From Candidatus Latescibacterota bacterium (GTDB taxonomy: Bacteria > Latescibacterota > UBA2968 > UBA8231): a stretch of 64,000 bases of DNA. Both the position numbers and the translations under genes were made by a program. Position 1 is the first letter of the stretch. Every line of letters starts with the position of its first letter. Shown here one piece after another: positions 1 to 64,000 of this stretch. A model generated the notes under the pieces. The model had not been told where the DNA came from, did not search any database, and saw only the letters and a list, made by a program, of their open reading frames with translations. The stretch covers positions 3,744,001-3,808,000 of the forward strand of contig OZ220089.1 in NCBI GenBank assembly GCA_964291625.2, in the 5' to 3' direction.

Positions 1-1176
1 GATCTTGTCGGTGCCCCAGTCCGTCCAGTAGATCTTGCCCTCGGCCGCGTCCACCACCAGTCCGGCGGGATCGGTCAGCCCGGTGACCACGTCCTCGACC
101 TCGGAACCGTCCAGGTTCGACCGCTGAATCTTGTCGGTGCCCCGATCCGTCCAGTAGATCTTCAACAGTCCGCTGGCCGTCGCAGAGCCCACCAGCCCAC
201 CGATGCCGGCCGGCAGCCGCGGGTCCGTCGGGTCGATGCTGTACGTGGCGATCAGCCAGGCGTCGGCGAGGTCGACCCTGCCGTCGCCGTTGACGTCGCC
301 CAGGGAGACGTCGCCGTCGTTGGGCATCACCGTCGATGGGTCGCTGCTGTACACAAGCACGAGCAGGGCGTCGGCAAGGTCGACGCGGCGGTTGTTGTCC
401 ACGTCGCCCAGCAGTCCCCTGGTCTCGGTCGTGGAGGCCCTGGCGCGCGGGGCCTGCCTGGAGGCTTGCACCACCAGCTCGACCGGACCCGCGGCGTGCG
501 ACACCGCAAAGGCGGGGTCGACGTGGGGGACCAGTCCGCGGCCGGAGACGGTCAGGCCGTAGACGGGCGACCTCTCTCCCCCCGCGAGGCCGCTCTGCTC
601 GGCCGAGGCGGAAGGAACTCCCGCCTGTCCGTCGACCAGCACCATGCGCTCCGTCAGGCTGACACCGCCGCCCTCCATGCGGTAGAGATAGACCCCGGCG
701 GCCACGGCGCGCCCGGCGGCATCGGTGGCGTCCCAGCGGACGGTGTGGTAGCCGGGGGGCCGCACGGCGTCGACCAGCGTCGCCACGTGCTGTCCGAGGA
801 CGTTGAAGACCTCCAGCCTCACATGGGTCGAAGCCGGCACCTGGTAGGGGATGACCGTGGAAGGGTTGAAGGGATTGGGATAGTTCGCCCCCAGGCCGTA
901 GTGATCTGGCACGGCCAACCCTGTGGGCGAGGCCTGCAGAGACAGCTGGAAACGGCCGGACGCATCCGTGGCCGCCGCCAGGGGAGCCGCTCGCAGATCG
1001 GTCAGATCGTAGAGCCGCACCTGCGCCCCCGCGGCGGGTTCGCCGGAAGGCAGCCGCACCCGGCCCTCGAGTTGCGGCCCGGCTGCGGCCGCCGGCCCGG
1101 CGGCCAGCCAGGCCGCCAGGAGCAGTCTGCCCGTGATACGCGTGCGATGAGTGTCGGCCCGATTCATGCGGTCCAT
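1..1176 (-). CDS. Secreted multidomain protein (signal peptide, FlgD-Ig/T9SS-type domain, dockerin-like pair, YWTD/LDL-receptor class B repeats); runs off the window start
   Basis: Not in the ORF track; manual translation gives MDRMNR...LLLAAWLAAGPAAA, GANYPNPFNPSTVIPY, WDATDAAGRAVAAGVYLYRM, GDVDNNRRVDLADA / GDVNGDGRVDLADA and KIYWTDRGTDKIQRSNLDGS / KIYWTDWGTDKI; AGGAGG RBS upstream. Confidence 0.85.
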   Translation of the reverse strand, partial: MDRMNRADTHRTRITGRLLLAAWLAAGPAAAAGPQLEGRVRLPSGEPAAGAQVRLYDLTDLRAAPLAAATDASGRFQLSLQASPTGLAVPDHYGLGANYPNPFNPSTVIPYQVPASTHVRLEVFNVLGQHVATLVDAVRPPGYHTVRWDATDAAGRAVAAGVYLYRMEGGGVSLTERMVLVDGQAGVPSASAEQSGLAGGERSPVYGLTVSGRGLVPHVDPAFAVSHAAGPVELVVQASRQAPRARASTTETRGLLGDVDNNRRVDLADALLVLVYSSDPSTVMPNDGDVSLGDVNGDGRVDLADAWLIATYSIDPTDPRLPAGIGGLVGSATASGLLKIYWTDRGTDKIQRSNLDGSEVEDVVTGLTDPAGLVVDAAEGKIYWTDWGTDKI

Positions 1177-1313
1177 CACCTGTCCTCCTGTTCGTCCACG
1201 CCGGGTGCTGCCGGCGCGTCCTGAATGCTCGACCTGTCGCGACAGTACACGACAAGTGTAAGGACGTTCTGTGATTTGCGGTGTTGAATTCTCCGAGCGA
1301 GGCCGGCAGGGGA

Positions 1314-2099
1314 TCAGGCGGTCTCTTCCGCCGCCACCGGGTTCCGCAGCACGCCGATGCCCTCGATCTCGATCTCCACCACGTCGCCGGGCTGCACCTC
1401 GCCGACGCCGGAGGGGGTGCCGGTCATGATCACGTCGCCGGGAAGCAGGGTGACGGCGGCGCTGATGTACTCGATCAGCTCGCCCACCGTGAAGATGAGG
1501 TCCGCCGTCGACGTGGACTGCACCACCTGCCCGTTGAGGCGCGTCGTCAGCTGCAGGTCCGAGGGGTCGAGGCCGGTGGCGATCCAGGGTCCGAGGGGCT
1601 TGAAGGTGTCGAAGCCCTTGCCGATGAGCAGGCAGCCGTTGGCCATCTCCGCCTTCTGGATGACGCGCTCGCTCACGTCGTTGCCGATGGTGTAGCCGAA
1701 GACGTGGTCGAGGGCCCCCTCGGCGGAGACGCGCCGGGCGGGGGCGCCGATGACGACGGCCAGCTCGCCCTCGTAGTGGACGACGCGGCCCTGCCTCGGG
1801 TAGACGATGTCGTCGCCGGGGTTGCAGACCGCCGTCGACGGCAGGTGGAAGAGCATCGGCTGGTCGGGCTCGGGGAGGCCGCTCTCGGCGGCGTGCTCGG
1901 CGTAGTTGAGGCCGACGCCGATGAGGCGGGGGTCCGCCACCGGCGCCAGCAGGCGCACGTCGGCGAGCGCGGCCTGGTCGCCCGTACGGTGCAGTCCGTC
2001 GTAGCCGGGACCCTCCAGCAGGTCCAGCGTGTCGTCGCCGGCGAGGACCCCGTAGCGCTCCACGCCGTCGTGCTCGAAGCGGGCGATCCGCTCAGTCAT
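1314..2099 (-). CDS. Fumarylacetoacetate hydrolase family protein
   Basis: GLNYAEH, HYEGELAVVIG, GYTIGNDVSER, GKGFDTFKPLGPW, LLPGDVIMTGTPSG motifs; start moved to MTERIARF. Confidence 0.92.
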   Translation of the reverse strand: MTERIARFEHDGVERYGVLAGDDTLDLLEGPGYDGLHRTGDQAALADVRLLAPVADPRLIGVGLNYAEHAAESGLPEPDQPMLFHLPSTAVCNPGDDIVYPRQGRVVHYEGELAVVIGAPARRVSAEGALDHVFGYTIGNDVSERVIQKAEMANGCLLIGKGFDTFKPLGPWIATGLDPSDLQLTTRLNGQVVQSTSTADLIFTVGELIEYISAAVTLLPGDVIMTGTPSGVGEVQPGDVVEIEIEGIGVLRNPVAAEETA

Positions 2100-3021
2100 C
2101 TTCCTCCACCTCCTCCTTGATTCGCCGGTGTTGTCCCGGCAGGTCGGCGGCCTCGGCGCCGCCGTCGTGGACGACCAGGCGCAGGCCGGATGCAAACTCG
2201 GCGCCGCGCTTCACGGCCACGGCCGCGGCGGCGCAGGGGTTCACCGTCATGGTGCCCCAGTCGGTGACGTACCAGGGGTGGCCCGCCGTGTCCCGGTGGG
2301 GCATGAGGGCCACGCCGGCGGTCCGTTCCCCGCCGGCCGGACCGGAGCAGTCCACCCAGTCGGAGACGGTTCCGCTGACGGCATCGGGCCCCCGGCGGCC
2401 CTCCGCGTCCGTCACCTGCCCTCCGTGGCTCGGACGCAGGCCCTCGGCCAGGCGCACGCCGAACCAGGCGTGGCGCGTCGGGCCGATTTCGAGGTTCCAC
2501 TCCGTGGGGGTCAGGCGGGAGCGCAGGTCGACTACGTTGGCCCCGTCGAGGGGGCGCACGTCGATGACACGCTCCTCGGCGGCCACCACCCGCCCCTCGG
2601 GCGCCCCCCACTCGCGGGGCCCGCGCCACCGCAGCCGCTGGGTCAGCCGCAGGCGCCCCTCGCCGCGCTCCTCGTGCTCCAGGCCGACGGCCTCGATGCG
2701 CCCCGGGGCCCGCCCCTGGAAGGTGTCGTTCACGTAGAAGTTGTAGGTCCCCGGCTCGCTGTCGCCGCCGGCGAAGGGCAGCTCCGCCACGACGCGGTCG
2801 GCGGCGATCCAGACCGAGTTGTGGTGGGGGTGGTCGACGGGGCTCTCCGAGGTGACGGGCACGCCGGAGGGGGTGTACACGGGATAGAGGTAGGCGCGGA
2901 AGGGGCCCTGGCTCAGGGAGAAGAGGTGCTTGCCTCGGAAGCGCACGTCGGTGCGGCGGCTGAGGGCGGAGGCGCCGGACGGCAGGGCCACCGCCTCGTC
3001 GCCGACCGAGAACGACTTCAT
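2092..3021 (-). CDS. PmoA-like (DUF6807-type) protein
   Basis: YLYPVYTPSG..VT...PVDHPHHNSVW and WVDCSG motifs; ATG overlaps the upstream stop (ATGA). Confidence 0.7.
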   Translation of the reverse strand: MKSFSVGDEAVALPSGASALSRRTDVRFRGKHLFSLSQGPFRAYLYPVYTPSGVPVTSESPVDHPHHNSVWIAADRVVAELPFAGGDSEPGTYNFYVNDTFQGRAPGRIEAVGLEHEERGEGRLRLTQRLRWRGPREWGAPEGRVVAAEERVIDVRPLDGANVVDLRSRLTPTEWNLEIGPTRHAWFGVRLAEGLRPSHGGQVTDAEGRRGPDAVSGTVSDWVDCSGPAGGERTAGVALMPHRDTAGHPWYVTDWGTMTVNPCAAAAVAVKRGAEFASGLRLVVHDGGAEAADLPGQHRRIKEEVEEDD

Positions 3022-3860
3022 CCCCGCTCGACGCCGGCCCCGTCGAAGGCCCGGGTCATCGAGTCGTAGCTGATCCTGGCGGCCGCTGCCGCGTCGTAGT
3101 CGTCGCGCCCCCAGATGCGGCCGCTCACCTCCAGGGTGAGGAAGCCCCGCCATCCTCCGGCGGCCATGGCCCTCACGTAGGCGGCGGCGTCGAGGTCCCC
3201 CTGTCCGAGGAGGAGCAGGTCGAAGCCGCCGCCTGCGTGGCGGCGGGCGTCGGTGACGTGGGTGTGGCCGGTGATCGGCAGCAGGCGCTCCACGGCCCCG
3301 GTCTCGTCCTCGCCGGCCAAGTAGAAGTGGACGATGTCGAAGTGCAGGCGCACCGCCGGGCTGCCGACGCTCCCGATCGCCCATAGGGCGCGCTCCGAGC
3401 GGTCCACGGCGGCGCCGCAGTGGGCCTCGGCGGCGACCAGGAACCCCTCCTCCTCCGCCAGCCGTCCGTAGTCGCCGAGCTGGTCGACGATTCGGCCCTT
3501 CACATCCTCCCACTGGCCGCTGCGGCCGCCGATGCCGAGGGCGACGACGGGATGCTCGGCACCGAGGTCCCGGGCGAGCCCGGCGCAGCGCCGTACGTGC
3601 TCCTGCGTGCGGCGGTGGCCGTCCTGGTCCTCGGCGAGCACGTGGCCGGAGGTGAATACGGCGGGGATGCCCAGGCCCAGCCGCTGGAGCAGCTCGCGCA
3701 GCCGCAGGCGCCGGGCGGCGTCCATCTCCGCCGGCATGGAGGCGGCGTGCCGCGGGCTGACGCAGACCTCCACGCCGTCGTAGCCGATCTTCGCCAGCAG
3801 CGGCGCCGCCTGCTCCAGGGGCAGGTCGGGCGTGGCGTAAGTGCCGTAGGCGATGCGCAC
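3018..3860 (-). CDS. Sugar phosphate isomerase/epimerase (xylose-isomerase-like TIM barrel)
   Basis: IGYDGVE, EAH, FDIVH, HTHVTD, LGQGDLD, TLE motifs. Confidence 0.85.
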   Translation of the reverse strand: MRIAYGTYATPDLPLEQAAPLLAKIGYDGVEVCVSPRHAASMPAEMDAARRLRLRELLQRLGLGIPAVFTSGHVLAEDQDGHRRTQEHVRRCAGLARDLGAEHPVVALGIGGRSGQWEDVKGRIVDQLGDYGRLAEEEGFLVAAEAHCGAAVDRSERALWAIGSVGSPAVRLHFDIVHFYLAGEDETGAVERLLPITGHTHVTDARRHAGGGFDLLLLGQGDLDAAAYVRAMAAGGWRGFLTLEVSGRIWGRDDYDAAAAARISYDSMTRAFDGAGVERG

Positions 3861-3864
3861 CCGG

Positions 3865-4389
3865 TTAGCCGCCCGCCGCCTCCCCGGTCTCGACGACGCC
3901 GCAGCGGAGCATGGCGGAGCCGTAGTAGGGGTTCATGATCTCCCCCTCCGACTGGATCCAGCGTCCGCCCTCGTTATCGAAGGCCATGGGGCAGAAAGCC
4001 ACCTGCAGGCCTTCGGGAAGAGGGGACTCGATCAGCTTCGCCGACAGGCCCCGGAAGGCGAGGCGGGCGCCGTCGAGGTCCGCGGCCTGAGCCGCCGACT
4101 CGGCCAGGGGGCGCAGGTCGTCGGTGGCGTGTCCGGCGAGGGCCGTCAGGGCGGCGGCGGCCTCGTCGAAGCGGTCGTGGGCGAGGGCGTCCTGGGCCCG
4201 CAGGTAGGCGCGGACCACGCCGGCGGGCCGGTCGTCGAAGCGCTGAGCGTTGTAGGCGTCCGCCTCCGGCTCGGCGGCGGGAGCCTCGGCGGCGGGCGGG
4301 TCCGCCGGCTCGGAGGCGCAGCCGGCGATCAGGGCGGCCGCGGCGAAGGCGGCGGCCAGGGTGGTCGGAAGGGTCGAGGGGATGCGCAT
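3865..4389 (-). CDS. DUF3347-type metal-binding lipoprotein
   Basis: Lipobox LIAGC; YL..QDALA.D helix; C-terminal CPMAF...W......NPYYGSAMLRCG. Confidence 0.8.
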   Translation of the reverse strand: MRIPSTLPTTLAAAFAAAALIAGCASEPADPPAAEAPAAEPEADAYNAQRFDDRPAGVVRAYLRAQDALAHDRFDEAAAALTALAGHATDDLRPLAESAAQAADLDGARLAFRGLSAKLIESPLPEGLQVAFCPMAFDNEGGRWIQSEGEIMNPYYGSAMLRCGVVETGEAAGG

Positions 4390-4400
4390 GATTCGCTCCT

Positions 4401-5129
4401 TCAGGCGTGGGCCAGGGGGAAGGTGCCCAGGTAGCCACGGGGCCGCGACACGAACCAGGCGGCCTCGTGCATCGGCGTCACCTGGTAGTGGCAGACCACG
4501 TTGGAGCGCTCCATGTCGTCGCGCTCCTTGGCGCCCTGGTGGGGGATGTGGCTCAGGAAGACGACGCAGTCGCCGGCCTTCGGGTACAGGACCACGTGCT
4601 CCTGCGCCTCGCACCAGGCCTCGAACCGCGGCCGGTCCATCGGCTCCAGGTGGGGCGGCTCGGAGAGGTGGCCGTCCCTGATGAACTTCAGGTGCCCCTC
4701 GCCGGGGGCGTTGTCCTGGAAGTAGAAGGTGGTGTTCACCCCCGTCGGCGGCACCGCCAGCCGCGCGCCGTCGAGGCGCCGCCGCTCGTGCCAGTAGCCG
4801 TAGAAGTCCATGTGCCACTCCTGCACGTAGGCCCCGGGATTGATGTGGGCCCGGAAGCTGCGCAGCTGGCACTGGGGCCCCATCAGGCCTTCGAGGACGG
4901 GGGCCACGCCGGGGTGCGCCACCAGGGGGGCGAAGCTCTCCGGCTCGCGGTCGAGGAGGGTATCGAACCACATGTTGCCCACCTCGTTCAGGCCCTCCTC
5001 CCAGCCCTGGGCGCGGGCGTGGTCGATGCGCCGCCGCACGTGGTCCGTCTCCTGCGGCGTGAGGACGCCCTCCAGGAGGAGGAATCCGTCGCGCTCCAGC
5101 TCGTCCAGCCGCTGATCCAGGTCTTGCAA
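4401..5129 (-). CDS. Phytanoyl-CoA dioxygenase (PhyH) family protein
   Basis: ERDGFLLLEGVL, WHMD, KAGDCVVF...H..., R; TTG start with GGAG RBS. Confidence 0.85.
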   Translation of the reverse strand: MQDLDQRLDELERDGFLLLEGVLTPQETDHVRRRIDHARAQGWEEGLNEVGNMWFDTLLDREPESFAPLVAHPGVAPVLEGLMGPQCQLRSFRAHINPGAYVQEWHMDFYGYWHERRRLDGARLAVPPTGVNTTFYFQDNAPGEGHLKFIRDGHLSEPPHLEPMDRPRFEAWCEAQEHVVLYPKAGDCVVFLSHIPHQGAKERDDMERSNVVCHYQVTPMHEAAWFVSRPRGYLGTFPLAHA

Positions 5130-5770
5130 GGTTCGACTCCTGTCGGTGGGTCGGTACTGTCCCTTCCGACTGGAATATAGCCGCACGGAGGATCGTGCGT
5201 CAGGAGCCCGCCGGCAGGACCGAGGGGTAGCGACAGGCGGTTGCACTCCCTTGGGATCTTGTCACGAAGCAGATGGTGCGTCCCGGTGTTCCGCGGTCGG
5301 CCGGATCGTGTTGTTCCAATTCCCCGGTGTCCACCGAAATGACCGGATGGCCCTGCTCATTGCGAGGGTTAGGGGAGCCGGGTATCTTGGGCTAGGGGTC
5401 AGCTGCCATGCCGAAGGCGGGACCCTTGGGCGCCTCTGGATGAGCGCCGCTGTGACGGGACACGTCTCAAGGAAGATGCAGAGGATGCAGGCTCTGATGT
5501 CCTGCAAACGCGCCAAGGAAAGGCAGAGACCGCCGGAGCAGAGACCGATGGCGATAGCAGATCAGGACAGCGAGCAGGGACAGCGGCAGGATCGACTGAA
5601 AGACGCTTTGAACACTGGGAGATGAGTCGGAGTCTGTCCGCGTCGGCGGAGCCCATGAGCTGTCTCATCTTCAATCCGCTTCGTGAAGTCGGAAGGGTCG
5701 TTGCCTCACAAGGTCACAAGTACCGACAGCAAGGGTCACGCAACGCAAAGGGCGGCGAGGAAGGAAAAAG

Positions 5771-5940
5771 GTGCAAACGATAGCACCGAGCGGACCAGAG
5801 GGACGTGAGGAATCTCCGAGAGTTCCGGTGCCGGCACGGAACTGCAAACGATCGTATGCCCTCCGTTCACAGGGCGGATCACAGACGGGAAGAGAGGCCA
5901 GACGGTCCTCCGGAAACAGCTTCCCTCTGCAAACGATGGA
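5771..5940. promoter_or_regulatory. Three LacI/GalR-type operator-like sites (TGCAAACGAT core)
   Basis: GTGCAAACGATAGCAC 5771-5786, TGCAAACGATCGTA 5843-5856, TGCAAACGATGGA 5928-5940, upstream of a LacI-family gene. Confidence 0.6.
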
Positions 5941-6129
5941 ACCCATCCATCCGTGAAGGGGCGGGAGGGCAGGTGCCGCAGCGACCCACCGACATGGACG
6001 GCCGCCTCGGCCGAGGGTGGGGCAGCGGTTCCTTGACATCCATAGGCGGACCCCTAGTTCCTTGGAGCTGAGTTGAGCCCTTGGGGACAACGGGCGGGTG
6101 CGCAGGTTCCGGCTTCCGGGCAGAGACCA

Positions 6130-7176
6130 ATGGAATCGAAGCAGACGGGAAAGAGGCAGGTTACCATCAAGGATATCGCACGGGAGTCGGGGATCTCGTA
6201 CTCCACCGTCTCGCGGGCTCTTTCCCAGGATCCGAAGGTGTCGGCACTGGTGGCGGCCAAGACCAGGAAACTGGTGAGGAGGGTAGCCGCCGACCTGGAC
6301 TACAATCCCAATCTGATCGCCCAGGGGATCGTCAAGGGCCGGACGAGCACCATGGGGCTGCTCACCTACGAGATCTCGCGGGAGCCCTTCGGGCCCCAGG
6401 CCGATCACATTCTGAGAGCGGCTGAAAGACAGCGGTACCAGGTGCTGATCGCCATGTGTGTTCCCGGGAGGCACGGCAACGCCGACGTTCGCCAGATCAA
6501 GCAGCTCCTCTCCCGGCGGGTGGAGGGTCTGTTCATTCATACGAGGGGAGCAGAAGGAGAGGGGGCGCGGATTCTGAGCGCCGTGGGCGGACGGGTTCCG
6601 GTGGTGACGTTCCATCACCCCATGGCGGATCTGAGTGGCGTCGTGCTGGACGAGAGGGCGGGATTCTACGAGGCCACGGAGCACTTGATCCGGCTGGGCC
6701 ACCAGCAGGTCGGGTTCATCGGAGCGAGGTGGGACCGGGACAATACGGGCTCCGCCAAGGCCAAGGGGTACTGGCAGGCGATGCGCAAGCATCGCCTCAC
6801 TCCCCACCGCATATCCGGACAGACCTTTCCGGCCATGCCCACCTCCCGTCTGGGGAAGTCTCTCGGCGACCGGTTCACCGCCCTCGTGTGCCGCAACGAC
6901 TACACGGCCCTCTGTGCCTGTCGAGCGCTCCGGGAAGCGGGGTTCCGCATTCCCGAGGATGTAGCCGTCATCGGGAGCGGGGATATCGGGGCGGCGGCCT
7001 ATCTCAAGCCGGCGCTGACGACGATCGAGATCCCCCACGAGGAACTGGCCGAGGCGGCGATGGAACTGATGCTGGAACAGCTTCGGGGCCGGGAGGATCG
7101 CCGTCAGACCGTCCTCAAGTCCCGCCTGATCGTGCGCGAATCCTGCGGGGGGAGCGACCACAAGCCCCCGTCCTGA
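6130..7176 (+). CDS. LacI-family transcriptional regulator
   Basis: VTIKDIARESGISYSTVSRAL HTH, YNPN hinge, IPEDVAVIG, PALTTI. Confidence 0.95.
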   Translation: MESKQTGKRQVTIKDIARESGISYSTVSRALSQDPKVSALVAAKTRKLVRRVAADLDYNPNLIAQGIVKGRTSTMGLLTYEISREPFGPQADHILRAAERQRYQVLIAMCVPGRHGNADVRQIKQLLSRRVEGLFIHTRGAEGEGARILSAVGGRVPVVTFHHPMADLSGVVLDERAGFYEATEHLIRLGHQQVGFIGARWDRDNTGSAKAKGYWQAMRKHRLTPHRISGQTFPAMPTSRLGKSLGDRFTALVCRNDYTALCACRALREAGFRIPEDVAVIGSGDIGAAAYLKPALTTIEIPHEELAEAAMELMLEQLRGREDRRQTVLKSRLIVRESCGGSDHKPPS

Positions 7177-7250
7177 GGCGCCGCACCATCGGTTGCCGGG
7201 TTGTTCCCGCGGTCCGGCGCCCCTATCTCTTCGGGAAACCCGAAGGGATG

Positions 7251-8333
7251 ATGCAGATGACCACCCCCTCCGCCGATGTCCTCGGCCGGGCCGCCGGCCT
7301 CCTCTCCGACAGCGTCGCCGCCGGCCGCGTCACCGCCGCCAGCCTCACCGTCGCCCGCCACGGACGCCTCGTGCTCTCCCGCGGCTTCGGGACCCTGCGT
7401 CCGGAGCCGGGAGCCCCGCCGGTGGAGCCCGACTCCACCTTCCTCCTGGCCTCGATCACCAAGCCGGTCACGGCCTGCGCCGTGATGCTCCTCGTCGACC
7501 GGGGACTCGTCTCCCTCGACGATCCGGTGCAGCTCCACCTCCCCGAGTTCCGCGGCTGGGACAAGGCCCGCATCCGCGTGCGCGACGTCCTCTCCCACAT
7601 CTCCGGCCTGCCCGACATGCTGCCGCAGAACGTGCTCCTGCGCCGCCGCCACGCCACCATCGCCGAGTTCGTCCAGGGCGCCGTCCACGCGAAGCTGCTC
7701 TTCCGGCCGCGCACCGGCTTCCGCTACCAGAGCAAGGGCATCCTGCTGGCCGCCGAGATCGTCGAGCGGGTCACCGGCGAGCACCTGCGCGACTTCGAGC
7801 GGCGGGAGATCTTCGAGCCCCTGGGCATGGGGCGAAGCTGCCTCGGTCTGGGGGATTACGCCATCGAGGATACGGTCTGGTCCGGCACCTCCATGGAGCT
7901 CGACGCCGACGGCCGCCGCTTCGGACCCAACTCGCCGTACTGGCGCGACTTCGGCTGCCCCTGGGGCGGTATGCACTCCACCGGGCCCGACCTGGCCGTG
8001 CTGCTGCAGTGCATGCTCAACGGCGGGGAGTACGGCGGCGCCCGCCTCTTCAGCCGCGCCGCCGCCGCGGCCATGGTCCGCGACCAGAACCCGCCGCACC
8101 TCGAGTCCCCCTGGGGCCTGGGCTGGGCCCTGCGCGACTCGAAGTCGTGGGCCTACTTCGGCGAGCAGGTCTCGGCGGGCACCTTCGGCCACGTGGGCGC
8201 CACCGGCACCGTCGCCTGGGCCGACCCCGACTCGGGGCTGATCTGCGTCTGCCTGACCAACCAGATGGTCGACGGCGGCGCCCTGCTGCGGCGGGTCTCC
8301 AACGTCGTCGCCGCCTCCGTCGAGGCAGACTGA
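7251..8333 (+). CDS. Serine hydrolase, beta-lactamase-like family
   Basis: FLLASITK (SxxK), LSHISGLP, FRYQS, FGHVGATG; exact start uncertain (7248/7251/7257). Confidence 0.9.
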   Translation: MQMTTPSADVLGRAAGLLSDSVAAGRVTAASLTVARHGRLVLSRGFGTLRPEPGAPPVEPDSTFLLASITKPVTACAVMLLVDRGLVSLDDPVQLHLPEFRGWDKARIRVRDVLSHISGLPDMLPQNVLLRRRHATIAEFVQGAVHAKLLFRPRTGFRYQSKGILLAAEIVERVTGEHLRDFERREIFEPLGMGRSCLGLGDYAIEDTVWSGTSMELDADGRRFGPNSPYWRDFGCPWGGMHSTGPDLAVLLQCMLNGGEYGGARLFSRAAAAAMVRDQNPPHLESPWGLGWALRDSKSWAYFGEQVSAGTFGHVGATGTVAWADPDSGLICVCLTNQMVDGGALLRRVSNVVAASVEAD

Positions 8334-8337
8334 TCCC

Positions 8338-9297
8338 GTGCTGGACCGGAGGATCCTGGGCCGCACCGGGATCGAGGTCACCAGCCTCGGCGTGGGCGGC
8401 TTCCTCGGCCTGCTCCTCGACCCGGAGGCGACACCGGCGCAGTGCGAGGAGGCCGGCGTCGAGGCGGTCCGCCGCGCCGTCGAGCTGGGGGTGCGCTACT
8501 TCGACACCTCGCCGGCCTACGGCAACGGCCTCTCCGAGGGCCATCTCGGCGCCGGGCTGGCGGCCCTCGACCCGAGGGTGCGCGCCGGCCTCACCGTGTC
8601 GACCAAGGTCGGCACCCATCCCGAGCGCCGCTACGCGTACGGGGCCGACGACGTGCGCTGGTGCTTCGAGGCCAGCCGCGAGCGGCTCGGCGCCATCGAT
8701 GTGGTCCTGGTCCACGACCCCGCCGCCGACGAGCACCTCGACACCATCCTCGGCCCGGGCGGGGCCTTCGATGCCCTGGAGGAGCTGAAGGCCGCCGGCG
8801 AGATCCGCGCCATCGGTCTGGGCGTGCGCCCCCACCGCTTCCTGCGGCGGGCCATGGAGTCCGGCCGCGCCGACGTCATCCTGCCCTCGTACGACTACCA
8901 CCTGATCCGGAGGTCCGCGGCGCCGCTGCTGGCCGAGGCCGCCGAGGCCGGCGTGGGGGTGATCAACGGTTCCCCCTACCAGTCGGGCCTGCTCGCCAGC
9001 GTCGATCTGGACCGGGAGGCGAGCCGTTGGCGGCCGCAGCACCCCGACGTGGCGCGGGCCCGGGGGATCGCCGCCTGGTGCGCGGAGAAGGGCCTCGACG
9101 TGGGCGCCGTGGCGGTGCAGTTCAGCCTGCGCGAGCCCCGCATCGACGCCACCCTGGTGGGACCGCGGACGGCGGCGGAGGTGGAGTCCTGCCTGGGCCA
9201 CGCCGCCGCCGAGCTGCCCGAGGGGATCTGGGAGGAGCTGGAGGGGTTCCTCGCCCAGCTGCAGCCGCCCCCGGAGCCCGGGGGGGAGGCCCGCTGA
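8338..9297 (+). CDS. Aldo/keto reductase
   Basis: LGRTGIEVT.LG.G, FDTSPAYGNG.SE, STKVG, LVHDP. Confidence 0.92.
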   Translation: MLDRRILGRTGIEVTSLGVGGFLGLLLDPEATPAQCEEAGVEAVRRAVELGVRYFDTSPAYGNGLSEGHLGAGLAALDPRVRAGLTVSTKVGTHPERRYAYGADDVRWCFEASRERLGAIDVVLVHDPAADEHLDTILGPGGAFDALEELKAAGEIRAIGLGVRPHRFLRRAMESGRADVILPSYDYHLIRRSAAPLLAEAAEAGVGVINGSPYQSGLLASVDLDREASRWRPQHPDVARARGIAAWCAEKGLDVGAVAVQFSLREPRIDATLVGPRTAAEVESCLGHAAAELPEGIWEELEGFLAQLQPPPEPGGEAR

Positions 9298-9301
9298 GGG
9301 C

Positions 9302-10213
9302 TCAGGCCAGGCCGAGCTCGGCCCGCACCTCGCAGACGGTCCGGTGCAGGGCGTCGTGGATCAGCTCGTCGTACCCGTCCCAGGGGTGCTCGCCGACGCG
9401 GGTGCGCGGGCCCACGGGCAGGCCCCGCCGGGCGAGGTAGCGCTTGGCCGACTGCGGGTACTTCAGCTTCGCCACCGAGTCCAGCAGGGTGAGCCGGCGC
9501 TGCACCCAGGCCGCCTTCTCGTGGCCGGGGTTGTCGCACAGCCAGGCGAACAGGTCCGGGTAGACGTTGGCGGCCACCGGCGACAGGCCGGCGGCGCCGA
9601 GCCGCAGCGACGGCAGGGCCGAGGCGGCGGCGGCATTGAACATGGCGAACCCGGGGTCGGCGGAGGCCGCCTCGGCCTTGGGACCGAAGAGGGCGGGGTC
9701 CCGCGAGGTGTCCTTCATGTAGCGGAAGCGGCCGGTGGCCGCCGCCCGGGCGACGAATCCCGGCGAGGTCACCCGGTGGTGGGGCTCGGGGCACTCGTAG
9801 AGGCCGAGGGGGACCGGATCGGTGGCCTCCACGAGCTGCTCCAGCGCGGCCAGCAGCACCGGCTCGCCGGCCTCCCGCGGGCAGAGCTGGTTGGTCAGCA
9901 CGACCACGGCGTCGACGCCGGTCTGGGCCATGCGCCGCACGAACCCGGCCTGCCGGTCCACGGGTCCGCCGAAGGTGCCGGTAGCGACCACGGGCACCCG
10001 GCCGGAGGCGTGCGCCACGACCCGCGACGCCAGGGCCAGCCGTTCGTCGTCGGAGAGGCGGTACATCTCGCTCGACTGGCAGACGGCGAAGAGGCCCTTC
10101 GAGCCGCCGTCGATGTAGAAGTCGACGAGGGCGTCGACGCCCGCGTCGTCGATGGAGCCGTCGTCGCGGAAGGCGGTGAGCATCACCGGCCAGAGTCCCT
10201 CGAATCGTGCCAT
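9302..10213 (-). CDS. Dihydrodipicolinate synthase (DapA/NanA-like) family protein
   Basis: PVMLTAF..DG.ID, CQSSEM..LS..ER, LYECP, YMKDTS. Confidence 0.9.
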   Translation of the reverse strand: MARFEGLWPVMLTAFRDDGSIDDAGVDALVDFYIDGGSKGLFAVCQSSEMYRLSDDERLALASRVVAHASGRVPVVATGTFGGPVDRQAGFVRRMAQTGVDAVVVLTNQLCPREAGEPVLLAALEQLVEATDPVPLGLYECPEPHHRVTSPGFVARAAATGRFRYMKDTSRDPALFGPKAEAASADPGFAMFNAAAASALPSLRLGAAGLSPVAANVYPDLFAWLCDNPGHEKAAWVQRRLTLLDSVAKLKYPQSAKRYLARRGLPVGPRTRVGEHPWDGYDELIHDALHRTVCEVRAELGLA

Positions 10214-10237
10214 CAGGTGACCTCCAAGGCGGGGGGT

Positions 10238-12484
10238 TTACCAGGGCGGGCGGCGGAGGGCGACATGGAGCCGCCTGCTGCCGCTGGCGACGCCGCCGCT
10301 GGCGAATACGGCGCCCAGCACCGTGTCGATCAGCAAACCTGCCGACAGACTGGGGCCGGGGTCGGCCTGGCCCTGGACCCGCCCGGACTCGATCCAGGCG
10401 CCCCCGTAGATCGCGCCGCCGAGCAGGTCGGGCAACCGCCCGAGTTGGCGAAGGTAGCCGGTGCCGGCATGACCGGTGCGCACGCCCCGGAACCGGTCGC
10501 GGTCGTACGCACCGAGCCGGAACGGGCCCCCCAGGGTGGACTGGTAGATGGGGGAGAGCTGGTCGTCGAGGGCCGTGCTGCCGGCCACCATGAGAAAGAC
10601 CCGGCCACGCTGCCCGACCGGGAGGAAGGTGGCGCTCGTCAGCCGGGCCTGCACGAACCCGGACGGCTGTCCGGGCGCGGTCTGCAGCCACCGCGCTTCG
10701 GTCTCGATTCGGGTCCCGCTGCCGGGCACGAGCCAGTGGTCGTGCCCGTCGTACACCCATCTCGCTCGTCCGCCGTGCTCCCATCCGTCCAGGTCCCGCA
10801 AGGCGGAGGCGCTGCTCTCGACCCGTGCGTCAAGGAAGGCCCCTTCGTACCCGATCCGGAGCTCGCTCCTGGGACCGAGGGCCACACCGAGGTCGAACCC
10901 GGCCAGGCCGCGCCCGGTCCGATACGCCGCCTCAGGGTCTTCGTCGACGGCCACGCGTTGCCGATTCCTGTACACGCCGATGCGGGGCGCCAGGAACACG
11001 GGCGATCCGCGGATGGGCAGGTAGTAGTCGAGCAGCGCATCCGCCTCCCATCCAAGCTCGAGGGCCAGGTCGAGTCTCAACTCGGCGTCCCGGGGGCCTG
11101 CATCCATGATGGTGAGGCGGGTCCCCCCCGACAGATCCAGCTCGCCGCCGAGATACTCGATCCCCGTCACGAGATCCAGGAACGGAGGACCGTGAGCCTT
11201 GTGGCGAGCGCGAACCCCGATCCCGGTGCGATCGCCGTCCCGCGCCAGGTCGTATCCGAAGCTCGCATAGCGTCCACGGCCCGCGAGCAGAGTCAGCCGC
11301 AGTTCAAGATCGTCGGGGTCCAGCTCGGTCCCGAGCACCGGCTCGACGGCCCGGGCGATCTCTTCGGCTTCCTGGCCCGTCACACCTTCCACGCGGACGA
11401 ACCGCGGTACGTCCGGCGAGGCAGCTTCTCGGCGACGCCGCTCCTCGACATGCCGTTCCCACGCCGCCGGTGACAACGACAGATGGGCCAGCTCCTCGCC
11501 CGCCGCGGCGGCCGCGCGGTATCCAAGGGCCCGGATGGTGTCGAAGCGCCTCCAGTCGATGACCGATACGCCTTCCAGCGCCGGCGCGATGACGTGGTCG
11601 GCGTGGTCGCCGAGCACCTGGCGAGTACGCTCGTTCATCATCAACGTGAGCGCCTGGCCCGCCAGGCCCACCCAGGACTGCAACTGTTCACGGTCTTGCA
11701 GCGGTATGCTGACGTCGACCGCGATGACGACATCCACGCCCATCCGGCCGACGATGTCGGCGGGCACGTTGTTGAGAAGACCGCCGTCGGCGAGCAGGAG
11801 GCCGTCCCGCACGACCGGCTGGAAGACACCGGGAATCGCCATCGTGGCGCGAAGGGCGCTGGCCAGCGAGCCCCTCGCGATCTCGACGACCGTTCCCGCT
11901 TCCAGGTCGGTGGCCACCGCGCGAAAGGGGATCGGCAGATCGTCGAAGTCGAGGGGCGCGGCGTGGGGGAGCGCCAACCGGCTCAGCAGCAGCTCGACAT
12001 AGTGGCCGGGGTCGAGGCTCGGCACCAGGCGCAGGCCGCCGCGCAGACCGAGCTCGTGCCGCACCGGGTAGCCGCGAAGGTCCTCCTTGCGCCTGTAGGA
12101 CGTGCGCCCGTACTCCACCTCGCCGCCGAACACGCGGTCCCAGTCGACGCCGGCCACCATGGCCCCTACCTCGGCGGCCGTTCGCCCCGCCGCATAGCTG
12201 CCGCCCACGAGCCCGCCCATGCTGGTGCCCGCGATCGCATCGACGGGGATCCGATGTTCCTCGAGCCACTCGAGCACGCCTACGTGCGCGAACCCGCGCG
12301 CGGCGCCTCCGCCGAGGGCCAGCCCCACGCGGGGCCGACTCACCGGCTGCTGGCCTTGTGCCGCGGACCCGGCCGCCGCTGTCGCGGCCGCGTGCAACAG
12401 GAGGCAGAGGACGAGAGGGCCGCGCGGTCGAAGTCGCCGCAGGCGATGCACGGCGTGAGAACCCGCTCCGTCGGTGAGGATCAC
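10238..12484 (-). CDS. Patatin-like phospholipase with C-terminal POTRA/Omp85-like barrel (PlpD-like)
   Basis: LGGGAARG, GTSMG, DGG motifs after a signal peptide; beta-strand-rich C-terminal half; start uncertain. Confidence 0.85.
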   Translation of the reverse strand: MILTDGAGSHAVHRLRRLRPRGPLVLCLLLHAAATAAAGSAAQGQQPVSRPRVGLALGGGAARGFAHVGVLEWLEEHRIPVDAIAGTSMGGLVGGSYAAGRTAAEVGAMVAGVDWDRVFGGEVEYGRTSYRRKEDLRGYPVRHELGLRGGLRLVPSLDPGHYVELLLSRLALPHAAPLDFDDLPIPFRAVATDLEAGTVVEIARGSLASALRATMAIPGVFQPVVRDGLLLADGGLLNNVPADIVGRMGVDVVIAVDVSIPLQDREQLQSWVGLAGQALTLMMNERTRQVLGDHADHVIAPALEGVSVIDWRRFDTIRALGYRAAAAAGEELAHLSLSPAAWERHVEERRRREAASPDVPRFVRVEGVTGQEAEEIARAVEPVLGTELDPDDLELRLTLLAGRGRYASFGYDLARDGDRTGIGVRARHKAHGPPFLDLVTGIEYLGGELDLSGGTRLTIMDAGPRDAELRLDLALELGWEADALLDYYLPIRGSPVFLAPRIGVYRNRQRVAVDEDPEAAYRTGRGLAGFDLGVALGPRSELRIGYEGAFLDARVESSASALRDLDGWEHGGRARWVYDGHDHWLVPGSGTRIETEARWLQTAPGQPSGFVQARLTSATFLPVGQRGRVFLMVAGSTALDDQLSPIYQSTLGGPFRLGAYDRDRFRGVRTGHAGTGYLRQLGRLPDLLGGAIYGGAWIESGRVQGQADPGPSLSAGLLIDTVLGAVFASGGVASGSRRLHVALRRPPW

Positions 12485-12509
12485 CGGCCAGAGCCCCTCG
12501 AAGCGGCCG

Positions 12510-13379
12510 TCAGACGACCGCCACCCCCGCGCCGACGCCCTCCTCGAGCTCGGACACGCTGGCGAAGGCGACGAGGACGCAGGTCACGGCGGGGTGCTGC
12601 TGGACCCAGCGGATGGCGCGGTTCGTGGGCGGCGCCACCTCGCCCGGCTCGCAGAGCTCGTGCCAGGGTCCGTTGACGATGGGGTGGATCAGGTCGAGGT
12701 CGGCCCGCGTCGGCTCCCCCCGCGGCGCCAGGCGGATCACCTCCTCGCGGTCGGCGGCGGACCAGTCGGTGCGCGTCTGGGCCTCCCAAGGCAGCCACTG
12801 GCCGCCCAGGGCCTTCATGATCAGCACGCCCTTGCCCGCCTCGCGGGAGAGCGCCAGGCCGGGCTCCTGGGTGCGGCGGACGTAGTTGTAGATCACCAGA
12901 TCGCCGTCGGCCTCCGGCTCGGGCCCGCGCTCGGCGTAGGCCTCCTGGTCGGACTCGTAGTGGCGGATCAGGCACAAGCTCCGCACCTTGCCGGCCTCCT
13001 TGAGGGCGGCGGTCGCCTCGCGCACGGCGGGACGGGTGAGCCAGGAGCGGGCATGGACGCGCAGGATGTCGATCGCCTCGCGGCGGACGTTGGCCAGGTG
13101 GCCCTCCACCACCCCGGCCAGGGCCGCCGGGTCGGGGTCGCCCACCTTGAGGGAGAAGTGGTGGTCGCCGCCGGGGCCCTTCAGCTCGTCGGGGATGTGG
13201 ACCTCGTCGCCGTAGCCCATGTCGAAGAGGTTGACCCCCAGCTCGGCGGCGCGCAGGTAGATGGCGCGCTTCTCCTCCGGCGGCGGGTGGCCCTCGGCGC
13301 CCTCGAAGCGGGCCAGCAGCCCGCCGAGGCCCATGATGCTCAACTCCAGATCGGTGCTTCCGAATCGCCTGCGTTCCAT
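12510..13379 (-). CDS. Aldo/keto reductase-like protein
   Basis: MERRRFGSTDLELSIMGLGG, GVNLFD..Y, IDILRVH, IMKALGG. Confidence 0.8.
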   Translation of the reverse strand: MERRRFGSTDLELSIMGLGGLLARFEGAEGHPPPEEKRAIYLRAAELGVNLFDMGYGDEVHIPDELKGPGGDHHFSLKVGDPDPAALAGVVEGHLANVRREAIDILRVHARSWLTRPAVREATAALKEAGKVRSLCLIRHYESDQEAYAERGPEPEADGDLVIYNYVRRTQEPGLALSREAGKGVLIMKALGGQWLPWEAQTRTDWSAADREEVIRLAPRGEPTRADLDLIHPIVNGPWHELCEPGEVAPPTNRAIRWVQQHPAVTCVLVAFASVSELEEGVGAGVAVV

Positions 13380-13413
13380 AGCCTCCCTACCTTTCGCCGC
13401 AAACATACTCGCC

Positions 13414-14817
13414 ATGACCGACCGCCCCAACATCCTCCTGTTCTTCACCGACGACCAGCGCTCCGACACGATCGGCGCCCTGGGCAGTCCCGTCCTCACC
13501 CCGAATCTCGACCGTCTCTGCGCCTCGGGCACCGCCTTCACCGACGCCTGCATCATGGGCGGCTCCCGCCAGGCCGTGTGCATGCCCAGCCGCGCCATGC
13601 TGCACACGGGGCGTTCCCTCTACCGCATCCAGGGCGAGGGAGAGACGATCCCCTCCAATCACGCCATGCTCGGCGAGACCCTGCGGCGGGCCGGGTACGA
13701 CACCTTCGGCACCGGGAAGTGGCACAACTCGACGGAGCCCTTCGTCCGCTCCTTCTCCCACGGGGCCGAGATCTACTTCGGCGGCATGGGCGATCACTGG
13801 AACGTGCCGGTCTGCCAGTTCGATCCCACGGGCCGCTACGAGGGCCGCATCCCCCAGACCACCGACTTCCGGGCCCAGTCCGTCTCGCAGCGCCGGGGGG
13901 ACCACGTGCGCCCCGGCGTCCACTCCACCGAGCTCTTTTCCGACGCCGTCATCCACTTCCTGCGGGACCGGCGCCCGGGGGATGCCCCGTTCTTCGCCTA
14001 CCTCTCCTTCCTGGCGCCCCACGACCCGCGCACCATGCCCCCCGAGTTCCTCGAGATGTATCCGCCCGACGAGATCGAGTTGCCGCCCAGCTTTCTGCCG
14101 GAGCACCCCTTCGACAACGGCGAGCTCCTCGTCCGGGACGAGCTGCTGGCCGGGTTCCCGCGCGGCGAGGACGAGGTCCGCGAGCACCTGGCCGCCTACT
14201 ACGCCATGATCAGCCACATCGACGCCCACGTGGGCCGCGTCCTCCACCAGCTCGAGCGCGCCGGCCTCGCCGAGGATACCGTGGTCGTCTTTGCCGGCGA
14301 CAACGGCCTCGCCGTCGGTCAGCACGGGCTCATGGGCAAGCAGAGCCTCTACGAGCACTCGGTGGGGGTGCCCCTGATCTTCGCCGGCCCCGGCGTTCCC
14401 GCGGGGGAGCGCCGCCAGGCCCTGGCCTGTCTCACCGACATCTTCCCGACCCTGTGCGAGCTGACCGGCGTCGAGACCCCGGACTCGGTGGAGGCCCCCA
14501 GCCTGGCGCCCTGCCTGGCCGACGGGAACGCCGCCGTGCGCGACCACGCCCTCTTCGCCTATCGCCACTTCATGCGGGGGGTCCGCGACACGGCGGGGAA
14601 CAAGCTCATCGAGACGGCCGCCGCCGGGCAGCGGCACACCCAGCTCTTCGACCTGGCGGACGATCCCTTCGAGACCCGGGACCTGTCCGGCGATCCGGGG
14701 CGGGCCGAGGTGCTGTCCGGTCTCCGGCGGGAGCTGACCGCCTGGCGCCGCGACCTCGGCGACGACCAGGAGGGCCAGGGCGCCGAGTTCTGGGAACAGA
14801 TGGAGTGGGACCGCTGA
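13414..14817 (+). CDS. Sulfatase (formylglycine type)
   Basis: RPNILLFFTDDQR, CMPSRAMLHTG (CxPxR), GKWH, PHDP, DNG, GKQSLYE. Confidence 0.95.
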   Translation: MTDRPNILLFFTDDQRSDTIGALGSPVLTPNLDRLCASGTAFTDACIMGGSRQAVCMPSRAMLHTGRSLYRIQGEGETIPSNHAMLGETLRRAGYDTFGTGKWHNSTEPFVRSFSHGAEIYFGGMGDHWNVPVCQFDPTGRYEGRIPQTTDFRAQSVSQRRGDHVRPGVHSTELFSDAVIHFLRDRRPGDAPFFAYLSFLAPHDPRTMPPEFLEMYPPDEIELPPSFLPEHPFDNGELLVRDELLAGFPRGEDEVREHLAAYYAMISHIDAHVGRVLHQLERAGLAEDTVVVFAGDNGLAVGQHGLMGKQSLYEHSVGVPLIFAGPGVPAGERRQALACLTDIFPTLCELTGVETPDSVEAPSLAPCLADGNAAVRDHALFAYRHFMRGVRDTAGNKLIETAAAGQRHTQLFDLADDPFETRDLSGDPGRAEVLSGLRRELTAWRRDLGDDQEGQGAEFWEQMEWDR

Positions 14818-14832
14818 AGCGGGGGAGCACCG

Positions 14833-15175
14833 GGCGCCGCTGAGCCGCGCATCCCCCGCGAGCCGGCGGAATACAGGAGCGAGATCCCGGTACCAGCGTG
14901 GCCGACCAGCTGCGGAGACCCGTCGTCCCGCTGAACGTCTGCTTCACCGCCGTCAGCGAGGTCGACGCCATCGCGGGTCCTGAGCGCCGGCCGGGATCCC
15001 GGATCGCAGGAGTGCCGCTGAGTCACGCATCTCCGGGCTCGCGCCACCGGGGCGCGGACCCGGCCGAACGGAACCGAATTCCAGGAGCGAGATCATGGCA
15101 CCGAGTGTGGCCGCACGGCTGCGGGGACCGGTCGTCCCGCTCAACGTCTGCTTCACCGCCGCCGGCGAGGTCGAC
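14833..15175 (+). repeat. Diverged tandem duplication of the upstream region, RBS and first codons of the 15095 gene
   Basis: 14874-14966 vs 15082-15175 about 85% identical by manual alignment; 14833-14857 also resembles 15012-15035. Confidence 0.85.
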
Positions 15176-16033
15176 CTGCCGGCCATGGTCCGCTACGCCG
15201 ACTGGCTGTGCGCCCAGGGGGTGCCGGTGCTCCTGCTCACCTACGGCAGCAGCGAGTACGCCTGGCTCTCCGACGACGACATCTACCGCCTGACGGCGGC
15301 GATCTCCGAGAGCGTCGCCGGGCGCGCCTGCTTCGTCACCTCCTCCGCCTTCTGGCCGGCCAAGGTCTGCGCCCCCTTCCTGCGCCATGCCCAGGAGGTC
15401 GGCGCCGACGCGGTGAAGGTGCAGATCAACCCGTGGGCCCTGTCCGGCTCAGGGGAGCGCAAGGCGGAGCTGCTGCGCACCTACTTCGACGAGGCCGGGG
15501 AGGGCTCGACGATCCCCCTGCTCCTGTGGCTGAACAGCGGCGGCGGGCCGTCGCTGCCGGTGGAGGTGGTGGCCGAGATGGCCGGGCGGGAACGCGTCGT
15601 GGGCCTGAAGAACGACGACCACCCCTTCTACGACTACTACGACCTGTGCCGGGCCACGAAGGACGAAGAGTTCGCCGTCCTCAGCGGCGGCCAGATGCGC
15701 AACTTCGTCCTCGGCCACCAGCTCGGCTCCGCCGGGTACCTGTGCACCGCCGCCCCCTTCCGGCCCGACGTGGCCCTGGCCTTCTACGACATCCTCGCCC
15801 GGGGCGACTACGACGGCGCCTGGCGGGCGGTGGCCCGCTGGGAGGACCGCTGGCTGTCCGCGGCCGTGGAGATCGGCTGGCTGCGGGCGATCAAGACCGC
15901 CCTGTTCCTGCACGGCCTGCAGCCCTCGGACCGCCTCGGCGGCACCTGGACCGAGGCCACCCCCGACGAGCGCGAGGCCGTGGGGCGGGTCCTGACCGAG
16001 GTCTTCGGACCGATCGAGAGGGTGGAGTTGTGA
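15095..16033 (+). CDS. Dihydrodipicolinate synthase family protein
   Basis: PVVPL..F...GEVD, TYGSSEY..LS, GADAV, GLKND; AGGAG RBS. Confidence 0.85.
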   Translation: MAPSVAARLRGPVVPLNVCFTAAGEVDLPAMVRYADWLCAQGVPVLLLTYGSSEYAWLSDDDIYRLTAAISESVAGRACFVTSSAFWPAKVCAPFLRHAQEVGADAVKVQINPWALSGSGERKAELLRTYFDEAGEGSTIPLLLWLNSGGGPSLPVEVVAEMAGRERVVGLKNDDHPFYDYYDLCRATKDEEFAVLSGGQMRNFVLGHQLGSAGYLCTAAPFRPDVALAFYDILARGDYDGAWRAVARWEDRWLSAAVEIGWLRAIKTALFLHGLQPSDRLGGTWTEATPDEREAVGRVLTEVFGPIERVEL

Positions 16034-16051
16034 GCGACTTGGCGGCGGGGG

Positions 16052-16246
16052 CTATCGGGTCCCGACCTCGGGCACCGAAAGGCCGCGACAGATCTTCTGG
16101 GCTAGGCGGTTGGGTATCTCAGTGTGGCGCGGGATGGCTTCGACGGCACCCGTGTCTGGGCTGTACCACAGTGAATGGGCCCGTCCCTCCCGTTTGAGGC
16201 GACACCCATGTCTTCTAAGGTGCCGTAGCAGCCCGCCCCGCTTCAC
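16052..16246 (-). CDS. hicA: HicA-family mRNA interferase toxin
   Basis: 64 aa, MKRGGLLRHL...REGRAHSLW...IPRHTEI...KICRGL; GTG start overlaps the hicB stop. Confidence 0.85.
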   Translation of the reverse strand: MKRGGLLRHLRRHGCRLKREGRAHSLWYSPDTGAVEAIPRHTEIPNRLAQKICRGLSVPEVGTR

Positions 16247-16458
16247 GGGACGCTGATGCTCTCCCGGATGGCATCTGGCGGGACGGCTCGCAGGCCCTCC
16301 TCGCGGCGATCCTCGAGGATGAGCGCAATAGCCTCGGCCAGGCTCGCGCGAACCTCGTCCCTGGTTCGGCCCTGACCATTGGCCCCGGGGATCTCCGGGC
16401 ACCAGGCGATGAACCAGTCCCCTTCCTCTTCGATGATCGCCGTGAACTCATTCTTCAT
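16243..16458 (-). CDS. hicB: HicB-family antitoxin (short form, no DNA-binding domain)
   Basis: FTAIIEEEGDWFIAWCPEIPGANGQG.T..E....L.EAI. Confidence 0.88.
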   Translation of the reverse strand: MKNEFTAIIEEEGDWFIAWCPEIPGANGQGRTRDEVRASLAEAIALILEDRREEGLRAVPPDAIRESISVP

Positions 16459-16556
16459 GATACAGCCTCGCCGGGTTGAGGACGGTCCGTTCGAATAACG
16501 CCACGAGGTCCTTGTCCGACAAGCGCGGGGTGTCAAGGGTAGATCCTGAGGATAAT

Positions 16557-16586
16557 CCCAACGCCAGCCCCTCCCCGTTCGTCATT
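16557..16586 (+). promoter_or_regulatory. Putative ECF-sigma autoregulatory promoter
   Basis: AAC 16560-16562, 17-nt spacer, CGTC 16580-16583, about 28 nt before the ECF sigma start. Confidence 0.45.
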
Positions 16587-16610
16587 CAGGTGTGAGAGCA
16601 GACGCCCCGG

Positions 16611-17081
16611 ATGACGATCGACGGCCTCTACGAGGAGCACGAGGAGAGCCTGCAGCGGCAGGCGTTCCGCCTGACGCGGGATGCCGACGCCGCAGAGGAC
16701 CTGGTGCAGGAGACCTTCGTCCGGGCCCTGGGGCACCGGCTGCTGCTGGCGCAACTGAACCGGCACCAGCGGCTCGCCTGGCTGAGGCGGACCTTGAAGC
16801 GCCTGTTCCTGGACCGGCGGGCGGAGCGGCAGCGTCGGGCCGCCCTCCTGGAGGTCTACGCGGGCGAGGTCCCTGCGGCGGTCGATCCCGTGGAGGACGA
16901 CGGCTTCGATCCCTTCGACCTGGCGCCGGCCGAGGACCGCGAGCTGCTGGAGATGCGCTACCGGCAGGGCCTCTCGAGCGCCGAGATCGCGGCCGAGCTG
17001 GACCTGCCTCCCGGCACGGTTCGCTGGCGTCTGCACCGGGCGGTCCGCCGCATGCGGGCCCACAAGCACCGCTTCCTCTGA
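16611..17081 (+). CDS. ECF-type RNA polymerase sigma-70 factor
   Basis: DAAEDLVQETF, AWL, EIAAELDLPPGTVRWRLHRA. Confidence 0.92.
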   Translation: MTIDGLYEEHEESLQRQAFRLTRDADAAEDLVQETFVRALGHRLLLAQLNRHQRLAWLRRTLKRLFLDRRAERQRRAALLEVYAGEVPAAVDPVEDDGFDPFDLAPAEDRELLEMRYRQGLSSAEIAAELDLPPGTVRWRLHRAVRRMRAHKHRFL

Positions 17082-17107
17082 GGCGGGACAAGACGAAGGA
17101 GAAGACC

Positions 17108-18370
17108 ATGAGCTCCGAGCAGCCCCCGGCGGGCAAGGCCATCGGCAACGTCGGCATCCTGGACATTCGCGAGGCCACGGAAGAGGCCCTCGGCGGGATC
17201 GGCGCCATCGGCAACGTGGGGATGATCCTCTACTCGCCGGCGACGGCCGGGTGGGTCACGAGGCTGAGCGCGGGGAATGTGGGCTGTACCCTTCAGGTAC
17301 CCGCCGGCGCGTCCGTCATGACGGGCACCGAGACGTGGAGCCGGACATCGATCGAGGGGAAGGAACCCCTCCGTCTGGTCGTCACCGGCAAGCTCCTCGT
17401 GCACCCGCACGTCCCCCGCGAGACCCTGGAAGAGAACCTGGAGAGCCTGGCCGTGGTCGGCGAGGTCACCAGCCCGGACCATCTGGCCGGCGTCATTCGG
17501 GCCAGGGCGCGCGATGTCACGGGCCGGCTCACCGCCTATCCCTGGGAGGAAGGGGGCCGCTTCTTCGCCGACAAGGTCACCCTGGACGGCCGTTTCCTGG
17601 AGGACCTGGGGGAGGGCTCCCACATCGTCGCCCTGGGCGGCGTCAGCGCTCCCGAGGTGCTGGACGACGAGCTGCTGCGGCGCAAGGTTTCGTCCCTCTA
17701 CATCGGGGGCCGGCTCCACTGCCGGGAGGAGAACCTCGCGGCGCTGCGCTCGCGGCTCCACGGCCGCAGCCCGTCGCCGAGAACCACCGCCGTTCCCGCC
17801 GGGTTCGAGGCGGTGGAGGGGAGGCTTCGGTTGGACATGGCCGCCCTGGGATCCCTGCCGGGGCGCCGGCTCTACTGCACGGGGCTGGTCGAGGTCGAGG
17901 CCGAGGTCGAGGCGGAGGCGCTGGAGGAAGCGGTCGACGCGCTTCAGGCGACCCGGCTGCTCGTCGCCCCGGCCCATCTCGAGGGGGCCCTGGCGGCGCG
18001 CTGCAACCTCCTGCAGACGAAAGCCGTCTTCTACGAAGGCGAGCTGTGGCACATCGAGGATGAGAGCGAGGACAAGGCCGAGCTGCTCCCCTCCCGCTTC
18101 GAGTGGCTGGACGGCAAGGCGACCCTGCTGGTGCGCGGAGACCTGCGGATCGCCGCCGACATCGACCCGCGGGTCCTGGCCGACCGCCTGCACAAGGTCC
18201 ACAATCTCGGCCGGATCGTCTGCACACCGGAGCAGATGGGGGCCGTGCAGGCTCGCCTCGGCCTGGACGAGGGGCAGCTGAAGGCCAGGGCCGCCGGCGA
18301 CCGGGCGAAGGGTCCGGAGGCCAAGGGCGGGAAGGACGGAATCCAGAACGTCGGCTATCTTCGCCTGTGA
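17108..18370 (+). CDS. Hypothetical soluble repeat protein co-transcribed with the ECF sigma
   Basis: AAGGAG RBS; GNVG motif three times at the N-terminus, QNVG at the C-terminus, internal repeats. Confidence 0.75.
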   Translation: MSSEQPPAGKAIGNVGILDIREATEEALGGIGAIGNVGMILYSPATAGWVTRLSAGNVGCTLQVPAGASVMTGTETWSRTSIEGKEPLRLVVTGKLLVHPHVPRETLEENLESLAVVGEVTSPDHLAGVIRARARDVTGRLTAYPWEEGGRFFADKVTLDGRFLEDLGEGSHIVALGGVSAPEVLDDELLRRKVSSLYIGGRLHCREENLAALRSRLHGRSPSPRTTAVPAGFEAVEGRLRLDMAALGSLPGRRLYCTGLVEVEAEVEAEALEEAVDALQATRLLVAPAHLEGALAARCNLLQTKAVFYEGELWHIEDESEDKAELLPSRFEWLDGKATLLVRGDLRIAADIDPRVLADRLHKVHNLGRIVCTPEQMGAVQARLGLDEGQLKARAAGDRAKGPEAKGGKDGIQNVGYLRL

Positions 18371-18374
18371 GCCC

Positions 18375-19268
18375 ATGACCGACTGGCACGAAGCCCTCAC
18401 CCTCGACGGCGAACGCCGGATCACCGGCGGCAGCCCGGACCGCCTCGCCGACGCCGTGCGGCGCGGCGCCGACCTGCGCATCCTCACCGAGTTCCGCCAC
18501 GACGAGCACATCGACGTGGAGTCGGACTGCTCCGAGCTGGTGCGCGAGGCCGCCGAGTTCGCCGTCACCCATCTGGTGGACGACCGCTGGTGCGCGGGGA
18601 TCATGAGCCTGCGCCAGCCGGTGGACCTGCCCGATGGCTTCGGGCCGCGGCCGTCGATGTCGTACTTCCTCTACAACCAGGACGGCACCCAGGCGATCGC
18701 GCGGCTCCACCTCGACGGGCAGGCCGCCGCCGGTCCGCCGGGCTCCTCATCCTCCGAGGGGCCGGAGATGCCGAAATACCACGCCGCCGACTTCTGGGAC
18801 GGCGGCACCAACGCCCCCAGTCACAACTTCGTGTACGACTTCGACAGCTTCCGCTACTGCGTGAACGACCGCTGGCGGGAGGTGCTGGCCCACGACGCCG
18901 ACGGGGCCGTGCGTTCGGGGTCGGTGGCCGCCCTCGGGCAGGCCTTCGCCGCCGGCTGCGCCGTCAAGGCCGGCGTCGCCGGGCTGTGCGCCGAGCTGTC
19001 GGAGTCCGGCCTCGGCCACGAGCTGTTCGTGCAGACGGGCTCGGGGTATCACTACACGGAGACGGACCTGTTCATCGCCGGCTCCCACCCCGTGATCCGC
19101 GTGGCCCCGGCGGTCCCCATGGTCTACCGCAGCGGCAACTGGGACTCGGGGTGGCTGGTGCTGCGCACCGACGGCGTCGTCGTCTACCGCCGCTGCGATC
19201 CCTACACCCTCGCCTTCGAGGACCGCCGCTACCGCTGCCCCGTCCGCTGGTTCGTCAGCGGCGGTTGA
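18375..19268 (+). CDS. Hypothetical protein with internal duplication
   Basis: Typical codon usage, 4 nt after the previous stop; two similar halves. Confidence 0.75.
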   Translation: MTDWHEALTLDGERRITGGSPDRLADAVRRGADLRILTEFRHDEHIDVESDCSELVREAAEFAVTHLVDDRWCAGIMSLRQPVDLPDGFGPRPSMSYFLYNQDGTQAIARLHLDGQAAAGPPGSSSSEGPEMPKYHAADFWDGGTNAPSHNFVYDFDSFRYCVNDRWREVLAHDADGAVRSGSVAALGQAFAAGCAVKAGVAGLCAELSESGLGHELFVQTGSGYHYTETDLFIAGSHPVIRVAPAVPMVYRSGNWDSGWLVLRTDGVVVYRRCDPYTLAFEDRRYRCPVRWFVSGG

Positions 19269-19488
19269 TCCGCCTCCTGCAGGAAGGCCGACGGCGAGAC
19301 CCCGAATCGCCTGGACAAAGCCCTGGGGAGGTGCAGCCGCCGCCAGGGTGCGTTCCGCCGCCGCGCCTGTGGTCCTGGGCACACAGCCGCCGGGCGCATC
19401 TGTAGCCTGAGGCACACACCCGCCGCCGCCTGATCCCCCAGGTCTCGCCGGACCGCCCCCCGGCACGGGGATTGCAGCCCCCGGCGGC

Positions 19489-21030
19489 GTGACCGCCACC
19501 GTCCTCTCCGCCGCCACCGTCGGCGTCGACGCCCGGCTCGTCCACGTCGAGGTCGACACCGACCGCAAGCTGCCCTCCTTCACCCTCGTGGGCCTGCCGG
19601 ACTCGGCCGTGCGCGAGAGCCGCGAGCGGGTCATGGCGGCGGTGCGCAACGCCGGGTTCCAGTGGCCGCGGCGGCGGGTCACGGTGAACCTGGCACCGGC
19701 GGACCTGCGCAAGGAGGGCTCCGCCTTCGACCTGGCCATCGCCGCCGGGGTGCTGGTCGCCTCCGAGCAGGTGAAGGCCGACACCCTGGAGGACTTCGCC
19801 CTCCTCGGCGAGCTCTCCCTCGACGGCTCGGTGCGCCCGGTGCGGGGCCTGCTGTCGATGGCCACCGGCCTCGGGGAGCGCGGCGTCTACGCCGCCATCG
19901 TCCCGCAGGCGAACGCGCGCGAGGCGGCCATGGCCGACGGGCCGGTGATCTTCCCGGTGCGCAGCCTGTCGGAGGCGGTGGAGGTCCTGGAGGGCAGCGT
20001 CCGCATCCGCCCCTGCGTGGTCGACGCCGGGGCGGCCCTGCGGCAGGAGGAGGCCTTCGACGAGCACGACTTCGCCGACGTGCGCGGCCAGGAGCACGCC
20101 AAGCGGGCCCTCGAGGTCGCCGCCGCCGGGGGCCACAACGCCGTCCTCATCGGGCCGCCCGGAGCCGGCAAGACCATGCTCGCCCGGCGCATGCCCTCGA
20201 TCCTGTCGGCGCCGACGGTGCGGGAGGCCCTGGCCGTGACCCGCATCCACTCGGTGGCCGGGGTGCTGGCGCCGGGCCAGGCCCTGGTGACGCGCCGGCC
20301 CTTCCGGGCGCCCCATCACACCATCAGCGACGCCGGCCTCATCGGCGGCGGACCGTCGCCGCGCCCGGGGGAGGTCTCCCTCTCCCACCACGGCGTGCTC
20401 TTCCTCGACGAGCTGCCGGAGTTCCAGCGGCGGGCGGTGGAGTCCCTGCGCCAGCCCATGGAGGAGTGCCGGGTCACCATCGGCCGCGCCGCCGCCACCC
20501 TGACCTTCCCGGCGCGGTTCATGCTCGTGGCCTCCATGAACCCCTGCCCCTGCGGCTACCTCGGCCACCCGCGCCAGGACTGCCTGTGCCCGCCCCGCGC
20601 CGTGGAGCGCTACCGCACGCGGCTGTCAGGGCCCCTGCTGGACCGCATCGACCTGCACGTGGAGGTGCCCGCCGTCGGCTTCGACGACCTCGCCGAGGGG
20701 CCGCCGGGGGAGCCCTCCGCCGAGGTGCGGAGCCGCGTCGAGGCGGCGCGGCAGGTCCAGCAGGAGCGCTTCGGAGAGGAGAGCGGCGTGTACTGCAACG
20801 CTCACATGGACGCCCGTCACGTGCGCGTCTACTGCCGGCCCCTGCCCCGCGAGGCGGCCGGTCTCCTGCGCGCCGCCCTGGAGCGCCTCGGCCTGTCGGC
20901 CCGGGCCCACGACCGCATCCTCAAGGTGGCGCGGACCATCGCCGACCTGGCGGGGGCCGAGCGGATCGAGGCCGCCCACGTGGCCGAGGCGGTGCAGTAC
21001 CGGGGGCTGGATCGGCCGGTGCCGGCCTGA
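19489..21030 (+). CDS. comM: YifB/ComM Mg-chelatase-like AAA+ ATPase
   Basis: VGLPDSAVRESRER, NLAPADLRKEGS.FDL, GPPGAGKT, RPFRAPHH, LFLDELPEF, NPCPCG. Confidence 0.95.
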   Translation: MTATVLSAATVGVDARLVHVEVDTDRKLPSFTLVGLPDSAVRESRERVMAAVRNAGFQWPRRRVTVNLAPADLRKEGSAFDLAIAAGVLVASEQVKADTLEDFALLGELSLDGSVRPVRGLLSMATGLGERGVYAAIVPQANAREAAMADGPVIFPVRSLSEAVEVLEGSVRIRPCVVDAGAALRQEEAFDEHDFADVRGQEHAKRALEVAAAGGHNAVLIGPPGAGKTMLARRMPSILSAPTVREALAVTRIHSVAGVLAPGQALVTRRPFRAPHHTISDAGLIGGGPSPRPGEVSLSHHGVLFLDELPEFQRRAVESLRQPMEECRVTIGRAAATLTFPARFMLVASMNPCPCGYLGHPRQDCLCPPRAVERYRTRLSGPLLDRIDLHVEVPAVGFDDLAEGPPGEPSAEVRSRVEAARQVQQERFGEESGVYCNAHMDARHVRVYCRPLPREAAGLLRAALERLGLSARAHDRILKVARTIADLAGAERIEAAHVAEAVQYRGLDRPVPA

Positions 21031-21098
21031 GGGATCCGCCGCGATGGCATGGCCCTCACCAGGGTGTATATTCGGCAACACATGGGAAAGGCATACTC

Positions 21099-21545
21099 GT
21101 GAGACCAGGAACATCCTCTGCTTCTGGCGAAGGTCGGGGCCCCGAGCGCGCGAGTTGGTCTCCTCAGGAGACCGAACTTCGGCTGGAGCGCCTCCAGGAA
21201 GACACCGACAGGATCCGATCCCAGGTAGACAGGGTGGCAGGTTTCTTCGAAGGTCCGAATGGCGTATGGGTCCGGCTCCAGGGCATCGAGGAGGCTCAGA
21301 AAGACATAGGAGAGCTCAGGAAGGACATGAGAGAGCTCAAGAGTGAAGTGGGCAAACTGAACAGCACCCGCAACAAGGTCATCGGAGGATGCGTGGCCGT
21401 GTCCGCCACGACCGCCTTGCTGATCGCCATCCTGCGGCTGGTTCCCGCCGATCCCCCCGTGATCCAGATCCTGCCGCCCTCCAGTGCCCTCCAGCAGACA
21501 CCCGAGGCTGCAGCGCCATCGGTACCGCCCAAGTCCACTTCCTAG
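21099..21545 (+). CDS. Hypothetical coiled-coil protein with one TM helix
   Basis: Heptad-like EEAQKDIGELRKDMRELKSEVGKL then hydrophobic VIGGCVAVSATTALLIAIL; lower GC; start uncertain. Confidence 0.6.
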   Translation: MRPGTSSASGEGRGPERASWSPQETELRLERLQEDTDRIRSQVDRVAGFFEGPNGVWVRLQGIEEAQKDIGELRKDMRELKSEVGKLNSTRNKVIGGCVAVSATTALLIAILRLVPADPPVIQILPPSSALQQTPEAAAPSVPPKSTS

Positions 21546-21576
21546 CAGCGAGGCCCACCCCGTCGCCTCCCGGACG

Positions 21577-22362
21577 ATGACCGGGGGCGGTCCCATCTCC
21601 TGCTGCGCCTGGGCCTTCGAGGGTCCGGTGACCGAGACCCTGGTCCGGCTGGCCGAGATCGGCCTGGGCGCCGTCGACGTGCGTCCCTCCACCCTGCGCG
21701 GCGCCGAGGCCCGGGCCCTGGTGCGCAACCTGGGGATGGAGGTCGGCTGCGTCGCCCTCTCCCACGAGATGCCGCCCGGGGCCACCCTCGACTCGGTGGA
21801 GGCCGGTCCCGTGGAGGCCGCCATGGCGCACCTGCTGGGGGGCCTGGACCAGGCGGTCACCGTGGGCGCCTCCCATGCTTACGTGGTCCCCGACGCGCCG
21901 GTCGATGGAGACTCCCTGAAGCGCTACGCCGAGGTCCTGCCCGGCCTCGCCGACTACGCCCGCGCCGCCGGCGCCCGGCTCTGCGTCGAGCACTTCCCCG
22001 GCACCGCCCTGCCCACCGCGGCCGCCACCCTCGACTTCCTGGAGGGCCTCGGCCACGACAACCTCTACCTGCTCTTCGACATCGGACACGCCCAGATGTC
22101 GGGAGAGGACCCGGCCGAGGTCCTGCCGGCGGCGGGGCCTCGCCTCGGTTACGTCCATCTCGACGACAACGACGGCGCCGGCGACCTGCACCTGGCCCTG
22201 ACCGACGGCGTGCAGACCCGCGAGTCCCTGGCCGGGTTTTTCAAGACCCTGGAGCGGATCGGCTATGACGGTCCCGTGAGCCTGGAGATGAGCCCGAACC
22301 TTCCCGACGTGGCCGGCGCCGTCCGCCGCGGCTTCCACCTGGTCGCCGGTCTGAGATCCTGA
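21577..22362 (+). CDS. Sugar phosphate isomerase/epimerase family
   Basis: VEHFPG, FDIGH, YVHLDDNDG.DLH, IGYDGPVSLE. Confidence 0.85.
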   Translation: MTGGGPISCCAWAFEGPVTETLVRLAEIGLGAVDVRPSTLRGAEARALVRNLGMEVGCVALSHEMPPGATLDSVEAGPVEAAMAHLLGGLDQAVTVGASHAYVVPDAPVDGDSLKRYAEVLPGLADYARAAGARLCVEHFPGTALPTAAATLDFLEGLGHDNLYLLFDIGHAQMSGEDPAEVLPAAGPRLGYVHLDDNDGAGDLHLALTDGVQTRESLAGFFKTLERIGYDGPVSLEMSPNLPDVAGAVRRGFHLVAGLRS

Positions 22363-23696
22363 TGCGCCTCATCGAGCGCCACCGGCGCCTGCTGCGGCGC
22401 ACCTTCCTCGACTACCAGCACCACGACGCCTTCGCCGAGAACCCCCTGATCGTGTCCCGGGCCGAGGGCCTCCACTACTGGGACGTGGAGGGCCGCCGCT
22501 ACTTCGACGGCATCGCCGGGGTCTACGCCGCCACCCTCGGCCACGGCCACCCGCGCGTCGTCGAGGCGGTGACGAAGCAGCTCGAGCGGCTCCCCTTCGC
22601 CCCGCCCATGCACGGCACCGCCGACGTCACCCTCGCCTTCGTCGAGCGCATGGGCCAGGTGACGCCCGGGAGCCTCGACTTCGTCAAGTCCTTCTCCGGG
22701 GGGTCGGAGTCGATGGAGGCGGCGATCAAGTTCGCCCGCCAGTACTTCCGCCAGACCGGCCGCCCCGGGAAGTACAAGTTCGTCAGCCGCTACCACGGCT
22801 ATCACGGCGCCACCCTCGGGGCGATGGCGGCCAGCGGCACCGGGCCCCGCAAGTCGCCCTTCGAGCCGGGGCCGGCGGGGTTCCTCAAGGTCTTCCCGCC
22901 CACCCACTACCGGGACCGCTTCGACAGCTGGGAGGAGTGCAACCGCTTCGCCGCGCAGCAGGTGGAGGACGTCATCGTCCACGAGGACCCGGAGACGGTG
23001 GCCGGGGTGATCCTCGAGCCGGTGAGCAACACCGGCGGTGTGATCACGCCCACGGCGGAGTACTTCCGGATCCTGCGCGATATCTGCGACCGCCACGAGG
23101 TGCTGCTCATCTTCGACGAGATCATCACCGCCTGCGGGCGCACGGGCTCGATGTTCGCCGCCCAGACCTACGGGGTCACGCCCGACATCATCTGCGGCGG
23201 CAAGGGCCTGTCGAGCGGCGCCGTCCCCTTGGGCGCCATGATGGCCCGCGAGGAGATGGCCGACGCCTTCCAGCGGCCCGGGTCCACCAACTTCGCCCAC
23301 GGCCACACCTACGCCGGCCACCCGGTGGCCTGCGCCGCGGGGATCGCCGTCATCGACGAGATCGTCGAGCAGGGCCTGGACCGACGCGCCCGGGAGCTGG
23401 GCGAGCGCCTGGCCGCCGGCCTGGAGGAGCTGCGCCGGCACGGGGTCGTGCGCGAGGTGCGCGGCAAGGGCCTGCTGCGGGGCGTGGAGCTGGTGCGCGA
23501 GGAGGGGTCGACCGAGCCCTTCCCCGAGCTCGGGGCGGCGCTCAAGAGGACGGCCCTGGCCAACGGCCTGATCCTGCGGGTGGACCCGTCCTGGTTCGCG
23601 GTGGGGCCGGCCCTGACGATCGACGAGGCCGGGGTCGACGAGCTGTGCGGGCGCATCGACCGCAGCCTCGCCGACGCCCTCGCCGGCCTGCGCTGA
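22362..23696 (+). CDS. Class III PLP aminotransferase
   Basis: SGGSESMEAAIK, YHGATLG, LIFDEIIT.GRTG, PDII..GKGLSSG, HGHTYAGHP. Confidence 0.95.
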   Translation: MRLIERHRRLLRRTFLDYQHHDAFAENPLIVSRAEGLHYWDVEGRRYFDGIAGVYAATLGHGHPRVVEAVTKQLERLPFAPPMHGTADVTLAFVERMGQVTPGSLDFVKSFSGGSESMEAAIKFARQYFRQTGRPGKYKFVSRYHGYHGATLGAMAASGTGPRKSPFEPGPAGFLKVFPPTHYRDRFDSWEECNRFAAQQVEDVIVHEDPETVAGVILEPVSNTGGVITPTAEYFRILRDICDRHEVLLIFDEIITACGRTGSMFAAQTYGVTPDIICGGKGLSSGAVPLGAMMAREEMADAFQRPGSTNFAHGHTYAGHPVACAAGIAVIDEIVEQGLDRRARELGERLAAGLEELRRHGVVREVRGKGLLRGVELVREEGSTEPFPELGAALKRTALANGLILRVDPSWFAVGPALTIDEAGVDELCGRIDRSLADALAGLR

Positions 23697-23709
23697 CGGC
23701 CGACCCCGG

Positions 23710-24564
23710 TTGGCGGCCCTCTACCTGATCGACGGCAGCTTCGAGTTGTTCCGCTGCTACTACGGGGCCCCGCGGGCCCGCCTCGACGACGGCCGCGAGG
23801 TCGGCGCCGTGCGCGGGCTCTTCGAGACCCTGGCGTCGCTGCTGCGCGAGGAGGACCTGGTCTACACGGCGATGGCCTTCGACGAGGTGGAAGCCCTGCA
23901 GGCGCGGTCTTCCGAGGACACGGAGAACATCCACGCCCAGTATCCCCTCGCCGTCGAGACCGGCCTCGCCCTCGGCATCGACACCTGGGTCATGTCCGGG
24001 TACTCGGCCGACGACGCCATCGCCTCGGCGGCCCACCACTTCGGCCGGGCCGCGGAGCTGAGCCGCATCGTCATCTGCTCCACCGACAACGACTTCGCCC
24101 AGTGCGTCCGCGGCGACCGCGTGGTCCTGCTGAACCGCATCCGCAAGGTGTGCAGCGGCGAGGCCGAGGTGGAGCGGAAGTTCGGCGTGCCGCCTGCGCG
24201 CATCCCCGAGTACCTGGCCCTGGTGGGGGACAAGTCCGACGGCATCCCGGGGATCCCGGGGTTCGGGCCGCGCACGGCGGCGGCCGTCATCCGGCGCTTC
24301 GGCGCCATGGAGGAGATCCCGGTGGACGTCGATGAGTGGGACGTGGAGGTGCGCGGCCGGGAGCGGCTGGCCGCCACCTTCCGGGAGCGCCGGGCCGAGG
24401 CGATCGCCTACCGGGACGCCTCGATCAAGCGTCTCGACGCGCCCCTGCCCGGCTCCCTGGAGGAGCTGCGCTACCACGGCGCCCACCGCCCGAGTGTCGA
24501 GGCCTTGGCCGCCGCGGTGGAGGCTCCCGGTCTCCTGAACCGGACCGTGCGCTATCCGGACTGA
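23710..24564 (+). CDS. Stand-alone 5'-3' exonuclease / flap endonuclease
   Basis: LYLIDG, ADDAIAS, STDND, LVGDKSDGIPGIPGFGPRTA (H3TH). Confidence 0.88.
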   Translation: MAALYLIDGSFELFRCYYGAPRARLDDGREVGAVRGLFETLASLLREEDLVYTAMAFDEVEALQARSSEDTENIHAQYPLAVETGLALGIDTWVMSGYSADDAIASAAHHFGRAAELSRIVICSTDNDFAQCVRGDRVVLLNRIRKVCSGEAEVERKFGVPPARIPEYLALVGDKSDGIPGIPGFGPRTAAAVIRRFGAMEEIPVDVDEWDVEVRGRERLAATFRERRAEAIAYRDASIKRLDAPLPGSLEELRYHGAHRPSVEALAAAVEAPGLLNRTVRYPD

Positions 24565-24582
24565 GCGCGGGTCCGTCCGGCT

Positions 24583-25053
24583 TCAGTCGTAGATCCCCAG
24601 CAGCTCCACCCGGAAGATCAGCACCGAGCAGCGCGGGATCCTGCCGCCGCCGGCGCCCTTCCTTCCGTAGGCGAGGCCGGGCGGGATGGTCAGCTTCGCC
24701 TCGCCGCCGCCGCGCAGCCGCTGCAGCCCCTCGGTCCAGCCGGGGATCACCTCCGACAGCTCGAACTCCTCCGGCCGGCCGCGCTCGTACGAGCTGTCGA
24801 AGACGGTGCCGTCGGGAAGCCGGCCCTCGTAGTGGACCTGCACCCGGTTGCCGGCCTCCGGCCGGGTGCCGTACCCGGCCTTCAGCTCGCGGTAGACGAG
24901 GCCGGACTCGGTGCGCACGGCGCCCGGCTCGGCGGCGGCGCGGTCGAGGATCTCCTGGTTCTCCGGGGTGTCGCAGGGGTCGTCGCAGGCGGCGGCGACC
25001 AGGGCCGCCAGGGCCAGGGCGGCCAGCGGCAACAGACGGGTCGGTGCAGGCAT
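24583..25053 (-). CDS. FKBP-type peptidyl-prolyl isomerase, lipoprotein
   Basis: Lipobox VAAAC; VHYEGRLPDGTVFDSS, VIPGWTEGL, IPPGLAYG. Confidence 0.95.
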   Translation of the reverse strand: MPAPTRLLPLAALALAALVAAACDDPCDTPENQEILDRAAAEPGAVRTESGLVYRELKAGYGTRPEAGNRVQVHYEGRLPDGTVFDSSYERGRPEEFELSEVIPGWTEGLQRLRGGGEAKLTIPPGLAYGRKGAGGGRIPRCSVLIFRVELLGIYD

Positions 25054-25116
25054 GGATCACCTCGCGGGTTGGGCTGTGACGTTGGGCCGGGCGTCCGGCG
25101 GCGGACGAGCTCCCGG

Positions 25117-26151
25117 TCAGCCGAGGACGCTGCGCAGGGTGTGGGCGAAGTCGTCCACGTCCTCCTCGGTGGTGTCCCACGAGGCCATCCAGCGGACCTC
25201 GCCGGACTCCTCGTCCCACACGGCGAAGCGCGCCAGGCGGCGCAGCCTTTCCAGGCGGTCGAGGGGCACCCGCGCAAAGACGGCGCTGGCCTGGGTCGGC
25301 CGCGAGATGCGCAGGCCGGGCAGGTCGTGGACGGCGTCGTGGAGGCGGCGGGCCATGGCGTTGGCGTGGGAGGCGATCCGCAGCCACAGGTCGTCCTCGA
25401 GGAGGGCGAGGAACTGGGCGCTGAGGAAGCGCATCTTCGAGGCCAGCTGCAGGCCCTGCTTGTGGACGTAGGCCAGGCGGCCGGCCAGGGAGGGGTCGAA
25501 GTAGACCACGGCCTCGCCGACCATGAGGCCGCACTTGGTGCCGCCGAAGCTGAGGAGGTCGACGCCGGCGTCGGCGGTGATCGCGCGCAGGCCCAGGCCC
25601 AGGGAGGCGGCGGCGTTGGCCAGGCGCGCCCCGTCCATGTGCAGGAGCCAGCCGCGCTCGTGGACGGCGTCGGCCAGGGCCCGCAACTCGCCGAGGGTGT
25701 AGACCGTGCCCAGCTCGGTGGCCTGCGTGATCGACAGCAGGCGCGGCTTCGACTGGTGGGGCTCGGCGTGGCCCTCGGGCACCTGCTCCAGGCAGGCCGG
25801 GTCGAGCTTGCCGTCCTCCGACTCCACCACCAGAACGCGGCAGCCGGCGAAGCGCTCGATGGCGCCGCACTCGTCGATGTGGATGTGCGAGGTGCGGGCG
25901 CTGACCACGGCCTGCCAGGCGTCGACGGCGCCGGCGGCGGCGACGACGTTGGCGGCAGTGCCGTTGAAGACGAGGTGGGTCACCGTCTCCGGGCCGAAGA
26001 TCTCCCGGAACCGGTCGTGGACGGCGGCGGTGAGGGGATCGCCCCCGTACGAGGGCACGTGCCCCCGGTTCGCCTCGGCGATGGCCTCCATCACCCGGGG
26101 GTGGATGCCGGCCTCGTTGTCGCTGCAGAACTGGCGTCGGTCGTCGCTCAT
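25117..26151 (-). CDS. ltaE: Low-specificity L-threonine aldolase
   Basis: FCSDN, YGGD, FNGTAAN, TQATELGTVY, HMDGARLANA, SFGGTK, QLASKMRF. Confidence 0.9.
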   Translation of the reverse strand: MSDDRRQFCSDNEAGIHPRVMEAIAEANRGHVPSYGGDPLTAAVHDRFREIFGPETVTHLVFNGTAANVVAAAGAVDAWQAVVSARTSHIHIDECGAIERFAGCRVLVVESEDGKLDPACLEQVPEGHAEPHQSKPRLLSITQATELGTVYTLGELRALADAVHERGWLLHMDGARLANAAASLGLGLRAITADAGVDLLSFGGTKCGLMVGEAVVYFDPSLAGRLAYVHKQGLQLASKMRFLSAQFLALLEDDLWLRIASHANAMARRLHDAVHDLPGLRISRPTQASAVFARVPLDRLERLRRLARFAVWDEESGEVRWMASWDTTEEDVDDFAHTLRSVLG

Positions 26152-26444
26152 GGGACACATCATCTTCAACAGGCGGGTGTCGCGCAAGGGTGCGGAGGAT
26201 CCGGTCCGCGAGGGACTGGCACGCACCTTGCATGGTCCGGGGCGAAGGAGCCACGGTCCTTCCCGCCCCGGCGGGTGAAGAGGGCCGCGAGAGAGGCGCC
26301 GAGGAAGGCGAGCCGGACGCAGCACGCAAAGATTGCCATCGGCCGGCTCCGTTCACGGCAGGAATTGCACCGCTCGTGATCGGGCTCCGCTGTCATGCCA
26401 CCGGCGGCTACGGGGGGCCGCGCAGATGAGAGGAGTCATGAGAG

Positions 26445-26537
26445 ATGCGACGGGAGCTTGTGAATCAGGCCCTGGTGTACGGTCTGGTCGGCGTTCTCGT
26501 CATCCTCGTCTTTCCCGTCTTCAGCCGCATCGTCTGA
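26445..26537 (+). CDS. Small single-TM protein (30 aa)
   Basis: MRRELVNQALVYGLVGVLVILVFPVFSRIV; AGGAG at 26431-26435; GC3-rich codons. Confidence 0.55.
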   Translation: MRRELVNQALVYGLVGVLVILVFPVFSRIV

Positions 26538-26658
26538 GCGACGGCCGGAGAGCGAAGGAGGATGGCGGGGGGCCGCCGGCCCGCCCGCTACACGGGATCA
26601 TCGTGACGGCGGAGGGACCGCCGTCGACATCGCACCCACAGACTCGAAGGAGATCGAC

Positions 26659-26802
26659 ATGCGTCTTGTCCATACGGGCATCCGTCCATCGCGTCGTGTC
26701 GCCGAGAGCCTGGCGCGCGTGCTGTGGTGGATGCTCGCCCTGACGGCGGCATACTCCGTGGCCAGCGATCCCGGAACCTTGCTCGCCGTGGTCCCCGGGT
26801 GA
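26659..26802 (+). CDS. Small hydrophobic protein (47 aa)
   Basis: MRLVHTGIRPSRRVAESLARVLWWMLALTAAYSVASDPGTLLAVVPG; AAGGAG RBS 6 nt upstream. Confidence 0.5.
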   Translation: MRLVHTGIRPSRRVAESLARVLWWMLALTAAYSVASDPGTLLAVVPG

Positions 26803-26818
26803 CCGCCCGGCCGTAGCC

Positions 26819-27832
26819 GTGGACGATTCCCGGATCGAGGGGCTGCTCGACGCCGTGCCCGCCCTGGCGGTGCTGGCCGGGCTGCGCCTCGACCTGTTCA
26901 GTCACGTGGCCGACACGCCGCGGACGGCGGCCGAGGCCGCCGCCCGGATCGGCGGCGACGAGCGCCGCCTGGAGAGCCTCCTGCACGCGCTGGCCGCCCT
27001 CGACCTGCTCGAGGTGCGGCCGGCCGGCGGGGGGGGGCCGCCGCGGTTCCTCTGCCGGCCGGCGGCCGCCCGCCGCCTGGCCGCCGCCGGCGAGGACTAC
27101 GCCGGCCACGGCCGCGAGCTGGCCGCCCGCCTCTGGGGCGCCGGTCTCACCGTGGCCGATTCCATCCGCCAGGGGGCGGCCACGGCCCCCCAAGCCGCAG
27201 GGGGCGACTCCGCCGAGGAGACCGCCGCCTTCCTGCGCGCCCTGCACCCCGGGGCCCTCCGGACCGGCCGGGAGATCGCCCGCCGCGGCTGGCTCGCCGG
27301 CTGCCGCCGCATCGTCGACGCCGGCGGCGGCTCCGGCGGTCTGGCCGCGGCCCTGCACCAGGACCTGCCCGGATCGGAGGTCTGCGTGGTCGAGCGCGGG
27401 TCGGCGGCCCCCTGGACGCGGCGTCTCCTCGAGGAGGAGGGCGCCGCCGGCGTGCGCGTCGTCGAGGGGGATCTCGCGGCCGGGGGCTCCGGCCTGGAGG
27501 ACGGGCTCGACCTGCCCTGCGACGGCGTCGTCTGCCTCTCCTTCCTGCAGGTCCTCGGGCCGGAGGATGCGGCCCGGGTGATCGCCCGCATCGCCGGCTG
27601 GCTGCGCCCCGGCGGCCGCCTGGTGATCGCCGGCATGGGGGTCCTGGGCGACGACCGCCTCTCCCCCCGCGACTCGGCGGTCCACAACATCCTCCTCGGC
27701 ACCCTCTACGAGGACGGCCGCGGCTACACCCTCTCCGAGCACAGCCGCTGGCTCGAGGCGGCCGGATTCACCGCCGTCGAGTGGGACGAGCTGACCGACG
27801 GCCGCGGCGCCGTCCGCGCCGTCAGAAGATGA
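26819..27832 (+). CDS. O-methyltransferase family 2 (dimerisation plus SAM-binding domain)
   Basis: N-terminal wHTH-like LDLFS...LLHALAALDLL; VDAGGGSG; LRPGGRL. Confidence 0.88.
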   Translation: MDDSRIEGLLDAVPALAVLAGLRLDLFSHVADTPRTAAEAAARIGGDERRLESLLHALAALDLLEVRPAGGGGPPRFLCRPAAARRLAAAGEDYAGHGRELAARLWGAGLTVADSIRQGAATAPQAAGGDSAEETAAFLRALHPGALRTGREIARRGWLAGCRRIVDAGGGSGGLAAALHQDLPGSEVCVVERGSAAPWTRRLLEEEGAAGVRVVEGDLAAGGSGLEDGLDLPCDGVVCLSFLQVLGPEDAARVIARIAGWLRPGGRLVIAGMGVLGDDRLSPRDSAVHNILLGTLYEDGRGYTLSEHSRWLEAAGFTAVEWDELTDGRGAVRAVRR

Positions 27833-28880
27833 ACTCCGCGTTGCGGTAGTCCTCGGGCAGATCGGGGATCCCGTCCTCGAACCCGATCCGCCGCCCCAGC
27901 TCGCAACTGCGGTAGAAGGCCAGTCCCAGCCCCACGTTCTCCAGGCCGTTGCGCCCGGAGTTCTCCGGCTCCTCCACCTCGCCGCGCACCGCCGCCAGCA
28001 GGTCCGCCAACTCCAGCCGGTAGGCGTTGGCCCCGTCCTCGGGCGGGACTTCCTCCGGCTCTTCGGCGCCGGACCGGTAGAGCACCACCGGCTGGCCCCA
28101 GGCGTCGAAGCGCATCCCGCCCTCGGTGCCGGCGATCCAGTGACCGCGCGTGGGCAGGCCCACGGTGGAGCCGGTACGCGCCGTCACCAGACCTCCCGAC
28201 TCGAAACGCACGAGGCCGCACACGATCTGCGGGCTCATCCAGTCCCCGTGAGGCTGGTTGCCGGCGATCTCGGCGCTCACCGACGCCACCCGCCCGAAGA
28301 CGGCGCGCGAGCAGTCCAGCTCGTGGATGAACGATTCCAGCACCCGCCCCCCGGAGTTGGCCGGGCTCTCCCGCCAGTGCCCCGTCCGCGGGGACGCCGC
28401 CCCGGAGGAGCGCTTGGCGGACTTGCCCATGCGGTCGAAGCCGCCCGACACGGGCTCGCCGATGGCGCCCTCGGCCACCAGGCGGCGGACGGTGCGGTAG
28501 GTGCCGAAGAAGCGGATCGTGTGGCCGATGGCCAGCTTCACGCCCGCCTCCTCGCAGACCTCGATCATTCCCCGGCACGAGGCCAGGTCCAGGGCCATGG
28601 GCTTCTCGCAGAGCACGTGCTTGCCCGCCTCCGCGGCGCGCGCGGCGAGCTCCGGATGGCTCGGCGTGGGAGTGCCGATGACGACGACGTCCACGTCGGA
28701 GTCCAGCAGCTCCTCGAGGCTGGTCACGGCCTGCGCCCCGGCCTCTTCCGCCCGGGCCCGCGCCGCCTCCGGGTCGAGGTCGAAGGTGACTGTCAGGTCG
28801 CACTCCGGATGCTCTCCCACGGCCTTGAGCCAGGCGCCGGCGATGTTGCCGCAGCCGATCAGCCCGATGCGGTGTCTCAT
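27822..28880 (-). CDS. Gfo/Idh/MocA oxidoreductase
   Basis: IGLIGCGNIA, GKHVLCEKPM, GGRVLESFIHELD. Confidence 0.92.
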   Translation of the reverse strand: MRHRIGLIGCGNIAGAWLKAVGEHPECDLTVTFDLDPEAARARAEEAGAQAVTSLEELLDSDVDVVVIGTPTPSHPELAARAAEAGKHVLCEKPMALDLASCRGMIEVCEEAGVKLAIGHTIRFFGTYRTVRRLVAEGAIGEPVSGGFDRMGKSAKRSSGAASPRTGHWRESPANSGGRVLESFIHELDCSRAVFGRVASVSAEIAGNQPHGDWMSPQIVCGLVRFESGGLVTARTGSTVGLPTRGHWIAGTEGGMRFDAWGQPVVLYRSGAEEPEEVPPEDGANAYRLELADLLAAVRGEVEEPENSGRNGLENVGLGLAFYRSCELGRRIGFEDGIPDLPEDYRNAEFIF

Positions 28881-28973
28881 CTGTGTGATCCCGTCGTGAT
28901 TGACTATCGTTGGTCCCATGGCGAACGAGTCTACCCCATCCCCGCCGCCGGTTCCAGCCCCCCGGTAGATCCC

Positions 28974-30923
28974 GTGGCCTCCGACCTCGAACAGGGCCTC
29001 GCCGAGGCCCGGGAAAACCTCGGGGAGATCTTCGCCCGCTACGACGAGGCCGCCGTCGAGCTGATCCGCATCGCCCGGCTGGACGGCCACTTCGCCGGCC
29101 GCGCCGAGGCCGACCTCGAGTGGCCGGCGTACCGGCCCGACGAGGACCCTCCCATCGATCGGCCCGGCCTGGAGCGGCGCGCCGCTCTCATCGCCGAAAT
29201 CTCCGCCGGCATCCCGCCGCGCCGCGAGCGAAGGCTCTCCGACGCCTACGGGCGCTACGGCGAGACCCGGCCCGCCTACCTGCGCAGCGTGCGCCGCTTC
29301 CTGCAGGTGCAGCGCCAGTTCGTCGCCCACGGCGCCGGGGACGAGCGCGAGTTCGGGGAGCTGTACGGGGTCGTCTACATCGAGGCCCTCGGCCGCGAGG
29401 ACCCGCTCCCCCTCGACGAGGGGGAGGCCGCCCTGGTGGAGTTCAAGGTCGCCCGCGCCCCGCTGGCCCACGCCGCGGCGGTGGTGGAGAAGCTCCGGCC
29501 CGCCCCGGCCGCCGACGATCCCCGCTGGGAGGCCGTGTACGAGTGGTCGGTCGACGGCGAGCGCGGCGCGGCGCCGCTGCGCGAGTTGCTCACCGAGATC
29601 GCCGGGGACGTGGTCGACTTCCTGGCCGCCGGCGAGCACCTGGCGATCCGCTACAACACCTTCTCCAACTTCATCTGGTTCGGCATCTCCGTGTGGAAGA
29701 CGGTCTGCGAGCTGGAGCTGCTCGCCGCCCGGCTGCGGGGTCATGCGCCGACGAAGTGGCTCGACCCCCTCGAGGAGCACGTGCGCCTCGCCCAGGCGCT
29801 GCTGCTGCGCTTCCTCCAGGCCCACCTGGAGGACCCGGCCCAGATACGCCCCAAGGACTACTGGTACGGGCAGCGCTACAGCTATCTGACGCGCGACATG
29901 ATCGACCTCACCCGCGGCCTCGTGCGCAACGCCGAGCGCCTGCGCGCCCGCTGCGGCAAGGAGCTGCCCGCCGTCGGGCTGCCGCCGCTGCTGGACGGGA
30001 CCTCCTCGGGGAGGTGGCACGAGTATCCCCACGTGGGCCCGCGGGCGGAGTACTCGCGCCTGGCGCGGGCCCGGCGCCTGCTGAAGTGGGTGCGTCTCTT
30101 CCGCCGCACGGCCCGCGTCAAGAGGCGCCTCGACCGCTCCAGGCTGGCCGACGCCGAGCGCCACGCCGCCGCCTGGGAGGCGAACCTCGAGTGGGCCCGG
30201 GACAGCCTGGAGAACTTCGGGATCACCGTCTCGGTGACGATCGACCCCGACTTCGCCGACGTGGCCCGCGAGCTGGACCTGGGGCCGAAGGGCCGCAAGG
30301 TCGTGTTCTTCCCCACCCACCAGACCCTCCTCGACCACCCGGTCCTCTACCGGGCCCTGGAGTCGGAGGAGCTGCTGGCCGCCATGGGCTGGTCGGCGAC
30401 CGTGCCCTGCTGCCTGCTGTCCCGGGGCCGGCTGCTGTCGCAGACGGCGGTGAAGGTGAAGGGCCGGGAGTTCTCCCTCATCGGGGTGAGCCCCGAGGAG
30501 ACGGACCGCTTCGCCGAGGAGGTGGACGGCTACGTGGTGCTCTCCCGGGACGAGGGGGGCTCGCCGACGCGGCGTTTCGCCCGGGTCATCGAGGACCGGC
30601 CCGGCGTCGTCTACGGCGCCGGCACGACCTCGGCCTTCGACCTGCAGGTGCTGCCCATGCAGCACGCCCTCTTCGCCCACCTGCCCCAGGACGTGGTCTT
30701 CGTGCCCGTCGCCTTCCGCGGCATCCACGCCCTGTGGCCGAAGTGCCCCCGGGGCAACGTCAACCTCCGGCCCGGACACGTTGAGGTCTACGTGTCGCCG
30801 CCGGTGCCCGGCGAGACGACGCTGCTGCCGCGCCGGCGGGCCCTGCGCACGCAGCTGGAGCCGGCCACCCTGTTCCAGGCGATCCACATCGCCACCCTGC
30901 TCGATCCGGGAGAGGAGAGCTGA
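28974..30923 (+). CDS. Large protein with C-terminal PlsC-like acyltransferase domain
   Basis: FFPTHQTLLD (HX4D), FVPVAFRG...LWP, VEVYVSPPV; about 400-aa helical N-terminus unassigned. Confidence 0.7.
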   Translation: MASDLEQGLAEARENLGEIFARYDEAAVELIRIARLDGHFAGRAEADLEWPAYRPDEDPPIDRPGLERRAALIAEISAGIPPRRERRLSDAYGRYGETRPAYLRSVRRFLQVQRQFVAHGAGDEREFGELYGVVYIEALGREDPLPLDEGEAALVEFKVARAPLAHAAAVVEKLRPAPAADDPRWEAVYEWSVDGERGAAPLRELLTEIAGDVVDFLAAGEHLAIRYNTFSNFIWFGISVWKTVCELELLAARLRGHAPTKWLDPLEEHVRLAQALLLRFLQAHLEDPAQIRPKDYWYGQRYSYLTRDMIDLTRGLVRNAERLRARCGKELPAVGLPPLLDGTSSGRWHEYPHVGPRAEYSRLARARRLLKWVRLFRRTARVKRRLDRSRLADAERHAAAWEANLEWARDSLENFGITVSVTIDPDFADVARELDLGPKGRKVVFFPTHQTLLDHPVLYRALESEELLAAMGWSATVPCCLLSRGRLLSQTAVKVKGREFSLIGVSPEETDRFAEEVDGYVVLSRDEGGSPTRRFARVIEDRPGVVYGAGTTSAFDLQVLPMQHALFAHLPQDVVFVPVAFRGIHALWPKCPRGNVNLRPGHVEVYVSPPVPGETTLLPRRRALRTQLEPATLFQAIHIATLLDPGEES

Positions 30924-31267
30924 TGCCCCTGACCTTCTACCTGTGGTTGCACTTGGCGGGCCTCGGCCTGATGCTGCTGGCCCTCGGCGGCATGGCCCTG
31001 ATCGCCGGCGAGCGGAACCGCATGCTCGCCGCCGCCCACGGCGCCGGCCTGCTCCTGTCCCTGGTGAGCGGCTTCGGCCTGCTGGCCAAGGCCGGGATCC
31101 ACTGGCCGTGGCCGGGGTGGGTCTGGGGCAAGATCCTGCTGTGGCTGGTGCTCGGCGCCGTCCCGGCGGCGATGCGGCGGATGCAGGGGCGGGCGGCCAC
31201 CCTCTTCTGGGGCCTGTGGGCGCTGTTCCTGCTGAGCGCCTGGCTGGCGGTGCACAAGCCCTTCTGA
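30923..31267 (+). CDS. Small 4-TM membrane protein
   Basis: Four hydrophobic segments, HLAG / HGAG His residues, C-terminal KPF; TGATG coupling to the upstream gene. Confidence 0.8.
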   Translation: MPLTFYLWLHLAGLGLMLLALGGMALIAGERNRMLAAAHGAGLLLSLVSGFGLLAKAGIHWPWPGWVWGKILLWLVLGAVPAAMRRMQGRAATLFWGLWALFLLSAWLAVHKPF

Positions 31268-31286
31268 GCGCCGGCTGGCGCCCTCG

Positions 31287-32318
31287 TCAGACCGGCAGCT
31301 CGACCCCGAAGCCGGGGCCGCCCGTCCAGCGCGCCCGCCCGCCGCGCAGCTCCCGCCCGCCGACCCACTCCATCCACGGGCGCCCGCTCTCGGCCAGGGG
31401 CTCCGGGTCGAGGGCGGCGACGGCGTGCAGCCCCCAGACCTCGGATCCGCGGTGGGGGCAGACGCGCACGCCGTGGTCCCGCGCCAGCCGGTAGATCTCC
31501 ACGAGCTGGGTCAGCCCCCCGCACCAACAGACGTCGGGCTGGTAGATCCGGTGGCAGCCGCGGTCCATCAGCTCGGCGAAGGCCCGGGCCGTGAACTCGT
31601 GCTCGCCGCCGGCGATCGGCACCGGCGAGCGCTGCGTCAGCCAGGCGTAGCCGTCGAGGTCGTCGGAGGGCAGGGGCTCCTCGAGCCACACCAGGCCGAG
31701 ATCGGCCACCTCCTCGCACAGGGCCAGCACGCGGGCGGGGTCGGACCAGCCCATGCCGGCGTCGGCCATGAGCTGGACCCCGCCGCCGGCGCGCTCGCGG
31801 GCGCGGCGCAGGAGGTCGGCGGTGTTCTCGTCCGGGCCGCCGGAGCCAGCGATCCCGCCGAGCTTCACGGCGCCAAAGCCGGCCCCCAGGGCCTCGGCGA
31901 TGCCCTCGAAGCCGTCGGCCCCGTCGAGGCCGGTCGTGCTGTAGGCGGGGACCTCGGCGGCGGGGTCCTCGGCCAGCAGGGCGGCCACGGGCAGGCCCGC
32001 GGCCTTGCCGCGCAGGTCCCACAGGGCCAGATCGACGCCGCTGATCGCCATCAGGGCCAGGCCCTTGCGCCCGTAGGCCAGGGTCGACCGGTACATCGCC
32101 TCCCACAGGCCCTCCACGTCGGAGGCGTCGGCGCCGAGGAGCAGGGTCCGCAGCTCCTCGTGGATCACATGGATGCCGGCGGCGCCCCCGGCCCCCATGC
32201 CGTAGCCCACCATCCCGCCGGCCTCGACGGCCACCGAGAGCTGTCCCAGGCTGCCGCGCCAGTCCCGGGGGGCGCTGGCGGCCTCCGGTTGCGCGGCGCG
32301 TACGTCGGTGATTTTCAT
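31287..32318 (-). CDS. Mandelate racemase/muconate-lactonizing enzyme family
   Basis: ISGVDLALWDLRGK, LMADA, WLEEP, GGEHE, QPDV..CGG. Confidence 0.92.
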   Translation of the reverse strand: MKITDVRAAQPEAASAPRDWRGSLGQLSVAVEAGGMVGYGMGAGGAAGIHVIHEELRTLLLGADASDVEGLWEAMYRSTLAYGRKGLALMAISGVDLALWDLRGKAAGLPVAALLAEDPAAEVPAYSTTGLDGADGFEGIAEALGAGFGAVKLGGIAGSGGPDENTADLLRRARERAGGGVQLMADAGMGWSDPARVLALCEEVADLGLVWLEEPLPSDDLDGYAWLTQRSPVPIAGGEHEFTARAFAELMDRGCHRIYQPDVCWCGGLTQLVEIYRLARDHGVRVCPHRGSEVWGLHAVAALDPEPLAESGRPWMEWVGGRELRGGRARWTGGPGFGVELPV

Positions 32319-32331
32319 GCCTCCCTCCGCC

Positions 32332-33126
32332 ATGACGATCGACGTCCTCCTCCTCGGCGGCCGGGGCCAGATCGGCTCCGGCCTGCGCATCTACCTGCCG
32401 CGCCTCGACCCCGCCTACCGGTGCACCTCCGTCGACCTGCCCGGGTCCCCGGACAAGGCCGCGGGGGCGGCGGCCCGGCAGGAGTTCGTCGACCTCGACA
32501 TCGCCGCCGAGCCGGCCCGCGTGCGCGAGCTGATGGCCGGCCGCGACCTGGTCGTCTACCTGGCGCGCCAGGGGTCCCTGCCCGAGATGAACGCCATGAC
32601 CGACCGCGTCTTCGAGTCGGTCCTGGCCCAGGAACCGGTGCCCCTGGTCATCGGCGCCAGCTCCGTCCACGCCTGCGACGGCGCCTACAGCGTCAGCGAG
32701 GGCCCCTGGTCAATATGGGCCGAGCGCCGCTTCGACGAGCTGGACCCGCCCCCGGAGCGCGTCTCGAGCCTCATCGACGCCTGCCCCACCAACGACTACG
32801 GCCGCGAGAAGGCCCACGTCGAGGGCTGGTGCCGGCGGCTGGCCGCCCTCGGCCACGGCGCCGTGGCCGCCCGCTGGGGCGGCGTCAACACCGCCAACGC
32901 CATGACCGCGGAGAAGGGCTACTTCGCCCTCTGGTGCCACCAGGAGGACGCGGCCCGGTTCGTCCACGCCTGCTACACCGCCTGGCGCGCCGGGACCCTG
33001 CGCAGCGGCGCCCACTACTTCGTGGTCTCGGACAACACCCGCAACATCTTCGACATCGACCTGCCCCGCCGCGAGATCGGCTACCGGCCGGTGCACGACG
33101 CCGAGGTATTCTACGGCGGGGGGTGA
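32332..33126 (+). CDS. NAD-dependent epimerase/dehydratase (uronate-dehydrogenase-like SDR)
   Basis: GGRGQIG, ASSVHA, YGREK (YxxxK), VSDN, IGYRP. Confidence 0.85.
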   Translation: MTIDVLLLGGRGQIGSGLRIYLPRLDPAYRCTSVDLPGSPDKAAGAAARQEFVDLDIAAEPARVRELMAGRDLVVYLARQGSLPEMNAMTDRVFESVLAQEPVPLVIGASSVHACDGAYSVSEGPWSIWAERRFDELDPPPERVSSLIDACPTNDYGREKAHVEGWCRRLAALGHGAVAARWGGVNTANAMTAEKGYFALWCHQEDAARFVHACYTAWRAGTLRSGAHYFVVSDNTRNIFDIDLPRREIGYRPVHDAEVFYGGG

Positions 33127-33362
33127 GGGGCGAGTCAAAGCTCCGGCCGACGAGAAAGTGGTGTCCCGCCATGGTTGGACGATCTCCTGGCAATAGATTG
33201 GGAATCTGTGAAGCCGGTCAACTCCGGTGGCGGCCATAGACCGACATTTGTCCCGGTGTGGACCCGGTTGTACTCTCGTAGGGTTGGCTCGCCAACGGAA
33301 GGGGAACAACCCGGATCCTCGCCCCCTTTTTCGGTTCGCTAGCCAAGAAAGTGAGATTTGGC

Positions 33363-34304
33363 ATGGAGACACAACGCTACCAACTCCGCATCAGCGGCCT
33401 GAAGGAAGACGAAGGTCAGATCAAGATGACCACTCTTCAGCGGGTCTTGGAGGCCCTCCTCACAACAGCTGAAAGGACCACCCGCTTGCTTGCAACTGGC
33501 GCAGGTAGCGGGAGGGGGGCGAAACCTCGGTGGCTGGACGCCACCATTGATTTTACGGTAACAGGATTGAGGTCCGGATCGACCACTCTCGAGGTAGAGG
33601 CTCCCCAACTTGGTGAGACGGTCTACACGCAGTTCTCCCAAGAGGACTTCTGGAACAAGGTGCCCAGCTTGACGGAGACGGCGGTCGACCTGGCCGCTCA
33701 ATCGATCAACGAGACCCAGACCGATGATCCAGTTGGAGACTACTTTGATAGTTCGGTTCTGGAAGCGATCCTCAAGTTCCGGAAAGCGGCTGGGGTGGAC
33801 GGTGTCCGCTATGAGATGATCCCCCACGGGACAGCAGGGGGAAAATTCGCCTTGGACGACAGTTCTTCCGAATGCATCAAGGAGCGGTTGAGTGACATCC
33901 CGGCTCCAAGATCGTTCATAGTTAGTGGAAGACTCGACGAGATCAAACACGGGAACGGTCGCTTTCGCCTCTTGGTGAGTCCGAGGTCCGCACTCCATGG
34001 AAGGTTGGACACTGCATCATTGAGTGTAGAGGCTTTGCGTTCCCTGTGGGGGAAACAGACCAGCGTGGAGGGGATGGTGCACTTCAAGGCCAATGGCGAA
34101 CCCCGCTTCATCGAGGCTCGCCGGATCAGTAGTCAGCTGGAAGGGGATAGCGTCTTCGAGGAGATGCCATCAGTTCAGACTCAGAAGTCGGATGACCTGT
34201 TTCCGGTGGATGGAAGGCAGTTTGGGGCCTTCGACCCCATTGAGCTTGCGGGAGCATGGCCCGGCAAGGAACCCATCGAGGAGCTCCTGGACCAGCTCGA
34301 TTGA
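33363..34304 (+). CDS. Hypothetical 313-aa protein upstream of a PIN toxin (putative antitoxin/partner)
   Basis: Long ORF in a lower-GC segment, 11 nt before the PIN gene; acidic C-terminal tail. Confidence 0.75.
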   Translation: METQRYQLRISGLKEDEGQIKMTTLQRVLEALLTTAERTTRLLATGAGSGRGAKPRWLDATIDFTVTGLRSGSTTLEVEAPQLGETVYTQFSQEDFWNKVPSLTETAVDLAAQSINETQTDDPVGDYFDSSVLEAILKFRKAAGVDGVRYEMIPHGTAGGKFALDDSSSECIKERLSDIPAPRSFIVSGRLDEIKHGNGRFRLLVSPRSALHGRLDTASLSVEALRSLWGKQTSVEGMVHFKANGEPRFIEARRISSQLEGDSVFEEMPSVQTQKSDDLFPVDGRQFGAFDPIELAGAWPGKEPIEELLDQLD

Positions 34305-34315
34305 GTCATCTGTTC

Positions 34316-34786
34316 ATGGCACGCTTCCTCCTCGACACCAACCTGCTGCTCGGCTTCACCCGGGAGGCACCATGGGCTATGCGGGCTCGCAGAGAGTTCA
34401 ATCTCGGAGACCGGGAAACGATGGTCTTTACCTCTGCTATCTGCCGAGGAGAGATCCTCGCCCTTGCAGAGAAGAATGGTTGGGGTAGCACCAGACGAGC
34501 CCGCCTTGAGCAAGCTCTCAACGGGATCCCCACCCTGGACATCAACAGACCGAGGATTCTGGACGCGTACGCTCGGATTGACGCTTGGACCCATGGTAAG
34601 CCTGTGACTTCTCCGCGAAGTGCGCCGCCGCCCAAGCCGGCTGTGTCGATGAACCAAAATGATCTCTGGCTTGCTGCGACGGCTCACGCAAGCGGGGCGA
34701 CACTCCTGTCCACAGATACAGACTTCGCACATCTGGACGGCATATGGCTGAGGTTCGTCTATGTAGATCAACAAGGGCTGAGTTGA
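34316..34786 (+). CDS. vapC: PIN-domain (VapC-like) ribonuclease
   Basis: FLLDTN, GE, NDLWLAATA, LLSTDTDF.HL. Confidence 0.88.
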   Translation: MARFLLDTNLLLGFTREAPWAMRARREFNLGDRETMVFTSAICRGEILALAEKNGWGSTRRARLEQALNGIPTLDINRPRILDAYARIDAWTHGKPVTSPRSAPPPKPAVSMNQNDLWLAATAHASGATLLSTDTDFAHLDGIWLRFVYVDQQGLS

Positions 34787-34848
34787 TCATCGAAGTCTCA
34801 GAAGACACGCTGCCGAACATGACGGCCGGGGGACTTGAAAGAGCCTGA

Positions 34849-34877
34849 TTGACGAAGTTCGGTCACCTCCTTACCCT
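34849..34877 (+). promoter_or_regulatory. Sigma70-type promoter of the aspS leader
   Basis: TTGACG 34849-34854, 17-nt spacer, TACCCT 34872-34877. Confidence 0.6.
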
Positions 34878-34880
34878 CGA

Positions 34881-34973
34881 ATGACCATGACCACCCGTCA
34901 GAACGCCTTCACGCAGGACAATCCGACCAACTCGGGCGATAATAATCCGCCCGCCCCATCACGCGTGTTCTGA
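34881..34973 (+). CDS. Putative Asn/Asp-rich attenuator leader peptide
   Basis: [30 protein letters not shown] (5 Asn, 2 Asp); second ATG at 34887 lies next to the predicted transcription start. Confidence 0.7.
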
Positions 34974-35006
34974 CGACCCGCTCCAACTCCGATCCAGGAG
35001 ATCCCG

Positions 35007-35040
35007 ACCCGTCGCGAACACGCATCGCGGCGGGTTTTTT
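35007..35040 (+). terminator. Intrinsic terminator (attenuator) upstream of aspS
   Basis: ACCCGTCGCGA / TCGCGGCGGGT 11-bp stem, 7-nt loop, T run 35035-35040. Confidence 0.85.
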
Positions 35041-35073
35041 CGTGCCCATTCCGCAACCGGGAGACCGACTGAC

Positions 35074-36834
35074 ATGCATCCCTATCGCACGCACACATGC
35101 GGCGAGCTCCGCAGGCATCACGCGGGCCGGACCGTTCGCCTGAGCGGCTGGGTCCACCGCAGGAGGGACCACGGCGGCGTGCTCTTCCTGGACCTGCGCG
35201 ACCACTACGGCATCACCCAGCTCGTGGTCTCTCCGGAGAGCGACTTCGCCGCCAATGCGGCCAGGGTCCCCCGCGAGTCGGTGATCCGCGCCGAGGGCGA
35301 GGTGCGCGAACGGTCTCCCGAGGCGGTCAACAGGGCCATGGAGACCGGAGAGGTGGAGATCGCCGTGGGCGGGCTGGAGGTGCTGTCCGCGGCCGAGCCG
35401 CTCCCCTTCCCGGTGGCGGAGGAGACCGAGACAGGGGAGGGCCTGCGGCTGTCCTATCGATTTCTGGACTTGCGTCGCGCCGGGCTGCATCGGCGGATCC
35501 AGCTCCGCTCGGAGGTGATCGCCAGCATCCGGCGGCGCATGACGGCGATGGGCTTCGCCGAGTTCCAGACCCCGGTGCTCACCAGCAGCTCGCCCGAGGG
35601 AGCGCGCGACTACCTCGTGCCGAGCCGCCTCTACCCCGGCCGCTTCTACGCCCTGCCCCAGTCGCCGCAGCAGTTCAAGCAGCTGCTGATGGTCTCCGGC
35701 TTCGACCGCTACTTCCAGATCGCGCCCTGCTTCCGCGACGAGGATGCCCGGGCCGACCGCTCCCCCGGGGAGCACTACCAGTGCGACCTGGAGATGGCCT
35801 TCGTCGAGCAGGAGGACGTCTTGGCCGTGGTCGAGGAGCTGTTCTCCGGTCTGTTCCGGGAGTTCACCGACTGGCAGGTGACCGCCCAGCCCTTCCCCCG
35901 TTTCTCCCATGCCGAGGCGATGCTGCGCTTCGGCACGGACAAGCCGGACCTGCGCTTCGGGCTCGAGATCCAGGACCTGTCACACATTTTCGCGGAATCC
36001 TCATTCAGAATGTTCCGGGGAATGGTCGAGAAAGGTGGGGTCGTGCGCGCCCTGTGCGTTCCCGGACTCGAGGCCCGGCCGCGCTCGCTCTTCGACGGTC
36101 TCGAGGCGTTCGTGAAGGACTCGGGCGGTCAGGGGCTGGCCTGGCTCATCAGCGGGGCTGAGCCCACGGGGTCGATCGCCGCGGCCCTGGAAGAGAGCAC
36201 GATCCAACGCATCACCGAGGCGTGCTCGGCCGGCCCGGGGTCGGCGGTCTTCCTCATCGCGGGATCGCCGGAGGAGGCGCCGAACCTGGCGGGACGGCTG
36301 CGCCTGCATCTGGCGGACCGGCTCGACCTGCGCCGGGAGGGGTGCTACGAATTCTGCTGGATCGTCGACTTCCCGATGTACGAGTGGGACGAGGAACGGG
36401 ACTGCGCCGCCTTCTCGCACAACCCCTTCTCCATGCCCCAGGGCGGGATGGAGGCCCTGGAGACGCGGCCACCCCTGGAGATCAAGGCGTACCAGTACGA
36501 CATCGTCTGCAACGGCGTGGAGCTGTCGAGCGGCGCCATCCGCAACCACCGTCCGGACATCATGTACAAGGCCTTCGAGATCGCCGGGTACCCTCGCCAG
36601 GAGGTGGAGCGCCGGTTCGGGTGCATGATCCGCGCCCTGCACTACGGCGCTCCGCCCCACGGCGGCATCGCCCCGGGCATCGACCGCATCGTCATGCTCT
36701 TGGCGGACGAGCTGAACATCCGGGAGGTGATCGCCTTCCCCATGAACCAGCACGCCCAGGACCCGCTCATGGGGGCTCCGGGGGAGGTCTCCGCCGAGCA
36801 GCTCCGAGAGCTTCACCTGGCGGTGCGGGATTGA
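35074..36834 (+). CDS. aspS: Aspartate--tRNA ligase, probably non-discriminating Asp/Asn type
   Basis: [57 protein letters not shown]. Confidence 0.97.
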
Positions 36835-36917
36835 CCGCCCCATCCCCCTTGCCACTGTTCCACACCCCCCTCGACCTTCGACCCCTCTCCCGCATGAACC
36901 GAGGAAGAAGGTGAGGG

Positions 36918-37450
36918 ATGACCGAAGCCCGAAAGACCGTCAGGCTGTACGAAGCCCTGGAGCTGCGGGCCGAGTACGACGGCCGCATCAAGACCCTGCG
37001 CGACTGCCTGCCCGAGTCGCGCCAGAACCGGGGGCTGTTCTCCCGGGACAACGACTCCTCGCGCCGGCCGGCTCCCGGCTTCAGCCTCTCCGGGGCGCGG
37101 GACCAGCTGCGCGCCCTCGAGTTCAAGCGCCGCAAGCTGAACGCGGCGATCCAGCGGGCCAACTTCGAGCACCGCCTGGAGCACGAGGGGGATGACCTGA
37201 GCCTCACCGAGGCCCTGGAGACGCGCAAGGCGCTCAACGAGCGCCTCGGGGAGCTGCACACGCAGGTCGTCGACTCCGCGTACGAGCGCGTCCTCCACAA
37301 GGAGGAGCGGGACATCGTCGAGGAGAGCGAGCTGCCCTACGCCGACTGCCTCACCCGGCTGGACGAGGCGCGCGTCGAGTTCCGGCGGCTCAACCGGCGG
37401 ATCCGGCGGCCTCCTTCGAAGTCGAGGTGGAGTTCGCCGACGAGCGGTAG
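36918..37450 (+). CDS. DIP1984-like helical coiled-coil protein, with an apparent 1-nt frameshift near 37410
   Basis: Two repeats: RLYEALELR...IQRANFE and SLTEALETR...IRR(A)SFEVEVEFADER-TAG (37448-37450) once one base is restored; as assembled it reads on to 37508. Confidence 0.65.
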
Positions 37451-37457
37451 CACCTCC

Positions 37458-37652
37458 GAACGGAAGAGACAGGGGAGCAAGCGCGACTGCGCCGGCGACG
37501 GCGCATAGCCCAGGAGCGGCGCGCACTGCGACGCGTGTCTCGGGGATGACAACCTACGGTCCGGCCAAGCCGCTCAACGACTCAGCGGCAGACCCCTGAG
37601 CACGGGCAGCCCCTCAGCGAAACAGCCACAGGGCTCCGCGTCTCTTCCGTTC
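37458..37652 (+). ncRNA. Candidate structured non-coding RNA (~195 nt); strand inferred
   Basis: Perfect 13-bp end-to-end helix plus nested helices and a GNRA-capped hairpin (see findings). Confidence 0.55.
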
Positions 37653-37864
37653 AAAGTCCGCACAGAAAGTCCCAACACCCGGCCCGCTCCGTCCGTCGTC
37701 ATGCAGGAGAGCCGGGGCCCGGATGGGGGGTCGCCGCGGCCCCGGCCGCACTCTTGCCATCGTTTGCAGGCCATCGCCCCGGGCCGCCTTGACACTGTTT
37801 CAGGGCTCCGGGCAGCTTCGATTCGTCCCGGCCAACAACCGTATCCTCAACCCGAAGGACGGCG

Positions 37865-40384
37865 ATGCACCGACTCATCGCGGTGCTGGCCGCCGCGCTC
37901 CTCTTCGCAGGGGCCGTGGGCGCCGGCGCCGACGAACAGCACTCTCACACGGACACCAGCGATGCCCGCATGGAGGGCTGGATGGCCCATCCCCAGCGCA
38001 CGGCCCGCGCCCTGCGGGCGGAGACGCCGCCGCGCCTCGACGGGGTCCTCGACGAGGAGGTCTGGCTGCGCGCCCCGGTTCACGAGGGGTTCACCCAGAG
38101 CGACCCGGACCAGGGCGAGCCGGCATCGCTGCGCACGACCTTCCAGGTGGCCTACGACGACGACGCCCTCTACATCGGCGGCATCTGCTACGACGATCCA
38201 GACAGCGTCACCGCCCGGCTGGCGCGGCGGGACGAGTGGCGCGAGCGCGACTTCTTCGAGGTCAGCCTCGACCCCCACCACGACCACCAGACGGGGGTCT
38301 GGTTCACCGTCGGGCCCTCGGGCTGGCTCGGGGACGGGATCCTCTACAACGACGAGGACTACGACGACGGCTGGGACAGCGTCGCCGAGGTGGCCACGGC
38401 GAGGCGCGCCGACGGCTGGAGCCTGGAGCTGAAGATCCCCTACCACGTCCTGCGCTTCGGCGAGCAGGAGACCTACACCTGGGGGATCAACGTCTTCCGC
38501 AAGGTCTCCCGCCGCGCCGAGTGGACGGCGTGGAGCTTCACGCCCCGGGGGGTCACCGGCTACGCCTCGCGCTTCGGACACCTGGAGGGGATCGAGGGCA
38601 TCCGGCCGCACCGCAGCCTCGAGGTCCTGCCTTTCGCCCTCGGCCGCGGCACCCTGTCGCAGGGAGCCGCCGGCGATAACGACCTGTTCTCCTCGGCCGG
38701 CGTCGACCTGCGCTACGGCCTGTCGTCCAACATCTCCCTCAACGCCACCGTCAACCCGGACTTCGGCCAGGTCGAGGGCGACCCGGCGGTGCTCAACCTG
38801 GGGGTATTCGAGACCTTCCTCCGCGAGCGCCGGCCCTTCTTTCTGGAGGGCATCCAGATCTTCGAGTCGCCCGGGCCGTTCATCGTCAGCATCAACAAGC
38901 CCTCCACCCTGTTCCACTCGCGGCGCATCGGCCGGGCGCCCTCCCGCTTCGACCTGCCCGACGACAGCGACGAGGTCGAGCGGCCGGAAAACACCACGAT
39001 CCTCGGCGCCGCCAAGATCTCGGGAAAGACCGCCGGGCGCACCGCCTTCGGCCTGCTCAACGCCGTCACCGGCCGCGAGCGGGCCCTCGTCGAACAGCGC
39101 CTCACCGTCGCCGAGACGGGCCTGGTCGACACGGTGCGCCGCCGCGTCGAGGTCGAGCCCCTCACCAACTACTTCATCGGCCGAGTGCAGCAGGATCTGC
39201 TCACCAGCTCCACCGCCGGGGCCCAGCTCACCGCGGTCAACGGCGCCGGCTTCGAGCCCGCCTACGTCGGGGCCGGGGACGTGCACCTCAGGTGGGGGGA
39301 CAACGCCTACCGGCTCTACAGCCGCTTCGCCGCCAGCCTCGCCGGGCAGGAGGAGGAGCGGGGCAGCGGCTGGGAGGGGGCCCTCTACTTCCAGAAGTCG
39401 GGGGGCGCCTTCGGCGGTCAGGCCTACATGGACGCCAACTCGCCCGGCTTCGAGGCCAACGACCTGGGCTACATGCGGCGCAACGACCGCATTCAGGCCG
39501 GCGTCCACGTCTACCACGACAGGCTCGACCCCTGGTGGCTGGCCCGCCGCTCCGGGTTCAACCTCAATGCCTGGACCCACTGGAACTTCGACGGCGAGCG
39601 CATCTGGCGGGGCGTCAACTTCAACACCTGGAACAACCTCCACAACTACTGGGGGTTCTGGATGGGCGTCAGCCGCAACCTCGCCGCCGTCGACGACCTG
39701 GTCACCCGCGGCGGCCCCCCGATGGTCTCACCGGCCAGCACCTGGATCGGCATGAACGTGTGGGCCGACGACCGCAAGCCGGTGAGCGGCCGGCTCTGGT
39801 CGAACCTCAGGTGGGGCCGGGGCGGCGACAACCTGGGCACGTGGGTGGGGTTCAACCTCGAGTTGCGCCCCATGTCGCGGCTGTCCCTGGAGGTCGGGCC
39901 GGGCTACGGCTACGACCGCAACTTCGCCCAGTGGGTGGAGAGCAGCGACGACGACGGCGACGGCGAGGACGACCGCTTCGTCTTCGGCGAGCTGGAGAGC
40001 CGCGTCCTCGAGGTCGGCCTGCGCGGCGACTGGGCCTTCACGCCGGCCCTGAGCCTGCAGCTCTACCTGCAGCCCTTCGTGACCACCGGCGACTACGGCG
40101 CCATCAAGGAGCTGGCGAGGCCGCGCTCGTACGAGTTTCTCCCCTACGACGGCCTCGAGGAGAACCCCGACTTCCACCGCCGCGCCCTGCGATCCAACCT
40201 GGTCCTGCGCTGGGAGTACCGGCCCGGCAGCACCCTCTTCGCCGTCTGGCAGCAGAGCCGGGACCGCGACTTCGACGGGGTCCGCGACCCCCGGTTCCGG
40301 CCCGCCGGCGACCTGACCCGCGCCTTCGCCGACGACGGCGACAGCATCTTCCTGATCAAGCTCAACCGCTGGTTCGGGCTGTAG
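37865..40384 (+). CDS. CBM9-like/DUF5916 outer-membrane protein
   Basis: Signal peptide, PRLDGVLDEEVW, GWSLELKIPY..LRF, NATVNPDFGQVE.D, ERRPFFLEG, LRWEYRPGS.LF.VW. Confidence 0.85.
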   Translation: MHRLIAVLAAALLFAGAVGAGADEQHSHTDTSDARMEGWMAHPQRTARALRAETPPRLDGVLDEEVWLRAPVHEGFTQSDPDQGEPASLRTTFQVAYDDDALYIGGICYDDPDSVTARLARRDEWRERDFFEVSLDPHHDHQTGVWFTVGPSGWLGDGILYNDEDYDDGWDSVAEVATARRADGWSLELKIPYHVLRFGEQETYTWGINVFRKVSRRAEWTAWSFTPRGVTGYASRFGHLEGIEGIRPHRSLEVLPFALGRGTLSQGAAGDNDLFSSAGVDLRYGLSSNISLNATVNPDFGQVEGDPAVLNLGVFETFLRERRPFFLEGIQIFESPGPFIVSINKPSTLFHSRRIGRAPSRFDLPDDSDEVERPENTTILGAAKISGKTAGRTAFGLLNAVTGRERALVEQRLTVAETGLVDTVRRRVEVEPLTNYFIGRVQQDLLTSSTAGAQLTAVNGAGFEPAYVGAGDVHLRWGDNAYRLYSRFAASLAGQEEERGSGWEGALYFQKSGGAFGGQAYMDANSPGFEANDLGYMRRNDRIQAGVHVYHDRLDPWWLARRSGFNLNAWTHWNFDGERIWRGVNFNTWNNLHNYWGFWMGVSRNLAAVDDLVTRGGPPMVSPASTWIGMNVWADDRKPVSGRLWSNLRWGRGGDNLGTWVGFNLELRPMSRLSLEVGPGYGYDRNFAQWVESSDDDGDGEDDRFVFGELESRVLEVGLRGDWAFTPALSLQLYLQPFVTTGDYGAIKELARPRSYEFLPYDGLEENPDFHRRALRSNLVLRWEYRPGSTLFAVWQQSRDRDFDGVRDPRFRPAGDLTRAFADDGDSIFLIKLNRWFGL

Positions 40385-40400
40385 GCGGCTGACGAGAGCC

Positions 40401-40426
40401 GACTTAGCCATATCCTTGGCTAAGTC
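40401..40426. promoter_or_regulatory. Perfect inverted repeat, probable TA autoregulatory operator
   Basis: GACTTAGCCA-N6-TGGCTAAGTC, 20 nt before the antitoxin start; no T tail. Confidence 0.6.
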
Positions 40427-40446
40427 ATGGCGAAAGGAGTCCAAGG

Positions 40447-40680
40447 ATGTCGGCCGTCAACGTCCATGAAGCCAAGACCCAGCTCTCCCGCCTCCTGGCC
40501 CGGGCCGAGGCGGGCGAAGAGGTCGTGATCGCCCGCAACGGAGTACCGGTCGCTCGGCTCGTTCCCTGCGAGAGTCTTCCGGGAGTGCGGCGGTTCGGCG
40601 CGATGAAGGGCAAGTTCGTCGTCGACGACGGTTTCTTCGACCCCCTCCCGGAAGCGGAGCTGGCCGCCTGGGGATCCTGA
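40447..40680 (+). CDS. Phd/YefM-family antitoxin
   Basis: VNVHEAKTQLSRLLARAEAGEEVVIARNGVPVARLVP. Confidence 0.92.
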   Translation: MSAVNVHEAKTQLSRLLARAEAGEEVVIARNGVPVARLVPCESLPGVRRFGAMKGKFVVDDGFFDPLPEAELAAWGS

Positions 40681-40686
40681 GTCCCC

Positions 40687-41071
40687 GTGCGCGTTCTGCT
40701 CGACACCCATGCCTTCCTTTGGTGGCTGGCCGGCAGCGACAGCCTGTCCGGGGCCGCGCGCCGCGATCGGCGATCCGGAGAAGGACATCCTCGTGAGCGC
40801 CGCCTCCGCCTGGGAGATCGCCGTGAAGCATCGCCTGGGCAAGCTCCCCGGCGCCGAGGATGTGGCGCTCGACGTGGCCGGCTGCATCGCGGGCCAGGGG
40901 TTCCTGGAGCTGCCGATCACCGTACGAAACGGCGGGCGCGCCGGCCGCCTGCCGGGACCGCATCGCGACCCCTTCGACCGCATGCTGATCGCCCAGGCCC
41001 TCGCCCTCGACCTCCCCCTCGTGTCGCTGGAGACGCTCTTCGACCGGTATGGCGTGACCCGCATCTGGTAA
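40687..41071 (+). pseudogene. vapC: VapC/PIN toxin, frameshifted near 40760 (real or assembly error)
   Basis: MRVLLDTHAFLWW in one frame; VSAASAWEI...HRDPFDRMLIAQA in the next frame. Confidence 0.85.
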
Positions 41072-41155
41072 GCCGACCGCGAGCAGGGTCGAATGGCGGA
41101 GGCTTCCGGGCTTCCTGCGCGAGCGACAGCCCGGAAGCTGAGCGATGCGTCGGCG

Positions 41156-42664
41156 TCAGTCCTCGAACCAGACGGGGCTGCTCCAGGCCATCTGGCCGTT
41201 GTCCTGGGTGACCCGCAGGTAGCAGCAGGACGGACCCTCGCCCGGGTCGATGAAGTAGCCATCCAAGGCGTAGAGCGCCGGGGGCAGGGCCCGGTGGGCG
41301 ACGATCCAGGTGGGCAGCCCGTCCACCCGCCAGCCGCGGCGGCCCCGCAGCAGCTCGCCGATGGTGAAGCTCGCTTCGGACCGGCCGAGCTTGCCGGTGA
41401 GGGTGAAGTCGGTGGCCGTGGCCAGCAGGCTCTTGCCGGTGCGGCAGTCGAAGTCGAGCCGGACCCGCGTCTCCTCCGTCCCCTCCACCTCCACGCAGAG
41501 AGCGTCGTTGGTCCGCGGCGCCGTGGAGCCGTTGCGGGTGGTGAAGACCGAGCCCCGCGAGGTGTGGGACTGCCAGGCGCAGCCCGCCTCGTCCCGCTCG
41601 AGGACGGCCTTGCGGCGGACCTCGTCGAAGGGGTCGGAGCTGAAGCAGGGCACGACCCGCGACAGCCGTCCGCCCTCGACCCGCAGCCGCCCCTGCCAGT
41701 CGTAGACCTGGTACCCCTTCATCGGCCCCCAGCCCCACTCGAAGCGCAGCCGCCAGGCCCGCGGCTGCGCCGTCCGGGGCGCGCCGTAGTCCGCCGTCTC
41801 CAGGTGGACGGGGATGTTGTCGCGCACCACCTCCACGCTCCGGAGGATGTCCCAGCCCTCGACCCGGTAGTCGAGGCGGCGCTCGGCGGAACCGCTAACG
41901 ACCTCGCCCATCCAGGCGTCGCCGGCGCGCAGGACCACCTCGATCCGGTCGCCGGTGACCGCCGTGGTCCGCCGCTTGCGCAGGGCCTCGAAGAGGGCGG
42001 CGCGGGTGTTCTCCTGCGCCCAGATCCCGGTCAGCCCCAGGCCGTAGCCCCCGGGATGGCCGTCGTGGTTGTCGGTGCCGGCGGTGAAGCCGAAGCGCCG
42101 GCCCAGGGCCAGTCCGTGCTGCACGGTGAACTCGTGGCCGGCGGGGCCGCCGCTGTGCCCCAGCATGGGATGGAGGCCGCCGTCGCGCTCGGAGGAGCCG
42201 TGCTCGGAGAAGATCTCCACCACCGGCGACAGGGATTCGTCGAAGCCCTCCCAGTCGACGCCGCGCTCGTAGGCGGTGTGGTGGGGCACCAGGATGGCCG
42301 GGCGGGTCCGGAAGTGGTCCTGCAGGTCGGCCAGGCTCCGAGCGCAGTACATGGACTCCATGTCGCCGGCACTGATCACGTGGAGGTGGCCCCAGGCCGA
42401 GGAGTGCCACTCGTAGGCGGGGAAGCAGGTGAACTCGCCCGGGCGGTCGTTGTCGCGGGCGGCCCGGCGGATGCGCTCCCAGTTGGCGACGACCACCGGG
42501 TAGCCGTTCGGGACTCCGCCGTCGGCGTGCAGCCCGTGGGGGGTGAAGGCGTAGAAGTCGAGGTGGGAACGGGCGATCTCGTAGCTGCGCTCGAGAGTGC
42601 CCTGGGCGTAGCCCAGCTCGTTGTGATTGTGCAGCTCACCCCAGTAGAGGTTCAGATCGGGCAT
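41156..42664 (-). CDS. DUF3604/PHP-like metallohydrolase
   Basis: YWGELHNH, AYEWH, VEIFSEHG, GFTAGTDNHDGHPG, YLRVTQDNGQMAWSSPVW. Confidence 0.8.
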   Translation of the reverse strand: MPDLNLYWGELHNHNELGYAQGTLERSYEIARSHLDFYAFTPHGLHADGGVPNGYPVVVANWERIRRAARDNDRPGEFTCFPAYEWHSSAWGHLHVISAGDMESMYCARSLADLQDHFRTRPAILVPHHTAYERGVDWEGFDESLSPVVEIFSEHGSSERDGGLHPMLGHSGGPAGHEFTVQHGLALGRRFGFTAGTDNHDGHPGGYGLGLTGIWAQENTRAALFEALRKRRTTAVTGDRIEVVLRAGDAWMGEVVSGSAERRLDYRVEGWDILRSVEVVRDNIPVHLETADYGAPRTAQPRAWRLRFEWGWGPMKGYQVYDWQGRLRVEGGRLSRVVPCFSSDPFDEVRRKAVLERDEAGCAWQSHTSRGSVFTTRNGSTAPRTNDALCVEVEGTEETRVRLDFDCRTGKSLLATATDFTLTGKLGRSEASFTIGELLRGRRGWRVDGLPTWIVAHRALPPALYALDGYFIDPGEGPSCCYLRVTQDNGQMAWSSPVWFED

Positions 42665-42731
42665 CTCCTTCTCCTCTTGCGGTTCCGTGCCCTCGGGGCG
42701 ACGTTCTGCGCCCCTCGACGTGGTGAATACA

Positions 42732-45677
42732 ATGGTCTTTCTCGCTGGCTGCCTGTTCTTCCTCTCCGGCGCCGCCGCCCTCGCGTACGAGGTCGTGTGG
42801 GTGAAGCTCCTCACCCTCCAGTTCGGCAGCGCCGCGTGGTCGATCTCGACGGTGGTGGCCAGCTTCATGGCGGGCCTGGGGGCCGGAGGCGCCTGGGCCG
42901 GCCGCCGCGCCGACCGCGTCCGCAGGCCCCTGCGGGCCTACGCCCTCCTGGAGCTGGGCATCGCCGTCTACGGCGTCGTCTCGGTGCCCCTCCTGCGCAA
43001 CATGGCGGGCATCCTCGATCCGCTCTACGGCCTCACCGACGGCTACTTCGCCCTCTACCTGCTGCTGCAGTTCCTCCTCTCCTTCGCCATGATGGCGGTG
43101 CCGACCTTCCTCATGGGCGCCTCCCTGCCCCTGCTCATCGTGGCGGTCACGGAGGAGGCGGCCTTCCGCCGCAGCGTGGCCCTCCTCTACGGAATCAACA
43201 CCGTCGGGGCCGCGGTCGGCACCCTCGTGGCGGGGATGATCCTGATGCCCGTCCTCGGGATCTCCGACACGGTCTGGGTCGCCGTCGCCGCCGGCGTCCT
43301 GGTGGCGGCCGGGGGCTACCTCCTCGATCTGCGCATGGGCCCCCGGGAGGCCGCCGGGGAGGGTCCCGGGCCGGTGGCCGGGGCGGCCGGGACCCCGCGC
43401 ATGCTGCTGGCCGCGGTGGCCATGGCCGGATGCCTGGGGCTGTTCTACCAGATCGCCTGGACGCGCCTGCTCATCCCGGTGGTGGGATCGTCGGTCTACG
43501 CCTTCACCATCATCCTCACGACGGTCCTCCTCGGCATCGGCGTCGGTTCCCTGCTGGCCGCCGTCCCCTCCTTCCGGGAGAGCTCCTGCTGGCGGGCGGT
43601 GGCCGTCACCGTGGGGGTGGGCTCGTGCTCGGCCCTGGCGGGGCTCTTCGCCGTGAACGAGCTGCCGGCGATGTTCACGGCCATGGCCCGGGGAACGGTC
43701 GACCGCACCTGGCTCCTCTTCCTCTCCCAGGGCGCCCTGGCGGCCTCCATCGTCCTCGTCCCCGCCTGCGCCATGGGGGCCGCCCTGCCCCTGGGCATCG
43801 CCGCCTGGCGGAACGAGGTCGGATCGAGAGGCTGGGCGGTGGGAGGCATGTACGCCGCCAACACCATCGGAGCGATCGCCGGCTCGGTGCTGGCGGGCTT
43901 CGTGCTGCTGCCGTGGCTCGGTGCGACGGAGGTGATCCGCCTCGGGGCCGTCCTCGGCATGGTGGTCACCGTCGTCCTCTTCCTGCTGGACCGCGCCGGC
44001 TCGCAACGGCAGCGGCTCGGCTGGGCGGGCGTCTTCGCCGCCATGGTCGCCGCCTTCGCCTTCACCCTGCCCCGGACCGACATCGTGAACCTCCAGCGCG
44101 GCGTCTTCCGCAGGCTCCAGGCGGACGAGGAGCGCGCGCCGACAGGGAGCTTCCTGCTCTACGCGCGGGAGGGGACCAACGCCACGGTCACCGTCTTCCG
44201 CTCGCGCAACTCCACGGTGCTCAAGGTCAACGGCAAGGCCGACGCCTCGACCGGTGAGGACATGGACTCCCAGTACCTGCTCGGGCATCTGCCCATGTTC
44301 CTCCATCCGCGGCCCGAGGAGGTCTGCATCATCGGCTACGGCAGCGGCGCCACGGTCTACGCCACGGCCGTGCACCCGCACGTGACGGGTGTCGACGTGG
44401 TCGAGATTGAGCAGGCGGTGCTCGATGCCTCCGGGTACTTCGACTCGGTCAACCACGACATCCTCGAAGACGACCGGGTGAGACTCTACACGGAGGACGG
44501 GCGCAACTTCCTCCGCCACCAACGGAAGACGTACGACGTCATCCTCTCCCAGCCTTCCAACCCCTGGATCGCGGGGATCAGCTCCCTCTTCACGACCGAG
44601 TACTACCGGGCCGCCTCGGAGCGCCTCGAGCCGGGCGGCTTCTTCTGCCAGTGGATGCAGGCCTACGAGACCTCCGCCGAGACGGTGGGCGTCGTGCTCC
44701 ACACCCTGGCGGCGGAGTTCCCCTACGTGGCGGTCTTCAAGGTGAACGACGACCTCATCTGCGTCGCCTCCCACTCGCCCATCGAAGGCTCGGTGCGGCG
44801 CTACGCGGAGCTCTTCTCCCTGCCCGAGGTGCGCAGCTCACTGCGGCGGATCCGCATCGAGACGCCCTTCGACCTCTTCGCCACCGCCTTCCTGCGGTTC
44901 CCGGAGAACGCGGAGGCCTTCCGTTCGCCGATCCGCAACACCGACGACAACCTCTGGCTGGAGTACCGGGCCCCCATCGAGATGTACCGGGGGACGCAGG
45001 AGAGCGTCGTGTCCACTACGGGCACCGACTACCTGCTCATGCTCCAGCACCTGTTCCCCGAGATGGATCTCCGGCAGATCCTCCTCGGAGTCGGCCGGAG
45101 CATCGCGACCCGGCACTCCGTCATCTGGTATGTCCTCCCGGCCTGGCGGGAGATGTTTGCGGAGGATGAGCCGTTGGTCTCGCGGCTCGGGGAGCTGGCC
45201 GCCGCGGCCGAGGGGAGAAAGCGCGCCCTCGACGGTATCGAGGAGCGGGAGAAGGCGGCCTTGCGCCTGATCAAGGAGAAGCGCTTCGACGAGGCGATCC
45301 CCATCTTCGAGGCCGTCCTCGCCGTCGAGCCCGGGAAGGTCTCCGCCCACCGCATGCTCGGCTGGGCCCTGTCGAACACCGGCGACAGAAAGAGGGCGTG
45401 GCGGCACTACGTAATCGCCGTCCAGCTCAATCCCGACGATTTCGAGGCGCTCACGAACATGGGGGCCATGGTCCTCTCCCGCGGTCTGGCGGAGGGGACG
45501 GAGATGCTCGACCGGGCGCTGAAGGCCAACCCCCACCACTTCACCGCCTGGCGGGTCTACGTCGAGTACCTGGTCGACCAGAAGCGCTACGAGAAGGCCC
45601 GGGAGATGCTGCGCCGGGCCGGGGAATCGATCGACGGGGACAAGCTCCAGGCCCTCCGGAGCAAGATCCCCGGCTGA
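42732..45677 (+). CDS. Fused MFS-like membrane domain / spermidine-synthase-like methyltransferase with C-terminal TPRs
   Basis: SGAAALAYEVVW, LYGINTVGA, IGYGSGAT, VEIE, EDGRNFL, YDVILSQPSNPW; TPR-like helices at the end. Confidence 0.88.
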   Translation: MVFLAGCLFFLSGAAALAYEVVWVKLLTLQFGSAAWSISTVVASFMAGLGAGGAWAGRRADRVRRPLRAYALLELGIAVYGVVSVPLLRNMAGILDPLYGLTDGYFALYLLLQFLLSFAMMAVPTFLMGASLPLLIVAVTEEAAFRRSVALLYGINTVGAAVGTLVAGMILMPVLGISDTVWVAVAAGVLVAAGGYLLDLRMGPREAAGEGPGPVAGAAGTPRMLLAAVAMAGCLGLFYQIAWTRLLIPVVGSSVYAFTIILTTVLLGIGVGSLLAAVPSFRESSCWRAVAVTVGVGSCSALAGLFAVNELPAMFTAMARGTVDRTWLLFLSQGALAASIVLVPACAMGAALPLGIAAWRNEVGSRGWAVGGMYAANTIGAIAGSVLAGFVLLPWLGATEVIRLGAVLGMVVTVVLFLLDRAGSQRQRLGWAGVFAAMVAAFAFTLPRTDIVNLQRGVFRRLQADEERAPTGSFLLYAREGTNATVTVFRSRNSTVLKVNGKADASTGEDMDSQYLLGHLPMFLHPRPEEVCIIGYGSGATVYATAVHPHVTGVDVVEIEQAVLDASGYFDSVNHDILEDDRVRLYTEDGRNFLRHQRKTYDVILSQPSNPWIAGISSLFTTEYYRAASERLEPGGFFCQWMQAYETSAETVGVVLHTLAAEFPYVAVFKVNDDLICVASHSPIEGSVRRYAELFSLPEVRSSLRRIRIETPFDLFATAFLRFPENAEAFRSPIRNTDDNLWLEYRAPIEMYRGTQESVVSTTGTDYLLMLQHLFPEMDLRQILLGVGRSIATRHSVIWYVLPAWREMFAEDEPLVSRLGELAAAAEGRKRALDGIEEREKAALRLIKEKRFDEAIPIFEAVLAVEPGKVSAHRMLGWALSNTGDRKRAWRHYVIAVQLNPDDFEALTNMGAMVLSRGLAEGTEMLDRALKANPHHFTAWRVYVEYLVDQKRYEKAREMLRRAGESIDGDKLQALRSKIPG

Positions 45678-45720
45678 GGCTCCCGCGCGCCCCTCGATCC
45701 GCGGGCGATCCGGCCGAAGC

Positions 45721-46890
45721 TCAGTTGTCCTCCACCGAGCCGTCCTCGTAGCGCAGCTCCGGGCGCAGCAGCGGCACGTAGGGGTGGGCCCGGGCCACCT
45801 CCTCGTTCAGCTCAAGCCCGAGGCCGGGGGTGTCGGGCAGGGTCACGAAGCCGTCCTTCACCTGGAACCGGTGCCCGTAGAACAGGTCGTCCCTCCAGTC
45901 GGTCTTCTCCCTGGAGGAGTCGGCCTCGTAGCCCGACATCTCCTGGATGACGCTGTTCGGGCAGTTCAGGCCCACGTGGATCTCGGCGGCGATGCCGACC
46001 CGGCTGTAGGTGATGTGGGGGGAGACCTGGATGTACTGGGCCTCGGCCATGGCGGCGATCTTCTTGAACTCCGAGATGCCGCCGCAGTGGACGATGTCGG
46101 GGTTGAGGTAGCTCACCAGGCGTCTGGCGATGATGTCCTGGAAGCCCCACTTGGTGAAGTTGCGCTCGCCCATGCACAGGGGCACGGTGGTGCGCTCGCT
46201 CAGCCACTGGAGGGCGTCGTTCGATCCCTCCACCTGGATCGGCTCCTCCACCCAGAAGGGGCGGTAGGGCTCGATCGCCTTGCAGTACTCCAGGGCCATG
46301 GTCGGCGTCAGGCGGCCGTGGGCGTCGATGAGGATGTCGAAGTCGTCGCCGCCCTCGATCCGCATCTCCTCCATCAGGGCGGCGGCCCGCTTCAGGTCCC
46401 AGGGCATGGGCACGGTGAGGGGGTCGTCGACCTTGGTCACGGGCGGCCCCGTCTTGATGGCGTTGCAGCCCATGCTGCGGGCGCGCTGCACCCCCTTGCT
46501 GCCGCTGCCGCCGGCGTAGATGCGGACCTTCTCCCGCGCCGCGCCCCCGAGGAGCTTGTAGATCGGCAGGCCCGCCACCTTCCCGAGGATGTCCCACAGG
46601 GCGATGTCGATGGCGCTCAGGGCGGTGCTGAAGAGGACCCCCACGTGCCACCGGTTCCAGCGGTAGAGCCCCTGCCACAGGTACTCGATGTCGGTGGGGT
46701 TCTTGCCGATGAGGTGGCCCTCGAAGTCCCGGATGCACTGGGCGATGGTCCCCGCCTTGTTGTCGCTGATCGAGCCTTCGCCCAGGCCGGTGATCCCCTC
46801 GTTGGTGTGGATCTTCACGAAGCAGCCGTTGCCCTCCACGAGGAAGGTCTCCAGGCCGGTGATCCTCAGGGCCGGGTAGTCCGCGCTCAT
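45721..46890 (-). CDS. Mandelate racemase family dehydratase (DgoD-like)
   Basis: SAIDIALWDILGK, IDAHGR, WVEEP, MGER, NPDIVHCGGISE. Confidence 0.9.
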   Translation of the reverse strand: MSADYPALRITGLETFLVEGNGCFVKIHTNEGITGLGEGSISDNKAGTIAQCIRDFEGHLIGKNPTDIEYLWQGLYRWNRWHVGVLFSTALSAIDIALWDILGKVAGLPIYKLLGGAAREKVRIYAGGSGSKGVQRARSMGCNAIKTGPPVTKVDDPLTVPMPWDLKRAAALMEEMRIEGGDDFDILIDAHGRLTPTMALEYCKAIEPYRPFWVEEPIQVEGSNDALQWLSERTTVPLCMGERNFTKWGFQDIIARRLVSYLNPDIVHCGGISEFKKIAAMAEAQYIQVSPHITYSRVGIAAEIHVGLNCPNSVIQEMSGYEADSSREKTDWRDDLFYGHRFQVKDGFVTLPDTPGLGLELNEEVARAHPYVPLLRPELRYEDGSVEDN

Positions 46891-47957
46891 CACACCTTCT
46901 CCTCCCGCCCGGACAGGGCGGAACGGTAGGCCGCGTCGAGGACCTCGACGCCGCGCATGGCCGCCTCCCCCGGGGCGTGGTTGATCTCCGTGCGGCCGGC
47001 GACCAGGTCGACGAAGTTGGCCGGCGGCCCCGAGCACTCGTAGGCCCCCGCGCCGGGATCGAGGTCGAGGGACTCGCCCGCGCCGTCCTGGCGCACCAGC
47101 TCCATGCGGGCCCGCTCGCAGTCGAGGAGCAGCATGCCCTCGTCGCCGAAGATCCGCAGGTCGACCTGGAAGCCGTGGCCCGCGGGCACGTTGCCGGCCC
47201 CCGAGAGGCTGCCCACGGCCCCGCCGTCGAAGCGCACGGTCATGGCGTCGTAGAGCTCGACCCGGGCGCCGGGCCCGGACATGACCGCGAAGACCGAGGC
47301 CGCCCGCAGGCCGGTGAGCCAGAACAGCAGACCGGACGAGTGGGAGATCTGGGCGTGGCCGTAGCCTCCCTCGGCGCGGGCGGGGTCGGCCCAGGTCGAC
47401 GGGTCCGGCCCGAAGAGGCCGGACTCGGAGCCGCCGCTCTCCTCGTCGAGGTCGGCCTCGTCCCCGGAGAGGAGGGGGCGGATCGGCGAGGCCATGTGGC
47501 AGAGGACGTACTCCACGGCGCCGACGCCGCCCCCTTCCATCAGCTCCCGGGCCCGCTGCACGAAGGGCTTGTAGTGCCATCCGTAGGGGACCAGGAGGTG
47601 GAGGCCCTTCTCCCCGGCGCGCTCGACCAGCTGGCGGGCGTGGGCGGCGCGGGTCGTCATCGGCTTCTCGCACATCACGTGCAGGCCGGCGTCGAGGGCG
47701 GCCAGGGCGTGCTCGTGGTGCAGGGGGTGGGGCGAGGCCACGACCACTCCGTCGAGCTCGCAGTTGGCCAGCAGGTCGCGGTAGTCCTCGGTAGCGTAGG
47801 CGAAGCCGAATCGCTCCTGCACCTGCCGCAACTCCCGGGCGCCGAGGCGGCAGACGCCGGCGAGGTCCACGTCGTCCCGGGCCGCCAGGATCGGCAGGTG
47901 GTTGCTGGTGGCCCACCAGCCGGCGCCGATGAAGCCGATTCTCACCTTCTGAGTCAT
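46890..47957 (-). CDS. Gfo/Idh/MocA oxidoreductase
   Basis: IGFIGAGWWA, HVMCEKPM. Confidence 0.92.
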   Translation of the reverse strand: MTQKVRIGFIGAGWWATSNHLPILAARDDVDLAGVCRLGARELRQVQERFGFAYATEDYRDLLANCELDGVVVASPHPLHHEHALAALDAGLHVMCEKPMTTRAAHARQLVERAGEKGLHLLVPYGWHYKPFVQRARELMEGGGVGAVEYVLCHMASPIRPLLSGDEADLDEESGGSESGLFGPDPSTWADPARAEGGYGHAQISHSSGLLFWLTGLRAASVFAVMSGPGARVELYDAMTVRFDGGAVGSLSGAGNVPAGHGFQVDLRIFGDEGMLLLDCERARMELVRQDGAGESLDLDPGAGAYECSGPPANFVDLVAGRTEINHAPGEAAMRGVEVLDAAYRSALSGREEKV

Positions 47958-48101
47958 GGGGTTCCTCCCGTTTCGGGCGACAATCTATCCCGGGCCGGGA
48001 GGCGGTCCAATGGGGAGCATCGGCGCTTGCCCCCGCCGGGCGGGGAGGACAGCTTTGCCCGCCCCTTGAGAGCCAGGTTCGTTCGACAAGGAGGTATCCC
48101 G

Positions 48102-49601
48102 GTGAGAGCCACGGTCAAGCTGGACACCGACCGCCGCATCGGCGAGATCGACCGCCGCCTCTTCGGCGGATTCCTGGAACATCTCGGCCGCGCCGTCTAC
48201 GGCGGCGTCTACGATCCCGGGAACCCCTTGAGCGACGCTCACGGCTTCCGCACCGACGTGGCCGAGTCGATGCGGGGGCTGGACATGCCCTGCGTCCGCT
48301 ATCCCGGCGGCAACTTCGTGAGCAACTACGACTGGCGCGACGGCGTGGGGCCGCCGGAGAAGCGACCCTCGAGGCCCGACTTCGCGTGGAAGAGCATCGA
48401 GCCCAACACCTTCGGGGTGGACGAGTTCGTCCGCTGGTGCCGGGAGATCGGCACCGAGCCGATGATGGCCGTCAACCTCGGGACCCTGGGACCTCGCGAG
48501 GCGGCCGACCTCGTGGAGTACTGCAACCTTCCGGGCGGCACCCACTGGTCCGACGCGAGGCGGGCCAACGGCGGCGCTGATCCGCACGGGGTGAAGCTCT
48601 GGTGCCTGGGCAACGAGATGGACGGCCCCTGGCAGGCGGGCCACTGCCCGGCGCCCGAGTACGGCCGCAAGGCGAGGCAGGCGGCCCGGCTCATGCGCGG
48701 GATCGACCCCTCGATCGAGCTGGTCCTGTGCGGATCGTCAGGGCGCGGCATGGCCACCTACATGGAGTGGGACCGCACGGTGCTGGAGCACTGCTGGGAC
48801 GAGGTGGAGTACATCTCCGCCCACCGATACAGCGGCAACCGCGAGGACGACACGGCCTGGTTCCTGGCCGAGGGTGTGGAGATCGACCGCATCCTGGACG
48901 ACTACGCCGGGCTGCTGGCCTACGTGCGCGGAGTGAAGAAGAGCGACAGGCGGGTCCATGTCGCCTTCGACGAGTGGAACGTCTGGTACAAGAACCACCA
49001 GACCGACGGCGGCTGGACCGTGGGGCCCGGCCTGCTGGAGGAGGTCTACAACCTCGAGGACGCCCTGGTCTGCGCCCAGTACCTCAACAGCTTCCTGCGC
49101 CACGCCGATGTCGTCCGCATCGCCTGCCTCGCCCAGATCGTCAACGTCATCGCCCCCGTGCTGACGCGGCCCGACGGGCTCCTCGTGCAGAGCATCTACC
49201 ATCCGCTGCGGATGTTCTCCCGCCACGCGAAGGGCGTCTCCCTGGCGCCCGTCGTCGACGGACCCACGTACGAGGCTGGATCCCGGGGCGAGGTCCCCGT
49301 CCTGGACGTCTCCGCCAGCCACGACGAGGAGACCGGCGCCGTCAGCCTCTTCCTGGTGAACCGGGGGACCTCGGGGAACCTGGAGGTGGAGGTCTCCTTC
49401 GGCGGGCGCAGGGCGGGGACCGCCGTCGAGGTGGAGGTCCTCAGCGGCGACGACCCGAAAGCGCACAACTCCTGGGAGAGGCCGGACGCGGTCGCGCCCG
49501 TCGGGGGAAGCGCCGCCCGGGGCGACGACGGGAAGCTGCGGGTGCGGGCGCCGGCCCTCGGGCTCACGGTGGTCCGGGCGCGGCTGGAGCGGCAGCCCTA
49601 G
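48102..49601 (+). CDS. abfA: Alpha-L-arabinofuranosidase, GH51
   Basis: FGGFLEHLGRAVY, RYPGGNFVS.Y.W.DG.GP, WCLGNEMDGPWQ, FDEWNVW. Confidence 0.93.
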   Translation: MRATVKLDTDRRIGEIDRRLFGGFLEHLGRAVYGGVYDPGNPLSDAHGFRTDVAESMRGLDMPCVRYPGGNFVSNYDWRDGVGPPEKRPSRPDFAWKSIEPNTFGVDEFVRWCREIGTEPMMAVNLGTLGPREAADLVEYCNLPGGTHWSDARRANGGADPHGVKLWCLGNEMDGPWQAGHCPAPEYGRKARQAARLMRGIDPSIELVLCGSSGRGMATYMEWDRTVLEHCWDEVEYISAHRYSGNREDDTAWFLAEGVEIDRILDDYAGLLAYVRGVKKSDRRVHVAFDEWNVWYKNHQTDGGWTVGPGLLEEVYNLEDALVCAQYLNSFLRHADVVRIACLAQIVNVIAPVLTRPDGLLVQSIYHPLRMFSRHAKGVSLAPVVDGPTYEAGSRGEVPVLDVSASHDEETGAVSLFLVNRGTSGNLEVEVSFGGRRAGTAVEVEVLSGDDPKAHNSWERPDAVAPVGGSAARGDDGKLRVRAPALGLTVVRARLERQP

Positions 49602-49608
49602 ACACCGT

Positions 49609-50259
49609 ATGCTGAAAGCCATTCTTTGGGACAACGACGGCGTTCTGGTCGACACCGAAGGCCTGTACTTCCAGGCCTGCCGCGAGACCTTGGAACGCCT
49701 CGGACTCCGCCTCAGCGAAGCCCGCTTCATCGATCTCTTCCTCAAGGCCAGCGAAGGCCTTGCCACGATCGCCGCCGAACACGGCATGGACGAGCAGGCG
49801 CTGGAGCCCGCCCGCATCTGGCGCAACGCCCGCTACACCGAACTCCTGCGCGCCGGCGTACCCGTCATCGACGGCGCCCGCGAGGTCCTGCGGCAGCTCC
49901 ACGGCACGGTGCGCATGGGCATTGTCACCAGTTCGCGGCGGGAGCACTTTGAGATCATCCACGCCGCCACCGGCCTGCTGGCCTGCATCGATTTCACGCT
50001 CGTGCGCGAAGACTACCGGCATTCCAAGCCCGACCCCGAGCCCTACCTCACGGCCATGCGGCAGAACGGCCTTGGCGCCAGCGAATGTGTCGCTATCGAA
50101 GACTCTGACCGGGGGCTGCGCGCCGCACTGGCGGCCGGGCTGCGCTGCATCGTCATTCCGCAGGGCCTGACGCGCGGCCTGGACTTCACCGGCGCGCTGC
50201 GGCAACTGACCGATATCCGTGAGGTCCCACCGCTGATCCATGAACTGATGTCAAGCTAG
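49609..50259 (+). CDS. HAD-superfamily phosphatase
   Basis: WDNDGVLVDTE, VTSS, KPDPEPY, IEDS..G. Confidence 0.92.
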   Translation: MLKAILWDNDGVLVDTEGLYFQACRETLERLGLRLSEARFIDLFLKASEGLATIAAEHGMDEQALEPARIWRNARYTELLRAGVPVIDGAREVLRQLHGTVRMGIVTSSRREHFEIIHAATGLLACIDFTLVREDYRHSKPDPEPYLTAMRQNGLGASECVAIEDSDRGLRAALAAGLRCIVIPQGLTRGLDFTGALRQLTDIREVPPLIHELMSS

Positions 50260-50380
50260 TACAGTTTCTCTGGGTGCAGTCCAGGTCAGGTAGCTGAACT
50301 CATCTCTCCTCGGCCAGGCGGCGCCGCCTGGTCGCCACCGACATCCTCCAGGCTCGCCGGTAGTCTCATCGTGCGCGGCG

Positions 50381-52757
50381 TCAGAACAGCAGACTCACCC
50401 CCAGCCGCACATTGCGGGGATTTCCCGGGGTGAAGTGGATCTCCGAAGCAGGTTCCTCTTCGTCCCGCAGGCGCGATTCCGTGTCGAACTGGGCCTCGTT
50501 CCACACCGTGTCAAGCACGTTCTCAACGGCCAGGTTGAGCCGCCAGGCCCCTCGCTGAAAGGCACCGCCGAGATCGACGACAGTATAGCCCTCGGCCGTG
50601 ACGCTGCCGTCCTCGTTGGCGGGCCGGTCGCCGATATGGCGGTAGCGCAAGCTGCCTGCCAGGCCATCGGGGTGACGCCAGGTCAGGCCACCCGTAGAGT
50701 TCCTGTTGGGGGCCAGCGGAATCTTGTCGTCACCATCGGGTTCGTCCACCGCCTGACCTCGTGAGAGATTGAGGTCGGTATCAGCCCACAGCCAGGAGTA
50801 GAGTTGGAGACGGGCCTCCAGATCCAGCCCCGTCCGCCGGGTCTTGCCGCTGGCTTCGGTGGTGCCGGCATCGCCGACAAAGACGAACTCGCTCTCCAGG
50901 TCCATCCACCACAGGGCCGCCCCCAGACTCAACCGGTCGAACAAGCGGGTCCGCAGACCGGTTTCCGCCCCTACGGCCCGGGGTAGAGTCCCTTCCTCGA
51001 GGTGTCCCGGATCGATGTTCCGCTCGGCCAGCTCGGAGGCCACATCGGCCTCGGTGCGCCCATCGCGCCGCATGGCCCCGACGGATCTGCGAGGCCCGGG
51101 CGTCGATGACGTTGTTGCGGGCGTCGTTGGAGTGGAAACCAGTGCCGAAATTGGTGAAGAGGTCCAAGGCGTGGACGGGGCTGTACACCAGGGACGCCTT
51201 CGGGCTGAGTATGGAGGCCTGGGCAAAGCCCGAGGCGTGAGGCAAGTCGGTGGAGTGCCCTTCGAGACGGTCGTCGACATTGAAGGTGAAGTAATCGCCG
51301 CGCAGCCCCAGCACCAGTTGCAGGCGCGGGGTGAGAGCGATCTCCTCCTGGGCCCACAGGAACAGGTTGCGCTCCACCACATCGGCCTCGACCAGGGGTG
51401 CGAGGCGTTGGCGGTCGGGGCTTCTCCACAGACCCACGGATGCATTGTCGGCACGCAGGCCGCCCCCCATCGTGGTTTGGGCCAGGTGTGAGCCCCAGTA
51501 GTGGTGGAAGGTATAGGCGCTGTTGATTCCAGCGACTCGGCGGACATCGGTCTGCTCTATGGTGTCGCCGCGGTCGGGATCCTCGAGGAAGAAGGTGAAA
51601 TTGGAGAACAGTTTGAACTCGTAGTTGGCCAGGTAGGCCTGCAGGTCGAAGACGTCGGCGTCCTTTCCCTGGGCGTGGAAGTTGACCTGGACATCCTGGC
51701 GGCCCGTGGTGCCGCCCTCCAGATCGTCAATCGCCCCCCAGCGGTCGATGAGGCCCTGCTCGATGGCCCGCTGGGGGATCTGCCCGGAGGCGTCCCAGGC
51801 CGAACTGAAACCGCTGGTGGTCAGGGTGAAGGTGGATCGGTCGGAGAGACGAGTGTGGTACTTGCCGAAGAGATTGAGTCGCTCCAGGCCCTGAGGCTGC
51901 CTGACCGGGCCGTCGGTGCGGTAGTACTTGCCAGCGAAATAGGCGCTCTGCTCGGGACCGGCCAGCGGGATCTGGTAGAGCATGGTGTACTGGGCCGTGT
52001 TGAAACCACCCCCTTCGAGGTGGATGGCATTGTTGTCGAGACGGTCGCGGGTGTGATAGGCGATGGCCCCGGCGGTGGCCAGATTGCCGAACTCGGCGAA
52101 GTACGGCCCCTTCTTGACGTCCAGGCTCTCGACCACTTCGGGAATGAGGAAGTGCATGTCGGCGTAGCCTTGCCCATGGCCGTGGGAGACCATGTTCACG
52201 GGTACCCCATCCACCGAGATGGCCACATCGGTGCCGTGGTCGGCGTCAAAGCCGCGCAGGAAGATCTGTTCGGCCTTGCCGCCGCCGGCGTGCTGGGCAA
52301 TGATGAGGCCCGGCATCAGCTGCAGCATCTGGTGGGCCGTGCGATTGGGGCGGATGTGCAGATCGAACTGACGCACGGCCCGGGAGGAGGCCGCCGACAA
52401 GGCCCGTTCGCCGTGGATCAGCATTTCGCCCATGTGCAAGGGGCTGGGGGTCAGGGCGACGACCAGGCGAGCCTTCCCTTCAGGGGCCACCCGCACGGTA
52501 TCGGTGAAAGCAGAGTAGCCGATCTGACTGATTTCCACCTGGTAGGCCCCCGGTGGCACTATGGGCAACAGGAACTGACCGTTCATGTCCGTGGAGGCCC
52601 CCAGCAGGGTACCCACGAGACGAATAGTGGCTCCGATCAAGGGCTCGCCGGTAGCCTCGTCGGTTACCTCCCCACTGAGGCTGGCCTCCGGCTGGGCGGT
52701 GAGAGGACGGGCGACCGCCAGGGCCGCCAGAATCGACACACAGACCACCTTGCGCAT
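50381..52757 (-). CDS. TonB-dependent receptor, split by an apparent 1-nt insertion near 51076-51079
   Basis: Carboxypeptidase-like N-domain, QHAGGGKAEQIFLRGFDADHGTD plug, HGHGQGYAD; C-terminal part continues in another frame to GVSLLF. Confidence 0.88.
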
Positions 52758-52866
52758 GTATCATCGCTCCTTGTGGGTTCAGGCCGGGTGATGTTCAGGG
52801 GCCGATCCTCGGACGACAAATGTAGGCCGGCGGCAACCCTTCGGGGCGAAGGAGACCGCCGGTCCT

Positions 52867-55086
52867 TCAGAAGAACACCTTGTGCAGCAGGCGCAGGTTG
52901 CGGCCCGGCTCGGGCAGGATCTCCTTGACGCGGTTGAGGTGGTTGCGGTAGACCGCGTCGGTGGCGTTCTCCAGGGTCAGGGTGAGGGTGTGCAGGCGCC
53001 CTCCCCAGTGCACGTGGTGCTCGCCGGAGAGGTCGAGGACCGCGTAGCCCTCGGTGGGCCCCTCGAACTCCCCGGGCCGGTCCTGGTCGGCGGCCAGGCG
53101 CAGGGCGGCCGCCGCCTTCAGGGCTTCGGACGGCTCCCAGCTGAGGGTGACCCGGCCCTGCAGGGGGGGCAGGCGCGGCAGGGGCTCGTCGTCGAGGTCG
53201 GTGAGGCGGCCCTGCACGTAGCCGAGGGTTCCGGCCGCCTTCCAGGCGCGTGCCAGGTACCAGTCGAAGGCCGCCTCGACGCCGTGCATGAGGACCGACT
53301 CCCCCACCATTCGGTAGAGGAAGAGATCCGCCCGGCGCAGGCTGCGCTCGCCCGTGTTCTTGGGGAAGATGTAGCCGTCGATGGCGTTGCGGAAGAAGGC
53401 CAGGTGGATCTGGCCGCCCTGGCGCCGGTACTCGGCGAAGACCTCCACCCCCCGGCCGCGCTCGCTGTCCAGAGATGCGTTGCCCACCTCGTAGGAATAG
53501 GCGGCCAGGTGGGGCCCCTCGGAGAACAGCTCCTCGATGCCGGGGGCCCGGAAGGTGCGCATCAGGGTCGAGCCCAGGGTCAGGCTCGGGGTGGCCCGGT
53601 AATGGCTGGACAGGCCGGCGGAGAAGCCGGCGAAGTCGCGGCTCCGGATGGGGCCCACCGTGCGGGAGACGCGCTCTTCCCGGGGCTCGACGCGGCGGGC
53701 GTCGAAGCGCAGGGCGGCGTTGGCGGACCAGGGACCGGCCTCCGTCTCCTGGTAGGTGTAGAGGGCCCCGGCGTACTCCTCGGAGGCGGGGGTGAAGTTG
53801 AGTCCGGCCGCCGCGTAGTTCCGGTACTCGTACCACACGCCGGCGGCGCCGTCGGTCACGGGCCCCATGGGCTCGAGGTGGGCCAGGGCTCCGACGTGGT
53901 GGGACAGAAGCCCGAACTCTATGCCGAGGGAACCGTCGGCCTCGAACTCCCCGTGCTGGTAGCGCGAGAAGGAGTGGTGCAGCTCCAGGCGCTGGAGCCA
54001 GTCCGGCCCGGTGAGGATCTCGCCGCGCCCTTCGAGGTGCTGGCGCTGCAGCTCGATGGAGATGCCATGAGGGTGGCCGCCCTCGGGGTCCGGGGGGATG
54101 CCGTAGTCGGAGTCGTAGAGGCTGCCGGAGACGCCCGCGTGCCCCCAGGGCCCCACCAGCCCCACGCCGACCGAGGTGTTGCCCGTGCGGATCTCGGTGT
54201 TGGGCAGCTCCCCGCGCGGGGTGCCGATGGCTTCGACGTCGCGCAGACTGCCGTCGGCCCGCACCGCCAGGGGCCCGAGAGCATGCTCCAGGGCCAGGCC
54301 GCCGGCCAGGCCCCGGTTGACGCTCTCCCCCTGCCAGGTGAAGGAACCTCTCAGGCCGGCGGGCAGCTCGGAGGGCACGTAGCCCCGGACCACGTTGACC
54401 ACCCCGGCCAGGGCATTGGAGCCGTGGAGCAGGGTCCGGGGTCCGCGCACGACCTCGATGCGCTCGGTGGTCATCGGCTCGATGGCCACCGCGTGGTCCG
54501 AGCAGGTGGCCGAGAGATCGCCGGTGCGCTCCCCGTCCTCGAGCACCAGCAGGCGGTCGCCTCCCAGGCCGCGCAGCACCGGCCGCGCCGGCGCCGGCCC
54601 CATGGAGCGATGGGCGATGCCCGGCTCGTAGTCGATGGTCTCGGCGATGGTGCGGCTCAGGTTCTGGCGCAGCTTGCTGCTGCTGAAGACCACCTCCGGT
54701 TCCTGGAGCGGGGAGAGTTGGACCCGTTCGCCCTCGATGACCACGGCTCTCACGGCGATCGTCTCGTGGCCGATCTGCAGATCGACGTGGGTCGTGTCGC
54801 TGGCGCTCACCTCGACCTCGAAGCGGGCCTCGTGGTAGCCCATGCGCAGGCTGCGCAGGACATGGACGCCGGGGGGTACGTTGGCGAAGAAGAAGTAGCC
54901 GGCGGCGTCGCTGGTCTGCGCCCGGTCGAGGCCCTCGAGGACCACGGTGGTCCAGCCCACGGCCTGGCCGCTCTCGTTGTCGACCACGTGGCCGGCCAGG
55001 GCGCCGGTCTGGCCGTGGACGGGTGCCGCGGCCAGACCCAGGAGAAGGAAGAGGAGGGCGGTACTGGGGGTGACTTTTCCGAGCAT
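52867..55086 (-). CDS. TonB-dependent receptor (ZnuD-like, probable metal uptake)
   Basis: RPVLRGLGGDR, SDHAV, IEVVRGP..LL.G, ELFSEGPHLA, EPGRN, terminal F. Confidence 0.9.
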   Translation of the reverse strand: MLGKVTPSTALLFLLLGLAAAPVHGQTGALAGHVVDNESGQAVGWTTVVLEGLDRAQTSDAAGYFFFANVPPGVHVLRSLRMGYHEARFEVEVSASDTTHVDLQIGHETIAVRAVVIEGERVQLSPLQEPEVVFSSSKLRQNLSRTIAETIDYEPGIAHRSMGPAPARPVLRGLGGDRLLVLEDGERTGDLSATCSDHAVAIEPMTTERIEVVRGPRTLLHGSNALAGVVNVVRGYVPSELPAGLRGSFTWQGESVNRGLAGGLALEHALGPLAVRADGSLRDVEAIGTPRGELPNTEIRTGNTSVGVGLVGPWGHAGVSGSLYDSDYGIPPDPEGGHPHGISIELQRQHLEGRGEILTGPDWLQRLELHHSFSRYQHGEFEADGSLGIEFGLLSHHVGALAHLEPMGPVTDGAAGVWYEYRNYAAAGLNFTPASEEYAGALYTYQETEAGPWSANAALRFDARRVEPREERVSRTVGPIRSRDFAGFSAGLSSHYRATPSLTLGSTLMRTFRAPGIEELFSEGPHLAAYSYEVGNASLDSERGRGVEVFAEYRRQGGQIHLAFFRNAIDGYIFPKNTGERSLRRADLFLYRMVGESVLMHGVEAAFDWYLARAWKAAGTLGYVQGRLTDLDDEPLPRLPPLQGRVTLSWEPSEALKAAAALRLAADQDRPGEFEGPTEGYAVLDLSGEHHVHWGGRLHTLTLTLENATDAVYRNHLNRVKEILPEPGRNLRLLHKVFF

Positions 55087-55230
55087 TCCTGTGTTCTCCG
55101 TTGAGTTGAGGAAAGGGGATACCGGCCCGCCCCGCTGGACGGTCTGATCCCCGAGGTACGGCAGGAGAACGCATCCGCACCCGGCCGGCGCACGGCCGGA
55201 GAGGGACTTCAGTCGATCAGGTGCGGATGC

Positions 55231-55542
55231 TCAGGAAGGGGGTGGCGCGCGGCTGCGCCGGGTGGTCAGGCGGACGGTGCAGGGCTGGACGGCCCTGGGA
55301 CGCGGGAGCGGGGGGTCGCGGTGGGCCGGCGTCAGGAGCACCAGGCCGGGCACGACCAGGACGGCGAGGGAGAGGGCGGAGACGACGGCCGATATGGGGC
55401 AATCCTCGGCCTCCAGTGGCCCGCAGTCGTCCAGGTGGTGCAGCAGGGGCAGCAACAGGGACAGGGCGAGCACGAGGGCGGCGAAGGCCATGATGCCGCC
55501 GCTCCAGCCGTACCGGCGGTACTCGAGAAGTCTCCCTGCCAT
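55231..55542 (-). CDS. DUF2946/CruR-like leader protein with C-terminal RAPP motif
   Basis: TM segment, HHLDDC......CPIS, second hydrophobic stretch, ends RSRAPPPS; directly upstream of TonB receptors. Confidence 0.7.
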   Translation of the reverse strand: MAGRLLEYRRYGWSGGIMAFAALVLALSLLLPLLHHLDDCGPLEAEDCPISAVVSALSLAVLVVPGLVLLTPAHRDPPLPRPRAVQPCTVRLTTRRSRAPPPS

Positions 55543-55691
55543 CGTCGATCCGTTGCGCATCGACATCAATCTAGGCATACAGGTCCAGGAGCGCCCACGA
55601 GCCGGCCGCCCGCGGGACCCGCCGGCCGGCCGGCCCGGCATCCGGCCTGGGCGGCACGATGCGCTCGCGGGCCGGTCCGGGGCGCTGTCCG

Positions 55692-57779
55692 TCATCGATC
55701 GGGGGCGAGCGCCCCCCAGAGAAACCGGAACGCCAGCGTCCACATGTAGGCCCGCTGGGCGTTGTCCGCCGCCCCCGCGTGTCCGCCTTCCACGTTCTCG
55801 TAGTAGAGGACGCCGTGGCCCATCTCCCGCATCCTGGCAACCATCTTGCGGGCATGTCCCGGGTGGACGCGGTCGTCCCGGGTGGAGGTCGTGACGAGGA
55901 GCCTGGGGTAGTCCACCTCCCTGGAGAGGTTGTGGTAGGGCGAGAAGCCCTCGATGAAGGCCCACTCGTCGGGATCGTCGGGGTCGCCGTACTCCGCCAT
56001 CCAGCTGGCCCCGGCCAGCAGTTCGTGGTAGCGGCGCATGTCGAACAACGGTACCTGCGCGACGATGGCGCCGAACAGGTCGGGGCGCATGGTGAGCATG
56101 TTGCCCACCAGGAGCCCGCCGTTGCTGCCGCCCATGGCTCCGAGTTGCTCCGGCGTGGTGACGCCTCGGCGAACCAGGTCCTCGGCAACCGCGATGAAGT
56201 CCTCACAGGCCCGCGGACGGTCCGCCTTGAGGGCGGCCTGGTGCCACTCGGGTCCGAACTCGCCGCCGCCCCGGATGTTCGCCACCACGTAGACCCCGCC
56301 CTCCTCCAGCCACGCTGCGCCGATCCCTGCCGAATACCCGGGAAGCAGGGGAATCCGGAAACCGCCGTAGCCGTAGAGCAGTGTCGGCCGCGGTTCGTTG
56401 GTGCCGTCTCGGGAGACCTGGAAATAGGGAATCCGGGTCCCGTCGGCGGACGCGGTCCAATGCTGCGCCACGGACAGGCCGTCGGCGTCGAACTTGCCCG
56501 GTGCGCGCTTCAGCACGACGGGGTCCTCACCCACCGACGCGAGGGACAGGATGGACGGGGTCAGGTAGTCGGTGGTCTTGAGGAAGAATCGGTCGTCCCC
56601 GTCGGGGTCCACGGCGTCGGCGTCGAGGGTCTGGAAGCCGGCGGGATCGATGCCCTGAAGGGGGGTGGTGGTCCAGCCTTCGGGACCGGGTGTGGCGACT
56701 TCGATGCGGTTGCGGACGTTGTCCAGGATGTTGATCAGAACGTGGTTGCGGGTCAGGGAGTAGCCGGCGAGGGCGGTGCCTTCACCCGGTTCGAAGAGGA
56801 CCGAGAAGCCCCGTTCGCCGGCGAGGAAGCGATCCAGCTCGAGGGCGATCAGGCTCCCCGTGGCAAAGGTGGACCCTTCGGTAGCCCAGTCGCTGCGCGT
56901 CGTCACGTAGAGCCAGCCGCGGTGCACCGCGTAGCCCGCGTCGGAAGGGATCTCGAGCGGTACGAGCTCCTCGCCGCGGCGAATGAAGTGGTCGCTGTTG
57001 TAGAAGTCGCGCCCCCGGTACACGAACTGCATCTCGAAACCCGGGGACAGCTCGGCGTAGGCGCCCACCGATACATCCGCCGATTCCCCTTCGAAGACGG
57101 TGGCGGCCTCCTCGAGGGCCTGACCGCGCCGCCACAGTTTGACGATCCGGGGATAGCCGGAGTCGGTCATGGTGCCGGGGCCGAAATCGGTGGCGACGAA
57201 GATCTCGTCGGGGCCGGCCCAGGCGACGGTGCCCTTGGACTCGGGCAGCGAGAAGCCGTCTTCCACGAACGCCCTGGCCACGAGGTCGAACTCCCGGACC
57301 ACGACGGCGTCGGCGCCGCCCCGGGACAGACGCAGCAGGCAGCGGTCGTAGGTCGGAACCAGGATGGAAACACCCCCGTAGACCCAGTTCTCGCCCTCGT
57401 CGCGTCCCAGGGCGTCGATGTCGAGGACGACCTCCCAGTCGGGGCTCGGCTTCCTGTACTCCTCGAGCGTCGTGCGCCGCCACAGGCCGCGGGGGTTGGC
57501 CTCATCCTGCCAGAAGTTGTAGCACCAGTCGCCGGCCTTGTACACGTAGGGGATGCGATCGTCGGCATCGAAGATCCCCAGGAGACGCCGCTGCAGCGGA
57601 TCGAAGGCCGGGTCTTCGGCAAAGGCGTCCCGGACCTCATCGTTCCATTCCCCGACCCACGCCAGCGCCTCGTCGCCGCCGACATCTTCCAGCCAGAGGT
57701 AGGGATCCTCTTCAGTCGACCAGCCCGGCAGCGCCACGGCCACTCCCATGCTCGCCAGTAGTCTCAACATGCTCTGCAT
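55692..57779 (-). CDS. Prolyl oligopeptidase (S9A), secreted
   Basis: DPYLWLED, YGYGGF, NIRGGGEFG, GGSNGGLL, DDRVHP.H, GGH. Confidence 0.95.
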   Translation of the reverse strand: MQSMLRLLASMGVAVALPGWSTEEDPYLWLEDVGGDEALAWVGEWNDEVRDAFAEDPAFDPLQRRLLGIFDADDRIPYVYKAGDWCYNFWQDEANPRGLWRRTTLEEYRKPSPDWEVVLDIDALGRDEGENWVYGGVSILVPTYDRCLLRLSRGGADAVVVREFDLVARAFVEDGFSLPESKGTVAWAGPDEIFVATDFGPGTMTDSGYPRIVKLWRRGQALEEAATVFEGESADVSVGAYAELSPGFEMQFVYRGRDFYNSDHFIRRGEELVPLEIPSDAGYAVHRGWLYVTTRSDWATEGSTFATGSLIALELDRFLAGERGFSVLFEPGEGTALAGYSLTRNHVLINILDNVRNRIEVATPGPEGWTTTPLQGIDPAGFQTLDADAVDPDGDDRFFLKTTDYLTPSILSLASVGEDPVVLKRAPGKFDADGLSVAQHWTASADGTRIPYFQVSRDGTNEPRPTLLYGYGGFRIPLLPGYSAGIGAAWLEEGGVYVVANIRGGGEFGPEWHQAALKADRPRACEDFIAVAEDLVRRGVTTPEQLGAMGGSNGGLLVGNMLTMRPDLFGAIVAQVPLFDMRRYHELLAGASWMAEYGDPDDPDEWAFIEGFSPYHNLSREVDYPRLLVTTSTRDDRVHPGHARKMVARMREMGHGVLYYENVEGGHAGAADNAQRAYMWTLAFRFLWGALAPDR

Positions 57780-57805
57780 CTGAGATCCCCGTCGCAGGGT
57801 CCAGG

Positions 57806-58696
57806 CTATACACACCCAGGGTACTCCCGTCCCCGGATCAGGGGCCAACCGTTGACAGGCTCCGGTCCGACAAGGCAACCGCGCTGTTTCAGGCTCTCGG
57901 TCTCTTCGGGTGTGCCGATGTAACGCGTGTCCGAGGAGACGTAGTGAATCGACCAGCCTCGCCGCCGGTAGGGTGTTGTATTCGGGCCGCTGCAATGGAG
58001 CGCCAGGCTATGGTGGAAGGTCGCATCTCCCGCCTTCAGTGGCACAGCGACCTCCTGGGCGAGCACATCCTCTGTCAGCATGTAGGGGAGGTGATCCCAG
58101 TTGACGAGGCCGAAGTTGTGGCTGCCCGGGATGAAGCGCACGCAACCGTTCTCGGCCGTCGCATCGTCGAGCAGAATCTGGCATGTGACCTGGAAGTTGC
58201 TCGCGAAGAAAGCCCAGAACACGGAATCCTGATGATAGCGATTCGCTGGCGCGTACGGCGGCTTCGCAAAGACCTGGTCGTAGTAGAGCTTGATATCGGG
58301 CCCCATGAGGGACTCGATGATGTCGACGATTCCGGGACTCCGGACAACCGCCTCAAAAGCTGAATCGTAGTACGAAGGCAGGTTGAGATGGCGTATCGTA
58401 TCCAAGGGGTCCTCAACCGGTGTGCGTCTCTCGTCGCCGGTCACTTCCCCCCTTGGATAGACCTGGGTGCCCCGTCGGTCATGTCGACTCCCGTGAGGTG
58501 TAGGCGGCTCGGCCGCTTGAGCGGCTCCGGGAGTGTGGTGAGAGATGTTGCCTTCCGGATAGTCGGGGACGCGGCCGAGGGCGAGGTCGGCGTAGTGGTT
58601 GTGCAGCGTCTCGAGTTCATGCGGGGTGAGAAGCTCCTTGACGGCGATGTAGCCGTCCTCGAAGAAGCGGGTCTTCTGTTCCTGAGTCAGGGCCAT
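57806..58696 (-). CDS. PhyH family dioxygenase
   Basis: FFEDGY, KPP, HQD, NGCVRFIPGSH, HCSGPN..RR. Confidence 0.92.
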   Translation of the reverse strand: MALTQEQKTRFFEDGYIAVKELLTPHELETLHNHYADLALGRVPDYPEGNISHHTPGAAQAAEPPTPHGSRHDRRGTQVYPRGEVTGDERRTPVEDPLDTIRHLNLPSYYDSAFEAVVRSPGIVDIIESLMGPDIKLYYDQVFAKPPYAPANRYHQDSVFWAFFASNFQVTCQILLDDATAENGCVRFIPGSHNFGLVNWDHLPYMLTEDVLAQEVAVPLKAGDATFHHSLALHCSGPNTTPYRRRGWSIHYVSSDTRYIGTPEETESLKQRGCLVGPEPVNGWPLIRGREYPGCV

Positions 58697-58814
58697 GGAT
58701 ACCTCCGAATCACCTGGGGCTCGGCAACCGGCTTGGCTGGTCCCATCCGACCACGTGTCGATGCGGATACCGTCGTCGAACCAGTCGTCAGCCCAACCAT
58801 CCCGCCGAGGGGGA

Positions 58815-59405
58815 TCAGGTCCAGTTCACGAAGACAAGGTTTTCCAGGTCGTCGACGACGATTTCGACGGTGGAGGAGTCCACAGGTTCGAATCCTTCAA
58901 AGTCGTAGTCGGGAATCTCCACCCCCCTCCCTGCGCTGTATCCCGGTTCGAACTCCTCGGCCCATGGGATGCCGTTGACATTATCCCCGGTGGAGAAGAT
59001 CACGCAGTGCCGGGTCGCCCCTCCGAGGATGTCCCCGTAGTCGTAGTCTTCGGGAAGGATTCCCGGCTCTTCCATCCCGGTCGCCGAGGGTTTGACAATC
59101 AGGAGTACGGCGACCCCCAAGTCACCGTTCAGCGCCTCGGGGGGCGGGTCTTCGGAGAGGACCAGCTCGAAGGTCAGGTCCTCGGTGTTGACGGTTCCTT
59201 CACCGAAGAAATAGTTGTAGTCCTCGCCCGTAACCACGCCCCACCAGGCCACGACTCTCGCCCCGGTCAGATCGGCTCCGGTTTCATTCCGGACAATTCC
59301 CGAGACCACGAACCCTTCCGGGGTTCTGCTTTTGACCGGGCTGCTGTCGTCCGAGCAGGAAACCAGCAACACTCCGGCAAAGAGGCCCCACAGTCCTCTA
59401 TTCAT
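58815..59405 (-). CDS. Hypothetical acidic lipoprotein
   Basis: MNRGLWGLFAGVLLVSC lipobox; AGGAGG RBS. Confidence 0.75.
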   Translation of the reverse strand: MNRGLWGLFAGVLLVSCSDDSSPVKSRTPEGFVVSGIVRNETGADLTGARVVAWWGVVTGEDYNYFFGEGTVNTEDLTFELVLSEDPPPEALNGDLGVAVLLIVKPSATGMEEPGILPEDYDYGDILGGATRHCVIFSTGDNVNGIPWAEEFEPGYSAGRGVEIPDYDFEGFEPVDSSTVEIVVDDLENLVFVNWT

Positions 59406-59512
59406 GGTGGTCCTCCTTTCTGGGAAGGCGTGGGCGATATCCGGCAGGCGGGCGGCCTTCGCCCGCATCCAGCCGCCTCTGGCTTCAGGCGCGGGCATTG
59501 GGCGCCAGGCGT

Positions 59513-61144
59513 TCACACTCTGTTCGAGGGCCATGCAAAAGGGCGTCGGCCGTCGTGGCCGTACGTGAAGAGCGCTGTCCGCCTCGGTGACTCGGCCTCC
59601 CAGCGGTACGCCCCGTGACAGACCGTCCCCCCCAGGAAGAAGAGAACAGACCCGCGCGGCATTGGGATGTGGCGGATCGGGGCGCGCTCGTTGCAGGTCC
59701 GCACCGAATGCGGCAGGGGGTAGCACGACTTGTGACTGCCCGGCACCACCACAAAGCCGCCATCGCCGGGACCGACGTCGCTGAACTGCCAGGCGACGTT
59801 GATGCCCGACCTCGTGTGCACGCGCCCGTTGGCCATCTCGTAGTGCTTGCCGATGCAGGTCGGGTTGGCGTTCCCCGAGTGCAGCATCTGCCCGCTCGAA
59901 CCTTTGACGTGGCACAGGGCCGTGCTCTGAGTCACCTTGTACCCTGGTCCGATCATCCAGTTCAGGCGGTGGATGACGGCCGGATGCGCCAGCATCTTGA
60001 GGAAAGGCGCGTCGTGCGGCGCCGGCAGTTGAAACAAGCCCTTCAGGTCCGGCCGGCCCGTGCCCGAGATCGTCGGCGCCCCGGGGATGTCGGCAAGCGT
60101 CACGTCCCCGCCCTTGTCGCCTGCGCCCCGGTACACCAGGCGGTCGAGGTTGGCGTCGATGCCCGCCAGGGCCGCATCGACCCAATCGTCGTCCATGACG
60201 CCCTCGACAACCAGGAAGCCCTGGGTGTCGAACGCCCAGCGCTCGGCATGGTCGTCTCGGCACTCGAACTCGAGGGCCGAGGAGGCCCTCTGCGCCGCGT
60301 CGCCATCGTCGGCGGAGGTGAGCCAGGTGGTGGCGCCGTCCGACAGGAGCAGGCGCCGCGAGTCGCCGCCCGTGAGCACGGTCTGCTCGGCCTCGCCCAG
60401 TTCTTCCGCCCATTCGGGCAGGGGCTGCTCGTCCTGCTGGTCAGATGGGCCCTGCGGCCGGGCCGCGCGCGAGATGAAATCCATCACGAGCAGCTCGCCG
60501 CCATCTCCCTGCGGGCAGACCCCGTGGAGCGTGCTGGCGGCGCACAGCAGCACGTCCCCCGCCGCCAGCGCCGGGCGCTCGGCGAAGCGGCTCGAGGATG
60601 GAAGCGGTGGGGCCGGCAGCCCGCTCTTGTGGGAGGAGGGCACGACCACCAGCGGGCACTCGCCTTCTGCGGAGTCCGTGAGGGCGATGGCCACCACAAG
60701 CCCCTGGCACTGCCGGATGCGGACCTCTTCCCAGGCGCCCCCGGCCCGTGAGAGCTGAGAACCGTCGGCGTTGCGGCCGTTCCACCCCGTCAGGTTGACG
60801 TACGCCCGGTCCAGCGTGTGAGCCCCGCCTGTCAGCGGCAGCGAGGCTTCGTCGTACCCTCCCGCGGCGGCGGCAGGGACGTGCCTCGCAGGGCCGTCCT
60901 GGCGAAAGCCGTCGCCGCACAGCTCGCGCACGTAGCGTCCGACGGGGCCGGCCTCGCTGCACAGATCGCCCGGCCCATCGCCGCTGTCGCGGCACGCGGC
61001 CAGCTCGGCCTGGCCGAGGAGCTGCGGCAGCACGAGGAACCCGAGGGCGTCGAAGGTGAAGTTCTGCTCTATGGTGAGGATCGACGGTTCGTGCGCGTGC
61101 GTCGCCTCGTTCCAGTGGTTCACGGTGTAGGTGTCGATGCCCAT
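59513..61144 (-). CDS. Tandem two-domain PhyH-like protein
   Basis: FDALGFLVL...VVPSSHKS...AGDV...LHG and FDTQGFLVV...LHSG...VVPGSHKS...CHG. Confidence 0.8.
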   Translation of the reverse strand: MGIDTYTVNHWNEATHAHEPSILTIEQNFTFDALGFLVLPQLLGQAELAACRDSGDGPGDLCSEAGPVGRYVRELCGDGFRQDGPARHVPAAAAGGYDEASLPLTGGAHTLDRAYVNLTGWNGRNADGSQLSRAGGAWEEVRIRQCQGLVVAIALTDSAEGECPLVVVPSSHKSGLPAPPLPSSSRFAERPALAAGDVLLCAASTLHGVCPQGDGGELLVMDFISRAARPQGPSDQQDEQPLPEWAEELGEAEQTVLTGGDSRRLLLSDGATTWLTSADDGDAAQRASSALEFECRDDHAERWAFDTQGFLVVEGVMDDDWVDAALAGIDANLDRLVYRGAGDKGGDVTLADIPGAPTISGTGRPDLKGLFQLPAPHDAPFLKMLAHPAVIHRLNWMIGPGYKVTQSTALCHVKGSSGQMLHSGNANPTCIGKHYEMANGRVHTRSGINVAWQFSDVGPGDGGFVVVPGSHKSCYPLPHSVRTCNERAPIRHIPMPRGSVLFFLGGTVCHGAYRWEAESPRRTALFTYGHDGRRPFAWPSNRV

Positions 61145-61250
61145 GGTCAGACCTCGCTGGATTCAGGGGTGGATGGTGTTCGTGCCGCTACGGCGGCAAA
61201 CTAAGGCGCGTTGCCGTATCGGCCAATGGGCCGGCCTGTCCGGTCCCTCG

Positions 61251-62615
61251 CTATCGGCCCAGACGGTCCAGGACATTGCGCGTGATCCGTGCTACCGGCC
61301 CGCCGTTCCGGTAGAGGCCGTGGGCCCACTCGATCGTTGCCGCCGTGAAGACGGTCCCCTTGAACTCCGATTCGTTGACCGCGACGGTGGCATGGAACCG
61401 GTCCTGGTGGACCCCCAGGTCGGCGTTGAGGCCATGGTCCTCGGCGTCCCCGATGGCGATGATCTGGTAGTGGGGGCTGATTCCGTCACGGCCCGTGAAC
61501 CGCGGTTTCCCATCCCTGAACTCGATGTCGCCGCCGTCGCATTCGACGCCGACGATCGAGTCCTCCCGGCCGAACTCATCCCCTTCTCCCAGCCCGGTCC
61601 CTGCGAACGCCCAGTGGTCGGGCCGGGTCACGCGGAAGAACCCGTACTCCCCGGACGTGGGGGCGATGATCTCGCCGGGAGTCTTGCTCTTGGCGTTGAC
61701 AGCAGCCGTATAGGAAACGCCGATCGTGCGCTGACGGAGATTGTCGATTGCGCGGAGAAAGGAAGTCCCGGGGTCCTCCGGCGTGCCGAGGGGGTGCTTG
61801 TTGTACCGGGACTTGGCACAGTAGAGCTGGCGCCCCCCGGCCCGGGTCTCCACCCGGTGCGAGAAGGAGTTGCCGGCAAAGACCATCAGGTTGCCGCCCC
61901 GTGCCACGAACCGCTGAAGCTGCTCGCACTCTTCGCGGCTGGTGTACTCGCCATGGCAGATCCTGAGATGCGCAGGGTAGTCATCGAGGAGATTCGGCTG
62001 CCGATCGTGGTCGGCGTTGACGCAGTAGTCCACCCGGTACCCCTCGGCGTCGAGCCACGATGTGAAGAACTGGTCCCATGAGTAGAACCCGCCCATGATG
62101 TCCGGCTGCAAGGGCCGCTCAAAGGTCAGCAGGTTGCTGTGAGATCGGTCGGTGGACAGATAGGGGAAGAGGCACTTGCCGCCCACGCAGTTGTAGGCGG
62201 CATAGGTATTGGTCTCGATCGTCAGGAGGATCGGCGCGCTGGGTACGCGTGGGCGAACGACGAACAGGATCTCCCGGGTCCCCTGTGCGGTGGGGAAGCT
62301 GGCGATGTAGACGCCGCTCTTCCAGTCGCGGGGCACCCGGAAGGAGACCGTCGCGGGCCAGCCGAATCCGTCCCGATAGCCGAACTCGGGGATCGGGGGG
62401 AGCCCGCCGCGCAGGTCGTTGATCTCCTTCACCAGGCGTCGTCTGGCCCCTTCGTGGAAGACGAGTACATCGTAGTACGATCGAGAATTCGATATGTGGA
62501 ACGTCACCTCGTCTCCCTGGCACACACTCAGCGGCGTGGCATAGCCGCCTTCTCTCAGCTTCCAGTGCCGGGTGGCGTCCTGCTCGTAATGGGCAAAGAT
62601 GTGTTCGCGTTTCAT
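61251..62615 (-). CDS. N,N-dimethylformamidase beta-subunit-like protein
   Basis: DWKSGVY, TYAAYN..GG, HGEY, GGNL.VF.GN, VG.E.D, G.VF.A.TI.W. Confidence 0.8.
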   Translation of the reverse strand: MKREHIFAHYEQDATRHWKLREGGYATPLSVCQGDEVTFHISNSRSYYDVLVFHEGARRRLVKEINDLRGGLPPIPEFGYRDGFGWPATVSFRVPRDWKSGVYIASFPTAQGTREILFVVRPRVPSAPILLTIETNTYAAYNCVGGKCLFPYLSTDRSHSNLLTFERPLQPDIMGGFYSWDQFFTSWLDAEGYRVDYCVNADHDRQPNLLDDYPAHLRICHGEYTSREECEQLQRFVARGGNLMVFAGNSFSHRVETRAGGRQLYCAKSRYNKHPLGTPEDPGTSFLRAIDNLRQRTIGVSYTAAVNAKSKTPGEIIAPTSGEYGFFRVTRPDHWAFAGTGLGEGDEFGREDSIVGVECDGGDIEFRDGKPRFTGRDGISPHYQIIAIGDAEDHGLNADLGVHQDRFHATVAVNESEFKGTVFTAATIEWAHGLYRNGGPVARITRNVLDRLGR

Positions 62616-62622
62616 CTCAGGA

Positions 62623-64000
62623 TCACTCCGTGTCCTGCCCAGGTTCCCGGCCTTTCGGCATGCGGTAGCCGACCCGGGGTTCGGAGAACAGCCAGGTGGG
62701 CCGGTTGGCGTCGTCGCCGAGCTTGCGGCGCAGTCTGCGGACGAGGGTCCGGATCAGCCGCACATCGCCCGAATGCCCCGGCCCCAGATCCTCCGCAGCA
62801 GCTGGTCGTGGGTCACCACCCGCCCGGCGTTGACGGAGAGCTCGTAGAGCAGGTCGTACTCGGCCGCCGTCAGCCGCACCGGACGCCCGCCCAGGGTCAC
62901 GAGGCGTTCGGCGTAGTCGACGGTCAGCGCCCCCTGTACATAGGGCTCGGTCGGCTCGGTCCAGGCCGCCTCCCGCCGGCGCAGGGCGCCCCGGATCCTG
63001 GCCACCAGCTCCGTCGGTGAGAAGGGCTTGACGATGTAGTCGGCGGCCCCCGCCTCGAAGGCCCGGGCGATGATCTCGTCGCGGCCGTAGCCGGACAGGA
63101 AGATGACCGGCACGTCGGCCAGGCTTCGGAGGTCCCCCATCAGCTCGATCCCGTCGGCTCCGGGCAGCACGAGATCGAGCAGGACCAGGTGGGGCTTCTT
63201 CTCCCGCATCAGCTGCAGCGCCTGCTCCGGGTCGGCGCTCATGAGGGGCTGGAAGTCGGCCCGGGTCAGGCCGTCCCGGACGAACTTGAGCGTCTGCGGG
63301 TCGTCGTCCACCACGAGGATGCGCGCCCCCTGCGCCTGCTCCCTGGCGGCCTTCCGGGAGATCCGGGGGAAGGGGGTGCGGCCTCCTCGACCACGGGGAG
63401 GGTGAAGGTGAACCGGGCCCCCGTGCCGGGGCCGTCGCTCTCGGCCCGGATGCGACCCCCCTGGGCTTCCACGATCCCCTTGCAGATGGCCAGGCCCAGG
63501 CCCGGACCGCCGATCCGCGGCCCTTCGTCCTCGCCGGCGCCGCGGGAGAGCCGGCCGAACAGGAGCGGCAGCCGCTCGGCGGAGATGCCCCGGCCGTGGT
63601 CGGCGACGGCGACGGCCACGTGGAGTCCCTCCCGCTCGGCCGTCACCCGGATGACGGCCGCCTCCGGCGAGTGCCGGGCCGCGTTGGCCAGCAGGTTGCC
63701 CAGGACCTGAACGATGCGCCGCCGGTCGGCTCGCACCGGCGGCAGGTCCGGCTCCAGATCGATCTCGAGGGGGTTCCGGCCTCCACCGCTGAGGAAGCTG
63801 TTCCGGGCCCGGTCCACCAGGCCGGCGATCTCGGCCGGTTCGGGCGTGACCGCCAGCGTGCCGGACCGGATGCGGGCCACATCGAGGAAGTCGCCGATCA
63901 TCTCGCGCATGGTGTCGGCCTCATCGACGATGATCCGGCAGAACTGGCGCATCTCCTCCGGATCCAGGTCGGGGGCGGCCTCCAGCAGCGTCGAGCCCGA
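62623..64000 (-). CDS. Hybrid histidine kinase-receiver-wHTH regulator; 5' part outside the window, two apparent frameshifts (~63374, ~62784)
   Basis: HATPase (NLLANA, DHGRG, GLGLAI), receiver (ILVVDDD, LLD, KPF) and OmpR-type wHTH ending EPRVGYRM in three successive frames. Confidence 0.85.

Follow-up and report, generated by a model that had tools for sequence, protein, structure and literature searches.

What controls the expression of the second aspartyl-tRNA synthetase gene of this genome is the question raised by the short region preceding aspS2, where a predicted promoter, a very small open reading frame (ORF) with asparagine codons and an intrinsic terminator follow one another on the forward strand of the analysed stretch of 64,000 nucleotides (hereafter the window). 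The reading we favour, with a probability of about 0.85, is that the region works as a leader-peptide attenuator of the classical, ribosome-mediated kind, with Asn codons as the regulatory codons, and controls this accessory second aspS. Most likely, the leader would turn AspRS2 on when charged tRNA-Asn is scarce, since the Asn-containing ORF and the terminator are kept in every related genome having aspS2.

The regulated gene (35074-36834) encodes an accessory bacterial-type aspartate--tRNA ligase of 586 aa, assigned from profile and Pfam matches: it reaches 790.6 bits against the equivalog NF001750 (cut-off 443) and contains the domains PF00152 (tRNA-synt_2), PF01336 (OB anticodon) and PF02938 (GAD). 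It is 45% identical to a housekeeping copy on contig 2, and its status as an accessory second copy had escaped the preliminary description of this DNA. Its Shine-Dalgarno sequence, GGGAG (35059-35063), lies 10 nt 5' of the ATG at 35074. The predicted promoter, recovered when the sequence was re-read at 34849-34877, consists of a -35 hexamer TTGACG (34849-34854), a 17-nt spacer and a -10 hexamer TACCCT (34872-34877); the promoter scanner missed it because TACCCT matches in only 3 of 6 positions. The scanner's own candidate, AGGACA-N17-GATAAT (34915-34943), lies inside the ORF and was rejected, neither hexamer being kept in relatives.

The leader ORF, present in the ORF list, extends from the ATG at 34887 to the TGA at 34971-34973 and has 28 codons, or 30 when counted from the ATG at 34881. 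Neither ATG is preceded by a fitting Shine-Dalgarno sequence, and none is possible since the -10 hexamer ends only 3 and 9 nt from them. The ORF contains five Asn codons (AAC 34902, AAT 34920, AAC 34929, AAT 34941 and AAT 34944) and two Asp codons (34917 and 34938), as previously described. Asn represents 5 of 30 codons (17%) against 2.0% genome-wide, and 3 of the 5 are AAT, used for 6.7% of Asn residues in the genome (baseline of 1,038,575 codons from 1,892 long ORFs of the source genome), which bears out the earlier remark that AAT is favoured here in AAC-preferring DNA. The putative main stall site, GAT-AAT-AAT (D-N-N, 34938-34946), is the counterpart of an NNN(N) run in relatives, is followed by Pro codons and is made of rare codons, GAT accounting for 13% of the Asp codons genome-wide. 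Downstream, the intrinsic terminator (35006-35040) is formed by a stem of 12 pairs, 8 of them G-C (35006-35036), a 7-nt loop (35018-35024) and a T-run (35035-35040), and lies 38 nt before aspS2.

Orthologues of aspS2 (63-100% identity) were found in 33 of the 76 genomes of the order, and all 34 distinct regions upstream of them contain an Asn-run ORF that ends about 32-35 nt 5' of a terminator. These regions represent 32 of the 33 aspS2 genomes, the broken copy of genome G021 and one MAG contig labelled as another phylum; the 33rd genome is left out because its contig has no upstream DNA. A promoter of the form TTGAC[AG]-N16/17-TAnnnT occupies the equivalent position in 24 of the 34 regions, and in 24 of 34 a start codon lies 8-11 nt after the -10 hexamer. 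The ATG at 34887 is aligned with the start codon of the relatives, and this spacing fits a leaderless or near-leaderless start at 34887 rather than at 34881, in line with the probably leaderless peptide proposed earlier.

At least three sequence types, unrelated to one another, can be told apart among the 49 leader units recognised at these loci, the Asn run being their sole common feature of sequence. Their peptide patterns are ...QNNNNPLAPLRVF* in type A, ...SHNNDDNNPAIRARWRWP* in type B and ...NNNQGNNNRTS...AG* in type C. The great majority of the units are ORFs with a start codon, and 48 of the 49 contain at least two adjacent Asn codons. Two units stand in tandem at 16 loci, where the second has its own AGGAG (8 nt 5' of the ATG in unit B). 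The metagenome locus L143, missed by the upstream scan because its match starts inside lysS, also has a true type-C unit. In one genus the sensor ORF appears to be fused to the 3' end of lysS; such a lysS-tail variant is seen at loci L138, L139 and L143. Within the source genome, both strands (5.9 Mb) were scanned for at least three consecutive Asn/Asp codons (at least two of them Asn) followed within 25 codons by an in-frame stop and within 110 nt by a strong terminator. The aspS2 leader was the single site returned, and this genome-wide scan revealed no similar leader before gatCAB, asnS or aspS1.

This distribution bears on the simplest alternative, according to which the hairpin would simply end the transcription unit of the upstream PIN-domain gene, the small ORF being a chance frame in an A+T-richer spacer. 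The terminator by itself is not significant, since the number of terminator-like sites across the region (2) is no higher than expected from shuffles (1.8), and the leader is situated on the margin of a GC island (56-60% GC), where AAT is less unexpected. An RNA-library contig (34767-34949) also reaches into the leader from 82 nt upstream of the predicted -35 hexamer and, starting there, provides no support for the start site. A chance frame, however, would not be expected beside aspS2 at 34 of 34 loci despite upstream genes that vary by locus (PIN, lysS, an asd-like gene and others), with a promoter conserved between the upstream gene and the ORF at 24 of the 34 loci and the Asn run retained in unrelated unit types. 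The terminator also ends only 38 nt from aspS, leaving no space for a further promoter, and such a site is unique in 5.9 Mb. The conservation appears to refute this explanation largely, and we regard it as barely credible. Concerning transcription itself, the metatranscriptome run X1 contains contigs 93-99% like the 64-kb stretch, one of which, from a close relative, spans 34920-35218 and hence the last part of the leader, the terminator and the beginning of aspS, a weak hint of a transcript. Contigs of this kind cannot show starts, ends or strand, the library may contain DNA, and stretches without cover carry no weight.

The predicted helices give the leader the four-segment layout of the trp type, in which the antiterminator 2:3 excludes both the helix 1:2 and the terminator 3:4. 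Segment 1 (CGTCAGAACGC, 34896-34906), lying over the codons R-Q-N-A, would serve as anti-antiterminator by pairing over 11 bp with positions 34965-34975 of segment 2; the full leader adopts this helix in its minimum-energy fold (z = -3.3). The helix completes the four-segment design and had been overlooked in the preliminary description. Segment 2 (GCGTGTTCTGACG, 34963-34975), which spans the last codons and the stop, can alternatively pair with 35010-35014 and 35016-35023 over 13 bp that include one G-U and leave one C bulged. This antiterminator, already proposed to exclude the terminator, is the minimum-energy fold once segment 1 is removed (z = -3.4, with 0 of 200 shuffles as good), and its 5' strand includes the TGA at 34971-34973, so that a ribosome at the stop codon would cover it. 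Segment 3 is the terminator 5' arm (35006-35017; the part pairing with segment 2 being 35010-35023) and segment 4 its 3' arm (35025-35036). The predicted energies are -14.8 kcal/mol for 1:2, -17.5 for 2:3 (-25.2 including the inner hairpin) and -21.2 for 3:4. A small hairpin (CTCCGATCCAGGAG, 34987-35000) is also seen between segments 2 and 3 in the predicted folds; in the alignment of relatives its sequence is not conserved.

The earlier proposal had been staked on conservation of the ORF or the pairing in relatives, which the upstream regions of the orthologues show. In the 29 type-A sequences, 98.3% of the terminator cells are paired and both partners are altered in three pairs, a figure reached by 0 of 500 shuffles. 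In the antiterminator, 96.0% of the cells are paired and both partners are altered in two pairs and three cells (the number of cells being reached by 2 of 500 shuffles), for instance GTGTTC/GAACAC against GTGCTC/GAGCAT in genome G017. The 1:2 helix is paired in 83.1% of the type-A cells, its covariation being no better than that of shuffles (51-131 of 500). Segment 2 is nearly invariant among these 29 sequences. The covariation signal is thin because the type-A sequences are closely related, and the 16 type-B sequences are nearly identical over the paired parts.

When the full leader is folded at equilibrium, the terminator is present whatever ribosome mask is applied, both for the window and for most of the units. 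The attenuation model thus relies on co-transcriptional kinetics, as in trp, and since such folds do not discriminate between ribosome states, the comparison was made with RNA truncated ahead of segment 4. With the RNA ending there and both the stalled ribosome and everything upstream of it masked, the window and the first unit of locus L125 both give 2:3 as the minimum-energy fold. In units of types B and C, as well as in L009, L141 and L142 unit 2, a footprint at the Asn run keeps the antiterminator with segment 3 and a footprint at the stop codon removes it. In type A, the main Asn run sits between segments 1 and 2, with a single Asn codon within segment 1, and when the footprint alone is masked the 1:2 helix is still predicted; we argue on steric grounds, rather than by computation, that stalling at the main run would disrupt it.

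From this organisation we infer the following sequence of events. Transcription would start at, or a few bases before, the ATG at 34887, so that the 28-codon ORF would be translated leaderless or nearly so. When Asn-tRNA(Asn) is plentiful, the ribosome would reach the TGA at 34971 and mask segment 2, 3:4 would form and RNA polymerase would stop at the T-run, around 35040; in the absence of translation, 1:2 would pair and the terminator would again form. When Asn-tRNA(Asn) is scarce, the ribosome would stall at AAC 34902, inside segment 1, or at the rare AAT-AAT at 34941-34946 and thereby block 1:2. Segment 2, left free, could then pair with the emerging segment 3 and pre-empt the terminator, and aspS2 would be transcribed.

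Terminator/antiterminator alternatives are also found in riboswitches, T-box-like elements and protein-mediated antitermination, and a switch binding a ligand, a protein or a tRNA, with an incidental ORF, has therefore to be weighed. The type-A peptide ends (TRQN and RVF*) are conserved, which we attribute to RNA pairing rather than to a function of the peptide, and a clostridial aspS with a T-box stands among the distant relatives. These relatives, 49-70% identical and mostly from Alphaproteobacteria, Planctomycetota and others, were collected from genome and metagenome contigs and correspond to 153 loci, 139 of them with at least 150 nt upstream. The Asn-run criterion was passed by 3 of these loci, and none of the three was retained as a leader-peptide attenuator: all appear T-box-like by eye, and for the one on which Rfam was run, the clostridial locus L107, the region upstream of aspS matches the T-box RF00230 (56.3 bits, E 1.2e-11). 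The leader studied here, in contrast, matches no Rfam family at gathering score in a search of the whole 64-kb window, T-box RF00230 included, which settles the exclusion of a T-box called for in the preliminary description. At E<10 over 34700-35200, nothing relevant and no T-box was found, and the covariance models of the Trp, His, Leu, Thr and Phe leaders gave no match in either search. A CrfA match on the terminator hairpin (E 0.62) and matches to a CRISPR repeat and a togavirus element were set aside as chance-level. The leader, about 150 nt long and mostly ORF, is moreover too short for a T-box. Types A, B and C have no RNA sequence or aptamer-like fold in common; what they share is a translatable frame with a start codon (and, in unit B, a Shine-Dalgarno sequence), an Asn run and a stop inside the antiterminator strand, and the variation inside the run is synonymous or between Asn and Asp. 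A binding switch is for these reasons very unlikely in our view.

The nature of the signal is best approached from the codons. Over the 49 units, Asn accounts for 18.4% of 1,281 codons against 2.0% in the ORFs of the source genome, and 131 of the 236 Asn codons (55.5%) are AAT against 6.7% genome-wide. Asp is not enriched (5.1% of the leader codons against 6.0% genome-wide) and only 14 of its 65 codons are GAT. Of the Asn/Asp sensing initially proposed, the Asn part therefore stands and the Asp part is unproven. Inside the run, the variation among relatives is restricted to AAT/AAC or Asn/Asp, the pairing flanks being nearly invariant, and the heavy use of AAT, which is read by wobble, suggests that codon choice may tune the sensor. 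A ribosome-dependent attenuator responding to another signal could nevertheless be envisaged, either a stall on the nascent peptide or at N-N-Pro, reporting on EF-P or translation capacity, or a shortage of mainly Asp-tRNA(Asp). Pro-containing motifs are known ribosome stall sites, and in types A and B the codon after the run is Pro (NNP, and NNPP in the genus of the window); Asp codons often lie inside the Asn run, as in all 16 type-B units, and tRNA-Asp is what AspRS charges. Pro is however not universal, as shown by NNNR/H in type C, LNNRLN in L141 and NNNTAN in L041, and the one constant feature is at least two Asn codons side by side. The absence of Asp enrichment and the excess of wobble-read AAT, which is expected from selection for sensitivity to the tRNA-Asn supply, also argue against another signal, which we consider unlikely.

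Why an AspRS gene should respond to asparagine can be approached from the gene inventory. The source genome encodes GatB, which answers in part the suggested check for gatCAB, and GlnRS (694 bits); asnS, whose absence had been expected, is present (479 bits, cut-off 342.6). AsnA was not found in this genome and neither was AsnB, whose best score (64.5) stays below the cut-off (267.1). Asn and Asp have one tRNA each, the tRNA-Asn(GTT) having U1-A72 and the tRNA-Asp G1-C72. Both AspRS copies are of the bacterial type with a GAD domain and have the His of the anticodon-domain motif RRRDHGG, a residue associated with non-discriminating AspRS. It is common to the PDB chains 4wj3 and 4rmf (depositor name Asp/Asn ligase) and replaced by Leu in the Asp-only enzyme of Thermus, a correlation over few chains; the non-discriminating status of AspRS2 is unproven. 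Asn sensing before an AspRS gene would be sensible only for an enzyme that contributes to the tRNA-dependent synthesis of asparagine, and the element would thus predict a non-discriminating paralogue. In this genome with AsnRS, GlnRS and GatB and without recognisable AsnA or AsnB, the likely role of the leader would be to supply more AspRS for the tRNA-dependent synthesis of Asn-tRNA(Asn) by AspRS and GatCAB when free asparagine is short.

Across the order, GatB (73 of 76 genomes) and asnS (69 of 76) are present regardless of aspS2. An AsnB-family match occurs in 8 of the 33 genomes with aspS2 and in 30 of the 43 without it, in a comparison where kin are not independent. The tendency stems from two genera; in five others AsnB and aspS2 are found together, and the comparison gives only a hint of complementarity between them. 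Thirteen genomes, several of them nearly closed, have neither aspS2 nor an AsnB match, and aspS2 is therefore dispensable for asparagine supply in the family.

Taken together, these elements could be assembled into a broader scenario, to which we give somewhat less than even odds as a whole. The leader would be the first Asn-responsive leader-peptide attenuator, a leaderless and often tandem mini-ORF turning on a horizontally acquired non-discriminating AspRS when asparagine is short, and would thereby open an AspRS2 + GatCAB route in bacteria that lost asparagine synthetase, while keeping a mischarging enzyme off when asparagine is available. In the genus where the sensor ORF is fused to lysS, the sensing would be done by ribosomes finishing LysRS.

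To our knowledge, leader-peptide attenuation covers Trp, His, Leu, Thr, Ile/Val and Phe and, among synthetases, pheST and the predicted trpS and leuS; our literature search found no paper on an Asn leader-peptide attenuator of this kind. Like the trp, his, leu and thr attenuators, the aspS2 leader follows the 1:2, 2:3, 3:4 logic, with a run of regulatory codons and a stop next to or inside segment 2. It differs from them by its main Asn run, which lies between segments 1 and 2 and not inside segment 1, by a target that is not a biosynthetic operon and by the lack of match to the Rfam families Trp_leader, His_leader, Leu_leader and Thr_leader. Relative to these classical systems, the Asn specificity, the aspS target, the probably leaderless ORF and the frequent tandem arrangement would be new. 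If confirmed, the reading would extend attenuation to a new amino acid and to a little-studied, uncultured candidate phylum, with a sensed tRNA-Asn that is not the canonical substrate of the regulated enzyme. Under the Asn-synthesis reading, the element could also help to tell from a genome which of its AspRS paralogues is non-discriminating, and the tandem units and probable leaderless start would offer a compact test bed for the setting of attenuator sensitivity.

The nearest synthetase attenuators are that of pheST in E. coli and other gamma-proteobacteria and those predicted for trpS2 and leuS of Streptomyces (PMC1262725). The aspS2 leader shares with them a leader peptide rich in the relevant codons before an aminoacyl-tRNA synthetase gene, with terminator/antiterminator alternatives. 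Unlike them, it senses Asn and regulates AspRS, so that the signal is not the canonical product of the enzyme; its ORF is probably leaderless, its units are frequently in tandem, it belongs to another phylum (close-relative records being labelled Candidatus Latescibacterota), and it shows no sequence similarity to them, no Rfam leader family being matched. As for the gene inventory, the genomes of Deinococcus/Thermus and Bdellovibrio combine AsnRS, GlnRS and GatCAB without AsnA/AsnB, and the second AspRS of Thermus and Deinococcus is of the archaeal type (PMC4206432, in the part available). The source genome has the same inventory, GatB standing for GatCAB, as well as a tRNA-Asn with U1-A72 and, like Thermus and Deinococcus, a second AspRS; both of its copies are however of the bacterial type with a GAD domain, and the same part of PMC4206432 describes no attenuator for the AspRS of these bacteria.

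The closest parallel in apparent purpose lies in the Asn-sensing T-box of Clostridium. As far as a partial account of that system goes, an additional AspRS is in both cases tied to tRNA-Asn charging by premature termination in the leader. In Clostridium, where the Asn T-box is reportedly tied to an additional AspRS, uncharged tRNA binds the RNA, whereas in the aspS2 leader, which has no T-box elements, the sensor would be the translating ribosome. The aspS2 leader may thus be viewed as a ribosome-based counterpart of the Clostridium Asn T-box, suggesting a convergent regulatory logic.

The aspS2 gene (35074-36834, + strand) encodes a true bacterial-type aspartate--tRNA ligase (NF001750, 790.6 bits) with OB, catalytic and GAD domains, and it is an accessory copy. 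The four class-IIb matches of the genome are the housekeeping AspRS on contig 2, the window AspRS (45% identical to it), AsnRS and an EpmA-like protein. Of the 76 genomes in the order, itself a single family, 33 have an intact aspS2 orthologue at 63-100% identity, and the records of the close relatives bear the label Candidatus Latescibacterota; housekeeping-type AspRS was found in 41 of the 41 genomes examined. Fragments of aspS2 are left in at least five further genomes (G007, G009, G013, G021 and G023, with fragments or interrupted copies whose pieces are 57-90% identical, some with in-frame stops), indicating that the accessory gene was repeatedly lost in the family. Next in similarity, at 49-70% identity, come AspRS that are for the most part housekeeping enzymes, from Alphaproteobacteria, Planctomycetota and other phyla.

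Re-reading of positions 34500-35400 bore out every element listed in the preliminary description (promoter, ORF, terminator and aspS). On the + strand, a promoter read as TTGACG (34849-34854), a 17-nt spacer and TACCCT (34872-34877) precedes a leader ORF of 30 residues (34881-34973, second in-frame ATG at 34887), followed by an intrinsic terminator, whose stem of 12 pairs (8 of them G-C) spans 35006-35036 around a loop of 7 nt, with six T ending at 35040, and by the aspS2 start at 35074, with GGGAG ahead of it at 35059-35063. The leader ORF contains five Asn codons, three of them AAT, and two Asp codons, a composition far off the genome norm since Asn represents 2.0% of codons and AAT 6.7% of Asn codons genome-wide (1,892 long ORFs, 1,038,575 codons). 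A scan of the entire 5.9-Mb genome, on either strand, required a run of at least three Asn/Asp codons of which two or more are Asn, a stop in the same frame no more than 25 codons further on and, within 110 nt, a strong terminator; it retrieved a single site, the leader of the window. Directly 5' of it lies a GC island (33100-34900, 56-60% in a 70% GC genome) whose ORFs comprise one with a PIN domain (34256-34786) and others that match no Pfam family; the island may represent a toxin-antitoxin or mobile insert. On the 3' side and the same strand are a DUF6847-like ORF (36918-37508, 30.9 bits) and a DUF5916/CBM9-like ORF of 839 aa (37865-40384). No gatCAB or asn genes are found near aspS2, which therefore looks monocistronic or paired with genes of unknown function.

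Conservation of this arrangement in relatives, named in the preliminary description as a test of its proposal, was found throughout: once four duplicates and one contig without upstream DNA were removed, all 34 distinct regions upstream of aspS2 orthologues contain an Asn-run ORF with a stop ~32-35 nt ahead of an intrinsic terminator. These leader units belong to at least three sequence types having only their design in common. Type A, that of the window and of the first unit of tandem loci, encodes M(M)TRQNDRxQNNNNPLAPLRVF* and has the terminator CCCGTCGCGAACACGC...GCGGCGGG; type B, always second in a tandem pair, encodes MTFRHKHTARAFSHNNDDNNPAIRARWRWP* and has its own AGGAG and a terminator unlike that of type A; type C, restricted to one genus, encodes ...NNNQGNNNRTSxGGTAxAG* and has a third terminator type. 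More divergent single units occur in genomes G017, G041 and G091 and in a contig labelled Moanabacter. Two units in tandem are present at 16 loci and single units at 17, while L119 ends at a contig edge inside a type-B unit. In the tandem loci (L008, L116, L118, L120, L121, L123-L125, L127-L129, L131-L134 and L142), types A and B, the latter with its AGGAG, follow each other between promoter and aspS2; in L132, a TAG cuts the first unit short and its start is degenerate. A contig from DNA sequencing run X5 departs from the window sequence at 35040 and continues as the start of a type-B unit, so that a co-occurring strain in that sample has the tandem form. The genes located 5' of the leader vary by locus (PIN in the window; lysS, an asd-like gene and others elsewhere).

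Over 49 units and 1,281 codons, Asn reaches 18.4% of leader codons, with AAT accounting for 131 of 236 Asn codons. Asp is not enriched, constituting 5.1% of the same codons (6.0% genome-wide), and GAT only 14 of 65 Asp codons, so that the Asp part of the sensing initially proposed stays conjectural. Within the Asn run, relatives differ by AAT/AAC or Asn/Asp exchanges and the pairing strands are almost invariant, a pattern characteristic of a translated frame in which codon identity is under selection.

The leader RNA is laid out in four segments like the trp attenuator. In the fold of the full leader (z = -3.3), segment 1 (34896-34906, codons R-Q-N-A) pairs with 34965-34975 in segment 2 (34963-34975), which contains the leader stop codon TGA (34971-34973), next to the terminator formed by segments 3 (5' arm 35006-35017) and 4 (35025-35036); this 1:2 helix had previously been missed. 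When segment 1 is removed, the minimum-energy fold (z = -3.4) pairs 34963-34975 with 35010-35014 and 35016-35023, reproducing exactly the antiterminator of 13 bp with one bulge and one G-U put forward in the preliminary description. Isolated helix energies are -14.8 kcal/mol for 1:2, -17.5 for 2:3 (-25.2 including the inner hairpin) and -21.2 for 3:4. Because the terminator persists under every ribosome mask in equilibrium folds of the complete leader, the choice between 2:3 and 3:4 must be kinetic, as in trp; for an RNA ending before segment 4, with a stalled ribosome and all upstream sequence masked, 2:3 is the resulting fold. CCGCCCG (34948-34954, Pro-Pro-Ala codons) can also pair with CGGCGGG (35028-35034) of the terminator 3' arm and lengthen the antiterminator fold, in the window's genus only, relatives having CCGCTGG.

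In an alignment of 29 type-A sequences, 98.3% of terminator cells are paired and three pairs show double-sided changes (reached in 0/500 shuffles); for the antiterminator the paired share is 96.0%, and double-sided changes affect two pairs, in three cells (2/500 shuffles for cells; e.g. GTGTTC/GAACAC to GTGCTC/GAGCAT in G017). The 1:2 helix, 83.1% paired, does no better than shuffles. These numbers are modest because the sequences are close kin. A stronger argument is the same logic achieved through different sequences: type B, type C and the divergent units keep segment 3 paired with the stop-codon strand when a ribosome footprint is placed on the Asn run, and lose this pairing when it is placed on the stop codon. 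The comparative evidence thus gives good support to the leader being an Asn-sensing, ribosome-mediated and probably leaderless attenuator of aspS, a sequence-based reading to which we assign a probability of about 0.85.

In 24 of the 34 regions, TTGAC[AG]-N16/17-TAnnnT immediately precedes the first unit, with the start codon 8-11 nt past the -10 hexamer, leaving no room for a Shine-Dalgarno sequence. The leaderless character proposed earlier agrees with this conserved promoter; the start is nevertheless predicted at 34887 (9 nt past the -10) in preference to 34881, as this ATG lines up with the relatives' start codon, and the mRNA would be leaderless or nearly so. A contig of a close relative in one metatranscriptome run bridges 34920-35218 (leader end, terminator and aspS start), which hints at best weakly that leader and aspS2 are co-transcribed, and a second begins at 34767, 5' of the predicted promoter; such contigs show neither ends nor strand, may derive from DNA in the library, and give no support for the predicted start site.

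At three loci of one genus (L138:1270-1414, L139 and L143), the Asn-rich tract before aspS2 continues the reading frame of the upstream lysS without an intervening stop. The NF001756 profile (522 bits) ends at residue 425 of the 470 encoded by the L138 lysS ORF (2-1414), so that this "leader peptide" may correspond to a C-terminal tail of 45 residues on LysRS. The same tract forms a free-standing 24-codon ORF at L140, and lysS is frameshifted at L014.

Concerning asparagine supply, GatB was found in the genome, as anticipated in the preliminary description, together with GlnRS (694 bits), and the expected absence of asnS was contradicted by an AsnRS scoring 479 bits (cut-off 342.6). The genome, estimated 95% complete, contains no AsnA and no AsnB at the cut-off (best score 64.5 vs 267.1, the matches being other amidotransferases or ATP-pyrophosphatases). 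Its single tRNA-Asn(GTT) has U1-A72 and its single tRNA-Asp G1-C72. According to PMC4206432, Thermus, Deinococcus and Bdellovibrio have AsnRS, GlnRS and GatCAB without AsnA or AsnB and make asparagine on tRNA-Asn with a non-discriminating AspRS and GatCAB, of which the U1-A72 pair is the identity element. The window genome resembles them in this inventory and in its U1-A72 pair, and an Asn-codon sensor before an extra AspRS would fit such a tRNA-dependent setting: scarce Asn-tRNA(Asn) would induce the extra AspRS and open the indirect route. AsnB-family matches occur in 8 of 33 genomes with aspS2 vs 30 of 43 without it. This tendency is driven mainly by two genera, both genes co-occur in five others, GatB (73/76) and asnS (69/76) are present regardless of aspS2, and 13 genomes have neither aspS2 nor AsnB, all of which argues against a strict supply reading. 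The His of RRRDHGG is common to AspRS2, the housekeeping copy and PDB chains named Asp/Asn ligase, and the Asp-only enzyme of Thermus has Leu in its place; AspRS2 may be non-discriminating, which sequence cannot decide, and may have a role in asparagine supply.

A T-box was looked for with Rfam, and no family matches the leader of the window, whereas aspS loci of distant clostridial relatives (L107:3749-3938, L111 and L221) carry leaders that look like T-boxes. That of L107 scores 56.3 bits, below the gathering score of 93. As Asn-run leaders these three were false positives, the T-box region around GAATAACAAC being translated as an Asn run; the clostridial specifier may be an Asn codon.

The mechanism is that of a classical leader-peptide attenuator. 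PMC1262725 provides precedents among synthetase genes, with the pheST attenuator and predicted trpS2 and leuS attenuators of Streptomyces. The aspS2 leader shares with them leader-peptide attenuation of a synthetase gene. No description of an Asn-codon attenuator was found in openly available full-text literature, and the interest of the aspS2 leader lies in a new specificity and in its target, tandem forms and codon tuning. In Clostridium acetobutylicum, an Asn T-box reportedly controls the genes of tRNA-dependent amidation, and constitutes the closest functional parallel to the aspS2 leader.

Follow-up and report, generated by a model that had tools for sequence, protein, structure and literature searches.

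Gene and element at the locus

The window, the whole 64,000-nt stretch of the Candidatus Latescibacterota genome analysed here, contains a DIP1984/DUF6847-like gene at 36918-37450 (+ strand), recognised by Pfam and NCBIfam matches and by its intact relatives. Beginning 7 nt past the stop codon of this gene is a structured RNA element of ~195 nt (37458-37652, + strand), which runs from the 5′ arm to the 3′ arm of a closing stem, P1, and was delimited with a covariance model (R1) and homologs. Together, gene and element are flanked by aspS and a DUF5916 gene.

In relatives the gene encodes ~177 aa, and in this assembly it has a 1-nt deletion near 37402-37405. The unshifted ORF continues to 37508, and the true stop is the TAG at 37448-37450, in the shifted frame. 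An earlier sequence-only reading of this DNA had restored this stop, and rightly so: relatives have one additional base near 37402-37405, and RNA-library contigs (metatranscriptome) from a 95-99% relative have an extra G after 37404. The intact relatives' proteins end in ..SFEVEVEYADE(R/Q) followed by the stop. At the upstream edge of the module lies a promoter-like motif, CCCTTGCCACTGTTCC (36846-36861, + strand), which is kept in genomes G006, G002 and G011, in the last of these despite differing flanks. A similar motif, CCCTTGACATTGTGAA, is found upstream of the gene in G129 and G127, and we regard CCCTTGCCACTGTTCC as a putative promoter.

The encoded protein

The window ORF matches Pfam PF20935 (E 3e-7, 30.9 bits) above the gathering cutoff of 27, and the same model is matched by 38 of the 39 members of the window's subfamily. 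The match to NCBIfam NF038048 (E 1.1e-7, 32.1 bits) is below the curated cutoff of 70, indicating a divergent subfamily. The AF2 model of an ortholog (pLDDT 89.8) superimposes on 3kdq_A with a VIA-align Z of 13.2 (rmsd 2.7, 151 of 152 residues), the runner-up having a Z of 8.9. Foldseek of the AF2 model against 3kdq gave E 2.8e-4 and TM 0.65-0.77, and 3kdq is the sole match of the protein model. This structure is that of the Corynebacterium diphtheriae DIP1984-family protein, solved in 2009. By Pfam score and by the 3kdq fold, the window's gene is a member of the DIP1984/DUF6847 family. It shares the internal two-repeat helical-hairpin build of the family, but its subfamily is longer (~177 aa versus ~150 aa in canonical members) and rare: of 1.84 billion cluster representatives, 286 match at E ≤ 1e-3. 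Carriers amenable to laboratory work include Deinococcus radiodurans, a control genome with a DUF6847 match, and Picosynechococcus sp. PCC 7117.

We know of no function for DIP1984-family proteins, either in their canonical form or in the window's subfamily. PADLOC models matched none of three proteins, a PDB sequence-profile search (A3) returned nothing meaningful (best E 0.044), and tblastn of a type-B protein against plasmids gave no match. Among the full-text matches listed, no paper ties DIP1984-family proteins to RNA. Acinetobacter plasmid members are still labelled "septicolysin" and discussed as putative cytolysins (PMC5559437).

Fold of the RNA element

All of the complementary segments named in the sequence-only reading are present in the window. 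The inverted repeat 37458-37470/37640-37652 is complementary at 13 of 13 positions, GGAGC (37474-37478) faces GCTCC (37633-37637), and the GNRA hairpin at 37488-37505 (loop GCGA) is present and also covaries in the family. The CA-rich 3′ strand was likewise found, and no U tail follows the element. Taken by itself, the window sequence gives weak, chance-level support: shuffled windows have on average ~1.9 perfect inverted 13-mers with a loop of up to 300 nt and the real window has 6, and single-sequence folding yields z = -2.0 for the + strand and -1.9 for the - strand. Comparative data decide which helices are real, and they do so against several of the inner ones. CTGC/GCAG, an 11-bp helix and the GCCGCT/AGCGGC hairpin all occur in the MFE fold. 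The last two, like GCGCG/CGCGC, lack conservation even among members of the genus, and the family has two pseudoknots in their place. A further stem at 37678-37716 falls outside the conserved element, since homology with G011 ends exactly at 37652.

R1, the covariance model built from the element, scores 194.6 bits on the window itself. Relatives were aligned with E-INS-i, and pairing statistics were taken from an alignment of 38 diverse sequences (A6), with controls in which the pairing partners were slid. In this alignment 88.2% of cells pair (n = 38), as against 35-44% in the slid controls. Both sides change in 22 of the 28 pairs, and such values are attained by none of 500 shuffles; many of the sequences are related, so the covariation counts overstate the number of independent events. 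Covariation supports a predicted fold composed of the closing stem P1, a second stem P2, a GNRA-capped P3, two pseudoknots and a single-stranded repeat tract, all on the + strand.

The 5′ arm of P1 (37458-37470) pairs with 37640-37652. Its inner seven pairs are 97.4% paired, with five of the seven changing on both sides, and its outer part covaries between families (GAACGG/CCGTTC versus ATCCGA/TCGGAT). P2, formed by GGAGC at 37474-37478 and GCTCC at 37633-37637, is 100% paired in the 38 sequences, and four of its five pairs change on both sides. In the P3 domain (37483-37509), invariant GC/GC pairs (37483-37484 with 37508-37509) enclose the hairpin, whose GCGA loop is at 37495-37498. All five top pairs change on both sides, 95.8% of cells pair, and the loops of relatives read GUGA, GCGA, GCAA, GAGA or GUAA.

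Pseudoknot 1 (37511-37538) consists of S1, in which CAG (37511-37513) pairs with CTG (37526-37528), and S2, in which 37519-37524 pairs with 37533-37538. S1 covaries as CAG/CUG, CGG/CCG and AAG/CUU. The S2 stems vary in sequence among the aligned relatives and keep their complementarity, and the register given here for the window is, by analogy, the probable one. In the region of the P6 hairpin and pseudoknot 2 (37543-37564), GGG (37543-37545) and CCU (37553-37555) close the loop AUGACAA. The loop GAC (37548-37550) can pair with GUC (37559-37561), ahead of a conserved CCGG, and these three base pairs are all that is possible in the window. At the corresponding place in 22 of 38 relatives, four nucleotides of the loop pair with the four that precede CGG, and five covarying versions occur (GACG/CGUC, GAUA/UAUC, GGGA/UCCC, GAAA/UUUC and GGCA/UGCC). 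Overall, a partner is found in 27 of 38 sequences. Of seven shifted controls, six reach 7-14 of 38 and the remaining one, whose position overlaps with the P6 stem, likewise reaches 27.

The 3′ strands of P2 (37633-37637) and P1 (37640-37652) lie in 37633-37652 (+ strand), where the stretch GCTCCGCGTCTC is nearly invariant across phyla. Many relatives have a U-tract directly 3′ of the P1 3′ arm, which is absent from the window and from other high-GC members. GNRA loops, G-U pairs and these downstream U-tracts assign the element to the + strand only. Comparison of the homologs strongly supports 37458-37652 as a real, conserved and structured + strand RNA element.

The repeat tract (37565-37634, + strand) comprises nine units in tandem, each 7-9 nt long with AGC (or AAC, GAC, GGC) at its end, and across the RNA family the 3′ half is built of 8-9 tandem octamers with a terminal AGC. 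Over the final 75 nt of the 38 type-A RNAs, AGC was seen 210 times versus 66.6 expected. Its commonest spacing is 8 nt (69 cases), with further cases at 9 nt (17) and 15-17 nt (53). In a sister class the units are instead heptamers with UAC or GAC at the end (72 seen versus 30.2 expected), and the spacing mode is 7. Thus, the repeat motif changes along with the protein clade, from AGC with period 8 to UAC/GAC with period 7.

Known RNA families and other identities

Searches used the 4227 families of Rfam 15. At the gathering score, the 64-kb window has no match on the element. At E ≤ 10, the region 37300-37900 has only three spurious miRNA matches, and at E ≤ 0.1 none of 15 related loci has a match on the element. 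The scan that the sequence-only reading had proposed associates the element with no known family. This includes 6S RNA, which had been raised as an option and for which no match appears at the gathering score or at E ≤ 10. 6S RNA (RF00013) resembles the element in its length near 190 nt and its long end-to-end closing stem. However, 6S RNA is universal whereas the element is accessory and tied to a single gene, and its interior is a rod with a central bubble whereas that of the element is made of hairpins and pseudoknots.

The tRNA/tmRNA, retron and MITE readings were also rejected. In 56 type A/B loci ARAGORN called neither a tRNA nor a tmRNA within the element, and Rfam gave no such match. 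There is no reverse transcriptase domain, as a retron would have, among 99 flanking ORFs of 54 loci. A MITE is contradicted by BLAST, in which 37440-37740 matches only itself in its own 5.9-Mb genome, and by the single covariance model match in each of the 32 positive genomes. A chance inverted repeat is ruled out by covariation. With regard to intrinsic-terminator features, the window has no U-tract, and low-GC relatives often have Us after P1, where the stem closes a 170-nt insert. The size and closing stem do recall 6S RNA or the a1/a2 repeats of retrons, and a perfect 13-mer inverted repeat alone is not rare in a GC-rich window. Nevertheless, given the empty Rfam and ARAGORN results, the single copy, the lack of a reverse transcriptase and the covariation, we attach a negligible probability to the element being a known RNA or a non-RNA feature of these kinds (6S RNA, tRNA/tmRNA, retron ncRNA, MITE, chance repeat or simple terminator).

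The element could also be a self-processing or ligand-sensing RNA, akin to a ribozyme or riboswitch and linked to the gene by happenstance. RNAs of this kind typically share its complexity and its sequence conservation in unpaired regions, and one RNA-library contig begins ≤3 nt from the P1 start, a weak hint given that contigs cannot show RNA ends. We consider this highly improbable, however, as no Rfam ribozyme or riboswitch matches the element and a long unstructured periodic tract is foreign to the known ones.

Distribution and linkage of gene and RNA

Within the class, R1 detects the element, always as a single copy, in 32 of 132 genomes, which fall in 6 of 31 genera. The gene is intact (177-179 aa) at 23 of the 30 class loci examined. 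In 21 of these 23 the distance between its stop and the R1 start is -4 to +10 nt; the other two distances are 31 nt and 150 nt. In other phyla, a + strand R1 match directly follows the gene at 54 of 56 homologous loci, which, with the covariation across 38 sequences, bears out the expectation that a structured RNA is kept downstream of homologs of the protein. An intact ORF was recovered by script at 51 of these 54 loci, with the stop at -15 to +12 nt of the model start in 45 of the 51. Homologs occur across many phyla at 35-64% protein identity; archaeal assignments among them rest on short binned contigs. In viral contigs, an 18-nt core pattern had one match, inside a coding region and with neither a covariance model match nor the gene, which we regard as a chance match.

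No third gene is conserved among the 99 flanking ORFs of the 54 loci. The neighbours vary and are often toxin-antitoxin or mobile genes, including BrnT, UPF0175, PIN, Gp49, DUF6036, IS200-like and YhgA-like transposases, and AAA_14/DUF4143 neighbours appear seven times among the flanking ORFs.

The pattern of loss is informative about linkage. In seven cases (G002, G007, G080, G108, G086, L101 and L114) the gene was deleted together with the 5′ portion of the RNA. A broken gene with an intact RNA is found in the window and in G127, which has a 93-aa remnant. An intact gene with a truncated RNA was seen at one locus only, L097, and an intact gene without any RNA at none. At L097 the RNA is reduced to its 3′ repeat tract, so the folded domain is not strictly required wherever the gene survives. 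Judging by genome comparison, this distribution shows that the RNA is inherited, transferred and lost together with the DIP1984-like gene.

A transcript over the region had also been anticipated, and the element is indeed covered by contigs from three RNA libraries of two studies, although such contigs give no proof of transcription, transcript ends or abundance, and neither contig depth nor the parts of the gene bare of contigs can be read as expression levels.

Another explanation is a purely cis-acting 3′ UTR element, which would stabilise or terminate the upstream mRNA, or regulate it in a translation-coupled way, with no binding to the encoded protein. As the element starts 0-12 nt past the stop in most loci, a terminating ribosome would melt P1, and the U-tract after the P1 3′ arm in many members is like that of an intrinsic terminator. 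On the other hand, a U-tract is missing from the window and from other high-GC members, and stability or termination would need far less than ~195 nt that include a GNRA hairpin, two pseudoknots and invariant unpaired segments. Moreover, the element is kept with one gene family across phyla of very different transcription machinery, and its repeat motif and period change with the protein clade. A purely cis-acting role is thus unlikely.

A different RNA behind canonical DIP1984 genes

Canonical DIP1984 genes, including those on small Acinetobacter plasmids and on Enterococcus plasmids, have a different conserved structured RNA at the same position, 3′ of the gene. Its motif was found in 68 of 72 loci, and all 28 of 28 predicted pairs have compensatory changes. 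This RNA has a tRNA-like T-arm, a D-loop-like AGUCGGUAG motif, a repeat tract with units ending in NAC and an invariant GAGGGUGGG...GGGG tail. The window's RNA is without a T-arm. R1 has no match on the RNAs of the canonical DIP1984 loci, so homology of the two RNA classes is not supported; a 27-bit R1 match in L164 is an unrelated long palindrome. Rfam at E ≤ 1 on 11 canonical loci found only true tRNAs upstream.

Two side observations concern tRNA. Some canonical loci sit within arrays of tRNA genes, and the triplets at the ends of the repeats are the same as codons decoded by tRNAs with a GUN anticodon. These hint at a role of the ribonucleoprotein considered next that could touch tRNA or translation stress. 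Tentatively, and with some doubt, we suggest that the whole DIP1984/DUF6847 family may be a hitherto unrecognised class of RNA-partnered proteins, each gene having its own 3′ structured RNA of at least two classes and the proteins sitting in register on the repeats to form a defined ribonucleoprotein.

A candidate protein-RNA module

Together, these results point to an undescribed protein-RNA partnership. We think it reasonably probable that the locus is a self-contained module, in which a helical protein gene is joined to a ~195-nt RNA that would serve as the dedicated partner of the protein. The sequence-only reading had proposed a co-transcribed RNA possibly bound by the protein. Of this proposal the RNA is upheld, as a conserved + strand element tied to the gene, while the 6S option and the inner helices other than the GNRA hairpin have been set aside.

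In the mechanism that we propose, the gene and the ~195-nt RNA would share one transcript, on which only a few bases separate the stop codon from the RNA. The folded 5′ domain (P1, P2, P3 and the two pseudoknots) would give the RNA its identity and stability, and several copies of the two-repeat protein may bind side by side on the 3′ octamers ending in AGC, in the manner of multi-site RNAs of the TRAP or CsrB type. The activity of the protein could then be stored, switched or neutralised by the 3′ end of its own transcript. Some observations speak against a partnership: the 3kdq fold has no known RNA-binding role, the single-sequence folding z-scores are modest on both strands, and in L097 the gene is intact with the folded RNA domain gone.

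One functional outcome of such a partnership, rather than a denial of it, would be a selfish module resembling toxin-antitoxin or defence systems, in which the free protein is harmful or active and the RNA repeats sequester it, as in type III systems. The patchy distribution (32 of 132 genomes, 6 of 31 genera), the occurrence in many phyla at 35-64% protein identity, the frequent toxin-antitoxin or mobile neighbour genes and the canonical relatives on small Acinetobacter plasmids are all in keeping with this, as is the retention of intact RNA beside broken genes when only one intact gene has a truncated RNA and none is without RNA. Yet PADLOC matched 0 of 3 proteins, the RNA is downstream rather than upstream, its repeats are 7-8 nt rather than ~36 nt, and the protein has a helical hairpin repeat fold and not that of a ToxN-like nuclease. 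The production of 3kdq for crystallography would speak against strong toxicity, and the L097 gene persists without the folded RNA domain. We therefore give the selfish module a lesser, though appreciable, chance.

If the protein-RNA partnership is real and the protein reads the repeats, the two would assemble in a new mode. With the covarying RNA downstream of its genes, the orphan DIP1984 family gains a first concrete functional handle, one open to direct testing, and at least one large pseudoknotted RNA class absent from the 4227 families of Rfam is added. The combination of a folded domain and a periodic 7-8-nt repeat tract is an unusual RNA design, and carriers of the module span many bacterial phyla, possibly archaea as well, and include clinically common plasmids.

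Comparison with known protein-RNA systems

Several known systems pair a protein with an RNA in a related manner. In type III toxin-antitoxin systems (ToxIN, CptIN, TenpIN), the antitoxin RNA lies upstream and has ~36-nt repeats that are cut by the toxin nuclease. The module shares with them a protein and a repeat RNA, a patchy mobile distribution and toxin-antitoxin-rich neighbourhoods, but differs in that its RNA is downstream, with 7-9-nt repeats and a large folded domain, and its protein is not nuclease-like.

In Ro60-Y RNA and YrlA modules, a structured ncRNA lies beside the gene of its protein partner, and YrlA has a tRNA-like domain. As in the module described here, a structured RNA with paired ends is found beside a protein gene, and the tRNA-like domain of YrlA recalls the T-arm and AGUCGGUAG motif of the canonical-class RNA. 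The flanks contained no Ro (TROVE) gene, however, and Rfam gave no match to a Y RNA.

CsrB and RsmZ act as protein sponges, and the trp leader bound by TRAP has 11 spaced GAG/UAG triplets. No sequence or protein homology of these systems with the module was found. Like the tract in the window, these RNAs present short, regularly spaced single-stranded motifs, each possibly bound by one protein copy. In contrast to them, the period in the window is 7-8 nt, the motifs are AGC or UAC/GAC, and the tract is joined to a pseudoknotted domain at the 3′ end of the gene of its presumed partner.

Gene and RNA element in the Latescibacterota genome

The ORF at 36918–37508 (+ strand) lies between aspS (35074–36834) and a DUF5916/CBM9 gene (37865–40384). 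A profile search matched it to Pfam DUF6847 (E 3e-7) and, under that model's cutoff, to NCBIfam DIP1984_fam (E 1.1e-7). Compared with all relatives, the gene is 1 nt short near 37402–37405. The relatives' genes encode the C-terminus ...SFEVEVEYADE(R/Q) and their stops align with the TAG at 37448–37450, which the sequence-only reading had correctly restored. In RNA-library contigs of a 95–99% identical relative, 37404 is followed by an additional G. Because both the relatives and these contigs carry the extra base, the window gene is either a very recent pseudogene or an assembly indel. A promoter-like motif, CCCTTGCCACTGTTCC, precedes the gene (36846–36861). Similar motifs occur ahead of the DUF5916 gene (CCTTGACACTGTTTCA, 37789–37804) and, in a third version, upstream of the gene in two genomes of the same class (G129 and G127). 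This putative promoter may be lineage-typical.

Directly 3′ of the gene is the RNA element (37458–37652, +), and all the complementary segments from which it was first proposed are present. By itself, the single window sequence gives weak support, since perfect 13-mer inverted repeats with loops of ≤300 nt are expected ~1.9 times per shuffled window and folding yields z-scores near −2 for either strand. Rfam 15 (4227 families) gave no match in the window at the gathering score, none to the element at E ≤ 10 (37300–37900) and none in 15 related loci. The earlier suggestion of 6S RNA was rejected because there is no Rfam match and the architecture differs. ARAGORN found no tRNA or tmRNA in the element. 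It is single-copy in its own genome, which argues against a repeat element.

Distribution of the gene–RNA module

Within the genus, the region aligns at 85–90% in three genomes (G004, G006 and G002), although G002 has lost 37168–37471. In a genome of a different genus (G011), homology extends from ~36846, just upstream of the gene, to exactly 37652, where the closing stem ends, and another genome (G007) retains only 37596 onward. In a second family (genus g17), the gene aligns to that of the window at just 65%, but the stretch at 37466–37513 is 90% identical and its GNRA hairpin carries a compensatory change. A covariance model of the element built on nine sequences (R1) gave a single match in each of 32 genomes, out of 132 from the class; these represent 6 of 31 genera. 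The gene is intact in 23 of 30 fetched class loci, encoding 177–179 aa, and in 21 of these its stop is −4 to +10 nt from the R1 start (31 nt and 150 nt in the remaining two). The other loci include the window, with its frameshift, a gene cut by a contig end, and an in-frame 93-aa gene remnant beside an intact RNA (G127). In others, a deletion has removed the gene along with the RNA's 5′ portion, leaving a remnant.

A protein-based scan with one genome per species yielded 80 loci, and the 56 from other groups were searched with R1. Matches on the + strand adjoin the gene in 54 of them, under record labels that include Desulfobacterota, Spirochaetia, Acidobacteriota, Victivallales, Aerophobetes, Nitrospirae and Gammaproteobacteria; four outside loci are short contigs binned as archaea. 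A scripted check found an intact ORF in 51 of the 54, and 45 of these have the stop −15 to +12 nt from the R1 start. One locus is cut by a contig edge (L123), and two (L114 and L101) have jointly lost the 3′ end of the gene and the RNA's 5′ portion. In a Thermoanaerobaculia MAG (L097, 1501–2134), an intact 179-aa gene is followed by only the 3′ ~95 nt of the RNA. This remainder comprises the repeat tract plus the 3′ strands of the closing stem (P1) and the next stem (P2), the folded 5′ domain being deleted.

At 54 loci we took the longest flanking ORF on either side and scanned the resulting 99 proteins against Pfam; they included no recurrent partner. Many are toxin–antitoxin or mobile genes (BrnT, UPF0175, PIN, Gp49, DUF6036, Y1 and YhgA-like transposases, YhcG, NYN), and seven carry AAA_14/DUF4143. 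No reverse transcriptase was detected in these flanks, and a retron was rejected.

Most public runs in which the stretch occurs bear the label sponge metagenome. Within a single sponge metagenome DNA run, contigs represent at least three variants of the module (36700–37900; runs X2, X7, X21 and X22). The loose contig ends ahead of 37458 and 37466 correspond to gene ends of the g14-like and g17-like kinds, so several module-bearing Latescibacterota lineages appear to co-occur in one sample. The element is also covered by contigs (37457–37625, 37499–37682 and 37409–37842) that come from three RNA libraries in two studies, and they speak to presence in an RNA library rather than to transcript ends or levels. 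That the element acts purely in cis, as a 3′ UTR of the adjoining gene, seems improbable to us, and a ribozyme or riboswitch somewhat more so.

Fold of the RNA and its repeat tract

We aligned 38 non-redundant window-type sequences with MAFFT (alignment A6) and tested the pairs of P1 and its outer extension, P2, the GC/GC pairs, the GNRA-capped hairpin (P3) and the helix of pseudoknot 1 (S1). Pairing was possible in 88.2% of cells, versus 35–44% when the 3′ partners were slid by 1–3 columns, and both sides change in 22 of 28 pairs. In 500 shuffles, neither pairing nor covariation ever came up to the observed level. All P2 cells pair (100%) and 4 of its 5 pairs covary, as do all 5 pairs of P3. 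Three features place the RNA on the + strand, namely GNRA loops on P3, tolerance of G–U pairs and, in low-GC members, U-tracts behind P1.

Two pseudoknots replace the inner helices of the sequence-only reading. The first pairs the CAG of a conserved UAGCCCAG with a CUG within the next hairpin and covaries (CGG/CCG, AAG/CUU). The second joins the loop of the following hairpin to 4 nt ahead of a conserved CCGG, with five covarying versions at the identical place in 22 of 38 sequences; in the window it has 3 bp at most. Its partner was found in 27 of 38 sequences, versus 7–14 in six shifted controls and 27 in a seventh, which overlaps the stem of the hairpin concerned (P6). The R1 matches beside the gene and these covarying pairs bear out the conserved structure proposed downstream of homologues. 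We consider it almost certain that the element is a genuine structured RNA and that it forms a two-part module with the DIP1984-like gene, to which it is genetically coupled.

The CAG/CAA/CAC triplets noticed every 6–12 nt proved to be a family feature, a repeat tract. In the window it has nine units of 7–9 nt ending in AGC, AAC, GAC or GGC (37565–37634). In the last 75 nt of the 38 window-type (type A) RNAs, AGC occurs 210 times versus 66.6 expected, most often at a spacing of 8 nt (69 cases), then 9 nt (17) and 15–17 nt (53). A sister type has longer RNAs (225–238 nt) and proteins that are 32–42% identical. In 12 of its RNAs, UAC or GAC occurs 72 times versus 30.2 expected, with spacings peaking at 7 nt (31 cases). 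Thus, motif and period vary together with the protein clade. Hairpins of tRNA T-arm form (GGCGGUUCAAUUCCGCC, GUGGGUUCGAGUCCCAC) lie immediately ahead of the tract in two wider-family loci of gammaproteobacterial type (L124, 2154–2384; L128, 2118–2348) and in another Latescibacterota genome (L132, 2040–2065).

A second RNA class behind canonical DIP1984 genes

The last of these genomes has a canonical DUF6847 gene (176 bits). There, and in plasmid copies from Picosynechococcus, A. baumannii and E. faecium, the gene is followed by an unannotated gap of ~270–320 nt with UAC-ending repeats. Canonical genes encode ~150 aa, and behind them, the Acinetobacter, Enterococcus and Picosynechococcus plasmid copies included, is a different conserved RNA, also structured, of ~210–250 nt (L132, 1933–2180; L148, 1160–1420; L149, 1163–1480; L150, 1151–1460; metagenome loci L151–L230). 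We fetched 80 metagenome loci with canonical homologues, 72 of which had at least 330 nt downstream. GAGGGYGGG is present in 68 of the 72, mostly 176–264 nt past the stop, whereas 84,443 nt of coding and upstream sequence contain it once. When 39 of these RNAs were aligned, compensatory changes appeared in all 28 predicted pairs. The RNA has a T-arm (GGGUUCGAUUCCC), a D-loop-like AGUCGGUAG, a NAC-ending repeat tract, long-range stems and an invariant GAGGGYGGG...GGGG tail. As it has no Rfam match and is not detected by R1, it counts as a second class of RNA at the same genomic position, which does not imply kinship of the two. One R1 match (27 bits; L164) was spurious, falling on a near-perfect long palindrome of GAGAGACGC-like units (1690–1790) ~540 nt downstream of a canonical gene.

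A same-strand tRNA gene array lies directly ahead of the gene in 14 of 64 canonical loci (L162 and, in the upstream 700 nt, L194, L198, L200, L201, L203, L205, L209, L210, L211, L213, L215, L217 and L219); a tRNA is nearby in just one of 56 window-type loci. The array reads Ala/Met-Thr-Asn-Lys-Ile-Ile(tat)-Gln, with tRNA-Gln after the RNA in some loci. The loci are related, so the association may come from one lineage.

The protein and a proposed role for the module

We modelled the intact G006 ortholog with AlphaFold2, using 39 homologs (pLDDT 89.8, pTM 0.76); the model has long helical hairpins in two repeats and small beta hairpins. Its sole clear structural relative is 3kdq, a C. diphtheriae protein of unknown function (Foldseek E 2.8e-4; VIA-align Z 13.2 with 151 of 152 residues aligned, the next match having Z 8.9). 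At E ≤ 1e-3, 286 cluster representatives among 1.84 billion belong to the subfamily, which is thus small. Invariant residues, which include E12, E15, R17, N75, Q79, N82, R103, K104, K128, E129, R131 and R156, are putative RNA contacts. Ranked by language-model features, the clusters closest to this ortholog after DUF6847 include one auto-named "Siphovirus Gp157 family protein" (score 0.94), a possible lead to a phage-related helical family. On small Acinetobacter plasmids (A. baumannii, L149) the DIP1984 family gene is called "septicolysin" in some records and is discussed as a thiol-activated cytolysin (PMC5559437). The cytolysin label looks like a misnomer, because the family folds as a helical hairpin repeat of 150 aa, as in 3kdq.

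The PADLOC defence catalogue has no model for the protein. A search confined to the full texts of papers returned none tying DIP1984, DUF6847 or "septicolysin" to RNA. As both RNA classes are absent from Rfam 15 and this search gave no literature link, we rate this as a new kind of gene–RNA module, its mechanism being a proposal. The RNA would probably serve as a dedicated partner bound by the DIP1984-like protein. More speculatively, several protein copies might sit in register along the 7–8-nt repeats, an arrangement that we regard as tentative. A toxin–antitoxin-like or defence-like role would fit the patchy, mobile distribution of the module and the retention of the RNA by broken genes, no intact gene being entirely without RNA. 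We nevertheless think it unlikely, given a gene that persists without the folded RNA domain (L097), a protein without a nuclease-like fold, and the order of DIP1984-like gene followed by RNA, which differs from that of type III toxin–antitoxin systems.
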